From contig OZ242029.1 of NCBI GenBank assembly GCA_965205015.1, positions 672,001 through 736,000 of the forward strand: a DNA stretch of 64,000 nt, given 5' to 3'. Origin of the DNA: Candidatus Poribacteria bacterium. GTDB lineage: Bacteria; Poribacteria; WGA-4E; WGA-3G. The notes below the pieces were generated by a model, which saw nothing but the letters and a program-made list of their open reading frames with translations, made no database searches and was not told the DNA's origin. Position numbers and translations under genes: made by a program. Every line of letters begins with the position of its first letter. Positions within the stretch are counted from its first letter, which is position 1. Of this stretch, positions 1 to 64,000 are shown piece by piece.

Positions 1-162
1 ATCTACACCGCTTACAATCACCTCAGTGCCGGTTTCAGAAGGTTCTAACGTAACGGTACTATAGAGTTGGAGAGCAAGCCCTAACACGTCGAATCCGGGT
101 CCCAGATTCGTCGTGCTTGCCGGAATCCGCGCGGTAACTTTTCGGTTAAAAGTAGGAGGCAT
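1..162 (-). CDS. thrB: Homoserine kinase, N-terminal part (runs off window edge)
   Basis: Manual translation MPPTFNRKVTARIPASTTNLGPGFDVLGLALQLY; PASxxNLGPGFD is the ThrB signature; not in ORF track. Confidence 0.93.
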   Translation of the reverse strand, partial: MPPTFNRKVTARIPASTTNLGPGFDVLGLALQLYSTVTLEPSETGTEVIVSGVD

Positions 163-272
163 TTTTAATTATACCTTGCGGAGGAACACCGGACGTTTCG
201 AGTTTGACGTGCGTTCCTCATATCCGCCTGCGTGTTTTTGCTTGGGTATTTCTGCGTATTGTTGCAGGCTAC
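163..272 (-). repeat. Structured leader-type repeat (family L) ending at thrB start
   Basis: Minus strand GTAGCCTG...GGCGGATA..hairpin..TCCGCAAGGTATAATTAAAA-ATG; related copies at 5342, 9772, 37044, 50408, 55252. Confidence 0.7.
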
Positions 273-353
273 GGTTTTTCAGTCTACAGTTTTCAGTGCG
301 CTACGCTTTCAGTTTTGGGTTAACTGAAATCTCTTGTAACTGATAACTATTCG

Positions 354-1526
354 CTACAACTTTGAGATCGCAGTTTCCATTCTGCCCAACGCCTCTTGTA
401 TATTATCTAATGAGTTGGCATACGAAAGACGAAGGTAACCATCACCATATTTGCCGAAAGAGGTACCAGGCAATAGGGCAACATCTGCTGCCTCCATGAG
501 ATAATCGGCGAGTGCTTCACATGAAAGAGGCAGTTGCGTAACGTTGGGAAACACATAGAAGGCACCGAGCGGTTTGATACAACTGATCCCTTCAATGGCA
601 TTCAGTCCATCTACAATTGCGTCACGTCGTTTCTGAAATTCTGAAACCATCTGAGTAACAGAGGCTTGCTGTCCTGTCAGCGCCTCCATCCCCGCGAGTT
701 GTGTGAAGGTGGCAGTACAGGAATTGGAATTAATAGTTAACTGCGTGATTTTATCAGCGATTGCTTGAGGTGCAATACCGTACCCCAATCGCCATCCTGT
801 CATTGCGTAAGTTTTAGAATGCCCTTCGATTAGAATTGTACGTTCCTTCATGCCGGGCAGACTGAGAACACTGTGGTGTTCACCTTCATAGAGAATGCGT
901 GAATAGACCTCGTCTGTCAACACATAAAAATTATGTTTCTGCGCGAGTTCCGCGATTGCTTGAAGGTCTCCAAGGGTTAGCGTGCCACCTGTAGGATTTT
1001 GAGGTGAGTTGAGAATCAGTAGTTTCGTTCGATCAGAGATCGCAGCTTCAAGATCGTCAAGCCGGAATCGGAAATCTACCTCCTCACGAAGGGGTAGCGG
1101 TACCGCTTTTCCGCCGATGAAGTCGATAACAGATTCGTAGACGGGAAAACCCGGTTCGGGATAGATGACCTCATCATCATCATCGATTAACGCTAAAATA
1201 GTGAAGAAAATAATGGGTTTCGCTCCCGGTGTCACCGTAACTTCGTCAGGGTGTATGGTAACCCCACGCGTTTCGGTTATATGGTGTGCGACAACCTCAC
1301 GAAACTCCGGCACCCCAGCAGATGGGCAGTAGCCAGTATGCCCATCCTTCATTGCTTTGTACGCTGCCTCAATAATATTAATCGGTGTTGGAAAATCTGG
1401 CTGTCCTATTTCCAGATGGATAATGTCTTTGCCTTGCGCCTCTAACTGTTTGGCTTTAGCTAAGACTTCAAATGCAGATTCCGTTCCTAATCGACTCATC
1501 CGCGTTGCGAATGTGGATACTTCCAA
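354..1526 (-). CDS. PLP-dependent class I/II aminotransferase (aspartate aminotransferase-like)
   Basis: EIGQPDF, NSPQNPTG, DEVY, SKTYAMTGWRLG motifs. Confidence 0.93.
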   Translation of the reverse strand: MEVSTFATRMSRLGTESAFEVLAKAKQLEAQGKDIIHLEIGQPDFPTPINIIEAAYKAMKDGHTGYCPSAGVPEFREVVAHHITETRGVTIHPDEVTVTPGAKPIIFFTILALIDDDDEVIYPEPGFPVYESVIDFIGGKAVPLPLREEVDFRFRLDDLEAAISDRTKLLILNSPQNPTGGTLTLGDLQAIAELAQKHNFYVLTDEVYSRILYEGEHHSVLSLPGMKERTILIEGHSKTYAMTGWRLGYGIAPQAIADKITQLTINSNSCTATFTQLAGMEALTGQQASVTQMVSEFQKRRDAIVDGLNAIEGISCIKPLGAFYVFPNVTQLPLSCEALADYLMEAADVALLPGTSFGKYGDGYLRLSYANSLDNIQEALGRMETAISKL

Positions 1527-1544
1527 AATTATACCTCCGCGTAT

Positions 1545-1659
1545 TGGCTATCGGCTGCCGGCTATCGGAACCATCGGAGACCACCGGTAAAGAGGTTTTC
1601 GTTTAACAATACCCTCTTACCGACTGCTGATGGCTGATAGCCATTCTTGCTGACGGCTA
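1545..1659. repeat. Heptamer-arm imperfect palindrome (family H)
   Basis: Arms of ctatcgg-like and ctgatgg/ctgacgg units around aagagg..cctctt; similar at ~275-350, 2702-2770, 6155-6273, 51972-52074, 56751-56910. Confidence 0.65.
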
Positions 1660-2700
1660 TTCTGCTTGCATGATCGCTCCGGTGGAACTCGCTACCCACA
1701 CGTTTTTTCCGTCAAGCACAAAAACTTTGACTAATTTTTCCTTGGAACCTTCAAGTTCCCAGGTTGCGCCACCATCACTGGTACGTAGGATGGCACCAAC
1801 GCCAAAGTCACCCCCAACAGCCCAACCGTTCTTCTCATCTGCGAACCCAACACTTCGTAGTGTCTCCTCTGTGCCACTGTCTTGGGGTTTCCATGATTCG
1901 CCGCCATCAGTGGTATGAAGAATTACACCATTTTCACCAACAGCCCAGCCCATTGACGCATCAAGGAAAAAGATATCTTCAAGGATATCCTCTCTGTTGG
2001 TCGCCTGCGTGACCCACGTCTGTGCGCCGTCCGTTGTTTTCTGAATCAAGGCATGTTGACCTTGCGTACTCGGACTCACGCGGACTCCGGCAACCCATCC
2101 CGTCTGTTCGTCAAGAAATTGAATGGCGTTGTACATATTTGCGTCATCATCGCCAACCGCACCGAGTTGTCCACCTTGAAGAACCTTCCATGAACGCCCA
2201 GCATTTTTGGTAGAAAGGATGGTGTCACTTTCTCCTACTGCGTACCCGACCTCTTTATTGACAAAATAGATACCTTTAAGTCCGTTGCCAACCTTGCTGG
2301 TTTGCATTTCCCAGTCTCTACCGTTATCCGTACCGACTATCGTACCGTTTGCGCCGACAGCCCAACCGTGTTTATCATCGAGGAAGTACACTTCTGCTAA
2401 ATCGGCAGGGATTTTGATTTCCGATTTTTGCCACGATTTACCACCATCCATGGTATATCCGATGAAACCTGGATTCTCAAAGTCTTCAAAGGATGCGGCA
2501 CCGACTACCCAACCAGTACTCTTGCCCGTAAAAGCGATTGACATATAATCTCGAACTTCTGGATCGCGTTCCTGTAAAACGTTCCAATTTCCTAACGCCG
2601 GTAGAACGGTCCCCAAAATACTGAGGGTCGCGAGTAGCATTATTCCCGTCAGTAGGCGTGACTCAAGCCTGTTCATTGTTATCGTATCTCCTTTTTTCAT
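1657..2700 (-). CDS. YCF48-like / BNR-repeat beta-propeller, secreted
   Basis: Repeated TxDGGxSW and GWAVG motifs; hydrophobic N-terminal signal. Confidence 0.85.
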   Translation of the reverse strand: MKKGDTITMNRLESRLLTGIMLLATLSILGTVLPALGNWNVLQERDPEVRDYMSIAFTGKSTGWVVGAASFEDFENPGFIGYTMDGGKSWQKSEIKIPADLAEVYFLDDKHGWAVGANGTIVGTDNGRDWEMQTSKVGNGLKGIYFVNKEVGYAVGESDTILSTKNAGRSWKVLQGGQLGAVGDDDANMYNAIQFLDEQTGWVAGVRVSPSTQGQHALIQKTTDGAQTWVTQATNREDILEDIFFLDASMGWAVGENGVILHTTDGGESWKPQDSGTEETLRSVGFADEKNGWAVGGDFGVGAILRTSDGGATWELEGSKEKLVKVFVLDGKNVWVASSTGAIMQAE

Positions 2701-2913
2701 TGGTTTTCAGTTTTCAGTTAAGAGACTTTTGTTTAGCAAAACTTTCTTGTAACTGTTAACTGATAACTATTTAACCCCGAATTAAAAATTAAGTCAATAA
2801 ATTTCTCCCAAGCACCCAAGCGACAGGAACGTTGAAAGCAATACGGATTCTACCCAGCAAAAATTAAAACGCCATATCTTTGCGAGGATGCGTTTTAATG
2901 CTATGTAGATCCC

Positions 2914-4302
2914 CTACTTTGCCACAATTAAAGTCCCAGTCTTAAAACTCTCTCCCACTTGAAGTTGGTAGACGTAAATGCCGCTTTCCACGATTTCACC
3001 GGATTCGTCGTGTCCATCCCAAATCAACTCCGTTTCACCCGGTAATGCCGTCAAAGTCTTAACGAGCATTCCGTCAATGTCAAAGATCAACACCGTGAAT
3101 TCACCCGATGTTTCTTCAAGGGCGCGCGCGGGAAAGACAACCCGATTGAAATCCTCGTCTGGAGAAAGCGGTGTAAAAGGATTCGGATAGGGTTTGTCAA
3201 AAATACGAAGCCTTTTTTCTGCAGGGATGGATTCGTTATTTGCCTCGTCAATGGCGATGACAGCATACGTAAAGCTGCCTATAGGTAGTGAGCGGTCATC
3301 AATAAATTTATATTCTGTTTTTAACTCATTGATTTCTGCAAGCGTAGTAAGTCCCTCCGCAATTCGGTAGGCGATTACATCACGACTGACGCTCGGTTTC
3401 CACAAAATTTCGACACCATCGCTTGATGGAGTGATGCTAAGCATTGTCGGTGGCTCTGGGGCAGCAGTATCCGGTGATACATTTACCGTTTGTATCGATG
3501 AGCGTTCCGACTGCAAGTAAAGCGTTTTGTAAGCGGTAATCTGATAGGTATGGTTTCCTGGAGGAACGTTTATATCGCGAAACGTCGTCGACGAACGGTT
3601 TTCGACCTGAATCGTAGAATCGTCCTTGTCTCTGTAGATGAGATAACCGTTGACATCTGAATCCGTTGATTTCTGCCAACGGAGGGTTACATCGTTTTCT
3701 CCAGTTTCATCGGCTTCAGCAGTGAAACCAGTCACCGGGTCAGGCGGCACATTCGGAATAACCTGTAAAGTAAAATCGTCGTTGTTGAGTTTTCCGTCTG
3801 CCTGCCCTGGTCGGATGAATTCACCGATGGGACCGTCTTGAAGATTGCGAAGACGGGCTCTGAAAACCGCCTCTGGAATCAGTGTATTCGGTGTCTGACA
3901 CTCAAAGGTAATTTCATAGAGCGAGTTCTGAAAATCAACGATAGCATCCGCGAGTTCAACGCGCAGAACACTTCCACCTGAGACGACAGCCCTTGCGACG
4001 ATTTGGTTGCCATCCCGTGAAATACCCCTGAAAAAAGAGGATTGGGTCAGAAATCCCCGTGGCATCGTGATTTCAATCGTTTTAATTTCTTCACCCGGCT
4101 CCGCCAGGGACCGGTCAATTACAAGCGTCACGAGCAATGGCACGGTTGAACTCGCAGGAACGACGCCTTCTTTTTGTCCTACGACGTTAATCTCTCCAAC
4201 AGAGGTAACCGCTCCATAACCCTTAGCGGAAACCAAGAGCAGACTCCCGATAAATATTAAAACAATGGATGTGTTTTTCATTTTTGACCAGTGATTTTCC
4301 AT
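2914..4302 (-). CDS. Secreted fibronectin type III protein with C-terminal FlgD-Ig-like domain
   Basis: Signal peptide; two FN3-like segments (W..S...V.GY.IYR); C-terminus PYPNPFTP...WDG.D..G..V.SGIY.Y. Confidence 0.75.
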   Translation of the reverse strand: MENHWSKMKNTSIVLIFIGSLLLVSAKGYGAVTSVGEINVVGQKEGVVPASSTVPLLVTLVIDRSLAEPGEEIKTIEITMPRGFLTQSSFFRGISRDGNQIVARAVVSGGSVLRVELADAIVDFQNSLYEITFECQTPNTLIPEAVFRARLRNLQDGPIGEFIRPGQADGKLNNDDFTLQVIPNVPPDPVTGFTAEADETGENDVTLRWQKSTDSDVNGYLIYRDKDDSTIQVENRSSTTFRDINVPPGNHTYQITAYKTLYLQSERSSIQTVNVSPDTAAPEPPTMLSITPSSDGVEILWKPSVSRDVIAYRIAEGLTTLAEINELKTEYKFIDDRSLPIGSFTYAVIAIDEANNESIPAEKRLRIFDKPYPNPFTPLSPDEDFNRVVFPARALEETSGEFTVLIFDIDGMLVKTLTALPGETELIWDGHDESGEIVESGIYVYQLQVGESFKTGTLIVAK

Positions 4303-4393
4303 GATGAAATTTTTGCCTTCTTATATCGGATAGCAGGGCAATCCTGCAATCAGGTAAATCACAGTTCAGACCTCTGCCGACTGCCGATAATGC

Positions 4394-5341
4394 TTAAAGC
4401 AAAAGATTAAGAGAGAACCGTTGTGTTGTATTGTCTCGGAAATCCCCACTTAGCAGTTGAAACCCATAATCGATCTGGAGGGCAGTACCACTGATTGGAA
4501 GTTTAGCACTTCCACCGAAACTCAGAGTCGTTGCCGAACTGCTCCCACTTTTCACACCATAACCGCCGCGAACAGCAATGGATTTATTCAACCAGACTTC
4601 CATTCCTGTGCGTATATAAATTTCGCCATTGCGAGAAGCAACTTCAAAACTCCCGAGACTGCCTCTCAACAAGTTGCTGACTGCCGCACCTTGCGCGCTT
4701 ATCTCCGCGATAGACGCGAGTCTGTACGCCAAACCAGCCCGAATGTTTAACGGCACAGGATCTGTTTGGGTGTCAGATATACTCATATTTGCGGGGAGCA
4801 GATTCTCTACCGATGCGCCAAGACTCAAACTCTGGACAGGTTTGGCAATGACGCCGAGATCAAAAGAAACGGCTGAACTGGAGGTTTTGACGAAATATGG
4901 ATTCTCTGCGACGAATTCGTTTGTCGCGTCAAAAGAGGTCCGGAAGAGTTTCAGATTTGCTCCAATTGCGAATTGCTCGAAAAGCGCATTTCCGTAGGAG
5001 AGACGCACCGTCTGTTCATGATAAACTTCAGAGTCTTCCGCCAAGTCCCCGACACCCGCCCCAATCGCCCCCATTCTTCCGAGCGGAATAACGCCACTGA
5101 GGGCATTATAGGTAATGAGCCCCCTAAAGCGTTGTGCGTGCGTAGCACCGAGATGGATCCCATCCATATAACCTAATCCTGCGGCATTGTAATCTGCGGC
5201 GTTGTTATCATCGGCGAGCGCGACGAACGCTCCACCCAAACCTAACGGCCGCGCGCCAACCCCAATATTATTGAATGTAGCAGCGGCGACAGCAGGTAAA
5301 AGCAACACGATGAGTAGAATCAGACAGAATATATGTTTCAA
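4394..5341 (-). CDS. PorV/FadL-like outer-membrane beta-barrel protein
   Basis: GVGARPLGLGGAFVALADD...YNAAGL N-terminal motif, amphipathic strands, terminal RFSLNLLL strand. Confidence 0.75.
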   Translation of the reverse strand: MKHIFCLILLIVLLLPAVAAATFNNIGVGARPLGLGGAFVALADDNNAADYNAAGLGYMDGIHLGATHAQRFRGLITYNALSGVIPLGRMGAIGAGVGDLAEDSEVYHEQTVRLSYGNALFEQFAIGANLKLFRTSFDATNEFVAENPYFVKTSSSAVSFDLGVIAKPVQSLSLGASVENLLPANMSISDTQTDPVPLNIRAGLAYRLASIAEISAQGAAVSNLLRGSLGSFEVASRNGEIYIRTGMEVWLNKSIAVRGGYGVKSGSSSATTLSFGGSAKLPISGTALQIDYGFQLLSGDFRDNTTQRFSLNLLL

Positions 5342-5430
5342 TTTTCTAATTTTCCTTGCGGATAAGTTATAGCGTTTGTGAATTTAACGGCTTTCGTGTT
5401 CGAGTCGCACTCCATTTCATTAGGTGCTGC
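5342..5430 (-). repeat. Family L leader repeat
   Basis: GCAGCACCTAATGAAATGGAGTGCG...TCCGCAAGGAAAATTAGAAAA-TTG. Confidence 0.65.
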
Positions 5431-5486
5431 TGAATGCTGATCGCTGATAACCGATGCCTCCGAAAACCGATATCTTGATAACAGAT

Positions 5487-6149
5487 TTAATTCAATCTAC
5501 CCGTCATCGGTACAAAACGGACAGGGATAATCTCAGTGGTTTCGAGAGATTGTACGGAATTCTCATCGGTTTGAAGTCCTTTTCGAATTAAAAGGAGATT
5601 TTGTTCAGAACCACCGACGGGGATCACCATCCTACCGCCTGGTTTGAGCTGCTGAATGAGCCATTCTGGCACGTTCGGAGGCGCTGCCGCGACAAGCACA
5701 GCATCATAAGGGGCGTGTTCTTGCCAACCATAATACCCATCCCCTTTTTTCAGATAAATGTTCCGATAGTTGAGTGCCTCTAACCGCGCTTTCGCACTTT
5801 CGAGAAGTCCGGATATAATTTCAACAGAATAAACATCTCTCGCCAATTCTGCCAGTACCGCTGTTTGATAGCCACACCCCGTTCCGATCTCAAGTACTTT
5901 TGAAGTTGAGGTGAGCTCGAGCAAATCCGTCATCAACGCGACGATATAGGGTTGCGAGATCGTTTGGTCACAATCAATCGGTAACGCCCCATCCTGATAT
6001 GCGACATTCAGATACTGCGGTTTTACAAACAGGTGCCGCTCCACCTTCCGCATAACAGCAAGCACTTGCGGATTGTGGATACCACGCGCTTCAATCTGAT
6101 TCCGAACCATTTTGCGACGGAGTGCCGCGTAGTTCTTGGCGAAAAGCAT
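5487..6149 (-). CDS. pcm: Protein-L-isoaspartate O-methyltransferase
   Basis: QTISQPYIVA, VLEIGTGCGYQTA, APYDA, QLKPGGRMVIPVG motifs. Confidence 0.96.
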   Translation of the reverse strand: MLFAKNYAALRRKMVRNQIEARGIHNPQVLAVMRKVERHLFVKPQYLNVAYQDGALPIDCDQTISQPYIVALMTDLLELTSTSKVLEIGTGCGYQTAVLAELARDVYSVEIISGLLESAKARLEALNYRNIYLKKGDGYYGWQEHAPYDAVLVAAAPPNVPEWLIQQLKPGGRMVIPVGGSEQNLLLIRKGLQTDENSVQSLETTEIIPVRFVPMTGRLN

Positions 6150-6206
6150 CTTTTTAGTAGCGGTCAGTCGTCAGTACGGATTTTTTCAAAAATCCTTTCA
6201 GTTTTC

Positions 6207-6233
6207 GTAAGGGTTGGGTTACCCAACCCTTAC
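6207..6233. repeat. REP-like perfect palindrome
   Basis: GTAAGGGTTGGGT-T-ACCCAACCCTTAC. Confidence 0.75.
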
Positions 6234-6270
6234 AGAGATGTTCGTTTAACTGATAACTGATAACTGACAA

Positions 6271-8763
6271 CTATTCCACACTTATATGATAAGGCATGAG
6301 AAGAAATAATCGATGTTTCCTGATTGTATTTAGGAGCCTCGCGGTAGTACTCAAGCCCCCGTACTGTGTAATAAATTGCAGCCGAGACTTAGTTTCCACA
6401 TCTCTATCCTCTATGCTCAGGTTTCCTATAGACGAAACCTGTGGGGCAATGTTCCTAAAGGAATTGGGGGTTACAAACCCTTTCCACGAGACTAATGGAA
6501 GTCCGAGATTGTTGAGGAGTTGCGCCATCCATGTCTTTTTCGGAAATTCGACGATCTCAACTGATTCTCCTGCCAATCCTGCGTGCGCTCGCGCGGTTGC
6601 GATTGCGAGGCTTAAACCGCCCAATTCGTCCACAAGTCCGTTTTCCTTCGCCTGTCTGCCTGACCAGATGCGTCCTCGCCCAAGTCTATCTACATCCTCG
6701 ACTGTGAGTTCGGCTCGCCCGAGCGCAACTTTTTCAATGAAATCGTCATAAATTTCTTTAATCTGTTTCTGTACGATTGCTTTTTCAGCAAGCGAATAGT
6801 CTCCGTAATCGGTGTAAAAATCAGCGTGCTCGCCCCGTTTGAGGATCTCTTTATGGATACCGAGTTTCTCATAAAGCCCCTTGAAGCTATACTTACCCCC
6901 AACAACGCCGATAGACCCCGTAATCGTTCCGGGTTCAGCAACGATCACATCCGCGGGAGCCGCGATATAATAGCCACCGGATGCCGCCACATCTCCCATT
7001 GAGACCACGAACGGTTTAACCTCTTTAAGTTTTACCAACTCACGCCATATAGCGTCAGCAGCAACAACGAGCCCACCACCGCTGTCAATTCGCAACACAA
7101 CTGCTTTTATGGAATCGTCGTCTTTTACCCGTTTGATAATACCCGTGATTGTGTCCGCTCCCATCACCTGAGTGCCCATTAGCGGATCAACGAAACTATC
7201 GCCTGTCAACATCAATCCTTCAGCCTTAATGATGGCGACCTTCGGTTTTGGCACCTGCCACTCTTGTAAGGAGAGTCCATTTCTTAGGTATCCACTCAGT
7301 GGTACCAAATCGGTTTTGGCATCAGTGAGTTCAGTCACAACATCATGCAATTCATCTTCATAGACGAGTCTGTCCACCAGTTCAACGGCAAAGGCTTGAC
7401 GTGCTGTGTAAGGTCCGGCATCGATACGTTCTTTGACGTCTTCGTGCGTCCACCCACGTCCGTCTGCGATTGCCGCGACGAGCTGCGCATAGAGGTCATC
7501 CAAAATGATGTTTTGGATTTTTCGGTGTGCTTCGGACATCTCGCGCCGGGTGAACGCCTCGGATGCGGATTTGTATTCACCGAGATGCTCAAGATCCGCC
7601 CGAATACCGAGCATGTCTAAGGCACCTTTGTAGAAGGAGTGCTCTGTGCGTATCCCAATTAATCGGACCTCAGCAGACGGATGGATCAGGATACCGTCAC
7701 ACGCAGACGCGACAATATAGTCGCCAGTAGAACAATTAGAGAGATAGCAGAGAACAACACGTCCCGATTCCCTAAAATCCAAGATAGCATCTGCCATCTC
7801 TTGAAGCTGAGCGATACCGTACCCGCTCCCATCAATGCGGACAAGAACCCCAGCGACATCGTCATCCCATTTTGCGATAGGTAGGACCCGTTTGACGGCG
7901 CGCATCGGTAGGTCAAGGAATGTCCTACGGCGTGGCAGCGGTTTGGTTTTCGGCGCGTTGGAAAAATGAAAATAGCCGACCCCCGACCATGCTTCTCGAT
8001 TATTGTCAAAGGCATTGCCCGTTCCAAATCCCCAATTTCCGATATTTACACCGAAACGGACATCAAAACTCAAGTCGTTATTTACGGCACCACGGAGCAT
8101 GAATTCGCGAATAGGGCGGACCTCCAGCGCATAACGGAGTTCTACACCCTCAATTCCTTGCGTTTTCCGCATGTCAATTGAGAGGGTTGCGCGCCACGTC
8201 CCCGGCCGGAGTGCCATCCCTAAATCATAAGTACGTCCGAGTTTTTCTGCAAGCAATTTAGGACGATTGAGATCGCGTGCCGTTGCCCCAATTGAGAAAT
8301 AACGCCGCCGATACATTAAACCCATGGAGAGTGAACGGAACCTGTCGTATCCCTTATCGTCCGAATTCATCCAACTATAACTTGTTCCCCAATAGAGGGC
8401 ACTTCCGAGGTGGTACCCACCCGAAAACGTATAGCGCGTGAAGTCGGTATCGGCATCGGCGGTACCGAATTCTATACCGAAACCTGCGCCAGGGATAGCA
8501 AGGAAGAAAGCATCATCGCCTGCCCAATCGCTTTGATATGTTCGGAGGTAGTATAAATTCAGCCCGCGTCCCGCAGCAAGTCCGGATGGATTAAAGAAGG
8601 TGGCGAGGGCATCATCGCTCATAGCAATGGAACTTGCAGGCAAATGGGTCCGCGCCTTTGGCGGCGCGGCAACACAAAATGTGCTTATCCCACAAATGAA
8701 CACGACGGAGATAACATTCCTACCAATGCGCCCTAAATGCTCACTCAATAAAGATGAAACCAT
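6271..8763 (-). CDS. sppA: Signal peptide peptidase SppA (two S49 domains) with N-terminal beta-barrel-like extension
   Basis: GEYKSA, RIDSGGG, SMGDVAASGGYY, TGSIGV, GRIWSG..A...GLVDELG; N-terminal ~270 aa with DDALATFFNPSGL and amphipathic strands. Confidence 0.9.
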   Translation of the reverse strand: MVSSLLSEHLGRIGRNVISVVFICGISTFCVAAPPKARTHLPASSIAMSDDALATFFNPSGLAAGRGLNLYYLRTYQSDWAGDDAFFLAIPGAGFGIEFGTADADTDFTRYTFSGGYHLGSALYWGTSYSWMNSDDKGYDRFRSLSMGLMYRRRYFSIGATARDLNRPKLLAEKLGRTYDLGMALRPGTWRATLSIDMRKTQGIEGVELRYALEVRPIREFMLRGAVNNDLSFDVRFGVNIGNWGFGTGNAFDNNREAWSGVGYFHFSNAPKTKPLPRRRTFLDLPMRAVKRVLPIAKWDDDVAGVLVRIDGSGYGIAQLQEMADAILDFRESGRVVLCYLSNCSTGDYIVASACDGILIHPSAEVRLIGIRTEHSFYKGALDMLGIRADLEHLGEYKSASEAFTRREMSEAHRKIQNIILDDLYAQLVAAIADGRGWTHEDVKERIDAGPYTARQAFAVELVDRLVYEDELHDVVTELTDAKTDLVPLSGYLRNGLSLQEWQVPKPKVAIIKAEGLMLTGDSFVDPLMGTQVMGADTITGIIKRVKDDDSIKAVVLRIDSGGGLVVAADAIWRELVKLKEVKPFVVSMGDVAASGGYYIAAPADVIVAEPGTITGSIGVVGGKYSFKGLYEKLGIHKEILKRGEHADFYTDYGDYSLAEKAIVQKQIKEIYDDFIEKVALGRAELTVEDVDRLGRGRIWSGRQAKENGLVDELGGLSLAIATARAHAGLAGESVEIVEFPKKTWMAQLLNNLGLPLVSWKGFVTPNSFRNIAPQVSSIGNLSIEDRDVETKSRLQFITQYGGLSTTARLLNTIRKHRLFLLMPYHISVE

Positions 8764-8955
8764 AAATCTGTTTTTTTATTTCATTCCATATCAGGACGGA
8801 TTGTTTCAAAAAAATCCTTTCAGTCTGCCTCACAGTGAGGGTTTTCAAAAAGAGCGAGAGGCCTATGGTATCCTTCTTTTAACTGACGGCTGATGGCTAC
8901 TCCACTACTATAGAATACCACAAAAGCGTCGGGATTGCAATTGAAACACCAAAAC

Positions 8956-9771
8956 CTATAAGCGTCGGGCGTACTGCGGAAACAATTCGTCATGAATGTC
9001 GCTGCATTGCTGAAGATGGATCTGCCGCCCAGCGTCTGCAGTGTCAACCATTGTTGGGAAAAACATCCCCGCGCCCGTTTCAATTTTATATCCGCCTGCT
9101 GAATGGACGCTCAAGTACTGATGAAGCGTTTCTAAATCCGGTTCGGTCGTGCAATGTTGCGTACAATTCATGGTGAACATCCGCCGCCGGGTACCGCCGC
9201 CAAACGCTGCATGATAGGTGTCGTGGTTGAAAATCACGACATCGCCGGGTGTACTTTCCAACGCGACGCTGGTTGGAAAATCACGCGGCTGGATACCGTA
9301 CAATGCCTCTGATTGATTTGGGTCAATCTTTTCAGCTCTGACAAAGTGTGCGGGGTTTTGGCTACCCGGAATGATACGTAAGCACCCGGTATCTTTCGTC
9401 AAGGGATCAAGGTAAAACGCCACCTTACAAGCGAAGAGACGTCCCCAACTTCCATCCGGATGCCAACCGGTGTCGCCAGCGTAATAGTTTCCGTCGCCCC
9501 CAGCGTAGTTGAAGTCTTCACCGATCACACCCCCAATGAGTCCTTTAACCCGTTCATCATCGAGTAAAGTACAGAGTCGAGGGCGATGCTCAATGGGACC
9601 ACCGAACATTGTGCGACGTGTTCCATCATGATCTTTGCCACCCCCAAATTCTTGAATCGATATTTCAAATTCTTCGATAATCCATTCCATCTCGCTTGGC
9701 GAAAACATACCGGGTATTGCGAGATAACCGAAAGTATTGAAAAAATTCACTTGATGTTCTGTCAACTTCAT
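8956..9771 (-). CDS. Phytanoyl-CoA dioxygenase (PhyH) family protein
   Basis: F...GYL start, WHPD, GCLRIIPGSQ, GDVVIF...YH. Confidence 0.88.
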   Translation of the reverse strand: MKLTEHQVNFFNTFGYLAIPGMFSPSEMEWIIEEFEISIQEFGGGKDHDGTRRTMFGGPIEHRPRLCTLLDDERVKGLIGGVIGEDFNYAGGDGNYYAGDTGWHPDGSWGRLFACKVAFYLDPLTKDTGCLRIIPGSQNPAHFVRAEKIDPNQSEALYGIQPRDFPTSVALESTPGDVVIFNHDTYHAAFGGGTRRRMFTMNCTQHCTTEPDLETLHQYLSVHSAGGYKIETGAGMFFPTMVDTADAGRQIHLQQCSDIHDELFPQYARRL

Positions 9772-9813
9772 TTTTTAATTTTCCTCGCGGTTCGGTCAGG
9801 TGCGTTGTTCATA

Positions 9814-10644
9814 TTATTCCCATCGCGCCCAGACGTTCGGTGTGACATATCCTTCGCCACTGTACGGATCTTCGCCCGCGACGGTAACAACCCCACGGTA
9901 ATTCCGTTGTCCCTTCCAACCTAACCACGAGGCTGTTGAACAGTAGTGGCTCACAAGGATCCGCCGGAAGGTATCACTTCGATTCTTTTTCGAGCGGTGC
10001 AAAAGATAGCCGTTGAAAAAGAGAACGCTACCGGCTGACATCTCAATTGGGATTTCGTCTGTGTCATCAAAGCCGGCTGCTTCATGACAACTGTCGAATT
10101 CATGGCGTTTATCGTGTGGAAAACGGTCGTAAATTACACCGGAACGGTGGCTGTTCGGCAAAACCCAGAGACACCCGTTTTCAACCGTGGCATCATCTAA
10201 TGTAATCCACGCACCGATGAGCGATCTGTCCCGTGTCGGAATCGGGTGTTCATCCTGATGCCATGGATTCCCGGTATGCCCCGGCACCTTGCCTAACATC
10301 ATTGACTGCATACATTTCACGCCACCCTCCCAAAACGGGATATGTGCCCCAACGATCACCCGGAGGACTTCACAGATTTTTGGATGTTCAATGTAACGCC
10401 GAACCAACGGACTAAAGACATGGGGTTCGCCGACACACATAATTCTATCCAAAACTTCCATTTCGCTTGTTGTCTCCGGCATGGGTGGGATCGCCTCACA
10501 CGGGTAATCTCCACGAAAAATTTTCAGCATTTCTGCTTTCAGGTCATTGCATTCTTCCTGCGTAATGATATCTGGAAGCAGTAAATATCCGTCATTGATG
10601 TATGATTTTGCCCAAAGATTGGATTGCGCTTGTACCATTCTCAA
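9814..10644 (-). CDS. Phytanoyl-CoA dioxygenase (PhyH) family protein
   Basis: WHQD, WITLDDATVENGCLWVLPNSH, LLHRS. Confidence 0.92.
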   Translation of the reverse strand: MRMVQAQSNLWAKSYINDGYLLLPDIITQEECNDLKAEMLKIFRGDYPCEAIPPMPETTSEMEVLDRIMCVGEPHVFSPLVRRYIEHPKICEVLRVIVGAHIPFWEGGVKCMQSMMLGKVPGHTGNPWHQDEHPIPTRDRSLIGAWITLDDATVENGCLWVLPNSHRSGVIYDRFPHDKRHEFDSCHEAAGFDDTDEIPIEMSAGSVLFFNGYLLHRSKKNRSDTFRRILVSHYCSTASWLGWKGQRNYRGVVTVAGEDPYSGEGYVTPNVWARWE

Positions 10645-10788
10645 ATCCTTTTTTTAATTATGGTCAAACTCTCATCGTTTCTCTACAGAGATTTCACCCC
10701 TACGGGGTTCAACTCTACTGAAATTCACCAACCCCTGTCCGCAACGGAATAGAGGACAGCGCGAGCGGCAATAAATTAGAACCATGGA

Positions 10789-11889
10789 TTATTCCGCTCG
10801 GATAATGCGCCACGTTTCCGCTTCATTCGCGAAAACCAACGTCAATTTGCCAGACGTCTGTTCAACCTGCCCATTCGCTTTCGGGGCATATTGCAACGTG
10901 TAGCCACCCGTTACAATCGCCGTATCATCAACGATGTTCGGATGGATGTCGATGTCGGTCAACGTCATGTCAATCTGATGATAGACTTCAAAAAAGTGGG
11001 CTGCCTTTGTTTTAACGTCTCGGTATGTGCGTCCGTTGGAGAGATAGGCTTTCGAAAAACAGGACATAACCTGCGTTAGGTTCGACATGTCGTATCCGAG
11101 TTCATACTTGTTTAGAACGCGCTGAATAATCTCTTTGATCGTTGGTTCGGTTTGAGGTTCACTCTCCTGTACCTCCGTTGCTACAGAATGCGCCATCGAT
11201 TCCGGCGGAATTCCTTGCGCAATCTGCTTGAGCGTATGTACCTCCGGGGCGGCATATCCCCAAACCTCCAATTCCATAACGCGCGCAATGCCGTCCACCT
11301 CATACACAGGTCGCCTCCCTGCCATGTGCTGGTAATTGCGTACTGTATCATTTGAAGAAACAGGAACGAGCCGTATTTTGCTCGCAATTAGGCGTTGATG
11401 GACTTCATGAACTCGCTTCCCTTTGGTATTATCTCGCGCCGTATACTGTTTATCTTTGGTATCGCCTGACGGAATAAGTCCCCAACCCGTGCCGTGCCAA
11501 TACTCAATCCGATAGTCCTTCAACCCAAATTGCGGTGCGGGATATTCCTCGGAGTCGATTGTCCACATAACGATCTTACGAATATCGACGGGTTTTGCGA
11601 GCGTCACTGACACATAAGGTCGCTTGTTTAGATCCGAGGTCCGTAGATGTTCTAAACTGCTCCCCCATCCACTGCCCTCATCCCACGTCTCGGAGTTGGT
11701 ATCACCGTCGATTATTTCCTCGGCACGATGGTTCGGAACGGATTGTGAGGCACGCGCGGTTGCTCCGTTACGGTTCAGCGCGAAATTGATAAGCGGCGGT
11801 GGCGGTTCTAAAAGATGTTCTTGCAGAGTTTGCGATTTACAACCCACTACGGAAAGTAAGAGTGTCAGACATGTACATACACGAAGCAT
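10789..11889 (-). CDS. Putative lipoprotein, F5/8-type C (discoidin)-like plus C-terminal NTF2/SnoaL-like domain
   Basis: Lipobox VVGC; NFAL..NGA.A.AS...IIDGD...W; C-terminal mixed domain ending WRIIRAE. Confidence 0.6.
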   Translation of the reverse strand: MLRVCTCLTLLLSVVGCKSQTLQEHLLEPPPPLINFALNRNGATARASQSVPNHRAEEIIDGDTNSETWDEGSGWGSSLEHLRTSDLNKRPYVSVTLAKPVDIRKIVMWTIDSEEYPAPQFGLKDYRIEYWHGTGWGLIPSGDTKDKQYTARDNTKGKRVHEVHQRLIASKIRLVPVSSNDTVRNYQHMAGRRPVYEVDGIARVMELEVWGYAAPEVHTLKQIAQGIPPESMAHSVATEVQESEPQTEPTIKEIIQRVLNKYELGYDMSNLTQVMSCFSKAYLSNGRTYRDVKTKAAHFFEVYHQIDMTLTDIDIHPNIVDDTAIVTGGYTLQYAPKANGQVEQTSGKLTLVFANEAETWRIIRAE

Positions 11890-11908
11890 CGTTAACCTCC
11901 TTATTGTT

Positions 11909-14386
11909 TTACCGTAACACTGCTAAACGTCCGAGTGTCTGCGCTGTCTGGTCTCCAAGGACAGCGCGTATTTTGAAAAAATAGACTCCATTGGCAAGCA
12001 ATATACCGTCAGCGTCTCGGGCATCCCACATAAATTCGTTGTAGCCTTCATTCCCAGAAGCCCCTTTCAAGACATTCACGACTCGTCCGGATGTGGCGTA
12101 AATAGTGATAGAGACTTCATCGGCATCCAACGATAATTGATAGGTAAACGTTGTTTCTTCTTTCAGAGGATTCGGATAGTTGTGAACGTCCCAAACTCGG
12201 AAAGGGGTTTCCTCCGGCGAGAAACCCTCGTCGTGTTTCTGGAGCGTTTTATAATCGAAACTCGTTAACCAAGCAACTTCCGCGTTTAAGGTACTCAGCA
12301 ACTCCGCTTCAATCGTCCGATGCGAATATCCGAAGAGCGGGATAAATTCCTCAATCCCTTTAATATGGGGTTGTATGGACTTCGAGAATTCTATCGCACT
12401 CGTGATTTTTGCCCGGATTGCTTCTTCCGTCCCCGGTTCGTAGCCGAGTGCTATTGCTTCTACCAACTTGGCTCGACTTTCAAAGAAGAGGACCCATAGT
12501 TCCATCAAGTGAACGGCATCGCGTAAATCCTCAGTCGCTTCCAGATCAAAGGGTTCTGCGATCTCACTCGCTACCCGTATCTCGTTTGCAGCCTGCTGTT
12601 GGGGTGCCAAAAGTGCGGTGAACCGGTTCACGGCGAGTTTCGCGATGTCCAGTTCCGGGATAGCCAATGTATCCTCAACAGTCCGGGGTCCAATTAACGT
12701 CCAAAATCGCGTCGCGAGTCCAGCCGACCCACTGCCGTATGTGCCGCCAACAGTCAAGGATCCAGCATAATCTGAGAAATAACTTGCCATGTTCCATCCG
12801 TTGACCCGTAAGGCGCTCAAGATGTGTGGGGCGGCTTCGGCACCGTATCGGGCGATCAATTCGTTTCGGAGGAGTTGATAATGGTCAAGGTTGACATCCC
12901 AATTGAGACTTGCACTGACAAGCCGGTCGAGGTATCCCAATCCTTGTGTTGCACCTTGAACGGTAAACCCACCGAGCCCGACGACCTCTGGGTTATTGGC
13001 AAGTTGCCGAACCCCTTGCACAAACAGATCGCTCTCCAGCATCCAGAACGGCATGAGCTCCTCTACCTCATGTGAAAGGACGATAAAGCGATGTCCGATT
13101 TCTCCGAGTGCTCTGACTTGTGGGATAGGCACCCCTGCGCTCGCGACGGGTTCACCATCTGCGCCCCATTTTCGCGAGAAAATAGTCCCTTTCGGCAACT
13201 GCTGTGCATAAACACCTGCGGCATCCTTGAGCCAACTACTGTCATACCCGGAGATATAAAATTTGAAGTCCGGACGCACCTCTCGTGCGGCGTTGATAAT
13301 CGTAAAGTAGACTTGCCAAAGTTTTGCTTGTCCCTGTTCCGTCCTATCACCGCAGTCAGGACAATCACATGCGCGTGTCTCATGTCCCCAAGAACGTAGA
13401 TGAAAACCCGCAAGTGCCGGATAGGTGCGCACGATCGCTTGTGTCAGTTCCTTCGCGAGCGTATGAAACGCCGGTTTGGACCAACAAAACGGCCGATAAG
13501 AGACTTCGTTCCGAGACGCCCCGTAAAGCACCGTCGGTCCAAGGACATCAGGCCGCTGCCGGATCAGTGCTTCCGTCGGTTCACCAGTTACGTACATGAA
13601 AAGATAAGCATCAATACCCCGTCGTTTGAGCGCATTAAACCGATTTTGTAGATCCGCGATACGTTCTCGCCGCTGTCCTATCGGCTCATCTTGCAAGGCT
13701 TCAAACGCAGGCGTATCCACATATTTAAACGCCGTTCCGAACCCATCTTCAATACCCGTGCCTGTCCATACCCCCTCGCCACCACTCATGTTGATACGGT
13801 GACGCGCAAGCCAGTCAGGATCCTCTATCTCCAACACAGCACGCACGGGGTAAAATGGTGAAGAGGTCTCGTTCATGAACGGTACGAGGAGTGCTTGCGC
13901 TTTGGCAACCGGTAACTCTGGATGGACGGGCTTCAAACCCGTTAGCGCTGTAATACAATTTTCTATGAAGGCGTACGCCCCATAAACCACGCCTCTCTCG
14001 GTGTGCGCCGTCACAACGATGACGATCTCTCTGCCGACCTCCACTGTTTTGATACGATAGCCTTCGTCTCCGAGTTCTTTTGCCAAAGTCAATTCTACGT
14101 TCGCCTGTAATCCTGCGATCGTTGGATTCGACTTTGGGGTGCCGAGTACAATCACGGTTTGCGTTTCCGTTTGTTGGCGATTGGTACGGATGTCGAGTTT
14201 GGCACCAGTGAATTGCTGGATAAAGGTTTGGATTTCAGCGGCTGCGAACTGTTCCTGTTCCGAGGCGTTCGCGCCAACCTGAAGCGTCGCCCGCGGTGTA
14301 CCGGATACTGCGATAGGAATTTGATCACCCCTCGCTGGGAGAACGAACACGACACTACAGAAGATAGCCGTCAGTAAAGAAGCCAT
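11909..14386 (-). CDS. Secreted glycoside-hydrolase-like protein (GH20/GH67-type N-domain) with FlgD-Ig C-terminal domain; start uncertain
   Basis: FAA.E+Q.+I...TG and LG.EGY.I...RGV.YG.Y motifs; CDCPDC; C-terminus NYPNP...WDARD..G..LANGVYF; track start 14569 overlaps neighbour, Met at 14386 precedes a signal-like stretch. Confidence 0.6.
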   Translation of the reverse strand: MASLLTAIFCSVVFVLPARGDQIPIAVSGTPRATLQVGANASEQEQFAAAEIQTFIQQFTGAKLDIRTNRQQTETQTVIVLGTPKSNPTIAGLQANVELTLAKELGDEGYRIKTVEVGREIVIVVTAHTERGVVYGAYAFIENCITALTGLKPVHPELPVAKAQALLVPFMNETSSPFYPVRAVLEIEDPDWLARHRINMSGGEGVWTGTGIEDGFGTAFKYVDTPAFEALQDEPIGQRRERIADLQNRFNALKRRGIDAYLFMYVTGEPTEALIRQRPDVLGPTVLYGASRNEVSYRPFCWSKPAFHTLAKELTQAIVRTYPALAGFHLRSWGHETRACDCPDCGDRTEQGQAKLWQVYFTIINAAREVRPDFKFYISGYDSSWLKDAAGVYAQQLPKGTIFSRKWGADGEPVASAGVPIPQVRALGEIGHRFIVLSHEVEELMPFWMLESDLFVQGVRQLANNPEVVGLGGFTVQGATQGLGYLDRLVSASLNWDVNLDHYQLLRNELIARYGAEAAPHILSALRVNGWNMASYFSDYAGSLTVGGTYGSGSAGLATRFWTLIGPRTVEDTLAIPELDIAKLAVNRFTALLAPQQQAANEIRVASEIAEPFDLEATEDLRDAVHLMELWVLFFESRAKLVEAIALGYEPGTEEAIRAKITSAIEFSKSIQPHIKGIEEFIPLFGYSHRTIEAELLSTLNAEVAWLTSFDYKTLQKHDEGFSPEETPFRVWDVHNYPNPLKEETTFTYQLSLDADEVSITIYATSGRVVNVLKGASGNEGYNEFMWDARDADGILLANGVYFFKIRAVLGDQTAQTLGRLAVLR

Positions 14387-14522
14387 CAGCGATCGGCGAT
14401 CAGCTATCAGCAAAGAGGAGCGTGCAGCGGTGAAAATCGTTTGCAACTGCCCTAATGATTTACTGATCACTGAAAGTTTTTTTTCGGAAGAAAAAAAACG
14501 ACCTGATTGCCGACGGCTATTC

Positions 14523-15272
14523 TTAGTGAAAATGTTCACCCTCAAATCCCTGCAAGAAATAGATAACACAAAAGGTTAAAACGAATCCGATGACAAAAAG
14601 CACTTTGGCAAAACGACTCAGGTTTCCTGCTCTTTCGATGGTATAGTTGCCACGAAATCCATCCATTACGACGTGTAAGAGTGTGCCCACAGCGAACGCT
14701 GTCAGGTAGTCTGTCAATTCACCGAAAGCACCGCGGAGGAGCTGCTCCCCCAATGCTACTCCGATAACCGGTCCAAGTATCAGCGGTGTCAGTCGAATGA
14801 GTGCCTTAACAAAAGTTTGATTTCGGAGGAGTGCGACGGTGATAAGCGTTCCGACCGGTAGGCGATGGACCAATATGCCGAATGCGAGTGCGCCGCCGAG
14901 CATCTCCTCTCTCGCGGCGATAACCAAATTAAGTCCATCTGCCAGTGAGTGCAGCGACAGTCCAAGAACGGTTAAGTTGATGCCCCATCTCTTGTCTGTC
15001 CCGTTTGTGTGTCGCTCCGTGTCCGCGCGTTGATGTGTCGTGAGATGTTCTATTGCCGAAATTAAGAAAAACCCGCCCCACATTACAAGGATCGTGATGT
15101 AACCGACCTTGTCGTAAAGGTGCATCATCATCACCAAGACGATGCCGAGTACTGCGCCCGCTGTCAATCCAAAAATGTGTCCGAAAAGTCGTTGCTGCTC
15201 CCGCGAAATAAAAGCGATTCCTGCCCCGAGTGGAACCGTCAACACCGCAATTGCCAGATAGAATATAAGCAT
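14523..15272 (-). CDS. ZIP family divalent metal transporter
   Basis: LHSLADG and ILVHRLPVG motifs, ~8 TM segments. Confidence 0.8.
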   Translation of the reverse strand: MLIFYLAIAVLTVPLGAGIAFISREQQRLFGHIFGLTAGAVLGIVLVMMMHLYDKVGYITILVMWGGFFLISAIEHLTTHQRADTERHTNGTDKRWGINLTVLGLSLHSLADGLNLVIAAREEMLGGALAFGILVHRLPVGTLITVALLRNQTFVKALIRLTPLILGPVIGVALGEQLLRGAFGELTDYLTAFAVGTLLHVVMDGFRGNYTIERAGNLSRFAKVLFVIGFVLTFCVIYFLQGFEGEHFH

Positions 15273-15432
15273 AGTCTAAGTATAACAGACTTCGGATCGC
15301 AATGCAATCGAAATTCCACGGCTCTTCGGTTTTCGGTCCTCAATTGGTTTTATGTAGTGTGTCGCGATTTGGATACTTTTTCTACATCAGAGCATCTCGA
15401 TTGCAGATTGTTGGATGAATTTATTTTTTTGC

Positions 15433-15461
15433 TTGACGTGTTTGCATATTAATGTTAAAAT
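15433..15461 (+). promoter_or_regulatory. sigma70-type promoter
   Basis: TTGACG-17 nt-TAAAAT upstream of 15522 ORF. Confidence 0.55.
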
Positions 15462-15521
15462 TCTTTTCCCTTACACACGGATTAGCACGAACTAAACCCG
15501 AGTGGGTGCTATGTTTACAAT

Positions 15522-15986
15522 TTGCTACATGATAAAGGATTAATAGAAATGTTAGACAAAATTTTTGATAGTATTGTTGGATTTATGCTTAATCGAGACT
15601 TGGAAAAAGCGATCGGCATTCGGCATAATTTATTGAAAGGTAAAGTGGTACAGATCCCCTCAAAAATCTTAGACAGATTCATAGATTTTATGATAAGCAC
15701 TCGGTACTCTTACTACTTAAAGATGCGAAGCAATATGCTCGAGGGAGGTGTTGTTGAGATGCCTTCAAATATCTTCGACTGGAAAGCACTTGAACGCGCC
15801 AGTGGTTATCTACGCGTCTATATGGAAGAGTGCCACGATCAGTTCAAGGAAGAGTATGACGGAAATTTTCTCGATGAAGATTTTAAAGAATGGTTCCGTC
15901 ATTTTCATATTGAACGTCCGGCGCGTAAAGCGGCGAAAAAATCTGTTTCCGAGGCATTACTCGCGGACGACCTACCAAGGGTTTGA
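15522..15986 (+). CDS. Hypothetical protein with internal duplication
   Basis: 154-aa ORF, AT-rich 5' half, upstream promoter; no family recognised. Confidence 0.55.
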   Translation: MLHDKGLIEMLDKIFDSIVGFMLNRDLEKAIGIRHNLLKGKVVQIPSKILDRFIDFMISTRYSYYLKMRSNMLEGGVVEMPSNIFDWKALERASGYLRVYMEECHDQFKEEYDGNFLDEDFKEWFRHFHIERPARKAAKKSVSEALLADDLPRV

Positions 15987-16022
15987 GGTTAAAGTTCTAA
16001 GATGCCGGATTTGGCGAGAGGT

Positions 16023-16763
16023 TCAGACCGGCATCTCATCATAAGTCCGTTTATCCAACTCCCGTCCTGTTTTCAATTTGCGTTTGCCACCCCACTGTTT
16101 AAAGAAAAACGGGACTTTGGCATCCACACACTGATCCCGGATGTCAATGACCCATTCCTTCTGCATTTCGCGGGCACCGGGACCGGACTCACCGCCCACA
16201 ATAACCCAGTCTATTCCCTCCAACGCCAAATTTGGGAGGGCACCCAATAGTGGTTCGAGTGAGAGAAATTTGATCTGCGCACCGGTTTGACAGAGCGCGT
16301 CAATCCGATGTGTCACGCGATTGTCTTCAACGCTAACCCCCATCCAGACATTCGAGGGCCATGGCAACTTCGGACTGAATTCCAGTAGTTGTTCGGATCG
16401 CTTCGTTAAGACTTGGAATTGGTGCCAATGCGCCCTTTCCATTACAGAAAAAACCTTCTGAATGTAGGACAACTCGATCTTTTCATGAAACAGGTCGCTC
16501 ATGGAGTTGACGAAGATTCGACGCGGTGTTTTCCACTTCAGCGGTTCGTTAAGCAGCTTCGGAACAGGGCGTACCTCTTTTGTCCACCGCGGTCCTGCCT
16601 CGGTATTCTCAGCCAAACCTTCGTAAGCCATACCTCTGCCGGAAAACCGCGCTGCTATCCGTTCGGCGTAACAGAACCGACAGCCCTCGGAAACACGGGT
16701 GCACCCACGCACAGGATTCCATGTGGATTCTGTCCACTCGATTTTTGAGGATTGAGTTGCCAT
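16023..16763 (-). CDS. DUF5131 (phage Gp37/Gp68) family protein
   Basis: SKIEWT..TWNP..GC..VS.GC..CYA, FVNSMSDLFH, WVIVGGESG, FFFKQWGG. Confidence 0.93.
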   Translation of the reverse strand: MATQSSKIEWTESTWNPVRGCTRVSEGCRFCYAERIAARFSGRGMAYEGLAENTEAGPRWTKEVRPVPKLLNEPLKWKTPRRIFVNSMSDLFHEKIELSYIQKVFSVMERAHWHQFQVLTKRSEQLLEFSPKLPWPSNVWMGVSVEDNRVTHRIDALCQTGAQIKFLSLEPLLGALPNLALEGIDWVIVGGESGPGAREMQKEWVIDIRDQCVDAKVPFFFKQWGGKRKLKTGRELDKRTYDEMPV

Positions 16764-16805
16764 TGGTTCACCTCTTATCCTAAGAGCGTTAGCTGTTAAG
16801 TCATG

Positions 16806-18428
16806 TCAAGTTAATTCTCTATTTTTTCTAAAATGATAGATAAAGCCGATAAGCCCACCCACAACCGTGACGCAATAGAAACCGTAATACAACCATAGAC
16901 TCAGCCAGAATGTCAAGAGTTGGATACCCGTGAAGGCGACAATGACGAAGAGACTTGCGAGAAAAGGGATTAACCCTGCACCCGCTATCTGACTTTGGAT
17001 GAATTCTCGGGCAAGTGGCAAGCCAGCGGACGGTTTTGGGAAAAGAATGACATAGTAGAGTAAAACGGTTAAGCAGGGCAAAACGTAAAATATACCTAAA
17101 ACTCCCCAAATAAGGGTGGCACTGCCAAACATCAAGAGCATACATGGCACCACAATGTAGAGAAGGGCGGTTATCTGGACACCTCGCCACAAGTCATTAG
17201 GGGCTGAAAGTGGCGCGAGCCTTAACATCCAAGACGCTTTCCAATGTTCTGAATATCTCACTGGTAAAATAAAACTGCTAACAATGCCCGTTCCGATACA
17301 GTAGAATATACCAGAGAAACCTGGACTGAGACCAATAGCGTCGGAGTGATGGGGCCATGTCAGATAAGACGAGCTGTCTCGAAGCAATAACACCACCAAC
17401 ATAATCATACTCCCAAGCGAGGCAAAAAACTGGCGTAATAGATGTTTATCGCGGCGCAGATACACAAAGGAGAGACACATCCCCGCACGGATCGTCCGGT
17501 TTCGGGACATTCGCGCAAACAGTGGCGTTTTCACCTGAAGTTTAGATCTTCGCCTGCTGCCCGATTCCAGTAGATAAGAGAGGTATTCTGAATAACTCTT
17601 TGCGATGCTGCGAAGCGGAACGAACACCAAAAAGAGGGTTGAAGCAATAGCGAATCCCGCTAAAATCAGAAAATGTCGCTCTATTTGTCCGAGCGCGAGT
17701 GAGACTGTTCCAGCGAACCAACCGTTCGGAAGTGCGTAGAACCATTTTAGGGCAGATGTTATTTTATCCTTTGGAATACTTGGTAATAGATGCGGAAAGA
17801 TGACCAACATTGCGGGAAAGAGAGTGGGAAATATAAACTGGGCGTATTGCGCGATATTTCTGAGGGTCTGTTTGGTATATAGTTTTGTCAAATAACCTGC
17901 GAAAGTCGTCATCACGCCGATTGTGAAAAGACCGGACATAAAGACGATCGGTAGGTAAACAAGAGGAAAAAGAAATTGGAACTGAGAAGATTCCTCTGCT
18001 CGAACCCAAATACCACCGATCGCAGGCATCAGGTTTAGACAGGCTAACAACCAGATAGTGTAGGTAACAACCTGCGTTAACTTCACAAGGAAGTAAGTCC
18101 GAGATGACACTGGCGTATGTGCAATAACGAGATAGTTTATAGGACTGAGAAGAATATCAAAGTATGGAATAGTCCAGATGCCTATCATCATCATAGACAT
18201 TGTTATGCCCGTAAGCGCGTAGGCGAATGTATCCATCGGAAGCAGGAAGGGCATAGCCGTAAGTAAGACACTGATTATGAAACAGACAGCGCAGGTCAAA
18301 GTAAGCGATAGGTGCGGGAGGCCATCTTTTCGTTCAAGAGCCCGCTTCTCCACGGTCTTCTCTATTTCTAAAAGGTATCTGTACTGAGTTGGCGAGGCAC
18401 CGAACATTACCGCGATCTTCTCAAACAT
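16806..18428 (-). CDS. ABC-2 type exporter permease
   Basis: Multi-TM protein overlapping the upstream ABC ATPase stop. Confidence 0.7.
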   Translation of the reverse strand: MFEKIAVMFGASPTQYRYLLEIEKTVEKRALERKDGLPHLSLTLTCAVCFIISVLLTAMPFLLPMDTFAYALTGITMSMMMIGIWTIPYFDILLSPINYLVIAHTPVSSRTYFLVKLTQVVTYTIWLLACLNLMPAIGGIWVRAEESSQFQFLFPLVYLPIVFMSGLFTIGVMTTFAGYLTKLYTKQTLRNIAQYAQFIFPTLFPAMLVIFPHLLPSIPKDKITSALKWFYALPNGWFAGTVSLALGQIERHFLILAGFAIASTLFLVFVPLRSIAKSYSEYLSYLLESGSRRRSKLQVKTPLFARMSRNRTIRAGMCLSFVYLRRDKHLLRQFFASLGSMIMLVVLLLRDSSSYLTWPHHSDAIGLSPGFSGIFYCIGTGIVSSFILPVRYSEHWKASWMLRLAPLSAPNDLWRGVQITALLYIVVPCMLLMFGSATLIWGVLGIFYVLPCLTVLLYYVILFPKPSAGLPLAREFIQSQIAGAGLIPFLASLFVIVAFTGIQLLTFWLSLWLYYGFYCVTVVGGLIGFIYHFRKNRELT

Positions 18429-19200
18429 CCGCGGTGCCCTCCATCACAATCCGAATGGCTTCCTCGGTTTTCTCGTCGATTCCTGTCGTTTCTGTCAGTT
18501 GCGTGAAAATCTCGTTGAGTGCCGTCTGATTCGTCTGCTGGCGTAATTCTGCCACCGGTGCATCGGCGATGAGTTTTCCGGCGTTGATAATCATAATTCG
18601 TGGACAGAGGGTCTCAGCAACTTCGAGAATATGTGTACAGTAGAGGATGGTTTTTCCCAACTCGGCTAAGCGTTGTAGCACCGTCTTCATGAACGTCACG
18701 GTCGTTACATCCAGATTGGTAAAGGGTTCATCTAAAAAGAGGACATCCGGGTTGTGCAGCAGCGCAGACATGATGAGGCACTTTTGACGCATGCCTTGCG
18801 AGAAACCGCTTATTCTTTGGTTCGCCTGCGCTTCCATGTCAAATAGTCTCGCCAAGTCTTTTATTTTTTGAGCGATTAACTTTTCTTCCACCTGATAGAG
18901 TCTGCCTATTAATTGGAGGTGTTCTACCAAGGTGAGGTGTTCGTAGAGTTGCGCCTCTTCTGGAACGTATCCGATACGCTGTTTGAGTTCCAGCAGTTCG
19001 GTTGCGGCGTTGTATCCCGCCACCGAGATATCACCGGATGTCGGTTGAAGCAAGCCGACGAGCATTTTAAGGGTTGTACTCTTTCCGGCGCCATTGGGAC
19101 CGAGATACCCGACGATTTCCCCTTGTTGAATGTCGAAGCTAATGTCATCAACTGCCGTAGTTTGCCCATATTTTTTGGTGAGATGCGAAACGCGAATCAT
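18421..19200 (-). CDS. ABC transporter ATP-binding protein
   Basis: GPNGAGKST, FSQGMRQK, LFLDEP. Confidence 0.95.
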   Translation of the reverse strand: MIRVSHLTKKYGQTTAVDDISFDIQQGEIVGYLGPNGAGKSTTLKMLVGLLQPTSGDISVAGYNAATELLELKQRIGYVPEEAQLYEHLTLVEHLQLIGRLYQVEEKLIAQKIKDLARLFDMEAQANQRISGFSQGMRQKCLIMSALLHNPDVLFLDEPFTNLDVTTVTFMKTVLQRLAELGKTILYCTHILEVAETLCPRIMIINAGKLIADAPVAELRQQTNQTALNEIFTQLTETTGIDEKTEEAIRIVMEGTADV

Positions 19201-19379
19201 GTCTTTATTTGTCCTTGAAAGTAGTTGTCAGCAATCAGCAGTCAGCGGTCAGGATGCCTTCGCGAGCAGAACTCGCTCCTACAGAAAAAGGTATCAGTAG
19301 ACAGTCGTTTCAATTTCTGCTATCATATTTAGACATTCCTATTCACCCCGATTTCTTAAGGCGATAAAGGAGCATACGC

Positions 19380-20195
19380 ATGGAATTCGTCCAACTGACA
19401 GACGCACAACGTGAGGAATTTGAGAAAAACGGATACTTCATCGTGCGGTCGGTACTTGACAGCGATATGATAGATCGCTTGACCGAGGCAGGAGACCGAC
19501 TCATGGAGTCGTTTGAATATAACGGCTACTATGCGCATAAGCGGGACGGTTTGGTGCAGGAGCCTGTCTTCGCGGAACTCACATCACAGACAACAGCGAT
19601 TCCCTTAATCATCCAACTGCTCGGCACAAATATCCATATCACGAATACCGCGCTCATCTACAAACATCCGCAACCGCCTGAGAAACTGGAGAGCCGTGGA
19701 TGGCATCGAGATGCGGGCATATTTTTAGACCTCGGATACAAGAATTGCCCACGCGTCGGCTTGAAAGTAGGCTACTGTTTGACGGATTTCACCGTGCCGA
19801 ATTCTGGTGGGACCCTGTTTGTTCCAAAAAGCCATCTATCCGACGAACCGTTGGGTATCCCCGAAGGCGAAATTGATCCAATCGAACCCTGCGATGAACC
19901 CGTTTTGCGTGCAGGCGATGCGTTTTTCTTTGAAAACCGTATCTACCATACCGCCGGTGTCAACTTTACAGAGAATGTCGCTAAAGTCGTTATCTACGGA
20001 TATCACTACGCATGGCTCAAGCCGGAACCTTATTTATTATATTACAACGACACACTCCAACCTGAAGCGTTGGTAATGGAGAATCTTGACGATCTTGGCA
20101 ATCAATTTCTCGGTGGCGGCGGGGGTGCAGCGGCGGAGTGGGCAGCAGCACATAATTTGCAGTTTGAGGAAGTCCCACACGTTGTGACAATCTGA
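19380..20195 (+). CDS. PhyH family dioxygenase (paralog of 37133-37981)
   Basis: F.KNGYF, WHRD, AGDAFFFENRIYH. Confidence 0.88.
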   Translation: MEFVQLTDAQREEFEKNGYFIVRSVLDSDMIDRLTEAGDRLMESFEYNGYYAHKRDGLVQEPVFAELTSQTTAIPLIIQLLGTNIHITNTALIYKHPQPPEKLESRGWHRDAGIFLDLGYKNCPRVGLKVGYCLTDFTVPNSGGTLFVPKSHLSDEPLGIPEGEIDPIEPCDEPVLRAGDAFFFENRIYHTAGVNFTENVAKVVIYGYHYAWLKPEPYLLYYNDTLQPEALVMENLDDLGNQFLGGGGGAAAEWAAAHNLQFEEVPHVVTI

Positions 20196-20209
20196 TGGCC
20201 ATCCGGATT

Positions 20210-21289
20210 TTAAAACTGATAGAGGGCGCGAGCGTTTTCTGCCATGATTTTGTGTCTGAGTGCTGGTGAGAGGCTTTTCGGCAGTGCTTGATCGGGAGAA
20301 TCGAAGTCCCAGTGCGGATAATCGGTTGCGAACATCAACCTATCATCCAAATCGAGTTGCGCGAGCAGTTGATCGAAGTATTCCTGTTTAGGTGGCTCCT
20401 CAATCGGCTGCGTTGTAATCCAGAAATGATCCTGGATGTACTCAGAAGGCAATCGTTTCAGCTCCGGCACCTCATCGTGTAGTTTTTTCCATGCCCGATC
20501 CAATCGCCACATCAACGGGGGTAGCCACGCGAAACCGCCCTCAATGAGAACGACCTTGAGTGTCGGGAATTGTTCAAAGACTCCTTCGCAAACGAGGCTG
20601 GTTACCTGCGTCTGAAACGCCTGTGTCATTCCGGCGTGGTCTTCAATGTAGTGTGAGGGTCTACCGACAGCGGTAATCGGTCCTACACCAACACCGGTGA
20701 AATGGATGCCGATCGGGAGGTCATGTTGGACTGCCGCTTCATACATCTTCCAGTATCTCCGTCTTCCTAAAGGTTCCATCGTGCGAGCGAGCAGCAGTAT
20801 TTGCACGAACCCCGGATGGTCTGCCACTCTATTGATCTCGGCGGTGGCGAATTCTGCGTCGTCGCAGGCGACGATGATGGAGGCACGGAGCCTCGGTTCT
20901 TTTTCAAGCCACTCTTCGATCTGCCAGTCGTTCACGGCACGTGCCCACGCCGCGGCGAATGCGAGATTGGGCATCTCACAGACCGGGGTCAAGCAGTTGA
21001 GGATACCGTATTCGATGTTGAATGCGTCCAGGAGCTGCTCACGCAGGAAATCGAGATCGGAGCCGGGACGGTGTCCGGAGGGTGTCCACGCATCGTATCT
21101 CGCACCGAAGGGGTGAGCGCGCGGGATATATGCGCCGACGCGGTCGGTTGTCCCGACCATACCGTGATGCTTGCGCCACCGTTCGGAGAGATACGGGTAC
21201 AACACCGTCTCGGAAGCGAGGGTGTTATGCACATCACAGTCGATAACGGATGGTCTCCGCCGTTGTTCAAGTGTCTCTGTCTTTGCCAT
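20210..21289 (-). CDS. Amidohydrolase_2 family protein
   Basis: IDCDVH, EGVFEQFPTLKVVLIEGG, FATDYPHWD. Confidence 0.92.
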   Translation of the reverse strand: MAKTETLEQRRRPSVIDCDVHNTLASETVLYPYLSERWRKHHGMVGTTDRVGAYIPRAHPFGARYDAWTPSGHRPGSDLDFLREQLLDAFNIEYGILNCLTPVCEMPNLAFAAAWARAVNDWQIEEWLEKEPRLRASIIVACDDAEFATAEINRVADHPGFVQILLLARTMEPLGRRRYWKMYEAAVQHDLPIGIHFTGVGVGPITAVGRPSHYIEDHAGMTQAFQTQVTSLVCEGVFEQFPTLKVVLIEGGFAWLPPLMWRLDRAWKKLHDEVPELKRLPSEYIQDHFWITTQPIEEPPKQEYFDQLLAQLDLDDRLMFATDYPHWDFDSPDQALPKSLSPALRHKIMAENARALYQF

Positions 21290-21494
21290 CTTTATTGTCC
21301 TCGCCAGTGGGGTGAATTTAGCAAATAAACACGGATAATATCTCTGATAATCTCATGGTGGTTCATGTAAATGGTGGTTCATGTAAAAAGTATGCGCTAT
21401 TGTTTTTACTGAAAGCAGTGGTCACGCGGGTTTTACTTTTTCATTTGCACAAAGTCTTTACATGAGCCTCCCATGGTTTATCAACTTAATCATT

Positions 21495-22535
21495 TCAGAC
21501 AATGTCCACGGTCAGTGGCTCACCAAGATCCGCAGCAATTTCATCAAGAAGGATTTTTTTCTTCTTAGTGCTATTGTGAGTCATTATGTAATATGGTCCG
21601 GATTGGCGTTGGATATATTTGTCATCTTTGTAGGTTGATATGAGAGGGATGATGTCTTCTTTGTTCAGATCCTTTACCCGCTTTATTCCTAATTTTTCAA
21701 TTACTTCAGTGAAGGTGGTTGCTGCATTGTTATGATCAATCACTGCTCCATTAGGCATAGTAACAACAAGACGTGTCTGCGGTGCCTTCTGTGTTCTACG
21801 CGTCCGAGGTTGTGTCGGTTGCACAGATGGAACAGATGGAGAGAAAACTTCTCGCCGGTCCAGTTCGGTTTCCCTCTTTAGGCTTTTTAGAAAACTTAAT
21901 ACTTGTTCATCGGACGGTCTATACCCACACAGGCTTTCGGTTTTCTCTGCCACGGCATGTAGCAAAAACTCATCTGCTTCCTCCACTAATTTGCTCCATG
22001 CTTCTGGTAACCGTGTTGCAACCTGTCTTTGCTGAACGACCTCCTCATAGTCCTTCTTGATGGTCCCAACAGCTTCATCCGTACGTATTGACTCGTAATT
22101 CAGATATCTGTTAATCCTTTCAGCATTTTCCTGACTATCTCCTGTGATAAGGTCAAATTCACAGACTTTACGTTCTGCCCACGTTCCTTCTCCTGTTGGG
22201 TGAAAAAATTGCCATTCCCGACCATCAGTAAGAACCGCGATTGGCACTCTAATGCGAGAATCATAGCCGAACAATTGTTCCTCTGCTCCTTTAATGTTAC
22301 CAACTTGTTTCGCCTCAATAAAGACGCGAGGTGTTGACGAAGGATGGCAAAGTGCGTAGTCCACATGACCGCTCCCGACGGGATATTCAGGAAAAACAAT
22401 CAGAGTATCGTCCGTCGGCCAACCCAAACTTCTAAGGAGAGGATCTACAATACCTTGACGAACTGCAGTTTCACTTTTAAAAATATTTTGTTCCAAACGC
22501 TTGCATATATCCTCAATATGCCTCTTAAGTGCCAT
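21495..22535 (-). CDS. HsdR N-terminal-like PD-(D/E)xK restriction endonuclease domain protein
   Basis: E..VR..IVDP.L..LGW, PEY...VDYAL...FIEAK, QLF.Y, LTDGREW; no helicase motifs. Confidence 0.8.
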   Translation of the reverse strand: MALKRHIEDICKRLEQNIFKSETAVRQGIVDPLLRSLGWPTDDTLIVFPEYPVGSGHVDYALCHPSSTPRVFIEAKQVGNIKGAEEQLFGYDSRIRVPIAVLTDGREWQFFHPTGEGTWAERKVCEFDLITGDSQENAERINRYLNYESIRTDEAVGTIKKDYEEVVQQRQVATRLPEAWSKLVEEADEFLLHAVAEKTESLCGYRPSDEQVLSFLKSLKRETELDRREVFSPSVPSVQPTQPRTRRTQKAPQTRLVVTMPNGAVIDHNNAATTFTEVIEKLGIKRVKDLNKEDIIPLISTYKDDKYIQRQSGPYYIMTHNSTKKKKILLDEIAADLGEPLTVDIV

Positions 22536-22651
22536 TGCTTAACAAATCATTCCTTTCAATTCCAATGAAAAATTTAGGGATAATGGGACTTACTGAAAAC
22601 CTTCCTACAACTCAAGACTTGCTTCAAAGTGAAGGAAGCAGTCGTGGGTAT

Positions 22652-22852
22652 TCATTGAATGCTTTGAATCAACCGCATACTACTGCGAATCCATTCATTC
22701 ACCAGTTCCTCAACATCCTTACCCGTCTCATCAGCGAGTTTACGCATGAATTCATCAACGTCCTTCTCTAAATAGATGGGGAGATTAAAAACGGCTTTTG
22801 GATCGTAGAACTTACCACGCTCCGCTTTTGAGAAGTCATATTCCGCTTTCAT
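22652..22852 (-). CDS. BrnA/CopG-like antitoxin (orphan)
   Basis: MKAEYDFSKAERGKFY N-terminus and RHH-like C-terminus. Confidence 0.7.
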   Translation of the reverse strand: MKAEYDFSKAERGKFYDPKAVFNLPIYLEKDVDEFMRKLADETGKDVEELVNEWIRSSMRLIQSIQ

Positions 22853-22898
22853 GGGTTAAATTCCTCGTAAAGAACTCATGGTCGATCCTAATTCCCTC

Positions 22899-22927
22899 AT
22901 TGTATCGGAGTTTTATCCAAATGTCAA
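22899..22927 (-). promoter_or_regulatory. sigma70-type promoter
   Basis: TTGACA-17 nt-TACAAT on minus strand. Confidence 0.7.
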
Positions 22928-22956
22928 GAAAAATGCCGCGCCGACATCCATTGGAT

Positions 22957-23343
22957 TCACCATTCTCTACGTATCCCGTAAGCATCAAAGGCCGCGTCGG
23001 CACCAATTATCGGAAGATCTTCAACGAGTGCTTGCGCAATTATCAACCGGTCAAATGGATCTCGATGGTGAAAAGGTAAGGTGGTAAGTTTTGTCAGGCT
23101 ATCAACTGTGATGTCTAATATTTGAATACGATTGAAATAGAGTTGCTCTGGAAACAACCTCTCAAACGATTTATCTAAAACGAGTTTCCCTAAACTCACC
23201 TTAACGGCTATTTCCCAAAGGCTGACGATGCTGAGGAATTTTGAGTTACGTGGACTGTCGATTAGCTGTCGTGCTTTGTCACTGAGTTTTTTGTCACCCT
23301 GAAGAAACCAAAGCAGCGTATGTGTATCGAGCAAATATTTCAT
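22957..23343 (-). CDS. vapC: PIN-domain (VapC family) toxin
   Basis: YLLDTHTLLW, S..SLWEIAVK...GKL, HHRDPFDRLIIAQA. Confidence 0.93.
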   Translation of the reverse strand: MKYLLDTHTLLWFLQGDKKLSDKARQLIDSPRNSKFLSIVSLWEIAVKVSLGKLVLDKSFERLFPEQLYFNRIQILDITVDSLTKLTTLPFHHRDPFDRLIIAQALVEDLPIIGADAAFDAYGIRREW

Positions 23344-24152
23344 TCTGTATACTCTTTGAAATCTGGAAGTTCATCGTCAAAATCTTCACTGACGTGAATA
23401 AGTCCTTTGGCACTCCCAAAGCCAACCCTTAACCAAGGCTCACAGAAAATGCTTTTCCATTCGTACTGATAGGTTGGCATCAAGGTATCTATTGATTCAG
23501 CGTGAAACAGAAAATGGTATTTGACATACGTCTGATCTAACAATTTAATGCAGTCATCTAACTCCTCGAAGGTAGGGACAGCTTCCGGCTCGCGCTTGTC
23601 CCAATGAGCAATCCGCTTATCAGCATATTCTCCATGTGTTTTTACGACAGATTCAAGTCGCGCTCGATCCTCTTTTACCATCTGTGGACAAACGTACTTC
23701 CCACTTGCATCTGCATATTGAGCGAATTCATCCATCTTTATGATTGTCTTTAATTCGGAAGAATCAGTAATCCCTACTGCTTCAACGGATGCCTTACCCA
23801 CCACTTGATCCAAGTCGGGTCCATTAGAATGCGGATGGCGGGAATTGAAGTAGCTGCGAGAGAGTTCTTCAGGATTTTCAGCAATTTCGCCAAGCAACCT
23901 TACAAAAGATATGCTATCCTTTTGCAATTCAGTTTGCCGATGGAGCCCAACTAATGCATGAGAAAGGTAAGTCCTCGCAAGATAGCCATAGAAAGCACTG
24001 GGTTTTTGGATACGTGAATTTTCGCGGATGATGTCTTGGACTTCCCAGAAGATGCTTGCATCTCGAACAAGTGCCAGAATTTCGTCGTGAATCGTCTCCA
24101 TCCATTTGAGCCACTTTTCCAATTTTTGACTTTTCTCAAATTTCTGATTCAT
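23340..24152 (-). CDS. AbiU2/HEPN-like helical protein with VapB (DUF2281-like) C-terminal tail
   Basis: Helical body with SISF..LL and DKRIAH; tail GFGSAKGLIHVSEDFDDELPDFKEY; 4-bp ATGA overlap with PIN gene. Confidence 0.6.
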   Translation of the reverse strand: MNQKFEKSQKLEKWLKWMETIHDEILALVRDASIFWEVQDIIRENSRIQKPSAFYGYLARTYLSHALVGLHRQTELQKDSISFVRLLGEIAENPEELSRSYFNSRHPHSNGPDLDQVVGKASVEAVGITDSSELKTIIKMDEFAQYADASGKYVCPQMVKEDRARLESVVKTHGEYADKRIAHWDKREPEAVPTFEELDDCIKLLDQTYVKYHFLFHAESIDTLMPTYQYEWKSIFCEPWLRVGFGSAKGLIHVSEDFDDELPDFKEYTE

Positions 24153-24234
24153 TTTAGAGGCCTCCTAAATCGCCAATACCTTCACCAGAAAATATTGACA
24201 TAAGACTTTGACATTGCGAGACTTCATTGTTTTA

Positions 24235-24263
24235 AGTATATCATGAATTTTACGAACTGTCAA
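24235..24263 (-). promoter_or_regulatory. sigma70-type promoter
   Basis: TTGACA-17 nt-TATACT on minus strand upstream of 24152. Confidence 0.7.
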
Positions 24264-24360
24264 TCTTTGAAGGAAACCGGCAATCATGACTTAGAAAGAG
24301 GTTGACCCTATGAGGTACGCTTATTTCTCAATACTCAGGTTTGCGCACCTGTTGGTTTTC

Positions 24361-25740
24361 TTAATGCGTCTTTTTCTCAAAATGTAGATTTCTGACCCTA
24401 TTTCCTGTCAACCTAAATCCTGTAATGTTCTCGGTATTGTCTTGGATAAAGTGAATCTCAGGAAAAAACCACACATCCCCACGGAAATGACCGTTGGTGT
24501 AGGTTAGCACGATGTCATTGTGTCGTCTGTGTTGCGCTACAAGTCCGCCCTCATGTCTAACGATGGTGTAGGTTGTATCCAGTTCTTCGGTATAATAATC
24601 TCCCTCGAATTCTGCCAACTGTTCTGGTGATAGAGGTTCAGATTTAATATCTTCAGCAGATTCCGTTGCTTTCTCCGGTTCGGATGTTTCTACGGAAGCA
24701 AGGACATCAGTAAGATAGAGGTCCGCAACCTTTTCTGCCAAATTGAGTGGATTAAAGGTGTCCAGATTGCATAGGATAACTACGCCAAATTTCTGATCTG
24801 GAAAACGCATCAAATGACTCCGAAATCCGCGCCATGATCCACTGTGTCCGACCGTTTTCAACCCTCTGTATTCACCAATGTTCAGCCCAAAAGCGTAATC
24901 AATTTGTTCTCCGTCGTTCAGCACGCCACGCTGGTGCATCTGCTCAATTACTGTTTGTTCACCAATACGCGTGTCATCAAAATTCAGGATCCATTTCGCC
25001 AGATCTTCCACTGTTGAATAGAGAGAACTTGAACCCAGAGCGGTTGTATTGTTAATGGCATGTTTAAACCCACCGTTTTCGACACTCTGATATGAATACG
25101 CTCGGTTCTTCAGAATCATTTCGTAGTCATCGTGAAAGTGGGAGTTGGTCATACCGAGAGGTTTGAAGATATGAGTGTTCGTCCACTCGCGGAATGAATC
25201 ACCTGTTACCCTTTCGACGATTTCTGCGAGTAGATTGTAACCCGTGTTGCTGTATAAAAACTCTGCTCCCGGCTCAAAATTGAGTGTCTTCTGATGCCGA
25301 GCCATCTTCAAGATGTGTTTAAAGGAAATCACGTCATCCATCATATCACCTGCAATGACAAGTGACTGGACCCAATCCCGGAGTCCGCTGGTGTGATGCA
25401 AGAGATGTCGAATTGTGATTGTGTTCCCGAAATCCGGGACATCGGGCAGATAGGTTCGGATGTCGTCATCCAACGAAAGTTTCCCTTCGTGTGATAATGT
25501 GGCGATAGCGAACCCCGCAAACTGCTTAGACACTGAAGCGATATCGAAAATGGTCGTCGTCGTGATTGGGATGTCATACTCCAGATTCGCCGTCCCGTAG
25601 CCCTGTTTATAAACGACTTCACCCTCTCTGACAATCGCTAAGGCGGCACCAGGGGAATCCGATTGACTCCATTCTGCAAACAATTGATCGACTTTTGCTT
25701 CACGTGTCTCATGGGTTGTCATAGTCATTCCTCTTAGCAA
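24361..25740 (-). CDS. Serine hydrolase, class C beta-lactamase-like family
   Basis: SVSK, LLHHTSG, YSN, HSG motifs. Confidence 0.92.
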   Translation of the reverse strand: MLRGMTMTTHETREAKVDQLFAEWSQSDSPGAALAIVREGEVVYKQGYGTANLEYDIPITTTTIFDIASVSKQFAGFAIATLSHEGKLSLDDDIRTYLPDVPDFGNTITIRHLLHHTSGLRDWVQSLVIAGDMMDDVISFKHILKMARHQKTLNFEPGAEFLYSNTGYNLLAEIVERVTGDSFREWTNTHIFKPLGMTNSHFHDDYEMILKNRAYSYQSVENGGFKHAINNTTALGSSSLYSTVEDLAKWILNFDDTRIGEQTVIEQMHQRGVLNDGEQIDYAFGLNIGEYRGLKTVGHSGSWRGFRSHLMRFPDQKFGVVILCNLDTFNPLNLAEKVADLYLTDVLASVETSEPEKATESAEDIKSEPLSPEQLAEFEGDYYTEELDTTYTIVRHEGGLVAQHRRHNDIVLTYTNGHFRGDVWFFPEIHFIQDNTENITGFRLTGNRVRNLHFEKKTH

Positions 25741-26058
25741 AAGGTTTTGAAGTTATTTTCGCAGCACTCCATGTGAATTCAGCCAGTAGTTGCGTTTAAT
25801 CACGAATACATCCTATGATACCACATACCTCGTCGAAAGTTGAGATTTTTTGACTTTGCTTTATAACTTGGTTTAGAGAAGACATCAAGAAAGCAACTGT
25901 GTCTCCGAAGTTCGCCAAAAAACAAGTGTGCTAATTTTTCGGAGTTGAGGAGCAACAAAAAGTGGTACTTTACCATGCTGAGACAAAAATATAGGTGCGG
26001 CTGAGACCGCACCTGTTAGTTTTATAGTAGAGTCAATAATTACTTGGGCACCCCGATT

Positions 26059-26116
26059 GTAGCGCAAACTGTTAGTTTGCGTGCCTCCCCTGCACAAACT
26101 GGACAGTTTGTGCTAC
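26059..26116. repeat. Inverted pair of GTAG-type REP-like palindromes
   Basis: GTAGCGCAAACTGTTAGTTTGCG ... GCACAAACTGGACAGTTTGTGCTAC. Confidence 0.7.
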
Positions 26117-26170
26117 GAATGTTCACTTATTTTTCGGTTTTACTATAAAATAAATTTGCAATGTTTTCTT

Positions 26171-27031
26171 TTACTGCTTAAGCCGTCCCCATGTCGTCGC
26201 GAGCTTTCCTCGTGCTTCAACTGCGAGTGCGCCACCCGTCTGCGCGCCATTTTTACCTACCAGATGATATGCGTTGCCCGATACGTCTGAGAATTCCCCT
26301 GTTCCGTCCGGTTCATCAAAATGCCATAAGGCAACCGTTTTTGCGTCATTTTCAAACTTGCCGCGCGGCATAAAATCTTTTTTCTCAACATCGTAACGGG
26401 CATCCGTTGAGATGCGAACCTCATCAATATATCCAGTGAAAGAATCATAAAACCATTTGTTCTTAAAAGGCATCTCAATTATTTTTCCAAACCCTCCAAG
26501 CACGAAGTCCTGTGGACGCGAAGCAAGGAGATCATGTCCGATAGGTGTCCCATGTTGCAGTATCTCTACGAGATCATTGACGATCGTTATTGTCTGATGC
26601 CCATTTGACTGGAAAGCGATGTGGTGCCATTGGTTCAGCAGAAGTGGGATTGGGAAAGGTCGGGTCAAACCGAAACGTCCCTCAAGATGAGCATTCATTC
26701 TTAAGATGAGTTTCCCTTTCGGGGGCTCGATATTTAGTCCCCGAAATTCACCCCTCACGATGAGCATAAGCAGTTGTTGATGTAGTATCGTCAGGGACGT
26801 ATTATTGTTGTCAGGCGGCATGGTAGGATATACCCAGGCTTCAATGGTGAATTCGTCCGTGCCGTCCGGTAAAAGATAACCAAAGGTTTCAAAATCCAGA
26901 ACGGCGTAGTCATCAACGCCGTCAAGGACCAAATAGTTGCCCCCTGCGGGTGAAGACGGCGGGAACGCCTTGGCACTCAGCGGAATTAATACAAAAAAAA
27001 AGAGGCATGTCAGAATGTGTCGATGTTTCAT
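26171..27031 (-). CDS. Secreted LamG-like jellyroll protein
   Basis: LDGVDDY, FTIEAWV, WHHIA, F.GYIDEVRIS; tail AVEARGKLATTWGRLKQ. Confidence 0.85.
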   Translation of the reverse strand: MKHRHILTCLFFFVLIPLSAKAFPPSSPAGGNYLVLDGVDDYAVLDFETFGYLLPDGTDEFTIEAWVYPTMPPDNNNTSLTILHQQLLMLIVRGEFRGLNIEPPKGKLILRMNAHLEGRFGLTRPFPIPLLLNQWHHIAFQSNGHQTITIVNDLVEILQHGTPIGHDLLASRPQDFVLGGFGKIIEMPFKNKWFYDSFTGYIDEVRISTDARYDVEKKDFMPRGKFENDAKTVALWHFDEPDGTGEFSDVSGNAYHLVGKNGAQTGGALAVEARGKLATTWGRLKQ

Positions 27032-27185
27032 TTTGTATCTCCTTTTCGGTGAAAAAAGAAAAATCCGTGAATTTCGTTGTAAATCTCAGTCCCTAATCCG
27101 TACACGCAAACAATGACCTCAATAACGACAGATTTTCTACAAGTGAAAGTGTCTGACATTGAGCGGATCCCTCTATTCTCTGATT

Positions 27186-28286
27186 TTAAGGTTGATTTCG
27201 GTGTTTTGCTTTGAGTTCACCCCAGCGTGTAGGCAGTTTTCCTTGTGCTGTGACCGCACGAAAGCCGGTATCATATGCGACAACGTCTGGAAATAATTCC
27301 CAACCCTCTCCAGAACCTCCGAAAACATAAATCTTGCCGTTGACCGTCGCTGCACCCTGAGGTACAAGAGGTATTGGCATTGCAGGAAGATCGCGCCACG
27401 CATCTTTCTGTGGATTATACACATTCACACTTGCTAAAAACTCAAAGGGCCCGTTTTCCCGAAAGGAACCTCCACCCATCAGATAAATTTCATCCCTAAC
27501 AACAACCGTCGCGAACGAATCTCTGGCATCCAACATATCACCCCTCTTCCGCCATTGACGGCTTCTCGAATCATATTCCTCAATGACCGTAAGATAGGGA
27601 CCGATGCGAACGGGTGGCCATCCACGTCCACCGATGGCATAAATACGGTTGCCGACAACTCCCACACCTAAACTCGAGCGTGGGGTCGGCATTTCTCGAC
27701 CAGCCACCCATGTATCGGTGGCAGGGTTATAAACATCAACACGGCCTATGCGTTCACCACCTCCATCTCTGCGTATCGCACCTCCAATGATATAGATTTT
27801 TCCATCCACCACACCAATATTAAACTCGACACGAGAAACAGGCATCTCCTTTTTCTGGCTCCATGTATCGGTTTGAGGATTATATGCCTCTACGTTCACT
27901 GGATATTTCCTATTTGCCAACTCCCCGTCTTTCCCATGCCATCCTCCAAAGACAAAGATGGTGTCGTTAACAACCGCCGCTTTCGCACCATGGCGTGGCG
28001 TTGGCATATCTGCAACCCTCTGCCACGTGTTGGTCTGCGTGTCATACACCTCAACAGTTGAAATTCCATAGGGACCCTGGCCTGCTTTCACGTCCGCATA
28101 GAGGCTGCCACCGATGAGATAAATCTTATTACCCACAACAGCGGTCGCGAAAGTTATTCTCTCAGTGGAGAGCTGAGTTTTCAGTTCCCAGCTCTGATCC
28201 GCAAAGGATTCTATTTGCATGAGCGAGAGAATGAAAACAACGACGCCAATAACAATAGCTTTTTGGGAACTGAACACGGTTGACAT
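27186..28286 (-). CDS. Secreted Kelch-repeat protein
   Basis: Six IY..GG / VE.Y...W / MP.PR units; tail AVTAQGKLPTRWGELK. Confidence 0.9.
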   Translation of the reverse strand: MSTVFSSQKAIVIGVVVFILSLMQIESFADQSWELKTQLSTERITFATAVVGNKIYLIGGSLYADVKAGQGPYGISTVEVYDTQTNTWQRVADMPTPRHGAKAAVVNDTIFVFGGWHGKDGELANRKYPVNVEAYNPQTDTWSQKKEMPVSRVEFNIGVVDGKIYIIGGAIRRDGGGERIGRVDVYNPATDTWVAGREMPTPRSSLGVGVVGNRIYAIGGRGWPPVRIGPYLTVIEEYDSRSRQWRKRGDMLDARDSFATVVVRDEIYLMGGGSFRENGPFEFLASVNVYNPQKDAWRDLPAMPIPLVPQGAATVNGKIYVFGGSGEGWELFPDVVAYDTGFRAVTAQGKLPTRWGELKAKHRNQP

Positions 28287-28447
28287 AGGTAATTCCCCCT
28301 TATATCGTTAACACAAACAATCTCTGGAACATCAAGAATCTGCAACAAACGGCAATATAACATATAAAGCGAGAACCTATAGAAAAATGAAAACAGCGAG
28401 GTCAATACCGTTTCGTCTATAGATCATATGACTCTGATAGTTTCTAT

Positions 28448-31363
28448 CTACCGTTCTTCGGAAACCAGGGACGTGTGAAATATTCCCTGCCCTTTGACGA
28501 TACTATAGAGTCTATCGTTCGTGATAGCGAGAGACACAATTTCATCTGGCACATTTGTAGAAACCCGCTTCCATCGACTATTGGTATCCAAGCGGTAGAC
28601 CCCCGCATCGCTAATACCATAAACTTTGCTCCCGTCTACAGCAAAGTTATTTATGATGGGACGCGCGCCTGTGCTATCGGTTGGCACGTACCACTGTTCC
28701 GCGGTTTTGAAAGCCATAACGCCACTATCTGTTGCGACGTAAAGAGTTGCCCCGACAAAGACCATATCTTCGAAGCGAGTGAAGGGGAGGGGTAGACTTG
28801 ATGTGATGTCTCTCCAACTCTCCCCTTCATCAAGCGATTGAAACAGCTTACCCTTCCGTTTGCCCACGTAGATGGTTTCCCCTAAAACCGCCAATTTGAA
28901 TCCGTTCTTGTAAGTATACCGATAATCATCATACCGATAATCGTCATCTACGAATCCAGTGCCTGTCCATTCTGGATCACCCAATTTCCATTTGTAGAGC
29001 TCGCCTCCGTATTCTACATAAAAGGTATCACGACTCGCCGCCGCAGTTTCCGTTCTCAGACGAAATACACGAATATACTCTCGATCTTCTGACTGATAAT
29101 AAAATTTTTCATAGCCAATTTTTCTACGATCAAAAATGGGGACATCTTGAACTGGAATTAGCATATTGCCCTCAGTCGATAAACGGAAAATACCCACATT
29201 GTCTACCCCGCCTTCTGGACCTACAAGAGAATAAAGAACGTCACCAACAGGTATCAGTTTTGGCGCGGAAATTATCTTGGTAGTAGGGATGTTGAGGACA
29301 GCTTCCCGCTCATGATTCCACAATTTTTCCCAAGACACGCCCCTATCCATCGATTGATAAACATCATAGCCGGTATGGGCGTATAATCCATTGTTAAACG
29401 CCACGAGATCCCTTACAGCAGTTCCCATCATCCCATTCATAAATATATGCCATGACGCGCCACCATTCGTCGTGCGGTGAATGCCTCCTAAATTCGCTTT
29501 GTAATATGTTCTCTCGTCAACCATCACGGCTGGAAGGCGACTCCTGCCCAAAAAATTCTGGTCAGCTTCAAGTTCTGTCCACGTTTGTCCACCATCTGTT
29601 GAACGAGATTGCGCCGCACTCAATACCAAGAGCGTTTTCCCCGTGGCTAAAACCGTTATACCTGCGGGTGAAGTTTTGCGAAGATGTTTACCGCCAAGCC
29701 TGATTTCAGTCCACGATGCTCCCACGTCAGTCGAATGGAATATCTTGGCAAAGTGTAAATCTCCGTGATCTATCTGTCGTAATTCCGCTCGCGTTAAACT
29801 CACCAATACCTCATGCCCTATTCCAGCATAAAGATCAGTCCCAGAGACTGCCAAGGAACAGATGGCGCCCGATGTATGCAATGGCAGTTTTTTCCAAGTA
29901 CCTGAATCGAGACGGTAGAGACTGTTCTCTGTTCCCGCAAACACTGTTTTTCCAATAGCAGTCATTGCGGAAATTTTTCCCGTTGTCAATCCGTCGTTCA
30001 GAGGACGCCAGTGCGCGCCACCCTCTGTGGATCGGAAGATTCCTTCATTTCTCAGTGCGAGATACATCGTAAAAGGTACTTGTGAACTGGACGCTTCTTC
30101 GGCATCTGTAATGACGAGTTCAACGGCATCTCCTTCGGGTCGGGGACCGAGCGTCCTCCACGTCTCCGCCCTGTTGTCTGAAGCAAATATCTCATCAGTA
30201 GAAACAATATAAAGCCTCTCCCCATGCGCTGCCATTGGCATGAACGCCTCGCCAATCGGGATACTCGCGTTGACGTTTGTCCATCCGGTTGCATCTGCCG
30301 TTAATCTGTATATCCCTGTTTGTATGACAGCATAGACGGTTCCATCGGATGTGGCGAAGATATTGCGGACAGGACCCGCTGGCGGTCCGTTTCCCTGCAT
30401 CCACTGCGCGGTAGAAAACTTGGCGGCATTCTCCGATGTAACAGATGCTGAGGTTACATTAGAAACCTGAGTGCCAGCACTGCTATTTTTGCCGGGAGTC
30501 GTAGCGCGTCCGGCTTGATTTCGCACAGCCGGTTTCGCTGCTATATCCAGGATGATAGGTACATCAATGATTTCAACCGTGGGTTCAGATTGTGCGTCGA
30601 AATTATACGGTTTCTGGAAACGGGTGAGGTATCGGTTGCTCGCGCCGAGGAATAAAACGATCAAAACCGCAGCTGCCCCTAAAGCCATCCATGGGAGGAA
30701 CGGTTTAGGAGTCGGAGTCGGTGCGGGGTTAATCTCAGAGACGTGCCGCATGATATTCTCGATTAAACTCGCCGGTATTTGTACGCTCCCGAGAACCTCT
30801 TGAATTAACGCCTCCTGCTGTTCTTGTAAACGCTTTCGCGCTCGCTGGAGGCGGCTTGTAATTGTGTTCACAGATACACCTAAGAATTTACTAATCTCCT
30901 TGGTCGTCATTTTACCGAGATAATAGAGCGTCACCACTGTGCGTTCGCTCTCCGGGAGCTTCGCGAGCAGTTTTTTCACGAGTTCATGGTGCTGTTCCGT
31001 GCGCTCTGCTTCTCGCTGTTCTGCTACGTGATGTGTATAAGAGGATCTCTCGATTTCTTCCACAGGTGTGTCCTCCAGCGATTGCATGACCGATTTATTC
31101 TTTTCGAGCCATTTAAGACAGAGTCGATTGGCAATGACATACATCCAACCTAAGAGTTGATTCGGATTCCTTAGCTGCGAGAGGTTTCTGTATACTTGGA
31201 GAAAAGTGTCTTGTGTAATTTCTTCAGCGATGTGAAAATCACCAATCTTCCGCCACGCAAGTGCATGAATACTCCCTTGGTGCTTTTGAACTAAGGTCTC
31301 AAATGCCGTATCGTCGCCTGATAAAATTCTACGAATGAGTTGAATATCGTCTTCTCTCTCCAT
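28448..31363 (-). CDS. ECF sigma factor fused to TM helix and BNR/propeller domain
   Basis: sigma2 (AEEITQDTFL, W+Y.IA.R) and sigma4 (LPESER...EIS..LGVS.NT+.SRL.RAR), hydrophobic WMALGAAAVLIVLFLG, then S.D.G..W repeats. Confidence 0.88.
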   Translation of the reverse strand: MEREDDIQLIRRILSGDDTAFETLVQKHQGSIHALAWRKIGDFHIAEEITQDTFLQVYRNLSQLRNPNQLLGWMYVIANRLCLKWLEKNKSVMQSLEDTPVEEIERSSYTHHVAEQREAERTEQHHELVKKLLAKLPESERTVVTLYYLGKMTTKEISKFLGVSVNTITSRLQRARKRLQEQQEALIQEVLGSVQIPASLIENIMRHVSEINPAPTPTPKPFLPWMALGAAAVLIVLFLGASNRYLTRFQKPYNFDAQSEPTVEIIDVPIILDIAAKPAVRNQAGRATTPGKNSSAGTQVSNVTSASVTSENAAKFSTAQWMQGNGPPAGPVRNIFATSDGTVYAVIQTGIYRLTADATGWTNVNASIPIGEAFMPMAAHGERLYIVSTDEIFASDNRAETWRTLGPRPEGDAVELVITDAEEASSSQVPFTMYLALRNEGIFRSTEGGAHWRPLNDGLTTGKISAMTAIGKTVFAGTENSLYRLDSGTWKKLPLHTSGAICSLAVSGTDLYAGIGHEVLVSLTRAELRQIDHGDLHFAKIFHSTDVGASWTEIRLGGKHLRKTSPAGITVLATGKTLLVLSAAQSRSTDGGQTWTELEADQNFLGRSRLPAVMVDERTYYKANLGGIHRTTNGGASWHIFMNGMMGTAVRDLVAFNNGLYAHTGYDVYQSMDRGVSWEKLWNHEREAVLNIPTTKIISAPKLIPVGDVLYSLVGPEGGVDNVGIFRLSTEGNMLIPVQDVPIFDRRKIGYEKFYYQSEDREYIRVFRLRTETAAASRDTFYVEYGGELYKWKLGDPEWTGTGFVDDDYRYDDYRYTYKNGFKLAVLGETIYVGKRKGKLFQSLDEGESWRDITSSLPLPFTRFEDMVFVGATLYVATDSGVMAFKTAEQWYVPTDSTGARPIINNFAVDGSKVYGISDAGVYRLDTNSRWKRVSTNVPDEIVSLAITNDRLYSIVKGQGIFHTSLVSEER

Positions 31364-31710
31364 CAGGATACTCCATAATTAATAAATAGATTGAATAGGC
31401 AGCGTCTTTCAATACCGGGTTTCTATAGACATAGCAGCTCTACGGGGTGGGGAAATTACCCGAAAACCTTGTTGAAACCCCGAAAATTTGTGAGTTGCAA
31501 CTTGGGTTTTTATAATTCTTGGGTTTTTATAATTAAAGATACGTTTTTAGGATAGAAAACGTGCATAATGTGAAAAAAAATGAATGAGATATGGATTTAT
31601 GAAAAGATGTTTCGGGGAATTAGGTGGGAAACTCGCTAAATCGCCAATTGGGACGAATACACAGAAACTGTCTCGGAAATGCATTTTAGTGGACAGCATT
31701 CAGGACACGC

Positions 31711-32796
31711 TCAAAAGCGATAGAATTCCCTCGCGTTTTCGGATAAGATTTTGCGTGCCAACGATTGAGGCAGTTGCACAGGAAAAGCCTCATCAGGTGA
31801 ATCGTAGTGCCAGTGGGGATAGTCACTTGAAAACATCAACATGTCCTCGGAATCGAGTTGACCGACGATCTGAAGGAGTTCTGCCGCGGTTGGGGGGGCA
31901 TCAATCGGTTGAAGCGTCATGCGCATGTGCTGGCGGATATACGCTGACGGTGGTTGTTTGACCCACGGTGTAAGATGTCGTAAGCCGCGCCACTCTTTAT
32001 CGAATCGCCATAGCAGTGATGGCATCCAGGTGACACCCGTTTCTATGAGCGCGACGCGTAGGTCAGGAAACACCTCAAAGACGCCCTCTGACACGAGGCT
32101 CAGTACCTGCGCTTGAAATACCTGCGACATACCGACATATTCTTCCAGATAGGTCGAGGTCCACCCTACGGAGGTCGGAGGTAGTCCGGGTGCACCGCCG
32201 TAATGGATGCCGATTACCAATCCATGACGCACAGCCGCGGCATAGATAGGATGATACCGTCTATTGCCGTAAGGTGCCTGGGATCGGGCAGGTAGCATTA
32301 CCTGTACAAACCCGGGGTGTCCTCCCAGACGTTCAATTTCCCGCGCTCCGAGTTCAGGGTTTTGGCTCGGTACAATCAGTGAACCGCGTAACCGGGGTTC
32401 AGGATCCAACCAGTGTTCAATCTGCCAATCGTTGATTGCCGAAGCGAGTGCCGCTGCGAAGTCTTCGTTGTGTACGCTCTGGACCCGATACCCACAGGTG
32501 AGGATCCCGTATTCAACCTCCCAGAAATCGAGGGCATGCTTACGCAGGAGCGCTAAATCCGAGGCGGGACGATTTTCTGAAGGATGTATAATTTCCGGGC
32601 GCGATGAAGTCGGGGCACCGTCAGGATAGTCGTCTGCATCGGGTCCGGGGAAGCCGGATTCCTCGCAATAGTCGCACCAGTAATCGGGTAGGTACGGATA
32701 GAGCATCTGGTGTGAGGGGAGCCGATTGTGGAGGTCGCAGTCGATAATGGACATACCAGCCTGAACAAAATTGGGTTTACTGTTCTCGTTTTCCAT
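31711..32796 (-). CDS. Amidohydrolase_2 family protein
   Basis: IIDCDLH, EGVFEVFPDLRVALIE, FSSDYPHW; start placed at MENEN. Confidence 0.9.
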   Translation of the reverse strand: MENENSKPNFVQAGMSIIDCDLHNRLPSHQMLYPYLPDYWCDYCEESGFPGPDADDYPDGAPTSSRPEIIHPSENRPASDLALLRKHALDFWEVEYGILTCGYRVQSVHNEDFAAALASAINDWQIEHWLDPEPRLRGSLIVPSQNPELGAREIERLGGHPGFVQVMLPARSQAPYGNRRYHPIYAAAVRHGLVIGIHYGGAPGLPPTSVGWTSTYLEEYVGMSQVFQAQVLSLVSEGVFEVFPDLRVALIETGVTWMPSLLWRFDKEWRGLRHLTPWVKQPPSAYIRQHMRMTLQPIDAPPTAAELLQIVGQLDSEDMLMFSSDYPHWHYDSPDEAFPVQLPQSLARKILSENAREFYRF

Positions 32797-32926
32797 ACAT
32801 TTTTTCCTTTGTGTTTCGGATCGAATTATACGCCACTTTGCTGAGGTTATCAAGTTTTTTTTATAAAGTGTCATCATCAGATGCATCATAAGAGGCACAG
32901 ATTAACAGTCTATGCTACAACAAGAC

Positions 32927-33898
32927 TTACGTTGTGCCATACGTGTTCCAGAACAGGACGTGCTCGCCTTCACATCCGTGCTCCCTTATGTAGTGAGCGA
33001 GTCCTGCTAACGTTTTACCGGTGTAGGTATTCTCAAGCGTAATGCCTTCATGCCCAGCCATCATCGCGACCGCACGCGCCCCTGCTTCCGTTGGAACGGC
33101 ATACCCTTCCCCAAAATCGCCGTGCCAGAGTTCAATCCGGCGTGGGTTGATGTCGTGAGCGTCCACTGCACCGATGAGACGCAGGATACGGCGTACCATA
33201 CGGGAGATTGCCCATGCATTTGCTACCACTGCGTCAGCGACACGTACACCGACGATTTGCGTGCGCAATCCGGCGAGTCGCACGCCAACGATCAAGCCTG
33301 CTATCGTGCCGCAGGTCCCCACCGGCACGAAGATAAATCGCGGCTCTGGTAAGAGGTCCGCCTCAATCTGGGATTTCAATTCTGAAACCGCTTTCACATA
33401 ACCGACGGAACCGAGCGGCGAAGAACCACCCGCTGGGATGAAGTAGCGTTCCTCTCCAATCCCAAGAACCGTCTTCGCCTGTTCATAGGCGTAACGGGCG
33501 AACATCGTCTGCATACGTTTCACTTCGTAGACTCGGTAGGCATTTTCACAAATTTTGCGATAGTTTGCTTCAGAATACTCAGTCGGCGGTTGTTTAAAGA
33601 GCAAGCATTCTACGCGAAATCCCGATGCTTTCCCATAAACGGCTGTCGCTCGGACGTGGTTAGAACCTGTTGGACCGATTGTAAAGAGCGTTTTTCTCTC
33701 GTCTCTATTCGGAGAGGCTTGCGCTGCTGCGAACATATACTCCAATTTACGGACTTTATTGCCGCCGCCTAACGGACCACTGAGATCGTCTCGTTTGATC
33801 CAGAGCGACTTGAAGCCGAGGGCGCGTTCAAGGTTCGAGAGACGCGCCACCGGTGTCGGGAAGTTTCCGAGTGAAAAGTGTGGGATTGATTTAATCAT
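32927..33898 (-). CDS. D-cysteine desulfhydrase / ACC deaminase family PLP enzyme
   Basis: PTP, WIKRDDL, GGNKVRKLE, SNH, YTGK. Confidence 0.88.
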   Translation of the reverse strand: MIKSIPHFSLGNFPTPVARLSNLERALGFKSLWIKRDDLSGPLGGGNKVRKLEYMFAAAQASPNRDERKTLFTIGPTGSNHVRATAVYGKASGFRVECLLFKQPPTEYSEANYRKICENAYRVYEVKRMQTMFARYAYEQAKTVLGIGEERYFIPAGGSSPLGSVGYVKAVSELKSQIEADLLPEPRFIFVPVGTCGTIAGLIVGVRLAGLRTQIVGVRVADAVVANAWAISRMVRRILRLIGAVDAHDINPRRIELWHGDFGEGYAVPTEAGARAVAMMAGHEGITLENTYTGKTLAGLAHYIREHGCEGEHVLFWNTYGTT

Positions 33899-33922
33899 CT
33901 TGTTGGCGCATCCTTCGCCAGT

Positions 33923-34078
33923 GGGCAGGCACGAGACCTGCCCCTACAGTAAAATTATGGGCAGGCACGAGACGGAGGGAAATCCGCAGAAATACGCAGA
34001 AATACCCTATCAAAAACACCCAAGCAATACGCAGAAATATCCTACCAAAAACACCCCAAGCAAAAACCCCCTACAGTA
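33923..34078. repeat. REP-like palindrome plus duplicated ACGCAGAAATA..CCCAAGCA units
   Basis: GGGCAGGCACGAGACCTGCCCCTAC at 33923-33947; the duplicated unit also occurs inverted at ~230-260. Confidence 0.65.
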
Positions 34079-34081
34079 GGA

Positions 34082-35635
34082 TTACACGCTACCGTTCCCC
34101 GTAATCCGATGGGCAACGTGCGTAGCGAGTGCGGCGACCGTCAACGTCGGGGGCACACCGATGGAGGTCGGAAACAGACTCGCATCCGCAACAAATAAAC
34201 CTTTCACGGCGTGGGATTCCCCTGACAGATTAACGACGCTTCTGTTGGGATTCTCGCCCATCTGAAGCGTGCCCTGTGGATGACTGGAAGCCAACATGAT
34301 GTCATTTGGCACGATACCACGTTGACGGATAATCTCGAGGTCCGCCTCTGTTTTGATAGGAAAGTGCTGTGTATAAGGCATCAGAATTTCTGTTGCGCCT
34401 GCGGCGAAAAGGAGGCGAGCGGCGTTGATTATCCCTTCCACCAATACTTTCTTATCCGAACGACGCAGTCGGTATCCAATGTTCGGGGACCCCTTATAAT
34501 CCACCGATACGCGTCCGGTTGTTCTGTCATGCAAAAGGACGAGGAGCGCGGCGATGTGACGATAGCGTTCCATTAATTCCCGATGATCTTCACCGAATCC
34601 CGGCAGACTTGCCGCCATTATCACCTGTGAGCCGAAAGCCGGCATGAGCAGATAACCGCTGTCCGGTAGGCGTTTCATATCCAGAAAGTGATCAATATAG
34701 TAACTTTGCGGGATACCGAGATGTCCATCAATGGTTTCGTTAAAGACCCCACCGACGAAGGCAGCGGGATGCAGATGGAGATTTTTTCCGACCCGCCGGT
34801 TCGCATTGGGAAGCCGACTTTTTAACCAGAGTTGTGGCGAGTTGATAGCCCCAGCAGCGAGTACCACTCTATCGCTCTGCACATGCAATTTGCCCGACGG
34901 CATCCGCGCGGAAACACCAACGACTCGCTCCTTTTCCACGTGAATTTTCTCAGCCGTGCAGTCGCTGTAAAGCTTCGCACCTGCGGCAAGTGCCAAAGGG
35001 ATATACGTAACCCCCATGCTCTGCTTGCCCGTTCCTCTCGAATTGCTTTGCGCTGCTTTGGAAACAGGACATCCAAAAAGACACTGAACTCCACATGTAG
35101 GGCATTCACCGCGGTTGTGCCTTTGCACTCCACCGCGCCACCGCATCGCCTCGCACCCCCGGCGGATAACAGTGTTTAATTGATTTACGTCTGTTTCTTG
35201 CATCTGCGTAACGCCGAGGATCCGCTCCACCTGATTGAAGTGGGGCCAAATCTCCGGGACCTGCCACCTGTATAAGAGTGCTTGGGCTGGGCGGACCGCA
35301 TAGCAGAGATTATGTACCGTTGAACCGCCAACCCCTTTGCCTTGTGAAACGATAATCGCGTTGTCCCGGGTACGCCGTAAACCGCTCTCCCAGAAAAGGC
35401 GACGCAGCATTTCCGGTTCGTAGTTACCGAAGGTACTCGGATCGTGATTTTCCCCTGCCTCTAAAATAATCACCGATAATCCGGCTTCAGCGAGCTCCTT
35501 CGCGACGACCGCGCCTCCCGCGCCGGAACCGATGACGCACACATCGGCGCGCTCTTGCCGCTGTATACTTTTTTTCTTCAACCATGTGGATCGAATATTG
35601 GTAGCCTTTGAAAGCCAAGATTGTGATTTATTCAT
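34082..35635 (-). CDS. GMC family oxidoreductase
   Basis: VIGSGAGG, GVGGST.HN, LAAGAINSP, VGKNL.LHP, VADASLFPT. Confidence 0.92.
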   Translation of the reverse strand: MNKSQSWLSKATNIRSTWLKKKSIQRQERADVCVIGSGAGGAVVAKELAEAGLSVIILEAGENHDPSTFGNYEPEMLRRLFWESGLRRTRDNAIIVSQGKGVGGSTVHNLCYAVRPAQALLYRWQVPEIWPHFNQVERILGVTQMQETDVNQLNTVIRRGCEAMRWRGGVQRHNRGECPTCGVQCLFGCPVSKAAQSNSRGTGKQSMGVTYIPLALAAGAKLYSDCTAEKIHVEKERVVGVSARMPSGKLHVQSDRVVLAAGAINSPQLWLKSRLPNANRRVGKNLHLHPAAFVGGVFNETIDGHLGIPQSYYIDHFLDMKRLPDSGYLLMPAFGSQVIMAASLPGFGEDHRELMERYRHIAALLVLLHDRTTGRVSVDYKGSPNIGYRLRRSDKKVLVEGIINAARLLFAAGATEILMPYTQHFPIKTEADLEIIRQRGIVPNDIMLASSHPQGTLQMGENPNRSVVNLSGESHAVKGLFVADASLFPTSIGVPPTLTVAALATHVAHRITGNGSV

Positions 35636-35653
35636 AGCACTCGTCAGTTACAA

Positions 35654-35727
35654 GATTGGACGATTGGACGATTGGACGATTGGACGGTTGGGGTGCCTAT
35701 CCTTCCCTCCTTCCTACCTTCCATTCC
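35654..35727. repeat. Octamer-arm palindrome (family O)
   Basis: (GATTGGAC)x3 ... (CCTTCCxx)n; related at ~45344-45420, 56811-56875, 58500-58570. Confidence 0.6.
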
Positions 35728-35736
35728 TGCTGAAGT

Positions 35737-36882
35737 TCATTGTGTTAAGGACCGGTAACGTCGGTACGCCTGTTCTGCTTTCGTCCGATCACCGATTTGA
35801 CGATAAGCGTTCGCCAAGTTTCGGTAAAGTTGCGGATTTGTTGTACCAAGGTGTGTCGCCGCCTCAAACTGCACGATTGCCTGCCGAGGTTTTTTTAGCA
35901 TCATATAGACAATGCCGAGACTGTTCCGGTATATCGCGCTCTCTGGGTGTGCCTCAACGAGACCGCCATAGACGTCAAGTGCCTCTGGATACGCCTCTGT
36001 TTGTAGGTAAATGTAACCCAGCAGTTCAGATGCCTTCTCATCGTGCGGTGCAATGGCGAGACATGCTTTAAGCTCCGTCGCAGCAAGTTCCCATTCCGTC
36101 CTTTTTATAAGGAGTTCTGCCAACCCATAACGCGGTTGAAGGCGTTGTGGATCGTTGCGGACCAAACGTTGCAGTGATGTCAGTTGTTCCTCTTCGCGAG
36201 TCAGTTTTTCAAATGTGCGGAGGGCAGTGCGTCCCTCAGCGATTTTCCCCGTGCGGAGGTAACAATTCCCAAGATTGAAATGCGCTTTGGCGTGTCGGCT
36301 TTCGCGTTTAATGACGGCTTCAAAATGCGGTATCGCCTGTGTGAAATCTTCCTTTTGGAAATACGCAAGACCGAGGAGATAACGGGCTTCGCTATTCCGT
36401 ACCAACTGTTTAAGGTGATGAATCGCATCGTCGATTCGGTTCTGACGGAGGTAGGCCTTACCTAATAGCCTTCGTGCGCGCGAGAGGTCAGGTTGTAACT
36501 GTAGCGCACGTTCCAAGGGTTCAGTCGCAGCCTTAGCACTCGCCATGCCGATAAGATATGCCTCACCGAGGCGAACGTGTGCATCAGCGAAATCGGGTGT
36601 AAGGTTAATCGCAATCTGGAGCGTATCAACAGCAGGTTTCCATTGCGATTGTTTGCCATAAAGCACCCCGAGTTGATAGTGCGCTTCAGCGAGGGTTGGA
36701 TCCAGTTCTATTGCCCGTTGAAAGGCTGCAAATGCATTATGATTCTCTCCGCGAGTGAGTGCCTGTAAACCTGCTTCGTAAGCGCGGGCAGCCTTGTCCG
36801 GTTGGTTTCCCTCTTCTGCTGGTGCAAAACAGGCTATTGATAGGAAAATTAGGAAAGAAAGGCGAAGAAGATTCACTTCCAT
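35737..36882 (-). CDS. Secreted TPR-repeat protein
   Basis: Multiple AH..LG..Y / A+...P units; signal peptide. Confidence 0.88.
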   Translation of the reverse strand: MEVNLLRLSFLIFLSIACFAPAEEGNQPDKAARAYEAGLQALTRGENHNAFAAFQRAIELDPTLAEAHYQLGVLYGKQSQWKPAVDTLQIAINLTPDFADAHVRLGEAYLIGMASAKAATEPLERALQLQPDLSRARRLLGKAYLRQNRIDDAIHHLKQLVRNSEARYLLGLAYFQKEDFTQAIPHFEAVIKRESRHAKAHFNLGNCYLRTGKIAEGRTALRTFEKLTREEEQLTSLQRLVRNDPQRLQPRYGLAELLIKRTEWELAATELKACLAIAPHDEKASELLGYIYLQTEAYPEALDVYGGLVEAHPESAIYRNSLGIVYMMLKKPRQAIVQFEAATHLGTTNPQLYRNLANAYRQIGDRTKAEQAYRRYRSLTQ

Positions 36883-37043
36883 TTTTTAATTATTCCAATA
36901 GACATCGTTTTGCCTTTATGATAGCATACTTCTAAATGTCTATCAACTTTCTATCAGGATGGAGTCAACTATTCAGTTTTAGGGCTTTGTCCGACTTATC
37001 CGAAAAGTCGGGAATCGGAGTTCCCTCCTACTAAAGAAAACGT

Positions 37044-37132
37044 GCAGCTCGTAATGAAATGGAGAGCGGATATACGGAAAGGAACGTTAAGTCCGAAACC
37101 CAGCGGACCAAACCGCAAGGAATAATTAAAAG
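37044..37132 (+). repeat. Family L leader repeat
   Basis: GCAGCTCGTAATGAAATGGAGAGCGGATATACGG...ACCGCAAGGAATAATTAAAAG-ATG. Confidence 0.7.
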
Positions 37133-37981
37133 ATGGAATTTGTTCAGTTGACGGAGACACAACGCCAAGAATTTGAAGAGAACGGTTACCTCATCGTGCG
37201 CTCAGCAATTGATGACGAGATGATTCAACGTCTGACCGAGACAGGTGACCGGCTCATGGAATCGTTTGAGTACCACAACTATTACGCACATCGGCGGGAC
37301 GGGTTGGTGCAAGAACCCGCATTCGCCGATCTTGCGACACAGTCGAAGGCAGTGCCGTTGATTCTGCAACTGCTCGGTACAAATATCCACATCACGAACA
37401 CAGCACTCATCCACAAACACCCACAGGCACCTGAGAAGCCCGACAACCGCAATTGGCATCGAGATGTCGGTGTGCATCTGGATGTTGGGCACGCAGGGTG
37501 CCCGCGCGTCGGCTTGAAGGTAGGCTACTGCTTAACGGACTTCAGTGTCCCGAACTCAGGCGCGACATGGTTCATCCGAAAGAGTCACAAACTGAGTCAA
37601 CCGTTGGGTATCCCGGAAGGGACAGTTGATCCGCCTGTATATGACGAACCGCTCCTCCGCGCAGGAGATGCGTTTCTGTTTGAAAGTCGTATCTATCATG
37701 CAGCAGGGCTAAATTTCAGAGAGAACATCTCTAAAGTCGTCATCTACGGGTACCATTATCGCTGGATTAAGCCGGATTACTATCTGCGCTATTACAACGA
37801 TAGCCTGCAACCGGATGAAACACTAACGGAAAACTTAGACGATCTCGGCAGGCAGTTTCTCGGTGCTTCCACGGATACACAAGGTAGACGCGATCCGAAC
37901 GGCGTCCATTGGGCTGGTACCGAATGGGCAGCGGCGCATGATCTGGCTCTCGAACAGGCACCACAAGTTGTGGCAATTTAA
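37133..37981 (+). CDS. PhyH family dioxygenase
   Basis: WHRD, AGDAFLFESRIYH; long identical stretches with 19380-20195. Confidence 0.88.
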   Translation: MEFVQLTETQRQEFEENGYLIVRSAIDDEMIQRLTETGDRLMESFEYHNYYAHRRDGLVQEPAFADLATQSKAVPLILQLLGTNIHITNTALIHKHPQAPEKPDNRNWHRDVGVHLDVGHAGCPRVGLKVGYCLTDFSVPNSGATWFIRKSHKLSQPLGIPEGTVDPPVYDEPLLRAGDAFLFESRIYHAAGLNFRENISKVVIYGYHYRWIKPDYYLRYYNDSLQPDETLTENLDDLGRQFLGASTDTQGRRDPNGVHWAGTEWAAAHDLALEQAPQVVAI

Positions 37982-38229
37982 AATATAACGAAGTTGCTAC
38001 TTACAAGATTGTAGGCACGCAGATACTGTGATTGAAATTGGTTCATTATCCGTAGAGGTTTGTAACGCAAATTGAATGAGGTTTCAATAAATATTTCGGT
38101 AATTCTATATTTCCCCCAGGCCCGGTAGGTGCGGTTTCAAACCGAATCGGACATCGTTGGGAAATTACCAAATTAAATTCTGAATCTTCATAAAGATTGT
38201 GCTACAAAGGCAGCACCTTAAGTTAACGT

Positions 38230-39570
38230 ATGAAAAACGTGATAAGGTTCTCAGTTTTAATAGGGATTCTCGCCAACGTGATCCTTGGCTGTGATATGGA
38301 TAGCGAGGAAGAAGTCAGAGACCTGGATCCAGTCCAGTTCGTTTCAGCGGACCCACCCAGTGGCAGTACACTCCTATCAAACGCACCTATCACAGTTTCG
38401 TTCGACGGCATCCCAGAGGACCTGATCGTGCCGCAAGGCGTAGTTTCTCGATCTGCCCGGACCCGCAAGACTGTCATCATATCGGGACCCTTTACTGTCG
38501 GTGAACTCACACTTACAATGAAATGGAAAGACGGCGCACACACGCTCGTCTATACAGTTGAGCCTGTCCCTGTCAAGTTTGTTTCTGTGAATCCCCCGGA
38601 CGGGAGCCTGTTATTGCCAGATGCACTCATTACCGTTTCATTTGATGGAGAGCCGAAGAATTTGAGCGTGACACCCGGAAAAGTCAGTGTCTCTGGCAGG
38701 ATAGCCACTATACCGGGTCCTTTCCCACGAGGAGAACTCACCCTTGAAATGAAATGGGACAGTGGGACACACACGCTCGCTTATACAGTCGAATTCGCCG
38801 TGCCAGAAGGAATGTCCCTGATTCCCGAAGGTGAGTTTGAGATGGGTAGCGATACAGCTGAGGCGAACGACGATGAACGTCCTGTCCACACCGTTTATGT
38901 AGATGCGTTTTACATGGACAAACATGAAGTGACAGTTGGCGAATATCGGGAGTTTGTTCAAAAAACGGGACATCGCGCCCCGGACTGGGACAAGGTTTCT
39001 CGCTATTCGCCGACCGATCAGTCTCCGATCGTTTTTGTGAGTTGGCACGATGCGATGGCGTATGCGAAGTGGAAAGGTAAACGGCTCCCGACGGAAGCAG
39101 AATGGGAGAAAGCGACACGCGGGGGTGTCTCCGGGCGGTCATATCCGTGGGGCAACGCTGCACCGGACGGAACGCAGTGCAACTTCGCCGATAAGAATAT
39201 TGCCCACTTCTGGTGGGCAGATGAAGAGACAGACGATGGTTACGCACACACTGCCCCAGTCGGGAGTTATCCTGACAATGCATACGGTTTACACGATATG
39301 GCTGGAAATGTGTGGGAGTGGTGTCTCGATGAATACGACCCCGGTTTCTATGCGATTTCGCCGGACACAAATCCCTTTTCAGAGGTAGACACTATAGAAG
39401 CGATAATTGATACCTTTTCGAGTGTTCAGACCCCACGCGTGTTGCGCGGCGGTTCCTGGCTCGTGACGGTGCTCGGTGTGCGGAGTGCCGTTCGCTTCAG
39501 GCTCGATCCGTCCAGCACGAACAACAGTGTTGGTTTCCGGTGTGCGAAGGATCTGGAGGCTTTACAATAA
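38230..39570 (+). CDS. Lipoprotein with two Ig-like repeats and FGE-sulfatase (SUMF1) domain
   Basis: Lipobox ILGC; duplicated PV.FVS..PP.GS.LL; F.MGS, RLPTEAEWE, DMAGNVWEW, RGGSW, GFRC. Confidence 0.9.
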   Translation: MKNVIRFSVLIGILANVILGCDMDSEEEVRDLDPVQFVSADPPSGSTLLSNAPITVSFDGIPEDLIVPQGVVSRSARTRKTVIISGPFTVGELTLTMKWKDGAHTLVYTVEPVPVKFVSVNPPDGSLLLPDALITVSFDGEPKNLSVTPGKVSVSGRIATIPGPFPRGELTLEMKWDSGTHTLAYTVEFAVPEGMSLIPEGEFEMGSDTAEANDDERPVHTVYVDAFYMDKHEVTVGEYREFVQKTGHRAPDWDKVSRYSPTDQSPIVFVSWHDAMAYAKWKGKRLPTEAEWEKATRGGVSGRSYPWGNAAPDGTQCNFADKNIAHFWWADEETDDGYAHTAPVGSYPDNAYGLHDMAGNVWEWCLDEYDPGFYAISPDTNPFSEVDTIEAIIDTFSSVQTPRVLRGGSWLVTVLGVRSAVRFRLDPSSTNNSVGFRCAKDLEALQ

Positions 39571-39696
39571 TGTGAGTTCGACTTAAGGATTTCAAGGAAT
39601 TCACCACGATATACCATGTTTCTCAAGGACTTGGAACAGACATATTTAATTGGTGCTTTCCAAACACATCCCGTTGAAGGAGATTTTGCCGTGAAC

Positions 39697-42600
39697 ATGC
39701 GAGTCAAACGTTTCTTTTTCATACTCACCCTCTTATTGAGTTTTTTGCCGCTGGGTTTTGCCCAAGATCTACTACCGAGGCCGATAGTACGGATCATCTA
39801 CTTTTCTCCAAATGACCGCGCTCCGCAGCCAGACATAGATGAAAAGATAGATAGGTTAATAAAGGATGTGCAGGCATTTTACGCACAACACATGGAAAAC
39901 CACGGGTTTGACAGAAAAACTTTTCTGCTTGAAACCGACGCACAGGGAAAAGCTATCGTCCATCACGTGAAGGGCCGGTTCAACCACACATATTATCAGA
40001 ATAACTGGAGGAAAGCTGAGAGAGAATCTCTTGAACAGTCTGACAGACGAAACGCCTCTATCAATTTTATTGTGTTAGATGTAAACCTCGAAGGAATAAC
40101 GCCATGCGGTGGGGGCAGTGGAAATGGGCATGTTGGAAGAGCATTTGTTACCACCCAACCAGATTGTTTTAACGTTCCAATTATTGCGCATGAACTCGGG
40201 CACGCCTTTGGACTCTGGCACGATTACCGCCCCGTTGGCGGCAACTGGAAACGTGCCTTAGGTATCAGGGACCCTATGATAACATCTTTGTGCGCTGCGG
40301 AGTGGTTGGATGTGATTTCCGCCTTTAATGCCCCCCAAACCCCGTTCAATCAGAGAACAACAATTGAGATGCTTGGGCCGCCAACCCTCGTGGCAGCCCC
40401 GAACACCTTCCGTTTCCGCTTTAAAGTGCAAGATTCGGATGGCCTCCATCAGGTGCAACTGCACATGCGGGATCCCTTGATTGGACACGCTGGTGACTCT
40501 TTGTTGGATTATAAGGGATTAAAAGGAGTCCGCAGCAGTACCCTTGAATTTGTTAGCAGTATCCTACTGGGGCCGACGACGCATGGTGTAGTGATTGAAA
40601 GCATTGATGTGCATGGATACACACAATCCCAGAATTATCCAGTTGACCTGACTCCGCTATTTCCTCCGCCTGAAGTTGTGTCTATACCAGATGCGAATTT
40701 GGCATCGGCAATCCGGCGAGAGATTGGCAGTTCAATCACGACGCGCACGCTGCTGAATTTAACCTCTCTTGCTCTCCCTACTCGCAGAATAACAGATCTT
40801 ACCGGTCTTGAACATGCACACAATCTACTCAGCTTAAATCTTAGGCGTCAGCACATTGGTGGAGAGGGGTTTTCGGTATTAGATTTGTCACCGATTGGAA
40901 ATTTACCCCGACTGTCACGGCTGGACCTTTCTCACAATTCCCTCACGGATGTCGCACCCCTCTCGGGATTAACATCACTGAGAGAACTGTGGCTTTCTGA
41001 CAACAATATCACGGATGTCGCACCCCTCTCCGAATTAACATACCTGACACGACTGTGGCTTTCTGACAACAATATCACGGATGTCGCACCCCTCTCCGAA
41101 TTAATACAACTGAGAGAACTGTGGCTTGATGGCAACAATATCGCTGATGTCGCACCCCTCTCGGGATTGACACAACTCACAGAACTGCGGCTTTCTGGCA
41201 GAAATATCACGGATGTCGCACCCCTCTCAGGATTAACACAACTCACAGAGCTGGAGCTTCCTTACAGCAATATCACGGATGTCGCACCCCTCTCAGGATT
41301 AACACAACTGAAATACCTAAGGCTTTCTTACAGCAATATCACGGATGTCGCACCCCTCTCAGGATTAACACAACTGAAATACCTGGGGCTTCATCGCAAC
41401 AATATCACGGATGTCGCACCCCTCTCCGAATTAACACAACTGAAATACCTAAAGCTTTCTGACAACAATATCACGGATGTCGCACCCCTCTCCGAATTAA
41501 CACAACTCACAGAACTGCGGCTTTTTGGCAACAATATCGCTGATGTCGCACCCCTCTCCGAATTAACACAACTGACAAGGCTGTACCTTGATGGCAACAA
41601 TATCGCTGATGTGACACCCCTCTCCGAATTAACACAACTGAAATACCTATGGCTTCATCGCAACAAAATCACGGATGTGACACCTCTCTCGGGATTGACA
41701 CAACTCACAGAACTGTACCTTGCTGACAACAATATTACTGATGTGGCACCCCTCTTGGGATTAACACAACTGATAGAACTGAGGCTTCAGACTAACCCAC
41801 TGGGCTATGCCTCTATCCACACACACATTCCTGCCATGCAGGCAAAAGGGATCCCAATCCGTTTTCACAATGTTGTGCATCCCGCACTCCTGAAGGTCTC
41901 AGGCGATGCACAGACAGGATCGGTGGGGAATCCTCTGGCAGCTTTTATTGTCGAAGCACAGGATGAACGCGGCCAGCCAATGCCTGACGTACGCGTCAAG
42001 TTTGCAGTTGAGGCAGGTGGAGGCACGCTCAACCCAACAATCACTGCGACCGATGCCGATGGCAAGGCACAAACAATCTTGACACCCGGATGGACTCCTG
42101 ACACGACTACTATTCGCGCAACTGCCACAGGTATTACAGCATACGTCCGTTTTACAGCGACCGCCACCGTGCTGACAGATCGCCGTGCTGAAGATGTCAA
42201 TGCGGACGGTGTTGTTGATGTGGAGGACCTCGTCCTTGTGGCATCCAGTTTCGGGGCGGTGCCGACTCCCAGCACGCTTCCCGATACGGACATCAACGAT
42301 GACGGCGACATCAATCAAGAAGATGTCGAATTGGTTTTAGCGGCACTTGAGGCAGCACCCGCTGCGCCTTCCCTGGATACGCAGTGGACTGTATCAAGCC
42401 TTCAGCGGTGGATCGCAGAAGCGAAGCAACGGAATATAGGTGATGCTACTTTTCAGCGAGGCATAAAAATACTTGAGAAACTGCTCGCAGATTTGCTCCC
42501 GAAACAGACACTACTTCTCGCCAACTATCCGAACCCGTTCAACCCGGAGACGTGGATACCCTATCAACTGTCAGAACCAGGAGATGTGATAGTGCATATC

Positions 42601-42795
42601 TATGGGGTGAACGGCGTATTAGTGAGGACGTTGGGATTGGGGCATCAACTTGCGGGAACGTATCAAAGCCGGACGCGCGCGGCGTATTGGGACGGACACA
42701 ATCAACTGGGGGAACCTGTGGCAAGTGGTGTCTATTTCTATACATTGTCTGCCGGCGATTTCACGGCGACGCGGAAGATGTTGATACGGAAGTAG
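39697..42795 (+). CDS. Secreted metzincin-motif + internalin-like LRR + Ig + dockerin-like + FlgD-Ig protein
   Basis: HELGHAFGLWH; IPDANL cap; 22-aa LRRs; DVNADGVVDVEDL; NYPNPFNPETWIPYQL C-terminal domain; start placed at MRVKRFF. Confidence 0.88.
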   Translation: MRVKRFFFILTLLLSFLPLGFAQDLLPRPIVRIIYFSPNDRAPQPDIDEKIDRLIKDVQAFYAQHMENHGFDRKTFLLETDAQGKAIVHHVKGRFNHTYYQNNWRKAERESLEQSDRRNASINFIVLDVNLEGITPCGGGSGNGHVGRAFVTTQPDCFNVPIIAHELGHAFGLWHDYRPVGGNWKRALGIRDPMITSLCAAEWLDVISAFNAPQTPFNQRTTIEMLGPPTLVAAPNTFRFRFKVQDSDGLHQVQLHMRDPLIGHAGDSLLDYKGLKGVRSSTLEFVSSILLGPTTHGVVIESIDVHGYTQSQNYPVDLTPLFPPPEVVSIPDANLASAIRREIGSSITTRTLLNLTSLALPTRRITDLTGLEHAHNLLSLNLRRQHIGGEGFSVLDLSPIGNLPRLSRLDLSHNSLTDVAPLSGLTSLRELWLSDNNITDVAPLSELTYLTRLWLSDNNITDVAPLSELIQLRELWLDGNNIADVAPLSGLTQLTELRLSGRNITDVAPLSGLTQLTELELPYSNITDVAPLSGLTQLKYLRLSYSNITDVAPLSGLTQLKYLGLHRNNITDVAPLSELTQLKYLKLSDNNITDVAPLSELTQLTELRLFGNNIADVAPLSELTQLTRLYLDGNNIADVTPLSELTQLKYLWLHRNKITDVTPLSGLTQLTELYLADNNITDVAPLLGLTQLIELRLQTNPLGYASIHTHIPAMQAKGIPIRFHNVVHPALLKVSGDAQTGSVGNPLAAFIVEAQDERGQPMPDVRVKFAVEAGGGTLNPTITATDADGKAQTILTPGWTPDTTTIRATATGITAYVRFTATATVLTDRRAEDVNADGVVDVEDLVLVASSFGAVPTPSTLPDTDINDDGDINQEDVELVLAALEAAPAAPSLDTQWTVSSLQRWIAEAKQRNIGDATFQRGIKILEKLLADLLPKQTLLLANYPNPFNPETWIPYQLSEPGDVIVHIYGVNGVLVRTLGLGHQLAGTYQSRTRAAYWDGHNQLGEPVASGVYFYTLSAGDFTATRKMLIRK
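40942..41799 (+). repeat. 13 x 66-bp coding tandem repeat (LRR)
   Basis: ATCACGGATGTCGCACCCCTCTC-like core recurs every 66 bp. Confidence 0.93.
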
Positions 42796-42827
42796 GATGC
42801 AGCAGCGTTTCATTGATGTATCCGAGT

Positions 42828-42856
42828 TTGACAAATATAACGCGACGGTGTACAAT
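42828..42856 (+). promoter_or_regulatory. sigma70-type promoter with extended -10
   Basis: TTGACA-17 nt-(TG)TACAAT upstream of interrupted gene at 42970. Confidence 0.7.
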
Positions 42857-42997
42857 TTAACAAAGCCATTTGGAGGAATCTCCTGCTCAATATTAACCTC
42901 AGCTAACGTTTCGGTTCTAAACTGAGCTCATATTAATCACGCGCAGTATTTAGGAAGAAGGGGATAAAAATGAATGCAACTATTGAATCAACGATAG

Positions 42998-43276
42998 GTC
43001 AGTGACCCAAACCTAAAGGATTGGGACCTGTCCACTACGCCAACCAAGGCTATAGGGTGGACGAGGGCAACTCATTGACTACCGTAAAATATCGCAGATA
43101 CAGGAGTTGTGGTAGACTCCAACTATGTCAAGAAAACGCTATACCGAACTGGTAGTAGGTATAGTTAAGGATACTCCCCTCGTCTTTGTCCACTTGGTAT
43201 CTGTGATCGGGAAGGGGCAACATATACCCGCTATTAGCGGAGGGTCTCCGAAAGGTCATTACCTGTTTTCTTGACA
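42998..43276 (+). ncRNA. omegaRNA / HEARO-like structured RNA scaffold
   Basis: GTCAGTGA pairs with TCATTGAC (43072-79); ATCGCAGATAC/GTATCTGTGAT; GGATACTCCCCTCGTC loop complementary to downstream AGGGG; layout recalls HEARO/omegaRNA. Confidence 0.65.
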
Positions 43277-43484
43277 GCACCGGGTCAGGTCAAAGTAAGT
43301 TCTGGTGACAGCAGAAACGAAACGAAGCAGCCTACTGGGAAGAATCGCCAAAGCAGCACCGTGGCGAAAAAACGGACTGCACTTTTCTAGAAGTTTCTTT
43401 TTTTAACCTGGACCTTTGGTCCTTTCCAAGAGGGCGGATTTTCCTCCCAAACTTAAAAGTTTGGGTTTCCAATCCGTAAATCTG
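42998..43484 (+). mobile_element. Non-autonomous IS200/IS605-type (IscB/OMEGA-like) element without ORF
   Basis: Subterminal hairpins CCCAAACCTAAAGGATTGGG (43006-25) and CCCAAACTTAAAAGTTTGGG (43446-65); starts GTCA, followed by ATGA; no target duplication; boundary ambiguous by one G. Confidence 0.8.
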
Positions 43485-43712
43485 ATGAATTAACAACCGA
43501 TCCGAAAACACCCTCGGAAGGGAAGCAGATGATCCCTCATATCGCAACAGAACAAGCAGATTCAAAACAAATAGCACTTATGGACTATGCCGAGGAACAA
43601 CTTCGGAAATTAGCAACTTCTCGCGGATTAGATTGGGAGGCTATGACCGATGAGGACCGCATAGATTTTGTTGATAACCTCGTCCACGAGGACCGTAAAT
43701 AAGGAGTTAATA

Positions 43713-44741
43713 ATGAAAGAAGTCAAGGTAGGTATTGTTGGGTGTGGTGGTATTGCCGGAGGTAAACACCTTCCGGGTCATAAAGGCGTCAAAGGCGTTT
43801 CGATTATCGCCGCGTGTGACATCGACGCAGCCCGTGCGAAAGCGTTCGCCAAAAAGCACGACATCCCACACGTTTTCAGCGATTACGAGGAATTAGCGGC
43901 AATGGATGAGTTGGATGCGGTGAGCGTTTGTACACCGAACAACTTCCACGCCGGTCCAACGATCGCGGCGTTGAAGGCGGGAAAACACGTTATCTGTGAA
44001 AAGCCGATCGCTGCTAATGCGGTTGATGGACAAGCGATGGTGGATGCGCAGAAAGCGAGTGGTAAAGTTCTACAGATCGGGTTACAATCTCGATTCCGTG
44101 CTGAGGCGCGCACCCTCCGCAAACTCTACGATGAAGGCTTTTTCGGAGACATCTATTATGCCCGTGCCATGTCAATGCGGCGGCGTGGGGTGCCTGCTTC
44201 ACCCTCTTTTCTGAGTAAAGCCATCGCAGGCGGCGGACCGTTGATTGACATCGGTGTGCATATCCTTGATGTGTTGCTCTGGATGATCGGTTGCCCGAAA
44301 CCGATTGAGGCGTTCGGGATGACAGCAACGAAGTTTGGACATAAAGAGAATGTCATCAACCCGTGGGGCAAATGGGATCCTGAAGATTTTGAAGTAGAAG
44401 ATTTCGCGATGGGCACTGTCCGCTTTGAGGGGGACCTGACGGTGACCTTGGAGACGGCATGGGCATCGCATATTGAGAACATCGGTGGGACGTTCTTTAT
44501 GGGGGATTTAGCCGGTGCGACCTATGAACCGCTTCAGATTTATCTTGATAAGAAAGATGAGATGGTGAATTATACACCGAAACTTCTTACCGGATTACCG
44601 AGTGAATTTGAATCGTTCCACACGGCTATTCGAGAAGGGTTGCCGTCTCCTGTTCCTGCTGAAGAGGTATTGAACGTCGCGAAAATCTTCGATGCGCTCT
44701 ACGAATCGGCGCGGATCGGTCGTTCCGTCCCGATTTTTTAA
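43713..44741 (+). CDS. Gfo/Idh/MocA family oxidoreductase
   Basis: VGIVGCGGIA, HVICEKP, GGGPLIDIGVH; SD AAGGAG before ATG 43713. Confidence 0.93.
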   Translation: MKEVKVGIVGCGGIAGGKHLPGHKGVKGVSIIAACDIDAARAKAFAKKHDIPHVFSDYEELAAMDELDAVSVCTPNNFHAGPTIAALKAGKHVICEKPIAANAVDGQAMVDAQKASGKVLQIGLQSRFRAEARTLRKLYDEGFFGDIYYARAMSMRRRGVPASPSFLSKAIAGGGPLIDIGVHILDVLLWMIGCPKPIEAFGMTATKFGHKENVINPWGKWDPEDFEVEDFAMGTVRFEGDLTVTLETAWASHIENIGGTFFMGDLAGATYEPLQIYLDKKDEMVNYTPKLLTGLPSEFESFHTAIREGLPSPVPAEEVLNVAKIFDALYESARIGRSVPIF

Positions 44742-44750
44742 TTTACCCTG

Positions 44751-44901
44751 CGGGCAGGCACAAGACCTGAGGATACGGGTAGGCACAAGACCTGAGGATA
44801 CGGGTAGGCATAAGACCTGAGGATACGGGTAGGCACAAGACCTAAGGATACGGGTAGGCACAAGACCTGAGGATACGGGCAGGCACAAGACCTGCCCCTA
44901 C
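44751..44901. repeat. 25-bp tandem array (5 units plus a complete REP-like palindrome)
   Basis: CGGGYAGGCACAAGACCTGAGGATA x5 then CGGGCAGGCACAAGACCTGCCCCTAC. Confidence 0.92.
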
Positions 44902-44902
44902 T

Positions 44903-45307
44903 TTATGGGTGTGAAGGCTTCTGGTAACTTGCACGTACAACGGTTTTGATGCCGCCACGGATATTAAAATCACCGATAACTTCCGCCTTCTGCGGTTGGC
45001 ACGCTTCAACAAAGTCCTCCAACACCTTATTCACGACGTGTTCATGAAAGATACCAATATCTCGATAAAAAAGGAAGTATTCCTTCAACGACTTCAGTTC
45101 GACACAATGCTGGTCTGGCACGTAGGTAATACAGAGGGTTGCGAAATCCGGGAGTCCCGTTTTAGGACATACCGCAGTGAATTCTAAGTTGGTAATCTCG
45201 ATCGTGTAATCCCGGTGGCTATACTGATTTTCCCATGTCTCGATTGGAGGTGTTTCCAGTTGACGGATATGGGTTTGTAGATCGTCATAGCCGGTACTTT
45301 GGTTCAT
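44903..45307 (-). CDS. queF: NADPH-dependent preQ0 reductase
   Basis: EFTAVCPKTGLPDFA, VELKSLKEY, FHE, RGGI. Confidence 0.96.
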   Translation of the reverse strand: MNQSTGYDDLQTHIRQLETPPIETWENQYSHRDYTIEITNLEFTAVCPKTGLPDFATLCITYVPDQHCVELKSLKEYFLFYRDIGIFHEHVVNKVLEDFVEACQPQKAEVIGDFNIRGGIKTVVRASYQKPSHP

Positions 45308-45422
45308 ATAGTACTTGTCTCCAGAAGATAGCGGTCAGCGTTTAGATGGGAGAAAGGAAGACTCTTGGTTGGAAAACTGGAAGGGTGGGTGCCATCCTTC
45401 CTCCCTTCCTTTCATCCGCCTG

Positions 45423-48254
45423 TTACTTCAGAATTACCATTCGACGGGTGCGTTCAAAACTGCCAGCGGAAAACGTGTAGAAATAGACACCGCTGGCGAC
45501 CTTCGTTCCATACCGGTCTCTCCCATCCCAGTACGCCGCTTTCTCTTGGCTCCGATAACTGCCCGGCTCCTGTAACCCAATATCCAACTGGCGTACAAGT
45601 CCTCCTCGGACATCATAGATTTTCAGAACAACCTCTGCCGCCTCCGCCAGATCGTAGGGAAACCACGTCTCCGGGTTAAAAGGATTCGGATAATTCTGGA
45701 GAATCGTTGTCTGTTTAACATATCCGAGCATCGAGAGCAAATGCGAGGACGGATCCACAGAAAATGGGACATCCGCAGATCGGAACCCGAGATCAATTGG
45801 GTTATAGATAAACGCCGACCCCGAGTTATCACCAGCATTGTCGCTACCGAAGGCACCGACGATAGCGAATGCCCCTCTAATCGCAACAGATGCCCCGAAC
45901 AGGTCCGACTGTCTCGCGCCAGCGGCTTCAATCCGGCGTTTTTCTACCCAAGATAACCCATCTCGCAAAAAGGAGTAAGCCGCCCCTTTATCAAGTTGTA
46001 ACGCTGGATCGTCATGGAGATCTGCCAACGGGTGATTATCCTTCCACGCGCCGACGATTGCAGTATCTTCATGAATTGCGACGGCTGAACCGAATTCATC
46101 CCCGGTGTCGGCATCGCTTGCGCCTAACTTTGCCTGTTGTACCCAAGCGTTTCGCGTCTCCACAAAAATATAAGCCGCTCCCACATCATCAAGGTGTCGA
46201 TCTTCTTTAGGTGCGCCAATGATAGCCGCCCCTTTGGTGAGATTGACGGAGTAACCGAATTCGTCTCCGATGCTAATATCATTTGGAATCAGTAGGAGAC
46301 CTGGAGTCCATGTGCGACCATTGCGCGTAAAGAGATAGGCGGCACCCGAATCAGGTCCCGCTGCGTCACTTCGATAGGCACCGATGAGCGCATTATCTTC
46401 ATAAACACCCACAGCAAAACCGAACAGATCCCCGGGAACGGCACCTCGGTGCGTCAATTTCGCTTGTTGTGTCCAAGAGGCACCACTCCGGACAAAGACA
46501 TAAGCGGCACCCGAATCCGTGCCGATTTCGTCTTTCCCGTAGGCACCGATGATAGCGGTATCCCCGTGTACCGCGACGGCTGACCCAAACCGATCAAAGA
46601 TTTCGAGGTCGTCCCCGATCAATCTCGCCTGCTGAATCCACTCCTCGCCGACCTTTACAAAAACATAAGCTGCGCCGGCTTCGGGTCCTGCATCATCAAC
46701 ACCGGGCGCGCCAACAAGGACAGTTTCGCCGTCCATTGCCACAGCATTCCCAAAGAGATCCCCAACCTGTGCATCGTCAGCGGTGAGTTTTGTGCGCTGT
46801 AGCCAGAGGAGACCGCTGCGCTCAAAGATGTATGCGGCACCCGCGTTAGGTGCGATGTCATCATCTTGTTGTGCCCCAGAGATAGCAAAGTTACCGCTTA
46901 TGGCAACAGATACGCCGAACTGATCCTCTGAAGCGGTTTCGCCATCACTCAACTTGGCACTTTCCACCCACGAGGCATCCTCCCTTTGTTCAAAAATATA
47001 GGCGGCACCCGAGGATAATCCACCGGCATCTTGCTTCGGTGCCCCAGCGATCACTTCGTTTTTGTTTGCATCGATCGCGACAGCGAATCCGAGCTGGTCG
47101 CCAGCCCCTCTATCCGCTGCGACTAACTTTGTGTGCTGGTTCCAGAAGGGCGGCTCATTTTGTGTAAAGATATACGCCGCACCCACGACATCTTCTCCAA
47201 CGTTCGCCCCCGTCGCCCCAATGACAGCTGTATCGCCTCTGATGTCAACAGAAACACCGAAAGAGGACGCGCCATCAGGGTCAATCGGAATCATACGGAT
47301 ACGGATACGGTTTCTTTTTTGCTCCCATTCGGTACCTTCGCGCTTATAGATGTAAGCGGCACCACTTCCTCTATTTTTCGGTGAGGTCGCAATGGCAAAA
47401 TCCCCATCAACATCAACGGCGTATCCAAAATTATCTTCCGCTTCGGTATTGTTTCCGATAAGCTTCGCCTGAAATGCCCACCCGAATTGGTTCCGGACGA
47501 AAATATAAGCAGCACCGGCATCATTTCCGGCTTCATCCTCCCGAGTCGCCCCAACAATAGCGGTGTCCCCATCAATCCCAACGGAAAAGCCGAAATACGC
47601 GAAACTGTCAGGATCCGGGGCAATGAGTTTGGCGGTTTGATTCCAATTTTCTCCCGTCCTCTCAAAAACGTAGACGGCACCGCAATCTGCCAAAGGTTGG
47701 TTTGTACGATGTGCCCCAACGAGGACGGTATCCCCATCAATCGCTACCGAGATACCGAAATAATCAGCACGCGTTCCGTCAGACGCAATCAGTTTGGCTT
47801 GTTCTATCCATTCAGTTCCTTGTCTCCTAAAGATATATGCGGACCCTGAGTTCCTTCCGACCCCATCCTTCCTCGGTGCACCAACGACGGCGTAATCGCC
47901 ACTCATTGCGAGTCGCGTGCCGAATTCGTCTCCGCCTGCTGCATCGCTGGTGGTCAGTTTTTGATGCTGAACCCACCCAGTTTCAGTGCGCAGAAAGACC
48001 TGGACGGATCCAACATTTACGCCGAAGTCGTTGTCATCTTTCGGGACACCTACCATTGCAGAATCACCGCTGATACCGACACTCGCCCCGAGATTGTCCT
48101 GGAGGACCGCAGCACTCGTGTTGAGTTGCACTCGGTCGGCACTGCTTTGCAGGACCAAGCCGACGCCGAAGAACAAGATTAATATGGTTATTTGTAATTT
48201 TCTCAATTCTCTCTCCCTCACTATTGAACAGTACCTGATGCGCTGAACCGACAA
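45423..48254 (-). CDS. Secreted FG-GAP (integrin-alpha-like) repeat protein with FlgD-Ig C-terminal domain
   Basis: About 14 D.FG.SV.+.GD.A++GA...GAAY+F units; NYPNPFNPETW C-terminal domain. Confidence 0.9.
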   Translation of the reverse strand: MSVQRIRYCSIVRERELRKLQITILILFFGVGLVLQSSADRVQLNTSAAVLQDNLGASVGISGDSAMVGVPKDDNDFGVNVGSVQVFLRTETGWVQHQKLTTSDAAGGDEFGTRLAMSGDYAVVGAPRKDGVGRNSGSAYIFRRQGTEWIEQAKLIASDGTRADYFGISVAIDGDTVLVGAHRTNQPLADCGAVYVFERTGENWNQTAKLIAPDPDSFAYFGFSVGIDGDTAIVGATREDEAGNDAGAAYIFVRNQFGWAFQAKLIGNNTEAEDNFGYAVDVDGDFAIATSPKNRGSGAAYIYKREGTEWEQKRNRIRIRMIPIDPDGASSFGVSVDIRGDTAVIGATGANVGEDVVGAAYIFTQNEPPFWNQHTKLVAADRGAGDQLGFAVAIDANKNEVIAGAPKQDAGGLSSGAAYIFEQREDASWVESAKLSDGETASEDQFGVSVAISGNFAISGAQQDDDIAPNAGAAYIFERSGLLWLQRTKLTADDAQVGDLFGNAVAMDGETVLVGAPGVDDAGPEAGAAYVFVKVGEEWIQQARLIGDDLEIFDRFGSAVAVHGDTAIIGAYGKDEIGTDSGAAYVFVRSGASWTQQAKLTHRGAVPGDLFGFAVGVYEDNALIGAYRSDAAGPDSGAAYLFTRNGRTWTPGLLLIPNDISIGDEFGYSVNLTKGAAIIGAPKEDRHLDDVGAAYIFVETRNAWVQQAKLGASDADTGDEFGSAVAIHEDTAIVGAWKDNHPLADLHDDPALQLDKGAAYSFLRDGLSWVEKRRIEAAGARQSDLFGASVAIRGAFAIVGAFGSDNAGDNSGSAFIYNPIDLGFRSADVPFSVDPSSHLLSMLGYVKQTTILQNYPNPFNPETWFPYDLAEAAEVVLKIYDVRGGLVRQLDIGLQEPGSYRSQEKAAYWDGRDRYGTKVASGVYFYTFSAGSFERTRRMVILK

Positions 48255-48546
48255 AAACAGGCATGAGTTAAGGTGAACTGTTTGGATTGGTAACGTCTTC
48301 CCTTGAATTTCGTTGTAAATAGGTCTTTCTTCATTTAATTTTTAATTAGTGACACAATTTGTAGACAAAAAGGGTGCATAATTTCGGAAAAATCGTAAAA
48401 ACCTGAGTCTTAATCTAAAAATTGGCACCCATCTCATACACATCAGTTATTACAAGCTTACTCGCAAAGGTCCCCTATCGGTATTCGGTTCGACGCGTTG
48501 GCAGAGCCATTCCACTCAAGACGCTTTGTCTACAGTTAGCAAACTT

Positions 48547-48562
48547 AGCAAATTGTATGCCA
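48547..48562 (-). promoter_or_regulatory. Putative sigma54 (-24/-12) promoter
   Basis: TGGCAT-ACAAT-TTGCT vs consensus TGGCAC-N5-TTGCW, upstream of FG-GAP gene. Confidence 0.5.
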
Positions 48563-48619
48563 CCCGTAAATCCGCATGAAATTGACAGATTTCAACCTGT
48601 GGTCAACATAATTTGTGAT

Positions 48620-48644
48620 GTTCTGTTCATTTATTGAACAGAAC
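48620..48644. terminator. 10-bp perfect inverted repeat (terminator or protein-binding site)
   Basis: GTTCTGTTCA-TTTAT-TGAACAGAAC just after stop of 48657 gene; no clear U-tract. Confidence 0.45.
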
Positions 48645-48656
48645 TGTCTGTTGACG

Positions 48657-49274
48657 TTAGTCTGATACACTGAGTCTATAAATCGTTTTCGCTTTATCTT
48701 CGCCGTACCACAACGCAGTACCGTCCCAAGTCAGCCCATGTGGTTCGCTTGGACATGCGACCCTCTTGAGCACCTCACCCGATTCGGGGTGGATTCGGTA
48801 AACGATATGGTCGTTCGTATCGGCGTTCCAAAGTGCCTCGCCATCCCATGCTAATCCGTGTGCGCGTCCACCGGGTGTCTGAAGTTCAGCAAGGATTTCG
48901 CCAGTCTCAGGGCACTGTTTGATAAAACGCCCTGTGTTCATATCAACACTCCAGAGGTGCTCGCCATCGCACGCCAACCCGTGGGGTCCCTCCCCAGGCG
49001 ACGAAAATGTTGTAACAACTTCCAGTTCAGGAATCGTGAGTTTATAGAAAGTTTGTTGCCATATACTGTTATACCAGAGATGCTCGCCGTCCCATTCTAT
49101 ACCAGCACTGCCGGGATAGGGAGGCGTCAGCGTTAGTTCAACTTCGCCGGTTTCAGGGTTGATTTTGTGGATAGGTCCAACCCCTTCAACACTCCAGAGC
49201 GATGTTCCGTGCCATGCGAGTCCATTTGTGCCAGCACCAGGGGCTGGGATGTGATGTCCAGTTGTTTCACGCAT
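48657..49274 (-). CDS. Small beta-propeller (glutamine cyclotransferase/YncE-like)
   Basis: Five GL.WDG..LW repeats; overlaps queG stop. Confidence 0.7.
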   Translation of the reverse strand: MRETTGHHIPAPGAGTNGLAWHGTSLWSVEGVGPIHKINPETGEVELTLTPPYPGSAGIEWDGEHLWYNSIWQQTFYKLTIPELEVVTTFSSPGEGPHGLACDGEHLWSVDMNTGRFIKQCPETGEILAELQTPGGRAHGLAWDGEALWNADTNDHIVYRIHPESGEVLKRVACPSEPHGLTWDGTALWYGEDKAKTIYRLSVSD

Positions 49275-50475
49275 TTTTTTCTCTCCCCGATAATTGCTCT
49301 GTTTCTAAGAGCGCGTCCTGAATTTCAGTGATAACATCTTGATCCGTTTCAACAGTTAATCGCGTTTGTAACGCCCGTTTGGCGGTTTCGTCCCCGATTT
49401 TTCCCAATGCCCAAGCGGCATGCCCCCGAACTAAAGGTTCGTGATCCGCCAATGCGCCTTCAAGTGCCGGAACAGCACGCCGCGTTCCCCAGTTCCCAAT
49501 GGCAACAAGGACATTCCGCAAGAATCCTCGACGTTTCGCACGTTTGATCGGACTCCCCTTGAAACGTCGGCTAAATTCCTGTTGCGTCATACCAACAAGT
49601 GAGAGTAACTTGGGCGCGAGGTTTCCATGGCGCGGCTGAAACGCCGGTTCGGTTGTCGGCACCGCTTTACTGTTCCACGGACAGACCTCTTGGCAGATGT
49701 CACAGCCAAAAATCAAGTTCCCGACCTTAGGACGAAGTGCCTTCGGTATGCTCCCCTTGAGTTCGATTGTCAGATAAGAGATACAGAGCCGGGAATCAAG
49801 TAGGTTCGGTTCAACAATTGCGTCCGTTGGGCACGCTTCAATACAGCGCGTGCAAGTGCCACAACTCCCACGTAGATCCGGCGTATCGTCTTCCAAAGCA
49901 ACATCGATAAGGACTTCCGCGAGAAAATACCAAGAACCCGACCGCCAATGAATCAAGTTCGTATTTTTACCGATCCATCCGATGCCTGCTCTCTGTGCGT
50001 ACTCCCTTTCAATAATAGGCGCCGTATCCACACATACGCGGGTTCGTAATTCGTTTTCAGCCGTCTGTTTAATAAAAGTGACAAGTTCTAAAAGGCGTTC
50101 ACGAATAAGTTCGTGATAATCATCTCCCCACGCATAGCGGGAGACCTGTCCCCGTCCCGGATCCTGTGTGAGTGCCTCCGGTGGATCGAGTGTATAATAG
50201 TTCATCGCGAGGCTAATCACAGATTTCGCCTCCGCCAGCAGTCGACGGACATCTGTCTTAAGCGGGAGATGCTTTTCAAGATAACGCATTTCTCCGGCGT
50301 ACCCGCTTTCTATCCACTGCCGATACCGTGCAACCGTTTCGCTACGCGCTGCGGGTGTGATCCCAACGAGTTCAAATCCAAGTTCGTTTGCGCGCGCATG
50401 AATTTGCTTTTTAATTATACCTTGCGGATTTTTAATTTTTCCTTGCGGATCGGTGAGGTGCGTTTGAATTTTCAA
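49267..50475 (-). CDS. queG: tRNA epoxyqueuosine reductase (start uncertain)
   Basis: SRYAWG.DYH, VDTAP, GWIGKN, CGTCTRCIEACPT, GCDICQEVCPWN, HEAT tail. Confidence 0.96.
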   Translation of the reverse strand: MKIQTHLTDPQGKIKNPQGIIKKQIHARANELGFELVGITPAARSETVARYRQWIESGYAGEMRYLEKHLPLKTDVRRLLAEAKSVISLAMNYYTLDPPEALTQDPGRGQVSRYAWGDDYHELIRERLLELVTFIKQTAENELRTRVCVDTAPIIEREYAQRAGIGWIGKNTNLIHWRSGSWYFLAEVLIDVALEDDTPDLRGSCGTCTRCIEACPTDAIVEPNLLDSRLCISYLTIELKGSIPKALRPKVGNLIFGCDICQEVCPWNSKAVPTTEPAFQPRHGNLAPKLLSLVGMTQQEFSRRFKGSPIKRAKRRGFLRNVLVAIGNWGTRRAVPALEGALADHEPLVRGHAAWALGKIGDETAKRALQTRLTVETDQDVITEIQDALLETEQLSGREKNA

Positions 50476-50518
50476 GTGCCTCCCCGTATATCCGCCCTCC
50501 GCTACGCTTCCGGGCTAC
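50408..50518 (-). repeat. Family L leader repeat with duplicated 3' end, overlapping queG start
   Basis: GTAGCCCG...GGGCGGATATACGG...ATCCGCAAGGAAAAATTAAAAATCCGCAAGGTATAATTAAAAA. Confidence 0.7.
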
Positions 50519-50545
50519 ACGTTTGGGTTAGTCAAGCACAATAAA

Positions 50546-51613
50546 TTAAAGATTCCCGCGTGGGTAGGATCCGAGAACACTGACGTTCCGGCACAATGCT
50601 TCAAGCTGCTCAAGTGCCACGATGACGGGTTCGTCGGTAATATGCCCCTCCATCTCCGTAAAAAAGATATATTCCCACGGTTTGGCTCGCGACGGCAAAG
50701 ATTCTAAATAACTCAGATTCAATTGCGCCTTCTCTAAAATACCCAAGGCTTGGTGTAACGCCCCAACTTTGTCCGGAATTGAGAAAAACAGTGAAGTCCG
50801 ATCGTGTCCGCTTGGATCTGGAACATGCTTTCCGATCACAAAGAAGCGAGTTGTGTTCTCAGGGTCATCCATAATGGAATTTGCGATGATTGGCACCTGA
50901 TAAATTTCGCTGGCAAGTTCACTTGCAATCGCAGCTGCTGACGGCTCTTGTGCGGCGCGTTGCGCTGCCTCAGACGTACTAATCACCTCAATCTGCTCAG
51001 CCCCACTGAGATGTTGCTTTAGCCATGCCTTACACTGCGCGAAAGGTTGCGGATGCGAGTAGACACACCGAATTTCTGCCAGCGGTGACCTTGATAAAAG
51101 GTGCTGCTTTATGGGCTGGAATGTCTCTGCACAAATCCACAACGGCGTCCGTTGGAAGCGTTCCAAAACATCACGAACGGTGCCCTGTGCCGAATTTTCA
51201 ATAGCGACTACCCCGTAGTCCGCTCTACCGGATTCAACTTCAGTAAAAATGTCAATCTGTGGGCGGATGGGAATAAATTCAGTTGATGTACCGAAATGAG
51301 AGAGAGCCGCCAAGTGCCCGAAACTCCCAATCGGACCGAGGAACGCCACCCGCTCCAGATCCTGCAAGGAACGGGATGCGGATAAAATCTCGGTCCAGAT
51401 CGTTTCAAGTGCAGCTTCAGGAAACTTGCCGCGATTTTGTGCCTTCAAACGTTCAATAATCTGCTTCTGCCGATGCGGAACATAGACCTCTGCAATGCCT
51501 GTTTCTGCTTTCATGGCACCGACCTGCGTGGAAATCTCAGCCCGCCTCTGTAGCAGTTCTAAAATTTGGTCATCAATCTCGTTAATCTGGTTCCGGTACT
51601 TTGTTAAATTCAT
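50546..51613 (-). CDS. pheA: Chorismate mutase / prephenate dehydratase
   Basis: R.QI.EID CM domain; IENS..G.V, SHPQ..AQC, N.TRF, ACT domain ESLPS. Confidence 0.96.
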   Translation of the reverse strand: MNLTKYRNQINEIDDQILELLQRRAEISTQVGAMKAETGIAEVYVPHRQKQIIERLKAQNRGKFPEAALETIWTEILSASRSLQDLERVAFLGPIGSFGHLAALSHFGTSTEFIPIRPQIDIFTEVESGRADYGVVAIENSAQGTVRDVLERFQRTPLWICAETFQPIKQHLLSRSPLAEIRCVYSHPQPFAQCKAWLKQHLSGAEQIEVISTSEAAQRAAQEPSAAAIASELASEIYQVPIIANSIMDDPENTTRFFVIGKHVPDPSGHDRTSLFFSIPDKVGALHQALGILEKAQLNLSYLESLPSRAKPWEYIFFTEMEGHITDEPVIVALEQLEALCRNVSVLGSYPRGNL

Positions 51614-51623
51614 TTTTAATTTC

Positions 51624-51698
51624 CTATAGACATGTCACCTCTACGGGGTTCAAGAGGGAATTCCTTTTAAAAACCCGGTAGGGACGACACGCCTATAG
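51624..51698. repeat. Inverted REP-like pair (CTATAGA..CTACGGGG family)
   Basis: CTATAGACATGTCACCTCTACGGGGTT...AACCCGGTAGGGACGACACGCCTATAG; half copies near 10683 and 31423. Confidence 0.6.
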
Positions 51699-51708
51699 AT
51701 TTCTATCG

Positions 51709-51954
51709 TTAGGAATCCAATTTCTTCATAGCGTCAATCATTTCCTCGTCCGAGGGATTATTTTTCACCATCTCAGTGAACGCCTCAGCACTTATCTCGT
51801 GTTCCTCCAGGAACAGCTTATCCTGCGGTCACGGGTAAATATACTCACCGAGGATACCTTGCAGTTTTGCACTGGCTTTATCACTGATTCTGGCTAACCA
51901 TGGGATATCCCCAATAATCATGTCTCGGTGCCGTGGTTTCCAATCGAGAGCCAT
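51709..51954 (-). CDS. DUF5069-like small protein with in-frame TGA (putative selenoprotein)
   Basis: SD AAGGAGGTG; MALDWKPRHRDMIIGDIPWLARISDKASAKLQGILGEYIYP-TGA-PQDKLFLEEHEISAEAFTEMVKNNPSDEEMIDAMKKLDS*. Confidence 0.8.
51800..51815 (-). promoter_or_regulatory. Candidate bacterial SECIS hairpin
   Basis: UGUUCC-UGGA-GGAACA; loop begins 20 nt after the UGA, G at loop position 2. Confidence 0.6.
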
Positions 51955-52071
51955 CTGTTTCACCTCCTTTTTAGTTATTAGCCGTCGGTTCTCGGCAGTC
52001 GGCTTTCAGCAAAGCGGTTTTCCGATGAGGTTACACCCTCTTACGAATGGCTGACCGCCGACGGCTGATGG

Positions 52072-55000
52072 CTATTGAGCAAGCTGACGTAAAGTTTCCT
52101 CCAAAAGCCGCTGATACCGTCCATATTCTGTCCAATCCCCAATGCGTAGCGCATCTTGTCCCTCATTGAAATAACGGTTCGCTTGTTCAATGAGTCCTTG
52201 TTGGGAATCGGGGTTGGAAACCCCTCCTACAAGCCCGATATCAGCCGCGCCACTGTCATCAGTTGTCGTTGTGGCAGTGGTAGTCTGGAACCGTGTTCCC
52301 TGTCCAAACATCTTGACGAGTGCTTCCTCAAGACTTTCACCCCACACGACTTCGTTCCCATATCCGATGACGACCCGTCGTAATTCGGGAATAGCGGTTT
52401 TTTCATCTTCGGATTGTATATAGATAGGCTCCACATAAAGCAGAGAGTTGTTCATCGGGAGAATCAACAGATTCCCGCGTAAGACGCGAGACCCTTGCGT
52501 ATTCCAGAGGCTAATCTGCTGTGAAATCTCCGGTTCTTGGCTAATAAAGTTCTCCACCTGCATGGGTCCAGCGACCTGCTTCCCTTTCGGGAACCGGTAA
52601 ACAAGGAGCTGCCCATATTGAGGCAAGTCGCATCGGGCGGCGAGCCATGCAGTCAGATTCGGTTTGTTGAGCGGTGTGAACGGCAACATTAACATGAATT
52701 CCGATTGCTCCTGCCCCGGTAATCTGATAACGACATAATAGGGTTCAACGGGTTGCCCATTTACCCTGGAACTTTGAGGAACCTGCTGCGGTGCGAAGGG
52801 ACTCCTCGGTTGCGGAGGCGCGGCAGCCTGTCGCGTTTGGGCATCTGTATTGTCATAAAGCTCTCTGCCGATCTCCCATTTATCCTCGCCTGCGTAGAAG
52901 GTTACAGGGTCTTTCATGTGGTAATCCTGATAAACGCGGGCTTGGATAAGGAACATGGAGGTGGGATATCGGATATGCGTCTTGAGATCCGCCGGCATTT
53001 CCTCAAACGATTTGAAAAGGTCTGGGAAAATCCGTCGATAACATTCCGAGATTGGGTCCTGTTCCCGTTCCATAATGTAAAAATCGGCAGTGCCATCGTA
53101 AGCATCAACGACGACTTTAACAGCATTTCGGATGTAGTTCCCCCACGGTTCACTGTCTTGCTGGGCGTCAGCAATCTGTCGACTTCTCTCACTGACGAAT
53201 TCTCGCATTGAAACGGAATAAGGATATCGGTGTGTGATCGTATAGGCATCAACCATCCACACCAATCTACCGTTATGGAGAATGATGTAAGGATCTCCAT
53301 CGTACCGTAAGAAGGGTGCGATTTTTTGGATCCGCTTTTTGATGTTTCTCTCGTAGAGGATTCGGCTTGTGGGTGAAATTTCACCGGGTAGCACGAAGTT
53401 AATTTCGTTATCGAACTTAAGCATATATACCATTTTACGCCAGAAAGAGTTCAGTTGTACGCCGCCCTTTCCTTGATAGGCATATTCGGCGTATTGTTGC
53501 CCTTCCTGGGGATAGTCAAATTCAAGTCCTTGGCTGCGTTCCGGATGAACGATAACATAACGATCTGTGCGTTCACCATAATAGATACGGGGTCCCGGTG
53601 TCTCGCTGAACCGATGTTGCCACTGCTCGTCATAGTCAATGGGTGGCAATCCCTGAATGTACATGTTAGGTTTGCCATTATCAATTTCATTAACCGGACT
53701 CACAACCGCGCCGTAGCCGTGCGTGTAGGTATAGGTCTGCTTGTACCAGTCATTCCTAATTTCAATAGGGAGCTCGTTGATATTGAGTTCCCGCCCAGAG
53801 AGCATGACCTGCCGAATCTCACCATCAACGACATAGCGATCAATATCAACATCGTTGAAATCATATTGTGTCCGCAATTCCTGAAGTTGTCGGAAAGTTC
53901 TGCGCAAGGGTCGCCAATCCCAGAGACGGATGCTATTGAAAACAGAAGCGTTTTCGGGACTTCTTATGTCATCGTAACTGAGTTGTTCCGTCAACGGGTA
54001 TTCTTCCTCTGTCACAGTGTTCTCAGCCAAACCATAAGCTTGGAGCGTGGCTTTGATGTTGTAGTTGATATAGTCCGCCTCTAACACCTGTTTTCTGGGT
54101 TCAACCTGCCATCTCTGTATCGCGACCGGATAGACTTGTCCAAGGAATCCGGCAATCAGAAAAACAGCAAACCCTCCAAAAGCAAGGGTGTTGCGTTTTA
54201 AGAAGATACTAATGATGAAGATGATGGCACACAGAATCGTCAGTCCAACTAAGAAATACAAAATGGGGAGTCGTGCCTTCATTGCGGCGTATCCACCACC
54301 ACCGCGGACAACATCGTTTGTCGTGTAGAGCAGATCAAACATAGCAAAGCGGTAGTTCCACGCTCGGAAGAGGAGTGTCAAACCGACAAGTGTGAACAAA
54401 TGCGCTTTCACATTGAAAGGTGGACGGAACCGAAACTGGCTGGTATCTCCGGTGATGAGGCCGTGAAAAAAGTAAATGACGATCGCAAATATCGTCACTA
54501 ACATAAAGAGACCGAAAAGCGTTCCACAAACATAACGTTCCGCAGGCATCCTGAAAACGTAATAGGCGACATCCTTATCAAAGATAGGATCGCGCGCAGG
54601 AGACGTGAAGACGGCTTTCTGCCCGGGTTCAATTTGAACAGGCGTATTCAAACGGATGGCATCATTTAAAATAGCTTCAACCCGTGCATCTTGATTCGTT
54701 CCGTTTATTTGTAAACTGATCTGATCCCCGACTCTGATGTTTTTCGCCTGGAGTTCGAGTTGCGAGACAGGAATCTCGGCAGAATTGAGGCTCTCTTCCA
54801 CAACAATAGGCGTAGCCGCACGGAAAGTAAGGTTTTCAGCATTGGCATAGCGCAGATAGATCTCCCACCGGTCGCTGGCTGCATAACCCATCATGACACT
54901 AAAAAGAACCGCAAGCAGTGTGAGTGCGCCGTAAATCAGTTTTCGCGTATCACCGGGGTTTTCTGCGGCATTGCCCATGAAATCCGCGCCCCCCATAAAA

Positions 55001-55251
55001 GCGGGACTCAGATGTGCGGGTGTGAATCGATAGATTAAGGCAATGTTCGTGAGAAGGATCGCCAAATAGCAAACGCCAACAATTGCACCGACCCAGATTT
55101 TTGTTGTGAGAATTTTAGTGTAAACGCTGAGATAGTCCACTACCTGAAACCATAGGATGTCGGGATAAAGGTTAACCCAGATGGCACCTAATCCTCCAAC
55201 AACGGCGAGAACGGCGACAGTGATAATAAAGCGTTTGGTTCGTGAATCCAT
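52072..55251 (-). CDS. UPF0182 family membrane protein
   Basis: DPIF.KD+.YY+F, IRLWD.RPL, D+DIDRY, YTHGYG, NYIRN.VK.VVDAYDG, GNLL++P. Confidence 0.95.
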   Translation of the reverse strand: MDSRTKRFIITVAVLAVVGGLGAIWVNLYPDILWFQVVDYLSVYTKILTTKIWVGAIVGVCYLAILLTNIALIYRFTPAHLSPAFMGGADFMGNAAENPGDTRKLIYGALTLLAVLFSVMMGYAASDRWEIYLRYANAENLTFRAATPIVVEESLNSAEIPVSQLELQAKNIRVGDQISLQINGTNQDARVEAILNDAIRLNTPVQIEPGQKAVFTSPARDPIFDKDVAYYVFRMPAERYVCGTLFGLFMLVTIFAIVIYFFHGLITGDTSQFRFRPPFNVKAHLFTLVGLTLLFRAWNYRFAMFDLLYTTNDVVRGGGGYAAMKARLPILYFLVGLTILCAIIFIISIFLKRNTLAFGGFAVFLIAGFLGQVYPVAIQRWQVEPRKQVLEADYINYNIKATLQAYGLAENTVTEEEYPLTEQLSYDDIRSPENASVFNSIRLWDWRPLRRTFRQLQELRTQYDFNDVDIDRYVVDGEIRQVMLSGRELNINELPIEIRNDWYKQTYTYTHGYGAVVSPVNEIDNGKPNMYIQGLPPIDYDEQWQHRFSETPGPRIYYGERTDRYVIVHPERSQGLEFDYPQEGQQYAEYAYQGKGGVQLNSFWRKMVYMLKFDNEINFVLPGEISPTSRILYERNIKKRIQKIAPFLRYDGDPYIILHNGRLVWMVDAYTITHRYPYSVSMREFVSERSRQIADAQQDSEPWGNYIRNAVKVVVDAYDGTADFYIMEREQDPISECYRRIFPDLFKSFEEMPADLKTHIRYPTSMFLIQARVYQDYHMKDPVTFYAGEDKWEIGRELYDNTDAQTRQAAAPPQPRSPFAPQQVPQSSRVNGQPVEPYYVVIRLPGQEQSEFMLMLPFTPLNKPNLTAWLAARCDLPQYGQLLVYRFPKGKQVAGPMQVENFISQEPEISQQISLWNTQGSRVLRGNLLILPMNNSLLYVEPIYIQSEDEKTAIPELRRVVIGYGNEVVWGESLEEALVKMFGQGTRFQTTTATTTTDDSGAADIGLVGGVSNPDSQQGLIEQANRYFNEGQDALRIGDWTEYGRYQRLLEETLRQLAQ

Positions 55252-55340
55252 TTTTTAGTTATACCTTGCGGTTCGATGAGGTGGGTTGAATGACCAACGC
55301 GCCTCTCCGTAGATCCGCCCTCCATTACATTACGGGCTGC
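55252..55340 (-). repeat. Family L leader repeat
   Basis: GCAGCCCGTAATGTAATGGAGGGCGGATCTACGG...ACCGCAAGGTATAACTAAAAA-ATG. Confidence 0.7.
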
Positions 55341-55458
55341 TGATATCGATCAAGAATCTGCCCGGAAGCGGCGTGCAGCCCAAGTGCCCATAGTTTAAAA
55401 TAGTCGAAATTAACCGAGAACCTGTACGTAAGCGTGGCGGAGCCCAGGTACTCATCGT

Positions 55459-58400
55459 TTAAAAAGCTTGTCCCAGTCCGAGATGGTATTTCATACCGGG
55501 TTCCACACTCGTCAGATCCGTATGCCACGCTGCGGCGAAATCCACTGAAAACACACCGAGTTGCAAACGCAGCCCCGCCCCGATTGAGGCTTTGACATCC
55601 TCAAGGCGAATACGGTTCTTATCGCGAACAAATATCCTGAAAGGATTCTCCGGTCCATATTGCCAATCCGACCACGCCCCTCCCAAATCTGCGAAGGCGA
55701 TTCCACGTATCCCACCGATCGTCCACTGGACGGGCCACCCGAAATGCAGCACATCTATGAAGGGAATACGGACCTCGAAGTTGAGAAGTCCGATGCGTGT
55801 TCCGACCAATTCCTCATAATTATAGCCGCGTAGCGTATCAATCCCACCGAGATAAAAATAGGATCTATCCCCCCCGAAACTACCACCGATCAATAACCGC
55901 GCTGCAAAAGTAGAGCGTCTGCCGAAACCGAAATAGCGTCGGGCATCAAAAATAACATTTGTTAGCGACAATTCACTACCGAGTGCGGGGAAGGATTGCT
56001 CAAGTTCAATGCGGTACCGTGAACCTGTATAAGGTGCCCACTCCCGCCACATCGTTGTATCTCCAACAAACGCAACAGATCCCATCGTGAGCAAGCCTCT
56101 ATCGTCGTATGGATCCAAAGGCTGGCGGGTTTGGAAGTTGAAGGAGAATGGCTTCGAGTACATTGAGAACGCGAAATCAAGTCGATGGTATCTGTCAAAC
56201 GGATAATTCACATACGCGCCAAGCCCGGTAATCCGTTGTAGAATGCCGCGTCTTCTCTGGATACCCCCCAAGATATGGTACTCATGATAGTTGTAAATCA
56301 TTGCACCAACATCCGTTCGGTGGGTCAAAAAACCGTATTGTGCGATAAAATCCGGGGTCAGGTAACTGGATTGGTTCATCACGCTCACCCCGATACGATG
56401 GTTCCCTAACATATCGCTGCCGACAATTTGCACCGAACTTCTCAGGAGACCATCTGCCCCGAAACTGAAATCCGGAAAGATCGCATCTAATACAAAAGAG
56501 GATCTTGTGCTATATTTTCGCCTGGCAATTCTATAATTTTCTGGTTCTTCCTCCGTTAAAATTACAGAGGGTTCTGCCACGTTTGGCGCCTCAATTTTTT
56601 CCGCAATCGCTTTGGCAACCTCCATGATACAGACATCGTATTTCCCATTCTGGTAGGCACTAAACAGCAGATGTTTACCATCGGGAGCCAAGCTTGGATT
56701 GAAACAACCCGTCATCATATTGGTAAGGCGCGTCAATTCAATTTCTAAGGGGTTATCAGTTATCAGTTGTCGGTTGTCAGAGGGATTGTCATCAGTTCTT
56801 GGTTGGAAAGTTGGAAGGGTGGAAGAGTCGGTACCCATCCTTCCCTTCTCCCCTTCTTCCATCCGTCCATCCTCTCCTAACTGACGACTGTTAACTGACG
56901 ACTGACGACTCATTTCAAGCTTGTGTATATCGTAAATGCCCTGCCGATCTGAACAGAAAAGGATTGATTTTCCATCGGGTGTCCAACTTGGACTGATAGC
57001 GTTATAGGTGCCATCGGTCAGCACGCGTTCGGTCTCTTGGGTGCGATTTATCAGGACCAATCTATTCTTCGCGCCTCGCTCAGAGGTGTAGATGATCTCA
57101 CCCGTCACCGGATGCCACGACGGATGCGTATCGTTAAATGGGTCGAAGGTAAGCCTGTCCACTTCACCCGTCAGCAACTCGATGACATAGAGATCCGTCT
57201 GCCCTTCTTTGAGTGCAGTGAAGACGATCCGTTCACCGCTGCCATCGTAGTCGGGTGAAGTGACGTTATCAAAATCCAACTCTAAGTATTGCGTCAGTTC
57301 TTCCGTCAAAATATTGACTTCAAGGAGATAATTTGCATCGTGATGCTTAGCGATGAATGCGATCCTATCGCCGTCAGGTGCCCACGCCAGGCTTCTACCA
57401 AACCCACCGAAATCGGTTCGAATCTCCTCGTATTTCTCACGGAAGAACCGCTTGGTGACGCGTTCGATGCGTTCACCGGTTTTTGCGGACATGAGCACAA
57501 TTTCCAGAAACCCTTCATTTCCTGTGACGTAAGCGATAATATCGCCGCTTGGGGACCAGACGGGTTTAATGTTATGGGAGTACCGAGATTTCTCGGTAAG
57601 GTTCTTTGCGACCAGATCCGGCAATTCCCTGTCCTCAATAAGGGGCCAATAGCGTTTTCGGACAGTCTGTCGCCACGCCTTATCAAATTCTTCGAGTTCT
57701 ACGCCGAGTACCTCTTGGAAAACACGGTCGATGTCCTTTGTGCGGCTCTGTCGTAACCCCTGCAAAATCTCAGCAATCTTCTCTCGTCCATAAGTTTCCG
57801 TGAGATACGCCACCGCCAATTGTCCTAACTTATATCCAATGAAAGGCGAACTGAGTCGGTTGAAATTGTGAAGTTGCGGTAACGGCACGATATTGTTATT
57901 CATGCTGGCATCTCGGACGACCATCTCCCCAATCGCATCATTGTCTTCTGCAAAATAGTCCGCCATTCCCTCTATAAACCAAATTGGCGGGGAATACAGG
58001 AACTCGCCGCTATAGATGCGGGCATGCGGTTTCTGATAGATGATATCGTATTGGAAAATATGAATGAGCTCGTGAAAAATTACCTCTCGAAACGCTTCCA
58101 AGGATCCGGTGAAGGGTATAACGATCCGGTGCTTAAATAGCTCAGCGAAACCTCCAATCCCTTCGTGAAGTTCCTGGAGAATTATGTTGGTTTCCTGAAA
58201 GTCTCTATGGGATTTGTAAAGGATGAGGGGTGTCCTATCTCGCAGCTCATGTTCAAAATCTTCGCTGTGCTGTTCGTAAGCTTCTTCGGCGATAGCCGCC
58301 ATAATCGGCACGAGTTTCGCTTCACTTGGATAGTAATGGATGTCAAAATGCTCCGTCCGGTGAATGTGCCAATCGAAGCGTTGTCCAGTAATCTTGTTTT

Positions 58401-58614
58401 TCCCAAAACTCTGCGCCCATGCCACACAAGGTGATAACAAACTTAGGACAACAAGCATCAACAGGACAAACCTACTTACCCATTGTCCTATTCTACCATG
58501 GATGAAGATGGGAAGATGGGAAGATGGGAAGATGGGAGTCCGCATCCATCCATCCATCCTGCCTTCCAATTCCATCAATAAGGTTCTGTTTTTACCTTGC
58601 TTCACACCATTCAC
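55459..58614 (-). CDS. Peptidase-MA-like + PD40/TolB propeller + Omp85 (BamA/TamA) barrel protein; true start probably later
   Basis: FGKNK, HELIH..Q, WFIEG.A.Y, WSP.G repeats, LRGY, terminal LGQAF. Confidence 0.88.
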   Translation of the reverse strand: MNGVKQGKNRTLLMELEGRMDGWMRTPIFPSSHLPIFIHGRIGQWVSRFVLLMLVVLSLLSPCVAWAQSFGKNKITGQRFDWHIHRTEHFDIHYYPSEAKLVPIMAAIAEEAYEQHSEDFEHELRDRTPLILYKSHRDFQETNIILQELHEGIGGFAELFKHRIVIPFTGSLEAFREVIFHELIHIFQYDIIYQKPHARIYSGEFLYSPPIWFIEGMADYFAEDNDAIGEMVVRDASMNNNIVPLPQLHNFNRLSSPFIGYKLGQLAVAYLTETYGREKIAEILQGLRQSRTKDIDRVFQEVLGVELEEFDKAWRQTVRKRYWPLIEDRELPDLVAKNLTEKSRYSHNIKPVWSPSGDIIAYVTGNEGFLEIVLMSAKTGERIERVTKRFFREKYEEIRTDFGGFGRSLAWAPDGDRIAFIAKHHDANYLLEVNILTEELTQYLELDFDNVTSPDYDGSGERIVFTALKEGQTDLYVIELLTGEVDRLTFDPFNDTHPSWHPVTGEIIYTSERGAKNRLVLINRTQETERVLTDGTYNAISPSWTPDGKSILFCSDRQGIYDIHKLEMSRQSSVNSRQLGEDGRMEEGEKGRMGTDSSTLPTFQPRTDDNPSDNRQLITDNPLEIELTRLTNMMTGCFNPSLAPDGKHLLFSAYQNGKYDVCIMEVAKAIAEKIEAPNVAEPSVILTEEEPENYRIARRKYSTRSSFVLDAIFPDFSFGADGLLRSSVQIVGSDMLGNHRIGVSVMNQSSYLTPDFIAQYGFLTHRTDVGAMIYNYHEYHILGGIQRRRGILQRITGLGAYVNYPFDRYHRLDFAFSMYSKPFSFNFQTRQPLDPYDDRGLLTMGSVAFVGDTTMWREWAPYTGSRYRIELEQSFPALGSELSLTNVIFDARRYFGFGRRSTFAARLLIGGSFGGDRSYFYLGGIDTLRGYNYEELVGTRIGLLNFEVRIPFIDVLHFGWPVQWTIGGIRGIAFADLGGAWSDWQYGPENPFRIFVRDKNRIRLEDVKASIGAGLRLQLGVFSVDFAAAWHTDLTSVEPGMKYHLGLGQAF

Positions 58615-58638
58615 CTTTTACGGGTTATCAACTGACGA

Positions 58639-59355
58639 CTAATTGACTAAATATCTATCTTCGCTCTCATAATGTGGAGAGATTTGGCGTGTAAATTCTG
58701 ATACGGCGCGTCTACCGAGTTCTCGAATCGTATTTGCTTGCGGTCCAACCTGTGAGAAAATGAACGATCCGATGGTATGCGCCTCAGCAGTGCTCCGCCG
58801 GTAAGACTCATCCCAAACCACCTGTTCGGTTTCAACATCGATAATCATGACACGGAGCGAGAGGAGATAGGTTTTCTGCATGTAATCCTGATAATCCAAG
58901 ACGTAGCGTTGTCGGCGCACGGAGTAGCGTTCTCCATAATAACGTCTTGGACGACTATCGGAATAAAATCGGAAACTCCCGATGATAACCGCCTTCACTT
59001 CAAAGTACTCACCGAGCTGACGCAAGTGCTTCGTATCCGTAAGCCACTCTTCTCCAACGGTTTCCCCCGTGAGCATTCTCGCTGTTTCTTGTGTGCTGAC
59101 GACCTCGAAATGTTTTTGGCGTGCTAAACCCCTCCGAAGTATTGAAGCGATCTCCTCGCCGACCTCTGGGGGTAACTTTTCGTTCCGCTCCGCCTGCTTT
59201 TCGCTGACAAAGGGTAACACGGCAAAGTTGGAGTAGCGGGTAATGTCGATTTCAGATTGAACCTTCACTGGAATAGAGACGCGCGTTACAGCACTGCTAC
59301 ATCCGCAAAGCGTCAATATGCCCAATAGGATCCCTATCCCTTTCGCTATCTGCAT
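58639..59355 (-). CDS. Putative lipoprotein (CsgG/TolB-N-like fold)
   Basis: Lipobox LCGC; FAVLPF ... +IDVET..VVW. Confidence 0.6.
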   Translation of the reverse strand: MQIAKGIGILLGILTLCGCSSAVTRVSIPVKVQSEIDITRYSNFAVLPFVSEKQAERNEKLPPEVGEEIASILRRGLARQKHFEVVSTQETARMLTGETVGEEWLTDTKHLRQLGEYFEVKAVIIGSFRFYSDSRPRRYYGERYSVRRQRYVLDYQDYMQKTYLLSLRVMIIDVETEQVVWDESYRRSTAEAHTIGSFIFSQVGPQANTIRELGRRAVSEFTRQISPHYESEDRYLVN

Positions 59356-59776
59356 CGTGTGTATCCTCGTCTCGTCGGTGGGGCGGTTCGTCTAACTGCG
59401 GTGCATCTTCATCGCTCCCTCCACTTCGCCGGAGGTGTATCCGGCACCGCCGATAGTTGAGTCTGTAGTATTTATTATTCGGTTCTAATTCCGCAGCGCG
59501 TTCGTAAGCGGCGATAGCCTCTTTCATGTTTCCGAGTGCCTCGTAAGCAACACCGAGGTTATTATGTGCTTTAGAATCCTCCGGATCAATACTGATCACC
59601 TGCTTCCACCGGAAAACGGCTTCATTCCAGAGTTGCGCTTGCGCCGCCTTGATTGCGAATCGATTGTAAGCTTCCGTCCGCGTAACATCCCGCGATATTA
59701 TAGCACATCCGGACAGAACCCAGCAGAAGAGAATAGCAATAGAGGCGAGTTGGCTGTATTTTAACACATTTATCAC
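59297..59776 (-). CDS. TPR lipoprotein
   Basis: Lipobox LSGC; AHNNLGVAYE..G...EA...YE.A..L.P. Confidence 0.82.
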   Translation of the reverse strand: MINVLKYSQLASIAILFCWVLSGCAIISRDVTRTEAYNRFAIKAAQAQLWNEAVFRWKQVISIDPEDSKAHNNLGVAYEALGNMKEAIAAYERAAELEPNNKYYRLNYRRCRIHLRRSGGSDEDAPQLDEPPHRRDEDTHDADSERDRDPIGHIDALRM

Positions 59777-59978
59777 CCCAAAATTTTGTGATATCGGTCT
59801 GCAAACTACCTGATATATTTTACATCGTATCTACCTTTTGCGTCAAGGGAAAAACTAAATGCCGCTGACTTTTCCTACTTTTCTCTTGAATAATATGTTA
59901 AAATATTTTACCCTATTAACCAAAATGCGATATATACGTTCCTTTCATGTAGCAAAATTGAAGTTACGGAGATTTACA

Positions 59979-60512
59979 ATGCTAAATGGGTGGGCTATCC
60001 CATTAGGGGTCCTGTGTGTTCTCTTTGTCGCTGCTGCCTTCGGGCAAGAACCTTCAGATTCACACATTATAACGGTTACGAAAGAGATAGATGTGGCGAA
60101 ACTGAACGAAAACGTGGAAGATTTGACGAAAACAGTGAAAGACTTGACGAAAACGGTCGAGAAACTGGACACAACTGTGGAGACCCTGAACACAGCTGTA
60201 GGAGAATTAAAAACAACGGTTGCGAGAATTGACGAAAGAACAAAAGGGATCTCCACCTGGCAATATGTGATTCTGGCGGGGATTTTTGGGCCGCTATTGC
60301 TGTCTGTTTACGATAGAATAAGACAAAACAGTGAGAGCAAGACTACCTCTACGCAAGTCGATCAAAGTGCAACAACTCCTGTCCAGACTTCACAGGATAA
60401 TGAGAGTGAACCTGCTTCTATCCCAACCTTGTCATCAAGGTTACCTGATGGGAAAGAAGAGTTAAAAGACTTGCTAAAATCCGATTCCTATGCCACAAAA
60501 GCGAAAGTCTAA
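59979..60512 (+). CDS. Hypothetical membrane protein with heptad coiled coil
   Basis: Signal-like N-terminus, (V..L.KT)n heptads, second hydrophobic helix; start placed at MLNGW. Confidence 0.6.
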   Translation: MLNGWAIPLGVLCVLFVAAAFGQEPSDSHIITVTKEIDVAKLNENVEDLTKTVKDLTKTVEKLDTTVETLNTAVGELKTTVARIDERTKGISTWQYVILAGIFGPLLLSVYDRIRQNSESKTTSTQVDQSATTPVQTSQDNESEPASIPTLSSRLPDGKEELKDLLKSDSYATKAKV

Positions 60513-61213
60513 TGGAAAACATTAACAACGCAAATAACAATGTCGAATCTGCCGAAAGTCACTTTGATAAAGGTAATGCTTTGTATAATCAAGGAGATTA
60601 TGAATCCGCTATTTTGGCGTATGATAAAGCAATTAACCTAAATCCTAACCTTGCTATCGCCTATTTTAACCGAGGTAGTGCGAAGGGCGAGATTGGAAAA
60701 TACTTTGAAGCTATCTCTGATTATACTGAGGCTATCCGGCTAAATCCTGATGATGCGCGTGCCTACTACAATCGGGGTATTGCGAAAACTAAATTAGGAC
60801 ATCCAGAAGCCGCTATCCCTGATTTTGACGAGACCATCCGGCTCGACCCAAACGATGCACACGCCCACAACAATCGAGGTAATGCGAAGGACGAGATTGG
60901 ACAACATTTTGAGGCTCTTTCAGATTACGATACGGCTATTCGTCTGAATCCTAATGGTGCGGATGCCTATAACAATCGGGGCATTATGAAAACTAAATTA
61001 GGACATCCAGAAGCCGCTATTCCTGACTTTGAGGAGGCTATCCGGCTAAACCCAAATGATGCAAAGCCCTATGCCAACCGCGGCAATGTCAAAGGAGAAT
61101 TAGGTTTTGCTGATGATGCCAAGCAAGATTATCAGACAGCATTGGATTTGGCGGAGGAAGCAGGAGATGAAGAAGTTAAGTCCTACATTATGAAAAGATT
61201 AGAATCGCTATAA
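60512..61213 (+). CDS. TPR-repeat protein
   Basis: AY.NRG...AI.D+..AIRLNP units; TAATG coupling to upstream gene. Confidence 0.9.
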   Translation: MENINNANNNVESAESHFDKGNALYNQGDYESAILAYDKAINLNPNLAIAYFNRGSAKGEIGKYFEAISDYTEAIRLNPDDARAYYNRGIAKTKLGHPEAAIPDFDETIRLDPNDAHAHNNRGNAKDEIGQHFEALSDYDTAIRLNPNGADAYNNRGIMKTKLGHPEAAIPDFEEAIRLNPNDAKPYANRGNVKGELGFADDAKQDYQTALDLAEEAGDEEVKSYIMKRLESL

Positions 61214-61235
61214 TACATAAGAAGGAGTAGATTGA

Positions 61236-62336
61236 ATGTCTAATATGACTCCACTCCGCACGGTGATTGTTGGGTGCGGTATGATATCCGCAGGCGGTTA
61301 TCAACCCCGTTGCCAAGCCTACCCGCATCGTATTGAATTGGTCGGCTATTACGACCAAGACGAGAGCCGTGCCTCAGCATTGGCAGAGCGAAACGGGGGA
61401 CACGTTTATAAATCCCTCGATGAAGTGCTGAACGATTCGAATGTAGAGGCGATTGTAAATTTGACGCTTCATATTTCTCATTATCCGGTCTCATTGGCAG
61501 CACTGAAAGCGGGAAAACATGTCTACTCCGAGAAACCGATTTCCATTCGAACCGATGAGGCGAATGAACTCGTGGAAACCGCGGAAGCGATGGATTTAAA
61601 ACTCGCATGTGCGCCATCGGCGATTCTCGGCTACGTTCAGCAGAACGTCTGGCAACGGATTCGCGAGGGTGAAATCGGCGATGTAATCTCCGCGATCGGC
61701 AATTTCGGGGGTCCTTTGGAACACTGGCATCCGAGTGCTGACGCGTTTCTTATGCATGCCGGTCCGTTCCGGGATGTTGCTCCGTATCCATTAACTACGA
61801 TGACAACGATGATCGCGCCGGTCAAAACCGTGCACGGCTTCGCCCGGGTTGCTGTTCCAAAACGGACCTTACACCAAGGACCGCGCCAAGGCACTGAATT
61901 TGAGGTGAATGAGAAGGATCACGGATTTGCCGTACTTGAGTTCGAGAACGGTGCCCACGGGTTTATCTACCACAGTTTTACGGTTGCTTCTGGGATTCCG
62001 CCCTATGAAATCCACGGCACGGCAGGCGGATTCTCGCTTCAAGCACATGACGATGGACGCGGTATCCAAAAGTTTACGCCCGGAGATGGATGGCAAGATG
62101 AACCCTCGCCACCAAAAGCGTTTACTGGGTTAGATTGGGGCAAAGGGGTTGCGGATTTCGCGGACGCAATCAGAGCTGATCGGAACCCGCGTTGTAACGG
62201 CGCGCAAGCGCGGCACGCGTTAGAGGTGTGTGAACGCATCATCGAATCCTCGGACGCCGGTAGACCTGTCGATGTCGTGAGCCGTTTCCCTGCACCACTG
62301 CCTGTTGGTGATGTAGCACCGTGGGAAGACGCGTAG
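61236..62336 (+). CDS. Gfo/Idh/MocA family oxidoreductase
   Basis: IVGCGMIS, GKHVYSEKP. Confidence 0.9.
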   Translation: MSNMTPLRTVIVGCGMISAGGYQPRCQAYPHRIELVGYYDQDESRASALAERNGGHVYKSLDEVLNDSNVEAIVNLTLHISHYPVSLAALKAGKHVYSEKPISIRTDEANELVETAEAMDLKLACAPSAILGYVQQNVWQRIREGEIGDVISAIGNFGGPLEHWHPSADAFLMHAGPFRDVAPYPLTTMTTMIAPVKTVHGFARVAVPKRTLHQGPRQGTEFEVNEKDHGFAVLEFENGAHGFIYHSFTVASGIPPYEIHGTAGGFSLQAHDDGRGIQKFTPGDGWQDEPSPPKAFTGLDWGKGVADFADAIRADRNPRCNGAQARHALEVCERIIESSDAGRPVDVVSRFPAPLPVGDVAPWEDA

Positions 62337-62358
62337 AGGCGAGGTCACCTCGCCCTAC
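62333..62358. repeat. GTAG...CTAC REP-like palindrome between convergent genes
   Basis: GTAGAGGCGAGGTCACCTCGCCCTAC. Confidence 0.75.
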
Positions 62359-64000
62359 TTCCCAAGCGTTAGCATGTTGATGAAAAGGCGATACGCCCCC
62401 GCCACACCCGCTGGGAGTTGCCTATAAAAGGCGTAAGCGGCATAAGTGTAAGTCCCTTGTCCGTATTTTGCTGTGAGGAACCCGCCGTGTTGCGGCTCCT
62501 GTTCGCGGTCGTTGCATGTGAGGAGTGCCTGATAGTTCGCGTCCCATTCGGTGAGGAATTTAGAACCGCGCTCCTCGACCCATCCATCGAAATCAGCCGC
62601 TGTAATTGGATTGGGATGCTGGAAGATCGGATGGTCGGACATTAAAATGGTTACCTGTGCGTCCTCCTCAGAGACCTCCTCCGGTCGTCTGCCCATCGTA
62701 TAAGGATACGGACCAAAAGGCGCGGCATCAAATTCTGGGGTCTGATATTGAACGATGAGGTTGCCTCCTTTATGCACGTAATCGAGGAGTCTGCTGTTAT
62801 AGGCAATTAGATCCTGCCGAACGGCATACGCCCGGATACCAATCAAAATGGTATCAAACCGATCCAAATCGCCAGTGCGGAGTTCCTCTCTGTCCAGCAT
62901 CTCCACGTCGATACCGATCTGTTGTAGTGCTTCGGGCACCCTGTCGCCGACACCCATGATATACCCGACACTCACATGCGCTGGGACTTTGAGTGGGATG
63001 CTGCGAAGCGTCATGACGGCAGGATGATACAGGTGTCGCGGTTCAAGGTCGGGATGGTCAATCGCCTGATAGCCGGCGGTATACGTTTCGCCATTATAGG
63101 TCGCGATTGCTTGGATGGTATATTCCTGATCAACTCCAACATCGCTGGCAGATACCTGAAAAGCAAACGTTTTGCTTGCCCCTTCGTGTGTGAAAGCGAA
63201 AGGCGCGTTCTCGGGGGATGACCGCCACCCGTCTGGCAATTTGAGCGACAGTGTCCCCTCTGCCTCACCCTTCACGTTATTCAGCATTTCTACTGTTGTC
63301 GTAAATGTTGCTTCCCCATCTGCTATAGCAGATTCAGAGATCGGAATCACACCGATACGCGGTGAAACAGATACACTGATAGCCGGGGCGACCGTTAGCA
63401 ACCGGCGTCTTTCGCCCCACGGTCTGTTAATTGAAACCGTTTGTGCGGGCTGCGTCAGCGTAAAGTCGACTCCATCCACACGATAGGTTACAACACCATT
63501 GACCTCAGGCGATGCGAAAGGGAGGAAACGAAATTCTGGACGCTTCAGTGTATAGACAGCATCCTGGTACTCAGACGCCCGAGTCCAATACGGCTGCGTG
63601 TAATCTGCATCCTGTGCGACCTCCACCTCAAACAGGGTAGAAATGGGGTCGTTCGTCTGAATAGGGACGATCCCTTCCCGATCCGAGTCTTTTTGAATAC
63701 GGTGCACACGCCAGCCTTCGGGGGTGTGGAGGGAGGCATTGACGAGTTCGGCGGCAACTGGCGCCGGATTCACCATCCGCATCCCAATTGAAAACTTTTG
63801 CCCGGGAATTGCGACAGCAAAGGTTTCAGATGAACGCGCCGCTGTGGATTGAACCAGCACCTCTAAAGACAAACCAAGGGCAGCGTTCGCCGCAGTCATC
63901 AATTCCTGCTCTTTATTCCGAAGCAGGAACAGAAGGTGCGATCGGGTACCGTCATCAAGGTCTACACGCTGGATGTTTTCGATTAAGCCGCGTGTCGTTT
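62355..64000 (-). CDS. C-terminal part of PIG-L/LmbE-type protein with NEW3 and glutamine-amidotransferase-like domains (partial)
   Basis: Frame open to window edge; VGYIMGVGD.VP..L, GIRAY, GGNL+VQY, F+RQLPAGV.GAYRLF.N. Confidence 0.75.
   Translation of the reverse strand, partial: TTRGLIENIQRVDLDDGTRSHLLFLLRNKEQELMTAANAALGLSLEVLVQSTAARSSETFAVAIPGQKFSIGMRMVNPAPVAAELVNASLHTPEGWRVHRIQKDSDREGIVPIQTNDPISTLFEVEVAQDADYTQPYWTRASEYQDAVYTLKRPEFRFLPFASPEVNGVVTYRVDGVDFTLTQPAQTVSINRPWGERRRLLTVAPAISVSVSPRIGVIPISESAIADGEATFTTTVEMLNNVKGEAEGTLSLKLPDGWRSSPENAPFAFTHEGASKTFAFQVSASDVGVDQEYTIQAIATYNGETYTAGYQAIDHPDLEPRHLYHPAVMTLRSIPLKVPAHVSVGYIMGVGDRVPEALQQIGIDVEMLDREELRTGDLDRFDTILIGIRAYAVRQDLIAYNSRLLDYVHKGGNLIVQYQTPEFDAAPFGPYPYTMGRRPEEVSEEDAQVTILMSDHPIFQHPNPITAADFDGWVEERGSKFLTEWDANYQALLTCNDREQEPQHGGFLTAKYGQGTYTYAAYAFYRQLPAGVAGAYRLFINMLTLGK

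What the first reader, a model, noticed from the sequence alone, without database searches (positions are those of the whole stretch)
43091..43432. Element interior looks like an enlarged structured RNA, not decayed iscB
Seen: a perfect 12-bp long-range complement TGTCAAGAAAAC (43126-37)/GTTTTCTTGACA (43265-76) that crosses the ATCGCAGATAC/GTATCTGTGAT helix (pseudoknot or alternative fold). Where iscB would lie there are nested stems: CACCGGG/TTCTGGTG, AGAAAC/GTTTCT, GCAGCC/GGACTGC, TCGCCA/TGGCGA, GGACC/GGTCC. I see no PLMP, RuvC or HNH remnant in the three forward frames. Inference: extra RNA domains replaced the protein gene, giving a possible new omegaRNA-derived ncRNA class (conformational switch, ribozyme, or RNA-level removal from the host mRNA).
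Basis: partly seen in the sequence, partly recalled or inferred. Interest (0 to 1): 0.72.

Follow-up and report, generated by a model that had tools for sequence, protein, structure and literature searches.

The report
Protein-less IsrB guide-RNA mobile element
This stretch is a 487-base mobile element that carries only the guide RNA of an IsrB-type DNA nickase, enlarged by a conserved double-pseudoknot tail and with no nuclease gene, and here it has landed inside a small host gene.

Summary
The finding lies inside a discrete 487-nt insertion (42998-43484). A contig from another sequencing run joins 42996 directly to 43484, so an empty site exists. The organism is a Candidatus Poribacteria bacterium.

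The first ~260 nt are homologous to the RNA that sits directly upstream of IsrB genes in 1.26-kb sister elements. The IsrB of one sister, L127, matches PDB 8dmb at E 2.9e-40. The window copy has no nuclease gene and no detectable remnant of one.

In place of the gene is a ~126-nt RNA tail (43259-43384). Across 39 distinct copies it folds as two H-type pseudoknots: 88% of cells are paired, and 17 of 32 pairs change on both sides. The tail was found in 48 loci, none with an IsrB-like frame, and in none of 26 loci with such a frame.

The 12-bp "crossing" helix is specific to the window copy. Two nested stems are right and three are mis-paired or subfamily-only.

Verdict: a guide-RNA-only IS200/IS605-type element with a new accessory RNA domain. 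What that domain does is open.

The parts
42828..42856 (+). Promoter-like site of the host gene (TTGACA, 17 nt, TACAAT), upstream of the element and reading into it
   Evidence: 11 of 12 consensus matches. A consensus match only; its function is inferred.
42970..42997 (+). 5' piece of the interrupted small host gene (start codon plus 9 codons and 1 base). Its last ~20 nt would be the guide of the omegaRNA.
   Evidence: removing 42998-43484 in silico gives one open 81-codon frame; an empty-site contig exists. The guide role is inferred from IsrB/IscB geometry.
42998..43484 (+). The mobile element itself: 487 nt, with no protein gene
   Evidence: table 8, X4 record 18 joins 42996 to 43484. Loose ends at 42998 come from other copies. 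Searches show sharp common ends in all copies.
42998..43258 (+). omegaRNA core: 5' stem 42998-43004/43073-79, hairpins 43006-25 and 43029-63, helix 43091-101/43197-207, hairpin 43103-20, CCCC/GGGG 43176-79/43214-17, hairpins 43228-40 and 43247-56
   Evidence: 88.5% of cells paired against 37-43% when slid; 46 of 79 pairs change on both sides; the core profile hits the IsrB-bearing elements.
43138..43165 (+). Hairpin absent from the examined IsrB-bearing cores. Its loop GGUAG (43151-55) can pair with UUACC (43259-63).
   Evidence: all 8 stem pairs change on both sides. The loop contact is 95.7% paired but varies on one side only; the core match is 171-186 nt in seven IsrB-flanked loci (L094, L099, L126, L127, L159, L165, L168) and 223-227 nt in hairpin-bearing copies (window, L120, L128).
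43259..43384 (+). Extra 3' domain: closing helix 43263-69/43324-30; pseudoknot 1 (43278-82/43303-07 crossing 43295-302/43313-20); pseudoknot 2 (43345-49/43363-67 crossing 43353-59/43374-80)
   Evidence: on A2: 88.3% paired against 37-52% when slid; 17 of 32 pairs change on both sides; 0 of 500 shuffles reach it; never found with an IsrB-like frame.
43385..43432 (+). Variable linker with a U-rich run and the GGACC/GGTCC hairpin (43410-22), shared only with a few copies
   Evidence: the 3' arms are gaps in 33 to 38 of 43 copies for GGACC/GGTCC.
43433..43484 (+). Terminal hairpin end (transposase-recognised type), preceded by an SD-like purine run. The same end is found at IsrB elements and, reverse-complemented, at the gene-start side of tnpB-like elements.
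   Evidence: helices 14-17, covary.
43485..43488 (+). ATGA: host-derived target motif next to the element (the expected TAM)
   Evidence: ATG in 53 of 53 sites and A at +4 in 51 of 53; it is present in the empty site. DtIsrB TAM is NTGA.
43485..43702 (+). 3' piece of the interrupted host gene; an internal ATG at 43529 opens the 57-aa frame

Best explanation
42998-43484 is a non-autonomous IS200/IS605-family element of the IsrB type (a palindrome-associated element). It keeps the two transposase-recognised hairpin ends and the omegaRNA but has no nuclease gene.

The RNA is read on the + strand from the host promoter. The ~20 nt of host sequence just left of the element serve as the guide, the scaffold starts at 42998, and ATGA on the right is the target-adjacent motif. 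IsrB made by full-length sister elements elsewhere in the genome would load this RNA in trans and nick any allele that has lost the element, so that repair copies the element back. A Y1 transposase made elsewhere would move it.

Compared with the RNA of IsrB-bearing sisters, this lineage has gained an internal hairpin and a ~126-nt 3' tail made of two H-type pseudoknots that docks on that hairpin. The tail most likely stabilises and insulates the guide RNA, which here is fused to a host mRNA rather than to the IsrB mRNA.

Shown: element boundaries and the empty site, homology of the core to IsrB-linked RNA, absence of a gene or remnant, and the covarying fold of the tail. Inferred: action in trans with IsrB, the guide and TAM roles, and the role of the tail.
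For: Empty site: X4 record 18 joins 42996 to 43484.

Family size:
- The element DNA matches 56 of 175 Poribacteria genomes.
- The tail model matches 38 of 150 genomes, up to 22 times in one genome.
- 44 protein-less copies (356-610 nt) and 12 full copies (1259-1294 nt) share the same ends.

Partner protein:
- The 341-aa ORF of L127 matches 8dmb IsrB at E 2.9e-40.
- RRXRR (PF14239) matches 93 of 175 genomes.
- Y1_Tnp matches 5 of 5 relatives tested.

RNA modules:
- The core profile hits 25 of 26 loci that have an IsrB-like frame. The tail profile hits 0 of 26, and 48 loci without such a frame.
- HEARO weakly matches the sister RNAs exactly from the element start: 23.5 and 16.6 bits.

Strand: G-U cells outnumber A-C cells 278 to 103 in the core and 169 to 43 in the tail.

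Structure.

Flanks:
- Right flank ATGA in 51 of 53 sites, matching the NTGA TAM of DtIsrB.
- No target duplication: mean best flank match 4.58 vs 4.46 in controls.
- A promoter-like site lies upstream on the same strand.

Against: - No RNA data: no RNA run is listed, so transcription, RNA ends and processing are unknown.
- The window's own genome is not held and the 64-kb window has no IsrB, so a trans partner in this very genome is assumed from relatives.
- Rfam gives no match for the window copy even at E<=10, and the sister RNAs are far below HEARO's gathering score of 83.
- The adaptor-pseudoknot candidate is only 67.9% paired, and the nexus-type CCCC/GGGG pairing never covaries.
- In the window copy the 12-bp helix (-15.3 kcal/mol) competes with the tail's closing helix, and pseudoknot 1's inner stem is weak by alignment columns (my hand reading of A2). 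This particular copy may therefore fold differently or be decaying.
- The proposed role of the tail rests on no test.
Confidence: 0.72

Rival explanations
1. The tail serves the host gene rather than IsrB. Because these elements sit between a gene's ribosome-binding site and its start codon, the double-pseudoknot tail plus the SD-hairpin end would keep transcription and translation of the downstream gene going once the IsrB ORF, and the ribosomes on it, are gone. It would act as an anti-termination or translation platform and so lower the cost of insertion.
For: - The terminal ATG opens a frame of 50 aa or more at 40 of 53 sites.
- An SD-like motif lies 4-16 nt before the insertion point at 26 of 52 sites, against 7.2% in controls.
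- In L127 the IsrB stop codon lies in the loop of the terminal hairpin, about 35 nt before the host ATG (hand reading).
- The tail occurs only where the ORF is missing.
Against: - No assay has been done.
- The window copy lies inside a coding frame, where such a role is moot.
- The simple deletion derivative L092 sits at the trpB start without any tail.
Confidence: 0.18
2. One reading: the enlarged RNA is a conformational switch, a self-cleaving ribozyme, or a self-splicing element that removes itself from the host mRNA.
For: - In the window the 12-bp helix and the closing helix of the tail use the same bases (43263-76), so two folds are possible.
- Removing the element restores the host reading frame.
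- Introns fused to IS200/IS605 elements (IStrons) are known (passage).
Against: - The 12-bp helix is not conserved.
- No intron or ribozyme family matches at E<=10.
- The base before the element varies (G, A, T or C), whereas group I introns need U there (recalled).
- Frame restoration is explained by DNA-level insertion, as the empty site shows.
- Most copies lie upstream of start codons, where splicing is not needed.
Confidence: 0.06
3. The tail is just a decayed piece of the isrB gene or neutral filler left by a deletion.
For: A weak, non-significant similarity to IsrB residues ~13-40 recurs at the same place in L101, L170/171 and the window (E 0.76 to 6.8). Real deletion derivatives exist (L092).
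Against: - 17 of 32 tail pairs change on both sides and 88% of cells are paired.
- G-U exceeds A-C by 169 to 43.
- The tail is conserved in 38 of 150 genomes.
- No protein match is significant.
Confidence: 0.03
4. The RNA is on the minus strand, as a TnpB-type right-end guide RNA.
For: The right-hand 85 nt of the element recur, reverse-complemented, next to the start of tnpB-like genes.
Against: - IsrB in the sister elements is on the same strand as the + strand here.
- G-U cells far exceed A-C cells on the + strand.
- The tnpB-linked loci share only the terminal hairpin, not the core or the tail.
Confidence: 0.01

Closest known systems
IsrB omegaRNA (Desulfovirgula thermocuniculi IsrB, PDB 8dmb; Hirano et al. 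2022, PMC9581776; passages read)
   Same: - It lies at the transposon end directly upstream of an IsrB gene in the sister elements.
- A 5' stem encloses two hairpins, followed by a long central helix with embedded hairpins and a crossing C-rich/G-rich pairing.
- The core of ~261 nt compares with a 262-nt scaffold.
- The ATGA flank fits the NTGA TAM.
   Different: - There is no IsrB gene in cis.
- A further ~126 nt of two pseudoknots follows the point where the described scaffold ends.
- Sequence similarity to any published omegaRNA was not tested, because none was available to the tools.
HEARO RNA (Rfam RF02033)
   Same: The sister-element RNAs match the whole model (positions 1-211), starting exactly at the element start.
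   Different: Those scores are 23.5 and 16.6 bits against a gathering score of 83. The window copy does not match at E<=10.
Palindrome-associated transposable elements (PATEs) that encode omegaRNAs, and standalone omegaRNAs (Meers et al. preprint 10.1101/2023.03.14.532601, passages; statement in PMC9581776)
   Same: Same transposon ends as protein-coding relatives, no protein gene, a guide RNA that must be used in trans, and mobilisation in trans.
   Different: The passages describe minimal elements. Here the RNA has been enlarged by a conserved structured domain that the full-length relatives lack, and the family is IsrB-linked. Supplements and figures of those papers could not be seen, so I cannot rule out that such extensions are shown there.
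IStrons (group I intron fused to an IS200/IS605 element; review passage, preprint listing)
   Same: A large structured RNA carried by an IS200/IS605-type element that can sit inside genes.
   Different: No intron family matches. The conserved motif lies 3' of the RNA, not 5'. The base before the element is not conserved. No nuclease gene is present.

Membership tests
IsrB/IscB omegaRNA (HEARO) | Encoded at the transposon end directly upstream of, and co-oriented with, an iscB/isrB gene | tested here: met
   Met for the homologous core in sister elements. In L127 the RNA is at 1501-1705 and the IsrB ORF at 1708-2733. The core profile hits 25 of 26 IsrB-frame loci. The window copy itself has no gene.
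IsrB/IscB omegaRNA (HEARO) | Reaches Rfam RF02033 gathering score | tested here: not met
   The window has no match at E<=10. The sisters score 23.5 and 16.6 bits against 83.
IsrB/IscB omegaRNA (HEARO) | 5' stem right after the guide, enclosing stem-loops, followed by a nexus-type central helix | tested here: met
   42998-43004/43073-79 is 96.3% paired with 4 covarying pairs. 43091-101/43197-207 is 98.7% paired with 7 covarying pairs.
IsrB/IscB omegaRNA (HEARO) | Adaptor and nexus pseudoknots | tested here: inconclusive
   The CCCC/GGGG candidate is 91% paired but has no compensatory change. The adaptor candidate is 67.9% paired.
IsrB/IscB omegaRNA (HEARO) | Target-adjacent motif next to the guide-matching flank | tested here: met
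   ATGA at 51 of 53 sites. It is host-derived, since it is in the empty site. DtIsrB TAM is NTGA.
IsrB/IscB omegaRNA (HEARO) | Binds the nuclease and guides DNA nicking | not testable with these tools
   Needs biochemistry.
IS200/IS605-family non-autonomous element (PATE) | Subterminal hairpins shared with protein-coding relatives, and no protein gene | tested here: met
IS200/IS605-family non-autonomous element (PATE) | Precise presence/absence polymorphism without target-site duplication | tested here: met
   Empty-site contig. Flank similarity of 4.58 vs 4.46 in controls, over 55 elements.
IS200/IS605-family non-autonomous element (PATE) | Y1 (HUH) transposase available in the genome | tested here: inconclusive
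   PF01797 matches 5 of 5 related genomes. The window's own genome is not held. Which TnpA recognises these ends was not tested.
Group I intron / IStron | Intron core recognisable, and a conserved U before the 5' splice site | tested here: not met
   No Rfam intron match at E<=10. The base before the element is G, A, T or C. The U requirement is recalled, not taken from a call.

The most novel reading that the evidence does not exclude
The ~126-nt double-pseudoknot tail, together with the inserted hairpin it docks on, is a new functional RNA module that adapts a guide-RNA-only transposon to life without its nuclease gene. It could help the RNA win IsrB made by other elements, or it could keep the downstream host gene transcribed and translated after an insertion exactly at its start codon. 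Either way, a selfish guide RNA would have evolved its own accessory domain.
Probability: 0.3. Interest if true: 0.75.

Novelty: new variant of a known kind. Interest (0 to 1): 0.6.

Why it matters
Transposon guide RNAs are the ancestors of CRISPR guide RNAs and are being engineered as compact genome editors.

This is a widespread natural lineage: the tail model matches 38 of 150 sampled Poribacteria genomes, and 20 or more times in two of them. In this lineage the guide RNA has shed its nuclease gene and gained a conserved, covarying RNA domain. That makes one question directly testable: can guide RNAs evolve accessory modules for stability, for competing for the nuclease, or for sparing the host gene?

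The same data show IsrB-type elements sitting precisely at ATGA start codons, with an SD-plus-hairpin end. This is a simple, checkable case of how a transposon's target motif and host gene expression fit together.

Tried and rejected
- The whole genome of the window is not held, so copy number and IsrB or TnpA in this very genome could not be checked.
- The window holds no second copy.
- Single-sequence folding gave only modest z-scores on both strands, -2.52 and -2.20, and could not tell the strands apart.
- RNAalifold on the full 731-column alignment was uninformative. A home-made all-against-all pair scan was too noisy. I then built helices by eye and tested them with the count of structure pairs.
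- No RNA holder was listed among the sequencing runs, so there is no expression evidence either way.
- The one metagenome scan used too loose a pattern. Nothing is known about occurrence outside Poribacteria.
- The target-site duplication test was negative.
- A candidate pairing of 43025-30 with 43286-91 clashes with two well-supported hairpins and was not pursued.
- Literature searches found nothing on these elements: 'Poribacteria'+'IscB' returned 0 papers; 'IsrB'+'start codon'+'insertion' returned 8 papers, none on this by title or abstract; the PATE phrase plus 'guide RNA' returned 3. Any claim of 'not in print' rests on these searches only. Supplements and figures were not visible.
- In the core tree, tail-bearing and tail-less rows are mixed: 9 changes by parsimony, at least 5 of them forced by well-supported branches. 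A single clean origin of the tail lineage is therefore not shown. Recombination between copies is my reading, and it is untested.

Full report
**What is in the window.**
- The finding (43091-43432) lies in the ~900-nt spacer between a 1059-aa secreted-type protein gene (39616-42795) and a Gfo/Idh/MocA oxidoreductase gene.
- The 12/12 complement 43126-37 x 43265-76 and the 11-nt helix 43091-101 x 43197-207 are there, and they cross.
- Two similar hairpins sit at 43005-26 and 43445-66.
- A perfect inverted repeat of 12 bp or more arose in 2 of 300 dinucleotide shuffles.
- Rfam finds nothing in the 64 kb at gathering score, and nothing relevant at E<=10 in 42700-43800.

**Organism and locus.**
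- The oxidoreductase has 81-96% identical orthologues in 80 loci, 76 of them titled Candidatus or uncultured Poribacteria MAGs.
- None of those loci matches 42796-43710 beyond one 29-nt hit, and synteny ends at about 43700.
- No genome is held for the window itself.

**It is one copy of a dispersed element.**
- The stretch matched all 5 Poribacteria genomes tried first, and 56 of 175 in the phylum.
- Aligned copies begin sharply with GTCA(G/A)T(G/A)ACC plus a hairpin. They end with a long hairpin followed by ...TTTTG, and ATG follows immediately.
- I delimited 44 protein-less copies of 356-610 nt and 12 copies of 1259-1294 nt.

**The long copies name the family.**
- L127:1501-2765 has the same start, about 205 nt of homologous RNA, then a 341-aa ORF with a PLMP motif, and the same terminal hairpin.
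- That ORF matches the IsrB chain of PDB 8dmb at E 2.9e-40, and IscB chains only weakly.
- PF14239 (RRXRR) matches 93 of 175 Poribacteria genomes, often about 30 nt downstream of partial matches to the window RNA.
- Rfam HEARO weakly matches the sister RNAs, starting exactly at the element start: 23.5 and 16.6 bits, against a gathering score of 83.
- The geometry agrees with published passages. [quoted passage not shown] The DtIsrB omegaRNA is 284 nt with an NTGA TAM.

**It is a real insertion.**
- A 487-nt contig from another run (X4, record 18, depth 35.6) covers 42793-42996 and continues without a break at 43484-43739. A relative therefore lacks exactly these 487 nt.
- Other copies with other left flanks start at 42998 (loose ends).
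- Removing 42998-43484 in silico gives one open 81-codon frame.
- Relatives of the downstream frame occur in 108 of 175 genomes, and the closest have open frames of 83-96 aa. Two database homologues are 84 aa.
- So the element sits inside a small host gene, at an internal ATGA.
- Flanks show no target duplication: mean best match 4.58 vs 4.46 in controls over 55 elements.

**No gene and no remnant.**
- Twelve trimmed IsrB proteins gave no tblastn hit to the window at E<=10. Their profile gave only E 6.8.
- Across the other protein-less copies nothing scored below E 0.2, apart from the positive control.
- That control is the plain deletion derivative L092/L097, which keeps the IsrB C-terminus (E about 1e-18).
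- The window holds no IsrB anywhere.

**The extra RNA.**
- A profile of 42998-43224 (the core) hits both kinds of element. A profile of 43225-43384 hits 48 loci, none with an IsrB-like frame, and 0 of 26 loci that have such a frame.
- A covariance model of the tail matches 38 of 150 sampled genomes, with 22 and 20 matches in two of them.
- By hand comparison, none of the listed tail matches lies within 10 kb of a listed RRXRR match. Only 150 of 467 RRXRR matches were listed.
- On alignment A2 (41 copies, 39 distinct) I tested a model made of:
  - a closing helix, 43263-69/43324-30;
  - pseudoknot 1, 43278-82/43303-07 crossing 43295-302/43313-20;
  - pseudoknot 2, 43345-49/43363-67 crossing 43353-59/43374-80.
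- The result was 88.3% of cells paired against 37-52% for slid partners, 17 of 32 pairs with changes on both sides, and 101 such cells against 39.8 +/- 5.9 in shuffles (0 of 500 reach it).
- The closing helix is invariant and so untested.
- The core model on A1 is 88.5% paired, with 46 of 79 pairs compensatory.
- G-U cells exceed A-C cells (278 to 103 and 169 to 43), so the + strand is the RNA strand.
- Tail-bearing copies mostly also carry a hairpin (43138-65) that the examined IsrB-linked cores lack. Its loop can pair with UUACC at the start of the tail: 95.7% paired, varying on one side only. There are exceptions: L120 has the hairpin without the tail, and L125 the reverse.

- On A1, 43091-101/43197-207 is excellent.
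- The 12-bp helix keeps only its invariant AAAAC/GUUUU end, and cognate arms pair no better than non-cognate ones.
- CACCG/UGGUG and UCGCC/GGCGA are right.
- GCAGCC/GGACTGC is mis-paired, and AGAAAC/GTTTCT and GGACC/GGTCC belong to a few copies only.

**How it most likely works.**
- A promoter-like site with 11 of 12 consensus matches lies at 42828-56 on the + strand.
- Transcription from there would give guide (left flank), scaffold and tail in one RNA.
- IsrB from full-length elements would use it in trans, and Y1 transposases are present in 5 of 5 relatives tested.
- Guide-RNA-only PATEs are mentioned in print, so the kind is known.
- The added domain is what I could not find described (searches; supplements not visible).
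- What the tail does is inference. I favour stabilising and insulating a guide RNA that is fused to a host mRNA. A role in keeping the downstream gene expressed is the main rival.

**Context seen on the way.**
- Across 53 independent sites, the base after the element is always ATG, and A follows in 51 of 53.
- That ATG opens a frame of 50 aa or more in 40 of 53.
- The left flank carries an SD-like motif in 26 of 52, against 7.2% in controls.
- These elements therefore mostly sit exactly between a gene's ribosome-binding site and its start codon. The window copy is an exception.
- In the core tree, tail-bearing and tail-less rows are interleaved, needing at least 5 changes, which suggests recombination among copies.

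Noticed in passing
L081-L188 (53 insertion sites); window 43485-43488: IsrB-type elements, both full and protein-less, sit immediately before ATGA. In 40 of 53 sites that ATG is the start of a host frame of 50 aa or more (TrpB-like, Gfo/Idh/MocA-like and signal-peptide proteins among them). An SD-like motif lies 4-16 nt before the insertion point in 26 of 52 sites, against 7.2% in controls. The element end carries its own AGGAG just 5' of the terminal hairpin.
   Followed up: partly
L127:2700-2765: In the full-length element the IsrB reading frame runs into the terminal hairpin and stops in its loop, about 35 nt before the host gene's ATG. Nine of 12 IsrB C-termini end alike. This could couple host-gene translation to IsrB translation.
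   Followed up: no
L083, L085, L089, L090, L091, L093, L100 (about positions 1360-1580 when oriented): The last ~85 nt of the window element (43406-43490) recur, reverse-complemented, upstream of tnpB-like genes. Between the shared end and the gene start lies a TTGAC-type -35 box followed by TATAAT (hand reading). IsrB- and TnpB-type elements here seem to share one kind of end.
   Followed up: partly
L092:1501-1856 (G005:C1:2377106...): A 356-nt derivative without hairpin or tail keeps the last ~40 codons of isrB. It sits at the start of a tryptophan synthase beta-like gene, whose start codon is the ATG next to the element.
   Followed up: partly
Tree of 76 core sequences: Tail-bearing and IsrB-bearing cores are interleaved. 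For example, window+L101 group with IsrB-linked L126, and L122/L183 with the tail-less L157. The tail label needs 9 changes by parsimony, at least 5 of them forced by well-supported branches. This points to mosaic elements and recombination.
   Followed up: partly
window 42970-42997 and 43485-43530: The restored host frame carries two similar 5-codon units side by side, one on each side of the insertion point. The closest homologues have only one (hand reading). The empty-site contig shows that this arrangement exists without the element.
   Followed up: partly
window 43291-43398: Contigs in runs X1 and X3 (depths 508 and 1894) match 42998-43291 at about 90% and then skip to 43398. This is a paralogous copy with another or no stretch there (table 5).
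   Followed up: no
G111 and G114: Two genomes hold 22 and 20 matches to the tail model, 22 being the scoring cap. They include runs of equal scores at 65-67 bits, which looks like a recent burst of a diverged subfamily.
   Followed up: no
window ~44595-44890: Minus-strand frames here repeat the same ~25-residue string. This implies a tandem DNA repeat between the oxidoreductase gene and the next gene.
   Followed up: no
window 42501-42567 and 42702-42768: Depth from contigs of four runs is 10-100 times that of neighbouring bins (table 2). The C-terminal part of the 1059-aa protein gene is shared by very many genes (a sorting-domain-like repeat family).
   Followed up: no

Follow-up and report, generated by a model that had tools for sequence, protein, structure and literature searches.

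What is the 487-base element that interrupts a small gene in these sponge-symbiont Poribacteria, and how might it move and act there? The window, that is, the whole stretch of DNA analyzed here, comprises 64,000 nt (contig OZ242029.1, positions 672,001 to 736,000, forward strand; assembly GCA_965205015.1, Candidatus Poribacteria bacterium), and all positions are counted from its first base. As seen in Table 1, the small gene is broken at 42998 and picks up again at 43485. When the element is removed, the reading frame that starts with the ATG at 42970 continues into the ORF that ends at 43702. Since the insertion lies inside codons 10 to 11, the small gene is cut. IsrB, the protein that matters most in what follows, is a nickase that lacks the HNH domain and is a relative of Cas9. 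An earlier note, made from the sequence of the window, had proposed a non-autonomous OMEGA-like element whose loss restores the gene and, at the same time, recreates a guide match beside a target-adjacent motif (TAM). Our analysis leads to a similar reading, to which we give a probability of about 80%, namely, that 42998-43484 is a non-autonomous IS200/IS605-type (OMEGA) transposon belonging to a Poribacteria-wide family and composed of an IsrB-type scaffold, a 3' RNA domain, and a TAM-side end.

Table 1. Positions of the element, its parts, and the neighboring host features in the window
Feature	Position	Strand	Basis or remark
Promoter-like TTGACA-17-TACAAT, host operon	42828..42856	+	11/12 positions match; putative function
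Small host gene, 5' piece (ATG, 9 codons, base 1 of codon 10)	42970..42997	+	Sequence, orthologues, empty-site contigs
Presumed 20-nt guide, flank directly 5' of scaffold	42978..42997	+	By analogy with DtIsrB; flank varies among 21 copies
Whole mobile element, 487 bp	42998..43484	+	X4 and X5 contigs skip exactly these 487 bases; family ends
IsrB-type omega-RNA scaffold, 246 nt	42998..43243	+	Model R1 over all 211 positions: 114.8 bits, E 2.3e-26
Subterminal hairpin, scaffold-side end	43006..43025	+	Palindromic; compensatory changes among copies
Scaffold-hairpin expansion, gene-less lineage only	43098..43168	+	56 nt vs 16 in model R1
Conserved structured RNA domain on the 3' side, at the position of isrB	43253..43366	+	Covariation statistics on gene-less copies
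TAM-side end module	43414..43484	+	SD-like AGAGGG, outer stem, inner hairpin, 8-nt spacer
SD-like AGAGGG	43429-43434	+	Part of TAM-side module
Outer stem	43435-43440 with 43471-43476	+	Part of TAM-side module
Inner hairpin, TAM-side end	43446-43465	+	Palindromic; kept among copies
ATGA flank, target-adjacent motif	43485..43488	+	Reverse complement including next base = TTCAT
Small host gene, 3' piece	43485..43702	+	In-frame ATG at 43529 gives a remnant ORF of 57 codons
Gfo/Idh/MocA oxidoreductase gene, downstream context	43713..44741	+	Pfam PF01408, E 1.7e-30

The boundaries of the element and its natural empty site were established directly, by comparing the contigs of public sequencing runs with window positions 42700-43800. 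In runs X4 and X5, which come from other organisms and different studies, a single contig per run joins 42996 to 43484 with one ambiguous base. With that one ambiguous base, the 487-base skip equals the loss of 42998-43484 without a target duplication, as the earlier note had read the junctions, and the flanks of other family copies carry no duplication either. The X4 contig (1122 nt) differs from the window at 19/281 and 8/217 flanking positions, and the X5 contig (487 nt) differs at 12/204 and 13/256; thus, the flanks are approximately 94 to 95% identical to the window, and the small gene is intact there. The sequence of this natural empty site is that of the excision product predicted earlier, including the in-frame joint that leaves an uninterrupted small gene. 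It reads the guide match and then ATGA, and flank plus ATGA correspond, as anticipated, to a target with a TAM of the published kind. The insertion site is, therefore, polymorphic between lineages only about 5% apart. Contigs of the source sample (X1) show the filled form only; rare variants are dropped by contigs. No RNA run was among the 23 runs listed. The empty allele belongs to a lineage diverged by about 5% and may be ancestral, or never hit, rather than excised.

The same comparison yielded some observations of a different kind. A stretch of 106 bases (43292-43397) is missing from contigs of X1 and X3, and one of 71 bases (43095-43165) from a contig of X5; such contigs represent further family members, each without one module. 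Upstream of the small gene, the last 100 bases of an LRR protein gene (39616-42795), at window positions 42700-42800, were covered by very many contigs in all four runs, and the contigs piled on this C-terminal region diverge directly past its stop. Evidently, the C-terminal end of the LRR gene is common to many genes.

A search of a protein collection with the downstream part of the small protein gave 30 relatives of 50 to 108 residues, and among these 30 no Pfam family scored above the cut-off. As a single query, the small protein found no close relatives in the genome contigs and metagenome contigs; an alignment query led to 80 loci. Orthologues of the small gene were present in ten Poribacteria genomes, with 59 to 70% identity and the N-terminus MN.TTELTTDQ. 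These orthologues lack five of the restored codons: their DNA is uninterrupted, has no counterpart of 42989-42997, and reads, at the junction, ACTGAAT followed directly by TAACAACC. Because the empty-site contigs contain the five additional codons, these belong to the host lineage and are a property of the window's lineage, not a part of the element. We also observed that the five additional N-terminal codons (window 42982-43499) resemble the next five, with 11/15 bases identical. From this resemblance, they look like an old, diverged tandem duplication, which would be the source of the internal ATGA targeted by the element. Farther downstream, between the oxidoreductase and queF genes, minus-strand ORFs at 44595-45012 encode the same peptide several times, suggesting that this intergenic stretch may be a tandem DNA repeat.

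As described above, the element ends exactly where the empty site requires, and its anatomy is that of the IS200/IS605 type. The first bases, at 42998, are GTCAGTGACC. The two near-identical subterminal hairpins reported in the earlier note proved to be 20-nt palindromes (43006-43025 and 43446-43465) with a mutual identity of 85%; the left one lies 8 nt inside the left boundary, the right one lies 19 nt inside the right boundary, and both are kept across the family copies with compensatory changes in their stems. Terminal inverted repeats of the cut-and-paste type are absent, and subterminal imperfect hairpins are found at both ends instead. The element carries no transposase or nuclease ORF, as had been stated: ORFs contained entirely within it do not exceed 50 codons, and tblastn with 12 IsrB proteins detected no IsrB coding sequence in the 64-kb window at E <= 0.01. 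An antisense ORF of 81 codons (43332-43577) spans the right boundary. No second copy of the element was found within the window.

Membership in a family was established directly as well. The query was the 502-base stretch 42989-43490, that is, the element and a few flanking bases, and it matched 3/5 and then 77/175 Poribacteria genomes; hence, other copies with the same ends exist, as predicted. The matches are modular, with a core from 42998 to approximately 43385 and a right-end module at 43414-43490. This right-end module is also found alone or behind unrelated cargo in many genomes, and by its sequence the right end seems common to several cargo types. At two loci (L124 and L125), the module is preceded, over approximately 260 nt, by an unrelated structured sequence that is not the IsrB scaffold. 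Sixteen complete gene-less copies, the window copy included, were aligned; they measure 419 to 487 nt, and compensatory changes were observed at 47 of the 95 consensus pairs of this gene-less lineage. All left ends examined (21/21) start with GTCA in the same register, in agreement with the GTCA start noted earlier, and the similarity begins at the equivalent of 42998. In contrast to this fixed start, the 20 nt on its 5' side are variable, and no position reaches consensus among the 21 flanks. A Shine-Dalgarno-like motif occurs within those 20 nt in 9/21 copies, as it should if copies usually land between the ribosome-binding site (RBS) of a gene and its start codon.

Next, we consider what the element carries at its left end. 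Since the Rfam HEARO model (RF02033) gives no match to the window copy at E <= 10, the link to IsrB rests on R1, a covariance model built from 12 isrB-linked upstream RNA regions with the window left out (45 pairs, of which 16 show compensatory changes). The R1 match at 42998-43243 is the only one in the 64 kb with an E value below 0.8; a second match, at 38152-38274 (E 0.83), was taken as noise. The search with R1 gave one match in each of the 40 sources. In the 28 non-training sources, which are the 27 loci collected with the element query plus the window, the scores range from 84 to 171 bits; the higher scores of the 12 training sequences follow from the way the model was built. In the reverse test, a profile of the gene-less copies matched 12/12 and a further 30/30 isrB loci directly upstream of the gene. 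Moreover, in the isrB loci, the 205 to 224 nt from the left end up to the start codon of isrB align with window 42998 to approximately 43250. The homology of the scaffold to isrB-linked RNAs is, in this way, a direct finding.

The identity of the nuclease was read from the genes next to these RNAs. ORFs with PF14239 (RRXRR domain), of approximately 340 to 345 residues, were found in 5/5 genomes searched; one of them matched the IsrB of PDB 8DMB with an E value of 2.7e-34, and IscB chains with only 1e-6 to 6e-9. IsrB relatives are present in 80/175 Poribacteria genomes. Judged by homology, the 5' cargo of the element is an IsrB-type omega-RNA scaffold, not an IscB-type one. The earlier proposal of an OMEGA partner thus stands insofar as the scaffold is homologous to RNA upstream of nuclease genes; the family named there, IscB, has to be replaced by the HNH-less IsrB. 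The proposed check with the Rfam HEARO model failed for the window copy; in relatives the model gave 25 to 36 bits, below the gathering score of 83, in 1/4 isrB and 4/6 gene-less loci, and each of these subthreshold, full-length matches begins at the left end of the family. The HEARO model is insensitive for these scaffolds.

The scaffold of the gene-less lineage has one feature of its own. The expansion of a scaffold hairpin (approximately 50 to 70 nt) is missing from the 12 aligned isrB-linked regions and from 30 more, and the scaffold spans 185 to 205 nt in 30/30 isrB loci versus 246 nt in the window. This expansion could impair the binding of IsrB, which counts against the reading that we prefer.

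Downstream of the scaffold, in the place that isrB occupies in its own loci, the gene-less copies carry a conserved 3' domain with 25 pairs, in which 95% of the cells are paired and 11 pairs carry substitutions in both partners. For covariation it scores 0.378, compared with 0.181 in shuffles (0/500 reach the observed value) and at most 0.139 when the partners were slid. These statistics are supportive, not proof, because the copies share ancestry and the fold was predicted from the very alignment on which it was scored. Several of its pairs are G-U on the plus strand and would not pair on the other strand. No Rfam match for the domain was found in the window copy or in its relatives, and nhmmer did not detect it in isrB loci, with 0/12 at E < 1 (best 1.2) and 0/30 at E <= 1e-3. 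An origin as a remnant of the 5' coding part of isrB was considered and rejected, given that the 42 isrB loci have no nhmmer match and that the covariation is of the RNA type. A recurrent 17-residue tblastn match to IsrB residues 26-42 (E 0.008 to 0.12, in a database of only 271 bases) was treated as chance, and a very old isrB origin of the domain is possible. From these comparisons, the gene-less lineage does not appear to be a plain deletion derivative.

The right end of the element is tied to a short motif in the host DNA. We considered the 26 right-end modules with the usual spacer of 7 to 10 nt; two further rows, whose spacers differ and which lack ATGA, came from a looser pattern and were set aside. 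All 26 right ends adjoin ATGA (18 ATGAA, 5 ATGAT, and 3 ATGAG), and the expectation of ATGA on the 3' side of each copy is thereby directly established as a rule. In 19/26 copies, an ORF of 60 or more codons begins with this ATG, which is, therefore, a host start codon. The window copy is an exception, and its ATG reads M-N-stop, out of frame within the host gene. A GGAG/GAGG-type motif stands directly 5' of the outer stem in 24/26 copies (window 43429-43487 and the L083-L130 right ends), and the distance from the 3' side of the outer stem to the host ATG is 8 to 10 nt. Folding of the hairpin at the RNA level would bring the motif to a normal RBS distance from the host start codon, and the motif may then serve as a hairpin-bridged ribosome-binding site. 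Among the papers listed in a literature search, there was no description of start-codon targeting by omega RNA or PATE elements, and such a description may be in print.

To place these features in a mechanism, we turned to published systems. In the available sections of Hirano et al. (2022; PMC9581776), the DtIsrB complex has a 20-nt guide directly 5' of a scaffold that starts with GUCAAC, followed by a hairpin. The same sections give the DtIsrB TAM, 3' of the target, as NTGA (TTGA at 60°C) with ATGA active, and that of other IsrBs as NTG. For IscB, the sections available of Meers et al. (bioRxiv 10.1101/2023.03.14.532601) describe a scaffold derived from the RE of the transposon and a guide outside the boundary, so that the RNA requires read-in transcription from outside. 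According to the same source, TnpA and the nuclease recognize one motif, which is TTCAT in Geobacillus (ISGst). In the window, the scaffold start given by the model coincides with the transposon boundary set by the empty site; therefore, the guide would come from the 5' flank, presuming that the flank is transcribed. The presumed origin of such read-in transcription for guide and scaffold is the promoter-like site at 42828-42856; the consensus promoter of the earlier note was found there at 11/12 positions, and a scan at its threshold observed 2 sites versus 1.7 expected.

On this basis, we propose that the element inserted directly 5' of ATGA without duplication. A Y1 TnpA from elsewhere would act on the minus strand and would recognize the two hairpins and the TTCAT flank, the ATGA-side module being the presumed TnpA left end, with cleavage 19 nt from its hairpin, and the scaffold side being the presumed TnpA right end (minus strand), lying 8 nt from its hairpin and overlapping the scaffold. 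TnpA would then excise the element scarlessly. Read-in transcription from the host promoter would give an RNA in which the 20-nt flank, as the guide, precedes the scaffold. If IsrB were provided in trans, such a transcript could bind the nickase, pair with the emptied site beside ATGA, and direct a nick there, and the nick would favor re-copying of the element. The insertion might in this case behave as a switch, that is, as a reversible knock-out of the small gene. A demonstration of nick-driven homing was not found in the parts of the literature on IsrB/IscB elements that were available, which counts against the proposal.

Candidate partners for such a mechanism are encoded in related genomes. 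Genes for Y1 TnpA (PF01797) are present in 5/5 of them, and one of the six tnpA loci fetched is a tnpA-tnpB element with an end similar to that of the family (E 2.9e-9). This IS605-type element, in genome G004 (L141:1290-2200), has a left end like the TAM-side end but lies beside TTAT. From this likeness, its TnpA would be a candidate for mobilization in trans. Among the papers listed for Poribacteria together with IscB, IsrB, TnpB, or IS200, there was no mention of Poribacteria.

A bolder reading concerns the gene-less lineage as a whole, and we offer it tentatively, at odds well below even. This lineage may represent a mobile element in its own right, RNA-only, in which the nuclease gene has been replaced by a conserved structured RNA domain of its own, and which lands between the RBS and the ATGA start of host genes and brings a substitute RBS through its end hairpin. 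It would thus be a mobile 5' leader that keeps the host genes expressed while making guides for IsrB elsewhere. On this view, the window copy would be a rare case of landing within a gene by mistake, and scarless excision might remove it.

Among the explanations that compete with a mobile, RNA-producing element, the one that survives best gives it the same origin and a different present. The copy could be a dead relic, no longer mobilized, its RNA not made or not used, and its insertion neutral or mildly harmful in a dispensable gene. The window copy does cut its host gene, unlike the 19/26 copies that directly adjoin the start codon of an ORF of 60 or more codons, its scaffold has the expansion unseen in isrB-linked RNAs, and the source sample contigs do not contain the empty joint. 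However, the copy retains its two ends, its two hairpins, and its full-length scaffold in intact form, with a score (114.8 bits) inside the family range of 84 to 171, the gene-less lineage retains its structure by compensatory changes, and the site is polymorphic between lineages about 5% apart. We regard the relic as unlikely. Far less credible is a self-splicing intron, or an IStron-like element, which would restore the small gene at the RNA level: Rfam models of group I and group II introns had no match at E <= 10 on either strand of 42700-43800, most family copies precede start codons rather than interrupt genes, an omega-RNA scaffold makes up the 5' 246 nt, and the empty form exists as DNA, although removal of the element restores the frame exactly and its folding beats that of shuffled controls on both strands (z -3.44 and -3.11). 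Finally, a cut-and-paste MITE of 502 bp with a 5-bp TGAAT target duplication (42984-42988 and 43486-43490), which would fit the lack of a counterpart of 42989-42997 in the distant orthologues (59 to 70% identity), is refuted by the empty-site contigs, which skip 487 and not 502 bases and retain 42989-42996, and is contradicted by the start of family similarity at 42998 in 21/21 copies and by the flanks of other copies without duplication. Overall, the hairpins, the absence of a duplication, the one-sided motif, the lack of a gene, and the scaffold homology support the non-autonomous IS200/IS605-type OMEGA element first proposed.

The element is a clean natural example of RNA-only OMEGA, with both the filled and the empty alleles in public data; as a result, its boundary, guide, and TAM are fixed to the base without an experiment. 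Since the family is abundant in Poribacteria (the element in 77/175 genomes and IsrB in 80/175), it could be used to investigate the persistence of guide RNAs that have no nuclease gene. In addition, the 3' RNA domain and the arrangement of SD-like motif, hairpin, and spacer at start codons are leads on how such elements avoid harm to the host.

The basic class of this element is already described in the parts of the literature available here, and the finding, therefore, confirms more than it discovers. Less ordinary are the 3' RNA domain in the place of isrB and the start-codon architecture of the right end. Standalone omega RNAs are known and are thought to act in trans with IscB encoded elsewhere (Altae-Tran et al., 2021, as cited in the available sections of PMC9581776). 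As far as those sections describe them, they are, like the window element, scaffolds without an adjacent nuclease gene; the window element differs in being of the IsrB type, in having both transposon ends, and in its additional conserved 3' RNA domain. Gene-less, PATE-like relatives of ISGst1 and ISGst5 are described in the accessible text of Meers et al. (10.1101/2023.03.14.532601). These share with the window element IS200/IS605 ends without protein genes and, presumably, the use of TnpA in trans, and the ISGst TAM, TTCAT, is the reverse complement of the ATGAA flank in the window. They belong to a different phylum, and the window element contains a full omega-RNA scaffold, a comparison that describes the content of the window element and not that of the ISGst elements. 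The HEARO RNA (RF02033) has the same position and role, upstream of IscB/IsrB genes, and relatives of the window element score below its gathering threshold. The closest parallel in detail is DtIsrB (PDB 8DMB), which, as given in the available sections of its description, has the same order of a 5' guide, a scaffold starting with GUCA, a first hairpin, and a 3' TAM of the NTGA type; its scaffold is 262 nt long and lies beside its gene, whereas that of the window is 246 nt long, carries a lineage-specific expansion, and belongs to a gene-less element.

Follow-up and report, generated by a model that had tools for sequence, protein, structure and literature searches.

On the evidence of sequence comparison, the minus-strand frame at positions 51954-51709 of the DNA analysed here (64,000 nucleotides of a Candidatus Poribacteria contig, below called the window) is very probably a genuine, SECIS-decoded selenoprotein gene that encodes a short form of the DUF5069 family. 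Translation of the window DNA gives 81 codons with a lone in-frame TGA at codon 42. A preliminary description of the locus had recorded a Shine-Dalgarno sequence, 41 codons, the TGA, 39 further codons, a TAA and a hairpin, a layout that proved exact when the sequence was read again and that comprises the following elements.

51969-51961, minus strand: Shine-Dalgarno-like AAGGAGGTG, 6 nt ahead of the ATG (read directly)
51954-51952, minus strand: ATG start (read directly)
51954-51832, minus strand: codons 1-41 (MALDWKPRHRD...GEYIYP), from the translation, the PF16798 match and a dN/dS of 0.037 over 81 sequences
51831-51829, minus strand: TGA codon 42, putatively read as selenocysteine, from its conservation in relatives and its alignment to the Cys of 3OMD
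51828-51712, minus strand: codons 43-81 (PQDKLFLEEH...KKLDS), from the Pfam match to residue 77, a dN/dS of 0.079 and the AlphaFold2 model
51828-51783, minus strand: possible lower stem around the core hairpin, unproven (columns 4-12 with 41-49 after the UGA)
51815-51800, minus strand, loop 51809-51806: SECIS core hairpin UGUUCC-UGGA-GGAACA, overlapping codons 47-52 (L-F-L-E-E-H)
51711-51709, minus strand: TAA stop (read directly)

Without decoding of the TGA, the 39 sense codons between it and the TAA (codons 43-81) stay untranslated. For this gene, the table 11 ORF list holds nothing but a 44-residue piece ending in GEYIYP. Public protein sets likewise cut the gene at GEYIYP (P0011-P0015), frequently lengthening its N-terminus spuriously, or show W at position 42 (P0002-P0008), presumably from calls made with a table in which TGA means W, and more distant homologues in these sets have Cys at the same position. 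Two of the 84 candidate frames bridged by a single TGA in the window lie outside longer ORFs, the DUF5069 gene being one of them; the second, beside queF, was dismissed as trivial.

The gene is flanked in the window by UPF0182 upstream and by pheA and queG downstream. Its neighbours differ among lineages: pheA lies downstream in 20 loci, and another lineage has an HDOD response regulator and SBP_bac_5 as neighbours. The largest neighbour "cluster" was discarded as an ORF shadow antisense to the DUF5069 gene itself. A promoter and terminator scan of 51500-52200 yielded no promoter-like site and one terminator-like site, which lies on the opposite strand inside the coding sequence and is at chance level. 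RNA-library contigs from two studies cover the ORF, including a 1603-letter contig in X17, with the same contig in X18, that spans 51708-51961 with the TGA, has 16 differences and runs into pheA; contigs of this kind are no proof of transcription or of one single transcript. X12 and X16 show a high word depth at the gene, and since the contigs sum many strains, it does not translate into an expression level. These data hint weakly at expression of the ORF.

Conservation of the frame across the TGA

A rival reading takes codon 42 as a true stop, in which case the locus would be a pseudogene, an assembly error or the source of a 41-residue peptide only, and the downstream frame would stay untranslated. 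Public gene callers treat it in this way by ending the protein at GEYIYP, and other ORFs of the window do use TGA as a normal stop. The comparison with relatives, for which the best 80 of 498 related loci in species-representative genomes were taken, leaves this reading with a practically negligible probability. All 80 loci, which belong to Candidatus Poribacteria MAGs and have a protein identity of 79-96%, carry TGA at codon 42, and their frame is open to codon 80-85. At the level of the phylum, a search at E<=1e-12 recovered an orthologue from 167 of 175 species genomes, with second copies being rare, and exactly one in-frame TGA occurs in all 150 orthologues among the matches listed (18 further matches are unlisted). 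The 12 kb around the gene are syntenic with five Poribacteria genomes at 80-91% nucleotide identity.

Conservation does not end at the TGA. Pairwise Nei-Gojobori comparison of 81 sequences gave a dN/dS of 0.037 for codons 2-41 and of 0.079 for codons 43-80, the latter falling to 0.064 after the hairpin codons were dropped. Synonymous divergence is about 0.6 in both halves, and the low downstream dN/dS is found despite synonymous sites that are near saturation (pS 0.58). By this measure, purifying selection acts on the part of the gene behind the TGA. No conserved start codon exists past the TGA, codon 47 being ATG, CTG, TTG, TCG, AAG, AGG, AGC or CGC depending on the lineage. The TGA is also spanned by one Pfam domain and by one 3OMD-like fold, both described below, which speaks against a true stop. 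The preliminary description had allowed for a TGA unique to this assembly and for a downstream half without conservation, and the relatives show the opposite on both counts.

The hairpin behind the TGA

The hairpin has the core GUUCC-UGGA-GGAAC, and its loop is separated from the UGA by 19 nt. The constraints on bacterial SECIS elements given in the Fig. 2 legend of a 2026 review (PMC13188914) are an apical loop of 3-9 nt, an upper stem of 4-16 bp, a G in the first two loop positions, a UGA-to-loop distance of 16-37 nt and a minimum free energy (MFE) of <= -7.5 kcal/mol. As far as that legend goes, the present hairpin fits with its 4-nt loop UGGA, in which a G at position 2 is followed by another G, with its spacing of 19 nt and with a stem of five core pairs plus one or two more (5-7 bp). 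It resembles the consensus of the legend in lying inside the coding sequence just past the UGA and in its small GG loop, and differs from it in a core that is unusually short and near-invariant across lineages differing in up to half of their residues.

The constraint on the nucleotides is visible in the synonymous positions. Among 81 Poribacteria-type sequences, the synonymous entropy of codons 48-51 (TTC CTG GAG GAA) is 0, 0.10, 0 and 0.10, compared to 0.93-1.0 in codons 43-46 and 52, and pS amounts to 0.021 in codons 48-51 vs 0.58-0.66 elsewhere, i.e., synonymous change is suppressed about 30-fold. The preliminary description had proposed a search for relatives that keep both the TGA and the hairpin. 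They are numerous: in addition to the 80 Poribacteria loci, TGA was found in 48 of 58 loci that a metagenome scan recovered with a second lineage as its seed (eight have Cys, encoded by TGY, and two are undeterminable), and the hairpin is kept likewise. Its state in the loci with enough sequence is as follows.

Poribacteria loci (n=80), GTTCCTGGAGGAAC: 78
Poribacteria loci (n=80), single change with a G-U pair retained: 2
Metagenomic Sec forms with enough sequence (n=46), hairpin identical to that of Poribacteria: 31
Metagenomic Sec forms (n=46), compensatory CTTCCTGGAGGAAG (CUUCC...GGAAG version): 12
Metagenomic Sec forms (n=46), U-G wobble: 1
Metagenomic Sec forms (n=46), deviant (L107 and L109): 2
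Cys forms (n=8), five core pairs all intact: 0

The five core pairs are thus intact in 80/80 Poribacteria and 44/46 metagenomic Sec forms and in 0/8 Cys forms. The two Sec forms that deviate from the standard hairpin, L107 and L109, can each form another hairpin a few bases off, and both group with the Cys form L102 in the tree of short forms.

Compensatory change was also evaluated over 112 Sec-form segments. In these, 91.1% of cells pair compared to 82.5% in shuffles, and the covariation score of 0.175 (0.052 in shuffles) was matched by none of 500 shuffles, which keep relatedness, so that the figures are not to be read as probabilities. Exchanges are seen, e.g., at pair 18-31 (GC 100, CG 9) and pair 17-32 (UA 73, AU 17, GU 13), and RNAalifold independently predicts the same 6-bp hairpin. 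The hairpin alone folds with -6.5 kcal/mol, and a stretch of 54 nt that runs from the UGA and includes it reaches -12.0 kcal/mol, which agrees with the MFE limit of the legend. Folded alone, a 71-nt region is of ordinary stability compared to shuffles (z -0.82), and its MFE structure favours a competing CAGGA/UCCUG hairpin, a pairing that is unconserved because half of the relatives carry CAA for CAG. As judged from the alignments, the hairpin is backed by conservation and covariation and not by energy.

The single-sequence MFE structure of the 54 nt is the only one in which the possible lower stem appears. Its register differs in other lineages, covariation is not shown for it, and neither a bulged U nor an extended lower helix is demonstrable at the hairpin of this gene. 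Such a lower stem might nevertheless account for the near-constancy of codon 56, which is GCT in 80 of 81 sequences.

Since the hairpin core is near-invariant, the peptide encoded by it is fixed as well. Codons 48-51 give F-L-E-E in Sec forms and F-L-E-K, F-L-E-R or F-L-Q-D/E in Cys forms, a relaxation that, as far as the sequences tell, is as expected if the RNA rather than the protein fixes the peptide.

Family, Sec/Cys exchange and decoding

The 81-residue product matches Pfam DUF5069 (PF16798) with 50.7 bits and an E value of 2.7e-13, above the gathering score of 27, and its residues 7-77 align to profile positions 4-74 of 133, with similarity on both sides of the TGA. On this alignment, the product is a short DUF5069 form that lacks the C-terminal half of the canonical domain. 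Both the family membership and the continuation of similarity beyond the TGA had been put forward in the preliminary description, together with the position of the TGA on a conserved Cys column, and the profile, the homologues and the known structure bear out all three. A search of the NCBIfam models with the product returned no family at E<=1.

An AlphaFold2 model built from a 10-sequence alignment (pLDDT 81, pTM 0.69) combines four helices with a beta-hairpin and places residue 42 immediately before helix 43-51. Just one structure is clearly related, 3OMD from Leptospirillum rubarum (145 residues, uncharacterised), which was matched by Foldseek in the PDB with a probability of 1.0 and a TMq of 0.79 and by VIA-align with a Z of 11.2 and an rmsd of 2.0 over 79 residues (3-81) at 33% identity; the next match has a Z of 3.7. 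The remaining matches of both programs are weak, TetR-like helical proteins with Z <= 3.7 and were set aside as common helix packing. In the model, the fold of the present protein corresponds to the N-terminal 80 residues of 3OMD, and no thioredoxin fold is among the listed matches of Foldseek and VIA-align to this helical domain. The profile recognises 3OMD with an E value of 4e-14, and its sequence GEYTYNCPLDQ aligns its Cys to the TGA. The present gene shares with 3OMD and the other Cys proteins of the family the motif L-x-R-x-x-D-K-x-R-A ... G-E-Y-x-Y-x-C-P-x-D and differs from them in having Sec (TGA) in place of Cys. In its own translation, where the local sequence is YPUPQD, cysteine is absent from all 81 residues, and no motif of the CxxU/UxxC type occurs. 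A protein atlas search with the natural Cys homologue P0009 gave no usable match.

A profile search of 1.84 billion representatives returned 400 matches at E<=1e-3, and 184 aligned domain stretches from 162 of the matched proteins were used to count the residues in the TGA column. Cys occupies it in 106 stretches (one of them the placeholder C of the query), Ser in 30 and W in eight, 18 have a gap and 22 have other residues, with Gly in only four of the 184. The gaps are mostly calls that stop at position 41, the W residues represent TGA called under another code, and Ser is found mainly in triple-repeat paralogues; given the 30 Ser stretches, the residue in this column is not essential to every DUF5069 domain. 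Within the short forms, the exchange between Sec and Cys has happened repeatedly. In a maximum-likelihood tree of 58 short forms (51 Sec and seven Cys, with identical rows removed and every fifth distinct Poribacteria row kept), four Sec/Cys changes are needed, and at least three of them are forced by well-supported branches.

The preliminary description had asked for the Sec machinery, which was found in the close relatives that share the syntenic 12 kb. All five complete Poribacteria genomes examined (those of L001, L003, L004, L008 and L009) contain selA (about 600 bits), selB (about 347), selD (about 360) and a tRNA-Sec (78), all of them scoring over the cut-offs. In these five genomes, the tRNA-Sec adjoins selB, and selD of the relatives itself has one in-frame TGA at the canonical VKCAGUASK site. 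Across the phylum, selA scores over the cut-off in 162 of 175 genomes and in 158 of the 167 with a TGA orthologue, the nine in which it was not found being mostly many-contig assemblies. Scans of the 64-kb window for tRNAs and Rfam families found no tRNA, Rfam match or sel gene within it, a result that says nothing about the rest of the genome.

If the TGA is decoded, it could still be read as a standard amino acid, either by a reassigned code (Trp or Gly) or by near-cognate suppression, and the database entries with W at the position (P0002-P0008) are in line with this. We regard such a reading as highly improbable. TGA terminates nine of the 38 window ORFs of at least 250 aa, which excludes a reassigned code, and the long ORFs of the window, including one of 1059 aa, are intact under table 11. 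The homologue column is dominated by Cys and not by Trp or Gly, and the relatives possess the complete machinery along with a Sec-containing selD. Near-cognate suppression or a new codon meaning is also at odds with a conserved, co-varying hairpin that stands at SECIS distance and is restricted to the TGA forms.

Decoding as selenocysteine would use the mechanism that is standard in bacteria. SelB, loaded with Sec-tRNA(Sec), would bind the SECIS hairpin within the coding sequence, and the ribosome would insert Sec at UGA codon 42 rather than terminate. As the hairpin must stay in this proposed mechanism, its retention would freeze F-L-E-E (codons 48-51) in the Sec forms.

Possible function and relation to known selenoproteins

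Selenocysteine comes at a high cost, and proteins nearly always carry it at a position involved in catalysis or ligand binding. On this ground, the Sec/Cys pair points to residue 42 as the likely functional site and provides a first functional handle on DUF5069. In addition to the gene, its recoding signal, the family, the fold and the Sec/Cys exchange, all of which the comparisons demonstrate, we infer that Sec42 is the functional nucleophile of DUF5069. It would stand at the N-terminal end of helix 43-51, behind the invariant loop G-E-Y-I-Y-P, and since the protein has no cysteine, it would be the only reactive chalcogen. Our preferred reading is that Sec42 takes part in selenol/selenenylsulfide redox chemistry with a thiol partner outside the protein, at about even odds and thus much less certain than the gene itself; an external partner is proposed because no resolving Cys exists.

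The main alternative is that a real Sec serves not as a redox catalyst but as a selenium or sulfur carrier or as a selenolate that binds a metal, metalloid or cofactor. A single Sec without any Cys in 81 residues and without a CxxU/UxxC motif would suit such a role, as would a fold that is not thioredoxin-like. According to PMC13188914, binding is predicted for about 20% of selenoprotein families, with metals making up about 70% of this capacity. Fusions of DUF5069 domains to cupin, methyltransferase, DUF2249 and AI-2E transporter domains also count in favour of a ligand or carrier function. Together with those to dienelactone hydrolase and an amino-acid kinase fragment, the fusions have no shared theme. 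On the other hand, no metal-binding partner residues were identified in the protein, and the gene stands directly behind a glutaredoxin/thioredoxin-reductase-like (Grx-TrxR) fusion on the same strand in 10 metagenomic loci, where a dodecin is also found directly upstream, an arrangement that leans to thiol redox chemistry. The ligand or carrier role appears possible but rather unlikely. The link to the Grx-TrxR fusion is only a hint, because the TrxR homologue of Poribacteria is located >1 Mb from the DUF5069 gene.

Tentatively, and with a good deal of doubt, the redox reading can be extended to the whole group. Short DUF5069 proteins might represent a new, non-thioredoxin class of single-selenol/single-thiol proteins, in which Sec42 at the helix N-cap would act with an external partner in redox or chalcogen transfer. 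The protein would be encoded by a single-copy core gene, present almost throughout Poribacteria and also in several other marine lineages, and would help to sustain the Sec trait there. A candidate for the partner would be the Grx/TrxR fusion encoded directly upstream in the sister lineage.

The gene is relevant beyond its chemistry. With its presence in 167 of 175 Poribacteria species genomes, it joins selD as a conserved gene that depends on selenium in this abundant and uncultured phylum of sponge symbionts. It also offers a natural example of RNA constraining protein, in which an unusually clean SECIS signature would fix F-L-E-E in the Sec forms and leave it relaxed in the Cys forms. Finally, the family is likely an addition to the prokaryotic selenoproteome that is absent both from the 2026 inventory and from the NCBI annotation models; due to the latter, the gene is missed, truncated at GEYIYP or mistranslated with W in public MAGs.

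New selenoprotein families are still being reported regularly. The preliminary description had known of no described selenoprotein family of this kind, and none emerged from the literature, the NCBIfam models or Table 1 of PMC13188914. A full-text literature search found no paper that names "DUF5069" or "PF16798", and PF16798 is absent from the 119 families and subfamilies of Table 1; the available text of the papers on deep-Sep (PMC12013277) and BSepDB (PMC13326102) does not mention DUF5069. An earlier counterpart might be GOS_A, a "hypothetical protein" which, in the portion of the 2008 Global Ocean Sampling study (PMC2398784) considered here, is reported with two Sec forms, 155 Cys homologues and no conserved domain, and which is missing from Table 1 of PMC13188914. 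Like the present gene, GOS_A is a selenoprotein candidate from marine metagenomes, and on its description, by which alone it is known here, it possibly belongs to the DUF5069 family. With GOS_A compared by description only, the DUF5069 selenoprotein has probably been undescribed so far.

Most of the 119 listed families carry motifs of the UxxC/CxxU type (PMC13188914), whereas the present protein has a lone Sec and zero Cys. Its closest parallels are the Sec forms of uncharacterised families in the same Table 1, i.e., DUF3179, DUF166, DUF1573, DUF1858 and DUF523, which are recognised in the same manner as the gene described here, by a Sec/Cys pair at a conserved column. The likeness to predictions of the DUF3179 type extends to TGA homologues in several Sec-using organisms and to a SECIS-like hairpin.

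DUF5069 proteins and Sec machinery across Poribacteria

The DUF5069 family is expanded within Poribacteria, with matches in 169 of the 175 species genomes and mostly four to five per genome. Among the forms are full-length versions of about 150 residues and also open frames, about 430 residues long, in which two or three DUF5069 domains follow one another in tandem; the column aligned with the Sec codon of the window's gene is occupied mainly by Ser or Gly in the triple-repeat proteins. One locus may serve as an example:

G001:C1:835631-836029, DUF5069 locus in a Poribacteria genome

With respect to the Sec machinery of the phylum, selD is a selenoprotein gene as well, with U located within VKCAGUASK and a hairpin of the CUC-CGGGU-GAG type downstream of the U codon (L085 of genome G003 and L086 of G001). 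In all five Poribacteria genomes examined, selB is directly adjoined by the tRNA-Sec gene, e.g., at C1:3673008-3675162 in G001.

Genomic surroundings of the selenoprotein gene

Three short intergenic stretches lie around the DUF5069 selenoprotein gene in the window:

~50408-50529, between queG and pheA
~51999-52076, additional short stretch
~55249-55339, upstream of the UPF0182 gene

They measure about 70 to 120 nt and have dozens of further matches per genome with 72 to 92% identity (five Poribacteria genomes), which suggests a dispersed, REP/MITE-like family of intergenic repeats.

A different neighborhood was found in a sister lineage, the DUF5069 protein of which is about 67% identical to that of the window. 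There, a 448-residue fusion of a glutaredoxin and a pyridine-nucleotide-disulfide reductase is encoded directly upstream of the short DUF5069 gene on the same strand, preceded by a dodecin-like gene and a methyltransferase gene:

L127:1018-2361, same strand as the DUF5069 gene, glutaredoxin/reductase fusion
L111, L112, L117, L119, L128, L134, L135, L138 and L139, equivalent position, same fusion

The reductase part of the fusion exhibits 78% identity to a Poribacteria protein that is encoded elsewhere in the genome, away from the DUF5069 gene.

Public annotation and RNA-library depth

The public protein calls of the selenoprotein gene (P0002 to P0016), none of which carries a name, contain two kinds of miscall. 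The protein either ends at GEYIYP, in many cases with a spurious upstream extension (P0011 to P0015), or has its complete length with W in place of TGA, as under a translation table reading TGA as Trp (P0002 to P0008). Over positions 51712-52014 of the window, two sponge metatranscriptome libraries (X12 and X16) have a summed contig word depth 10 to 50 times as high as over the neighboring genes pheA and UPF0182, a value that is no measure of expression because it derives from contigs and sums many strains.

Possible SECIS drift and a possible dual reading of TGA

The Cys form L102 (TGY) and the Sec forms L107 and L109 (TGA) constitute one small, well-supported clade (97/83). L107 and L109 are the only Sec forms without the standard GUUCC-UGGA-GGAAC hairpin and have a shifted or different one instead; the lineage looks like one with a drifting SECIS and a single replacement of Sec by Cys.

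A second TGA, located about 45 codons past the Sec codon after ...KSHP-x-G, is present in the metagenomic loci L094, L096, L097 and L099 to L101, where it appears to be the true stop. If so, TGA would function both as Sec codon and as stop within one gene of 90 codons.
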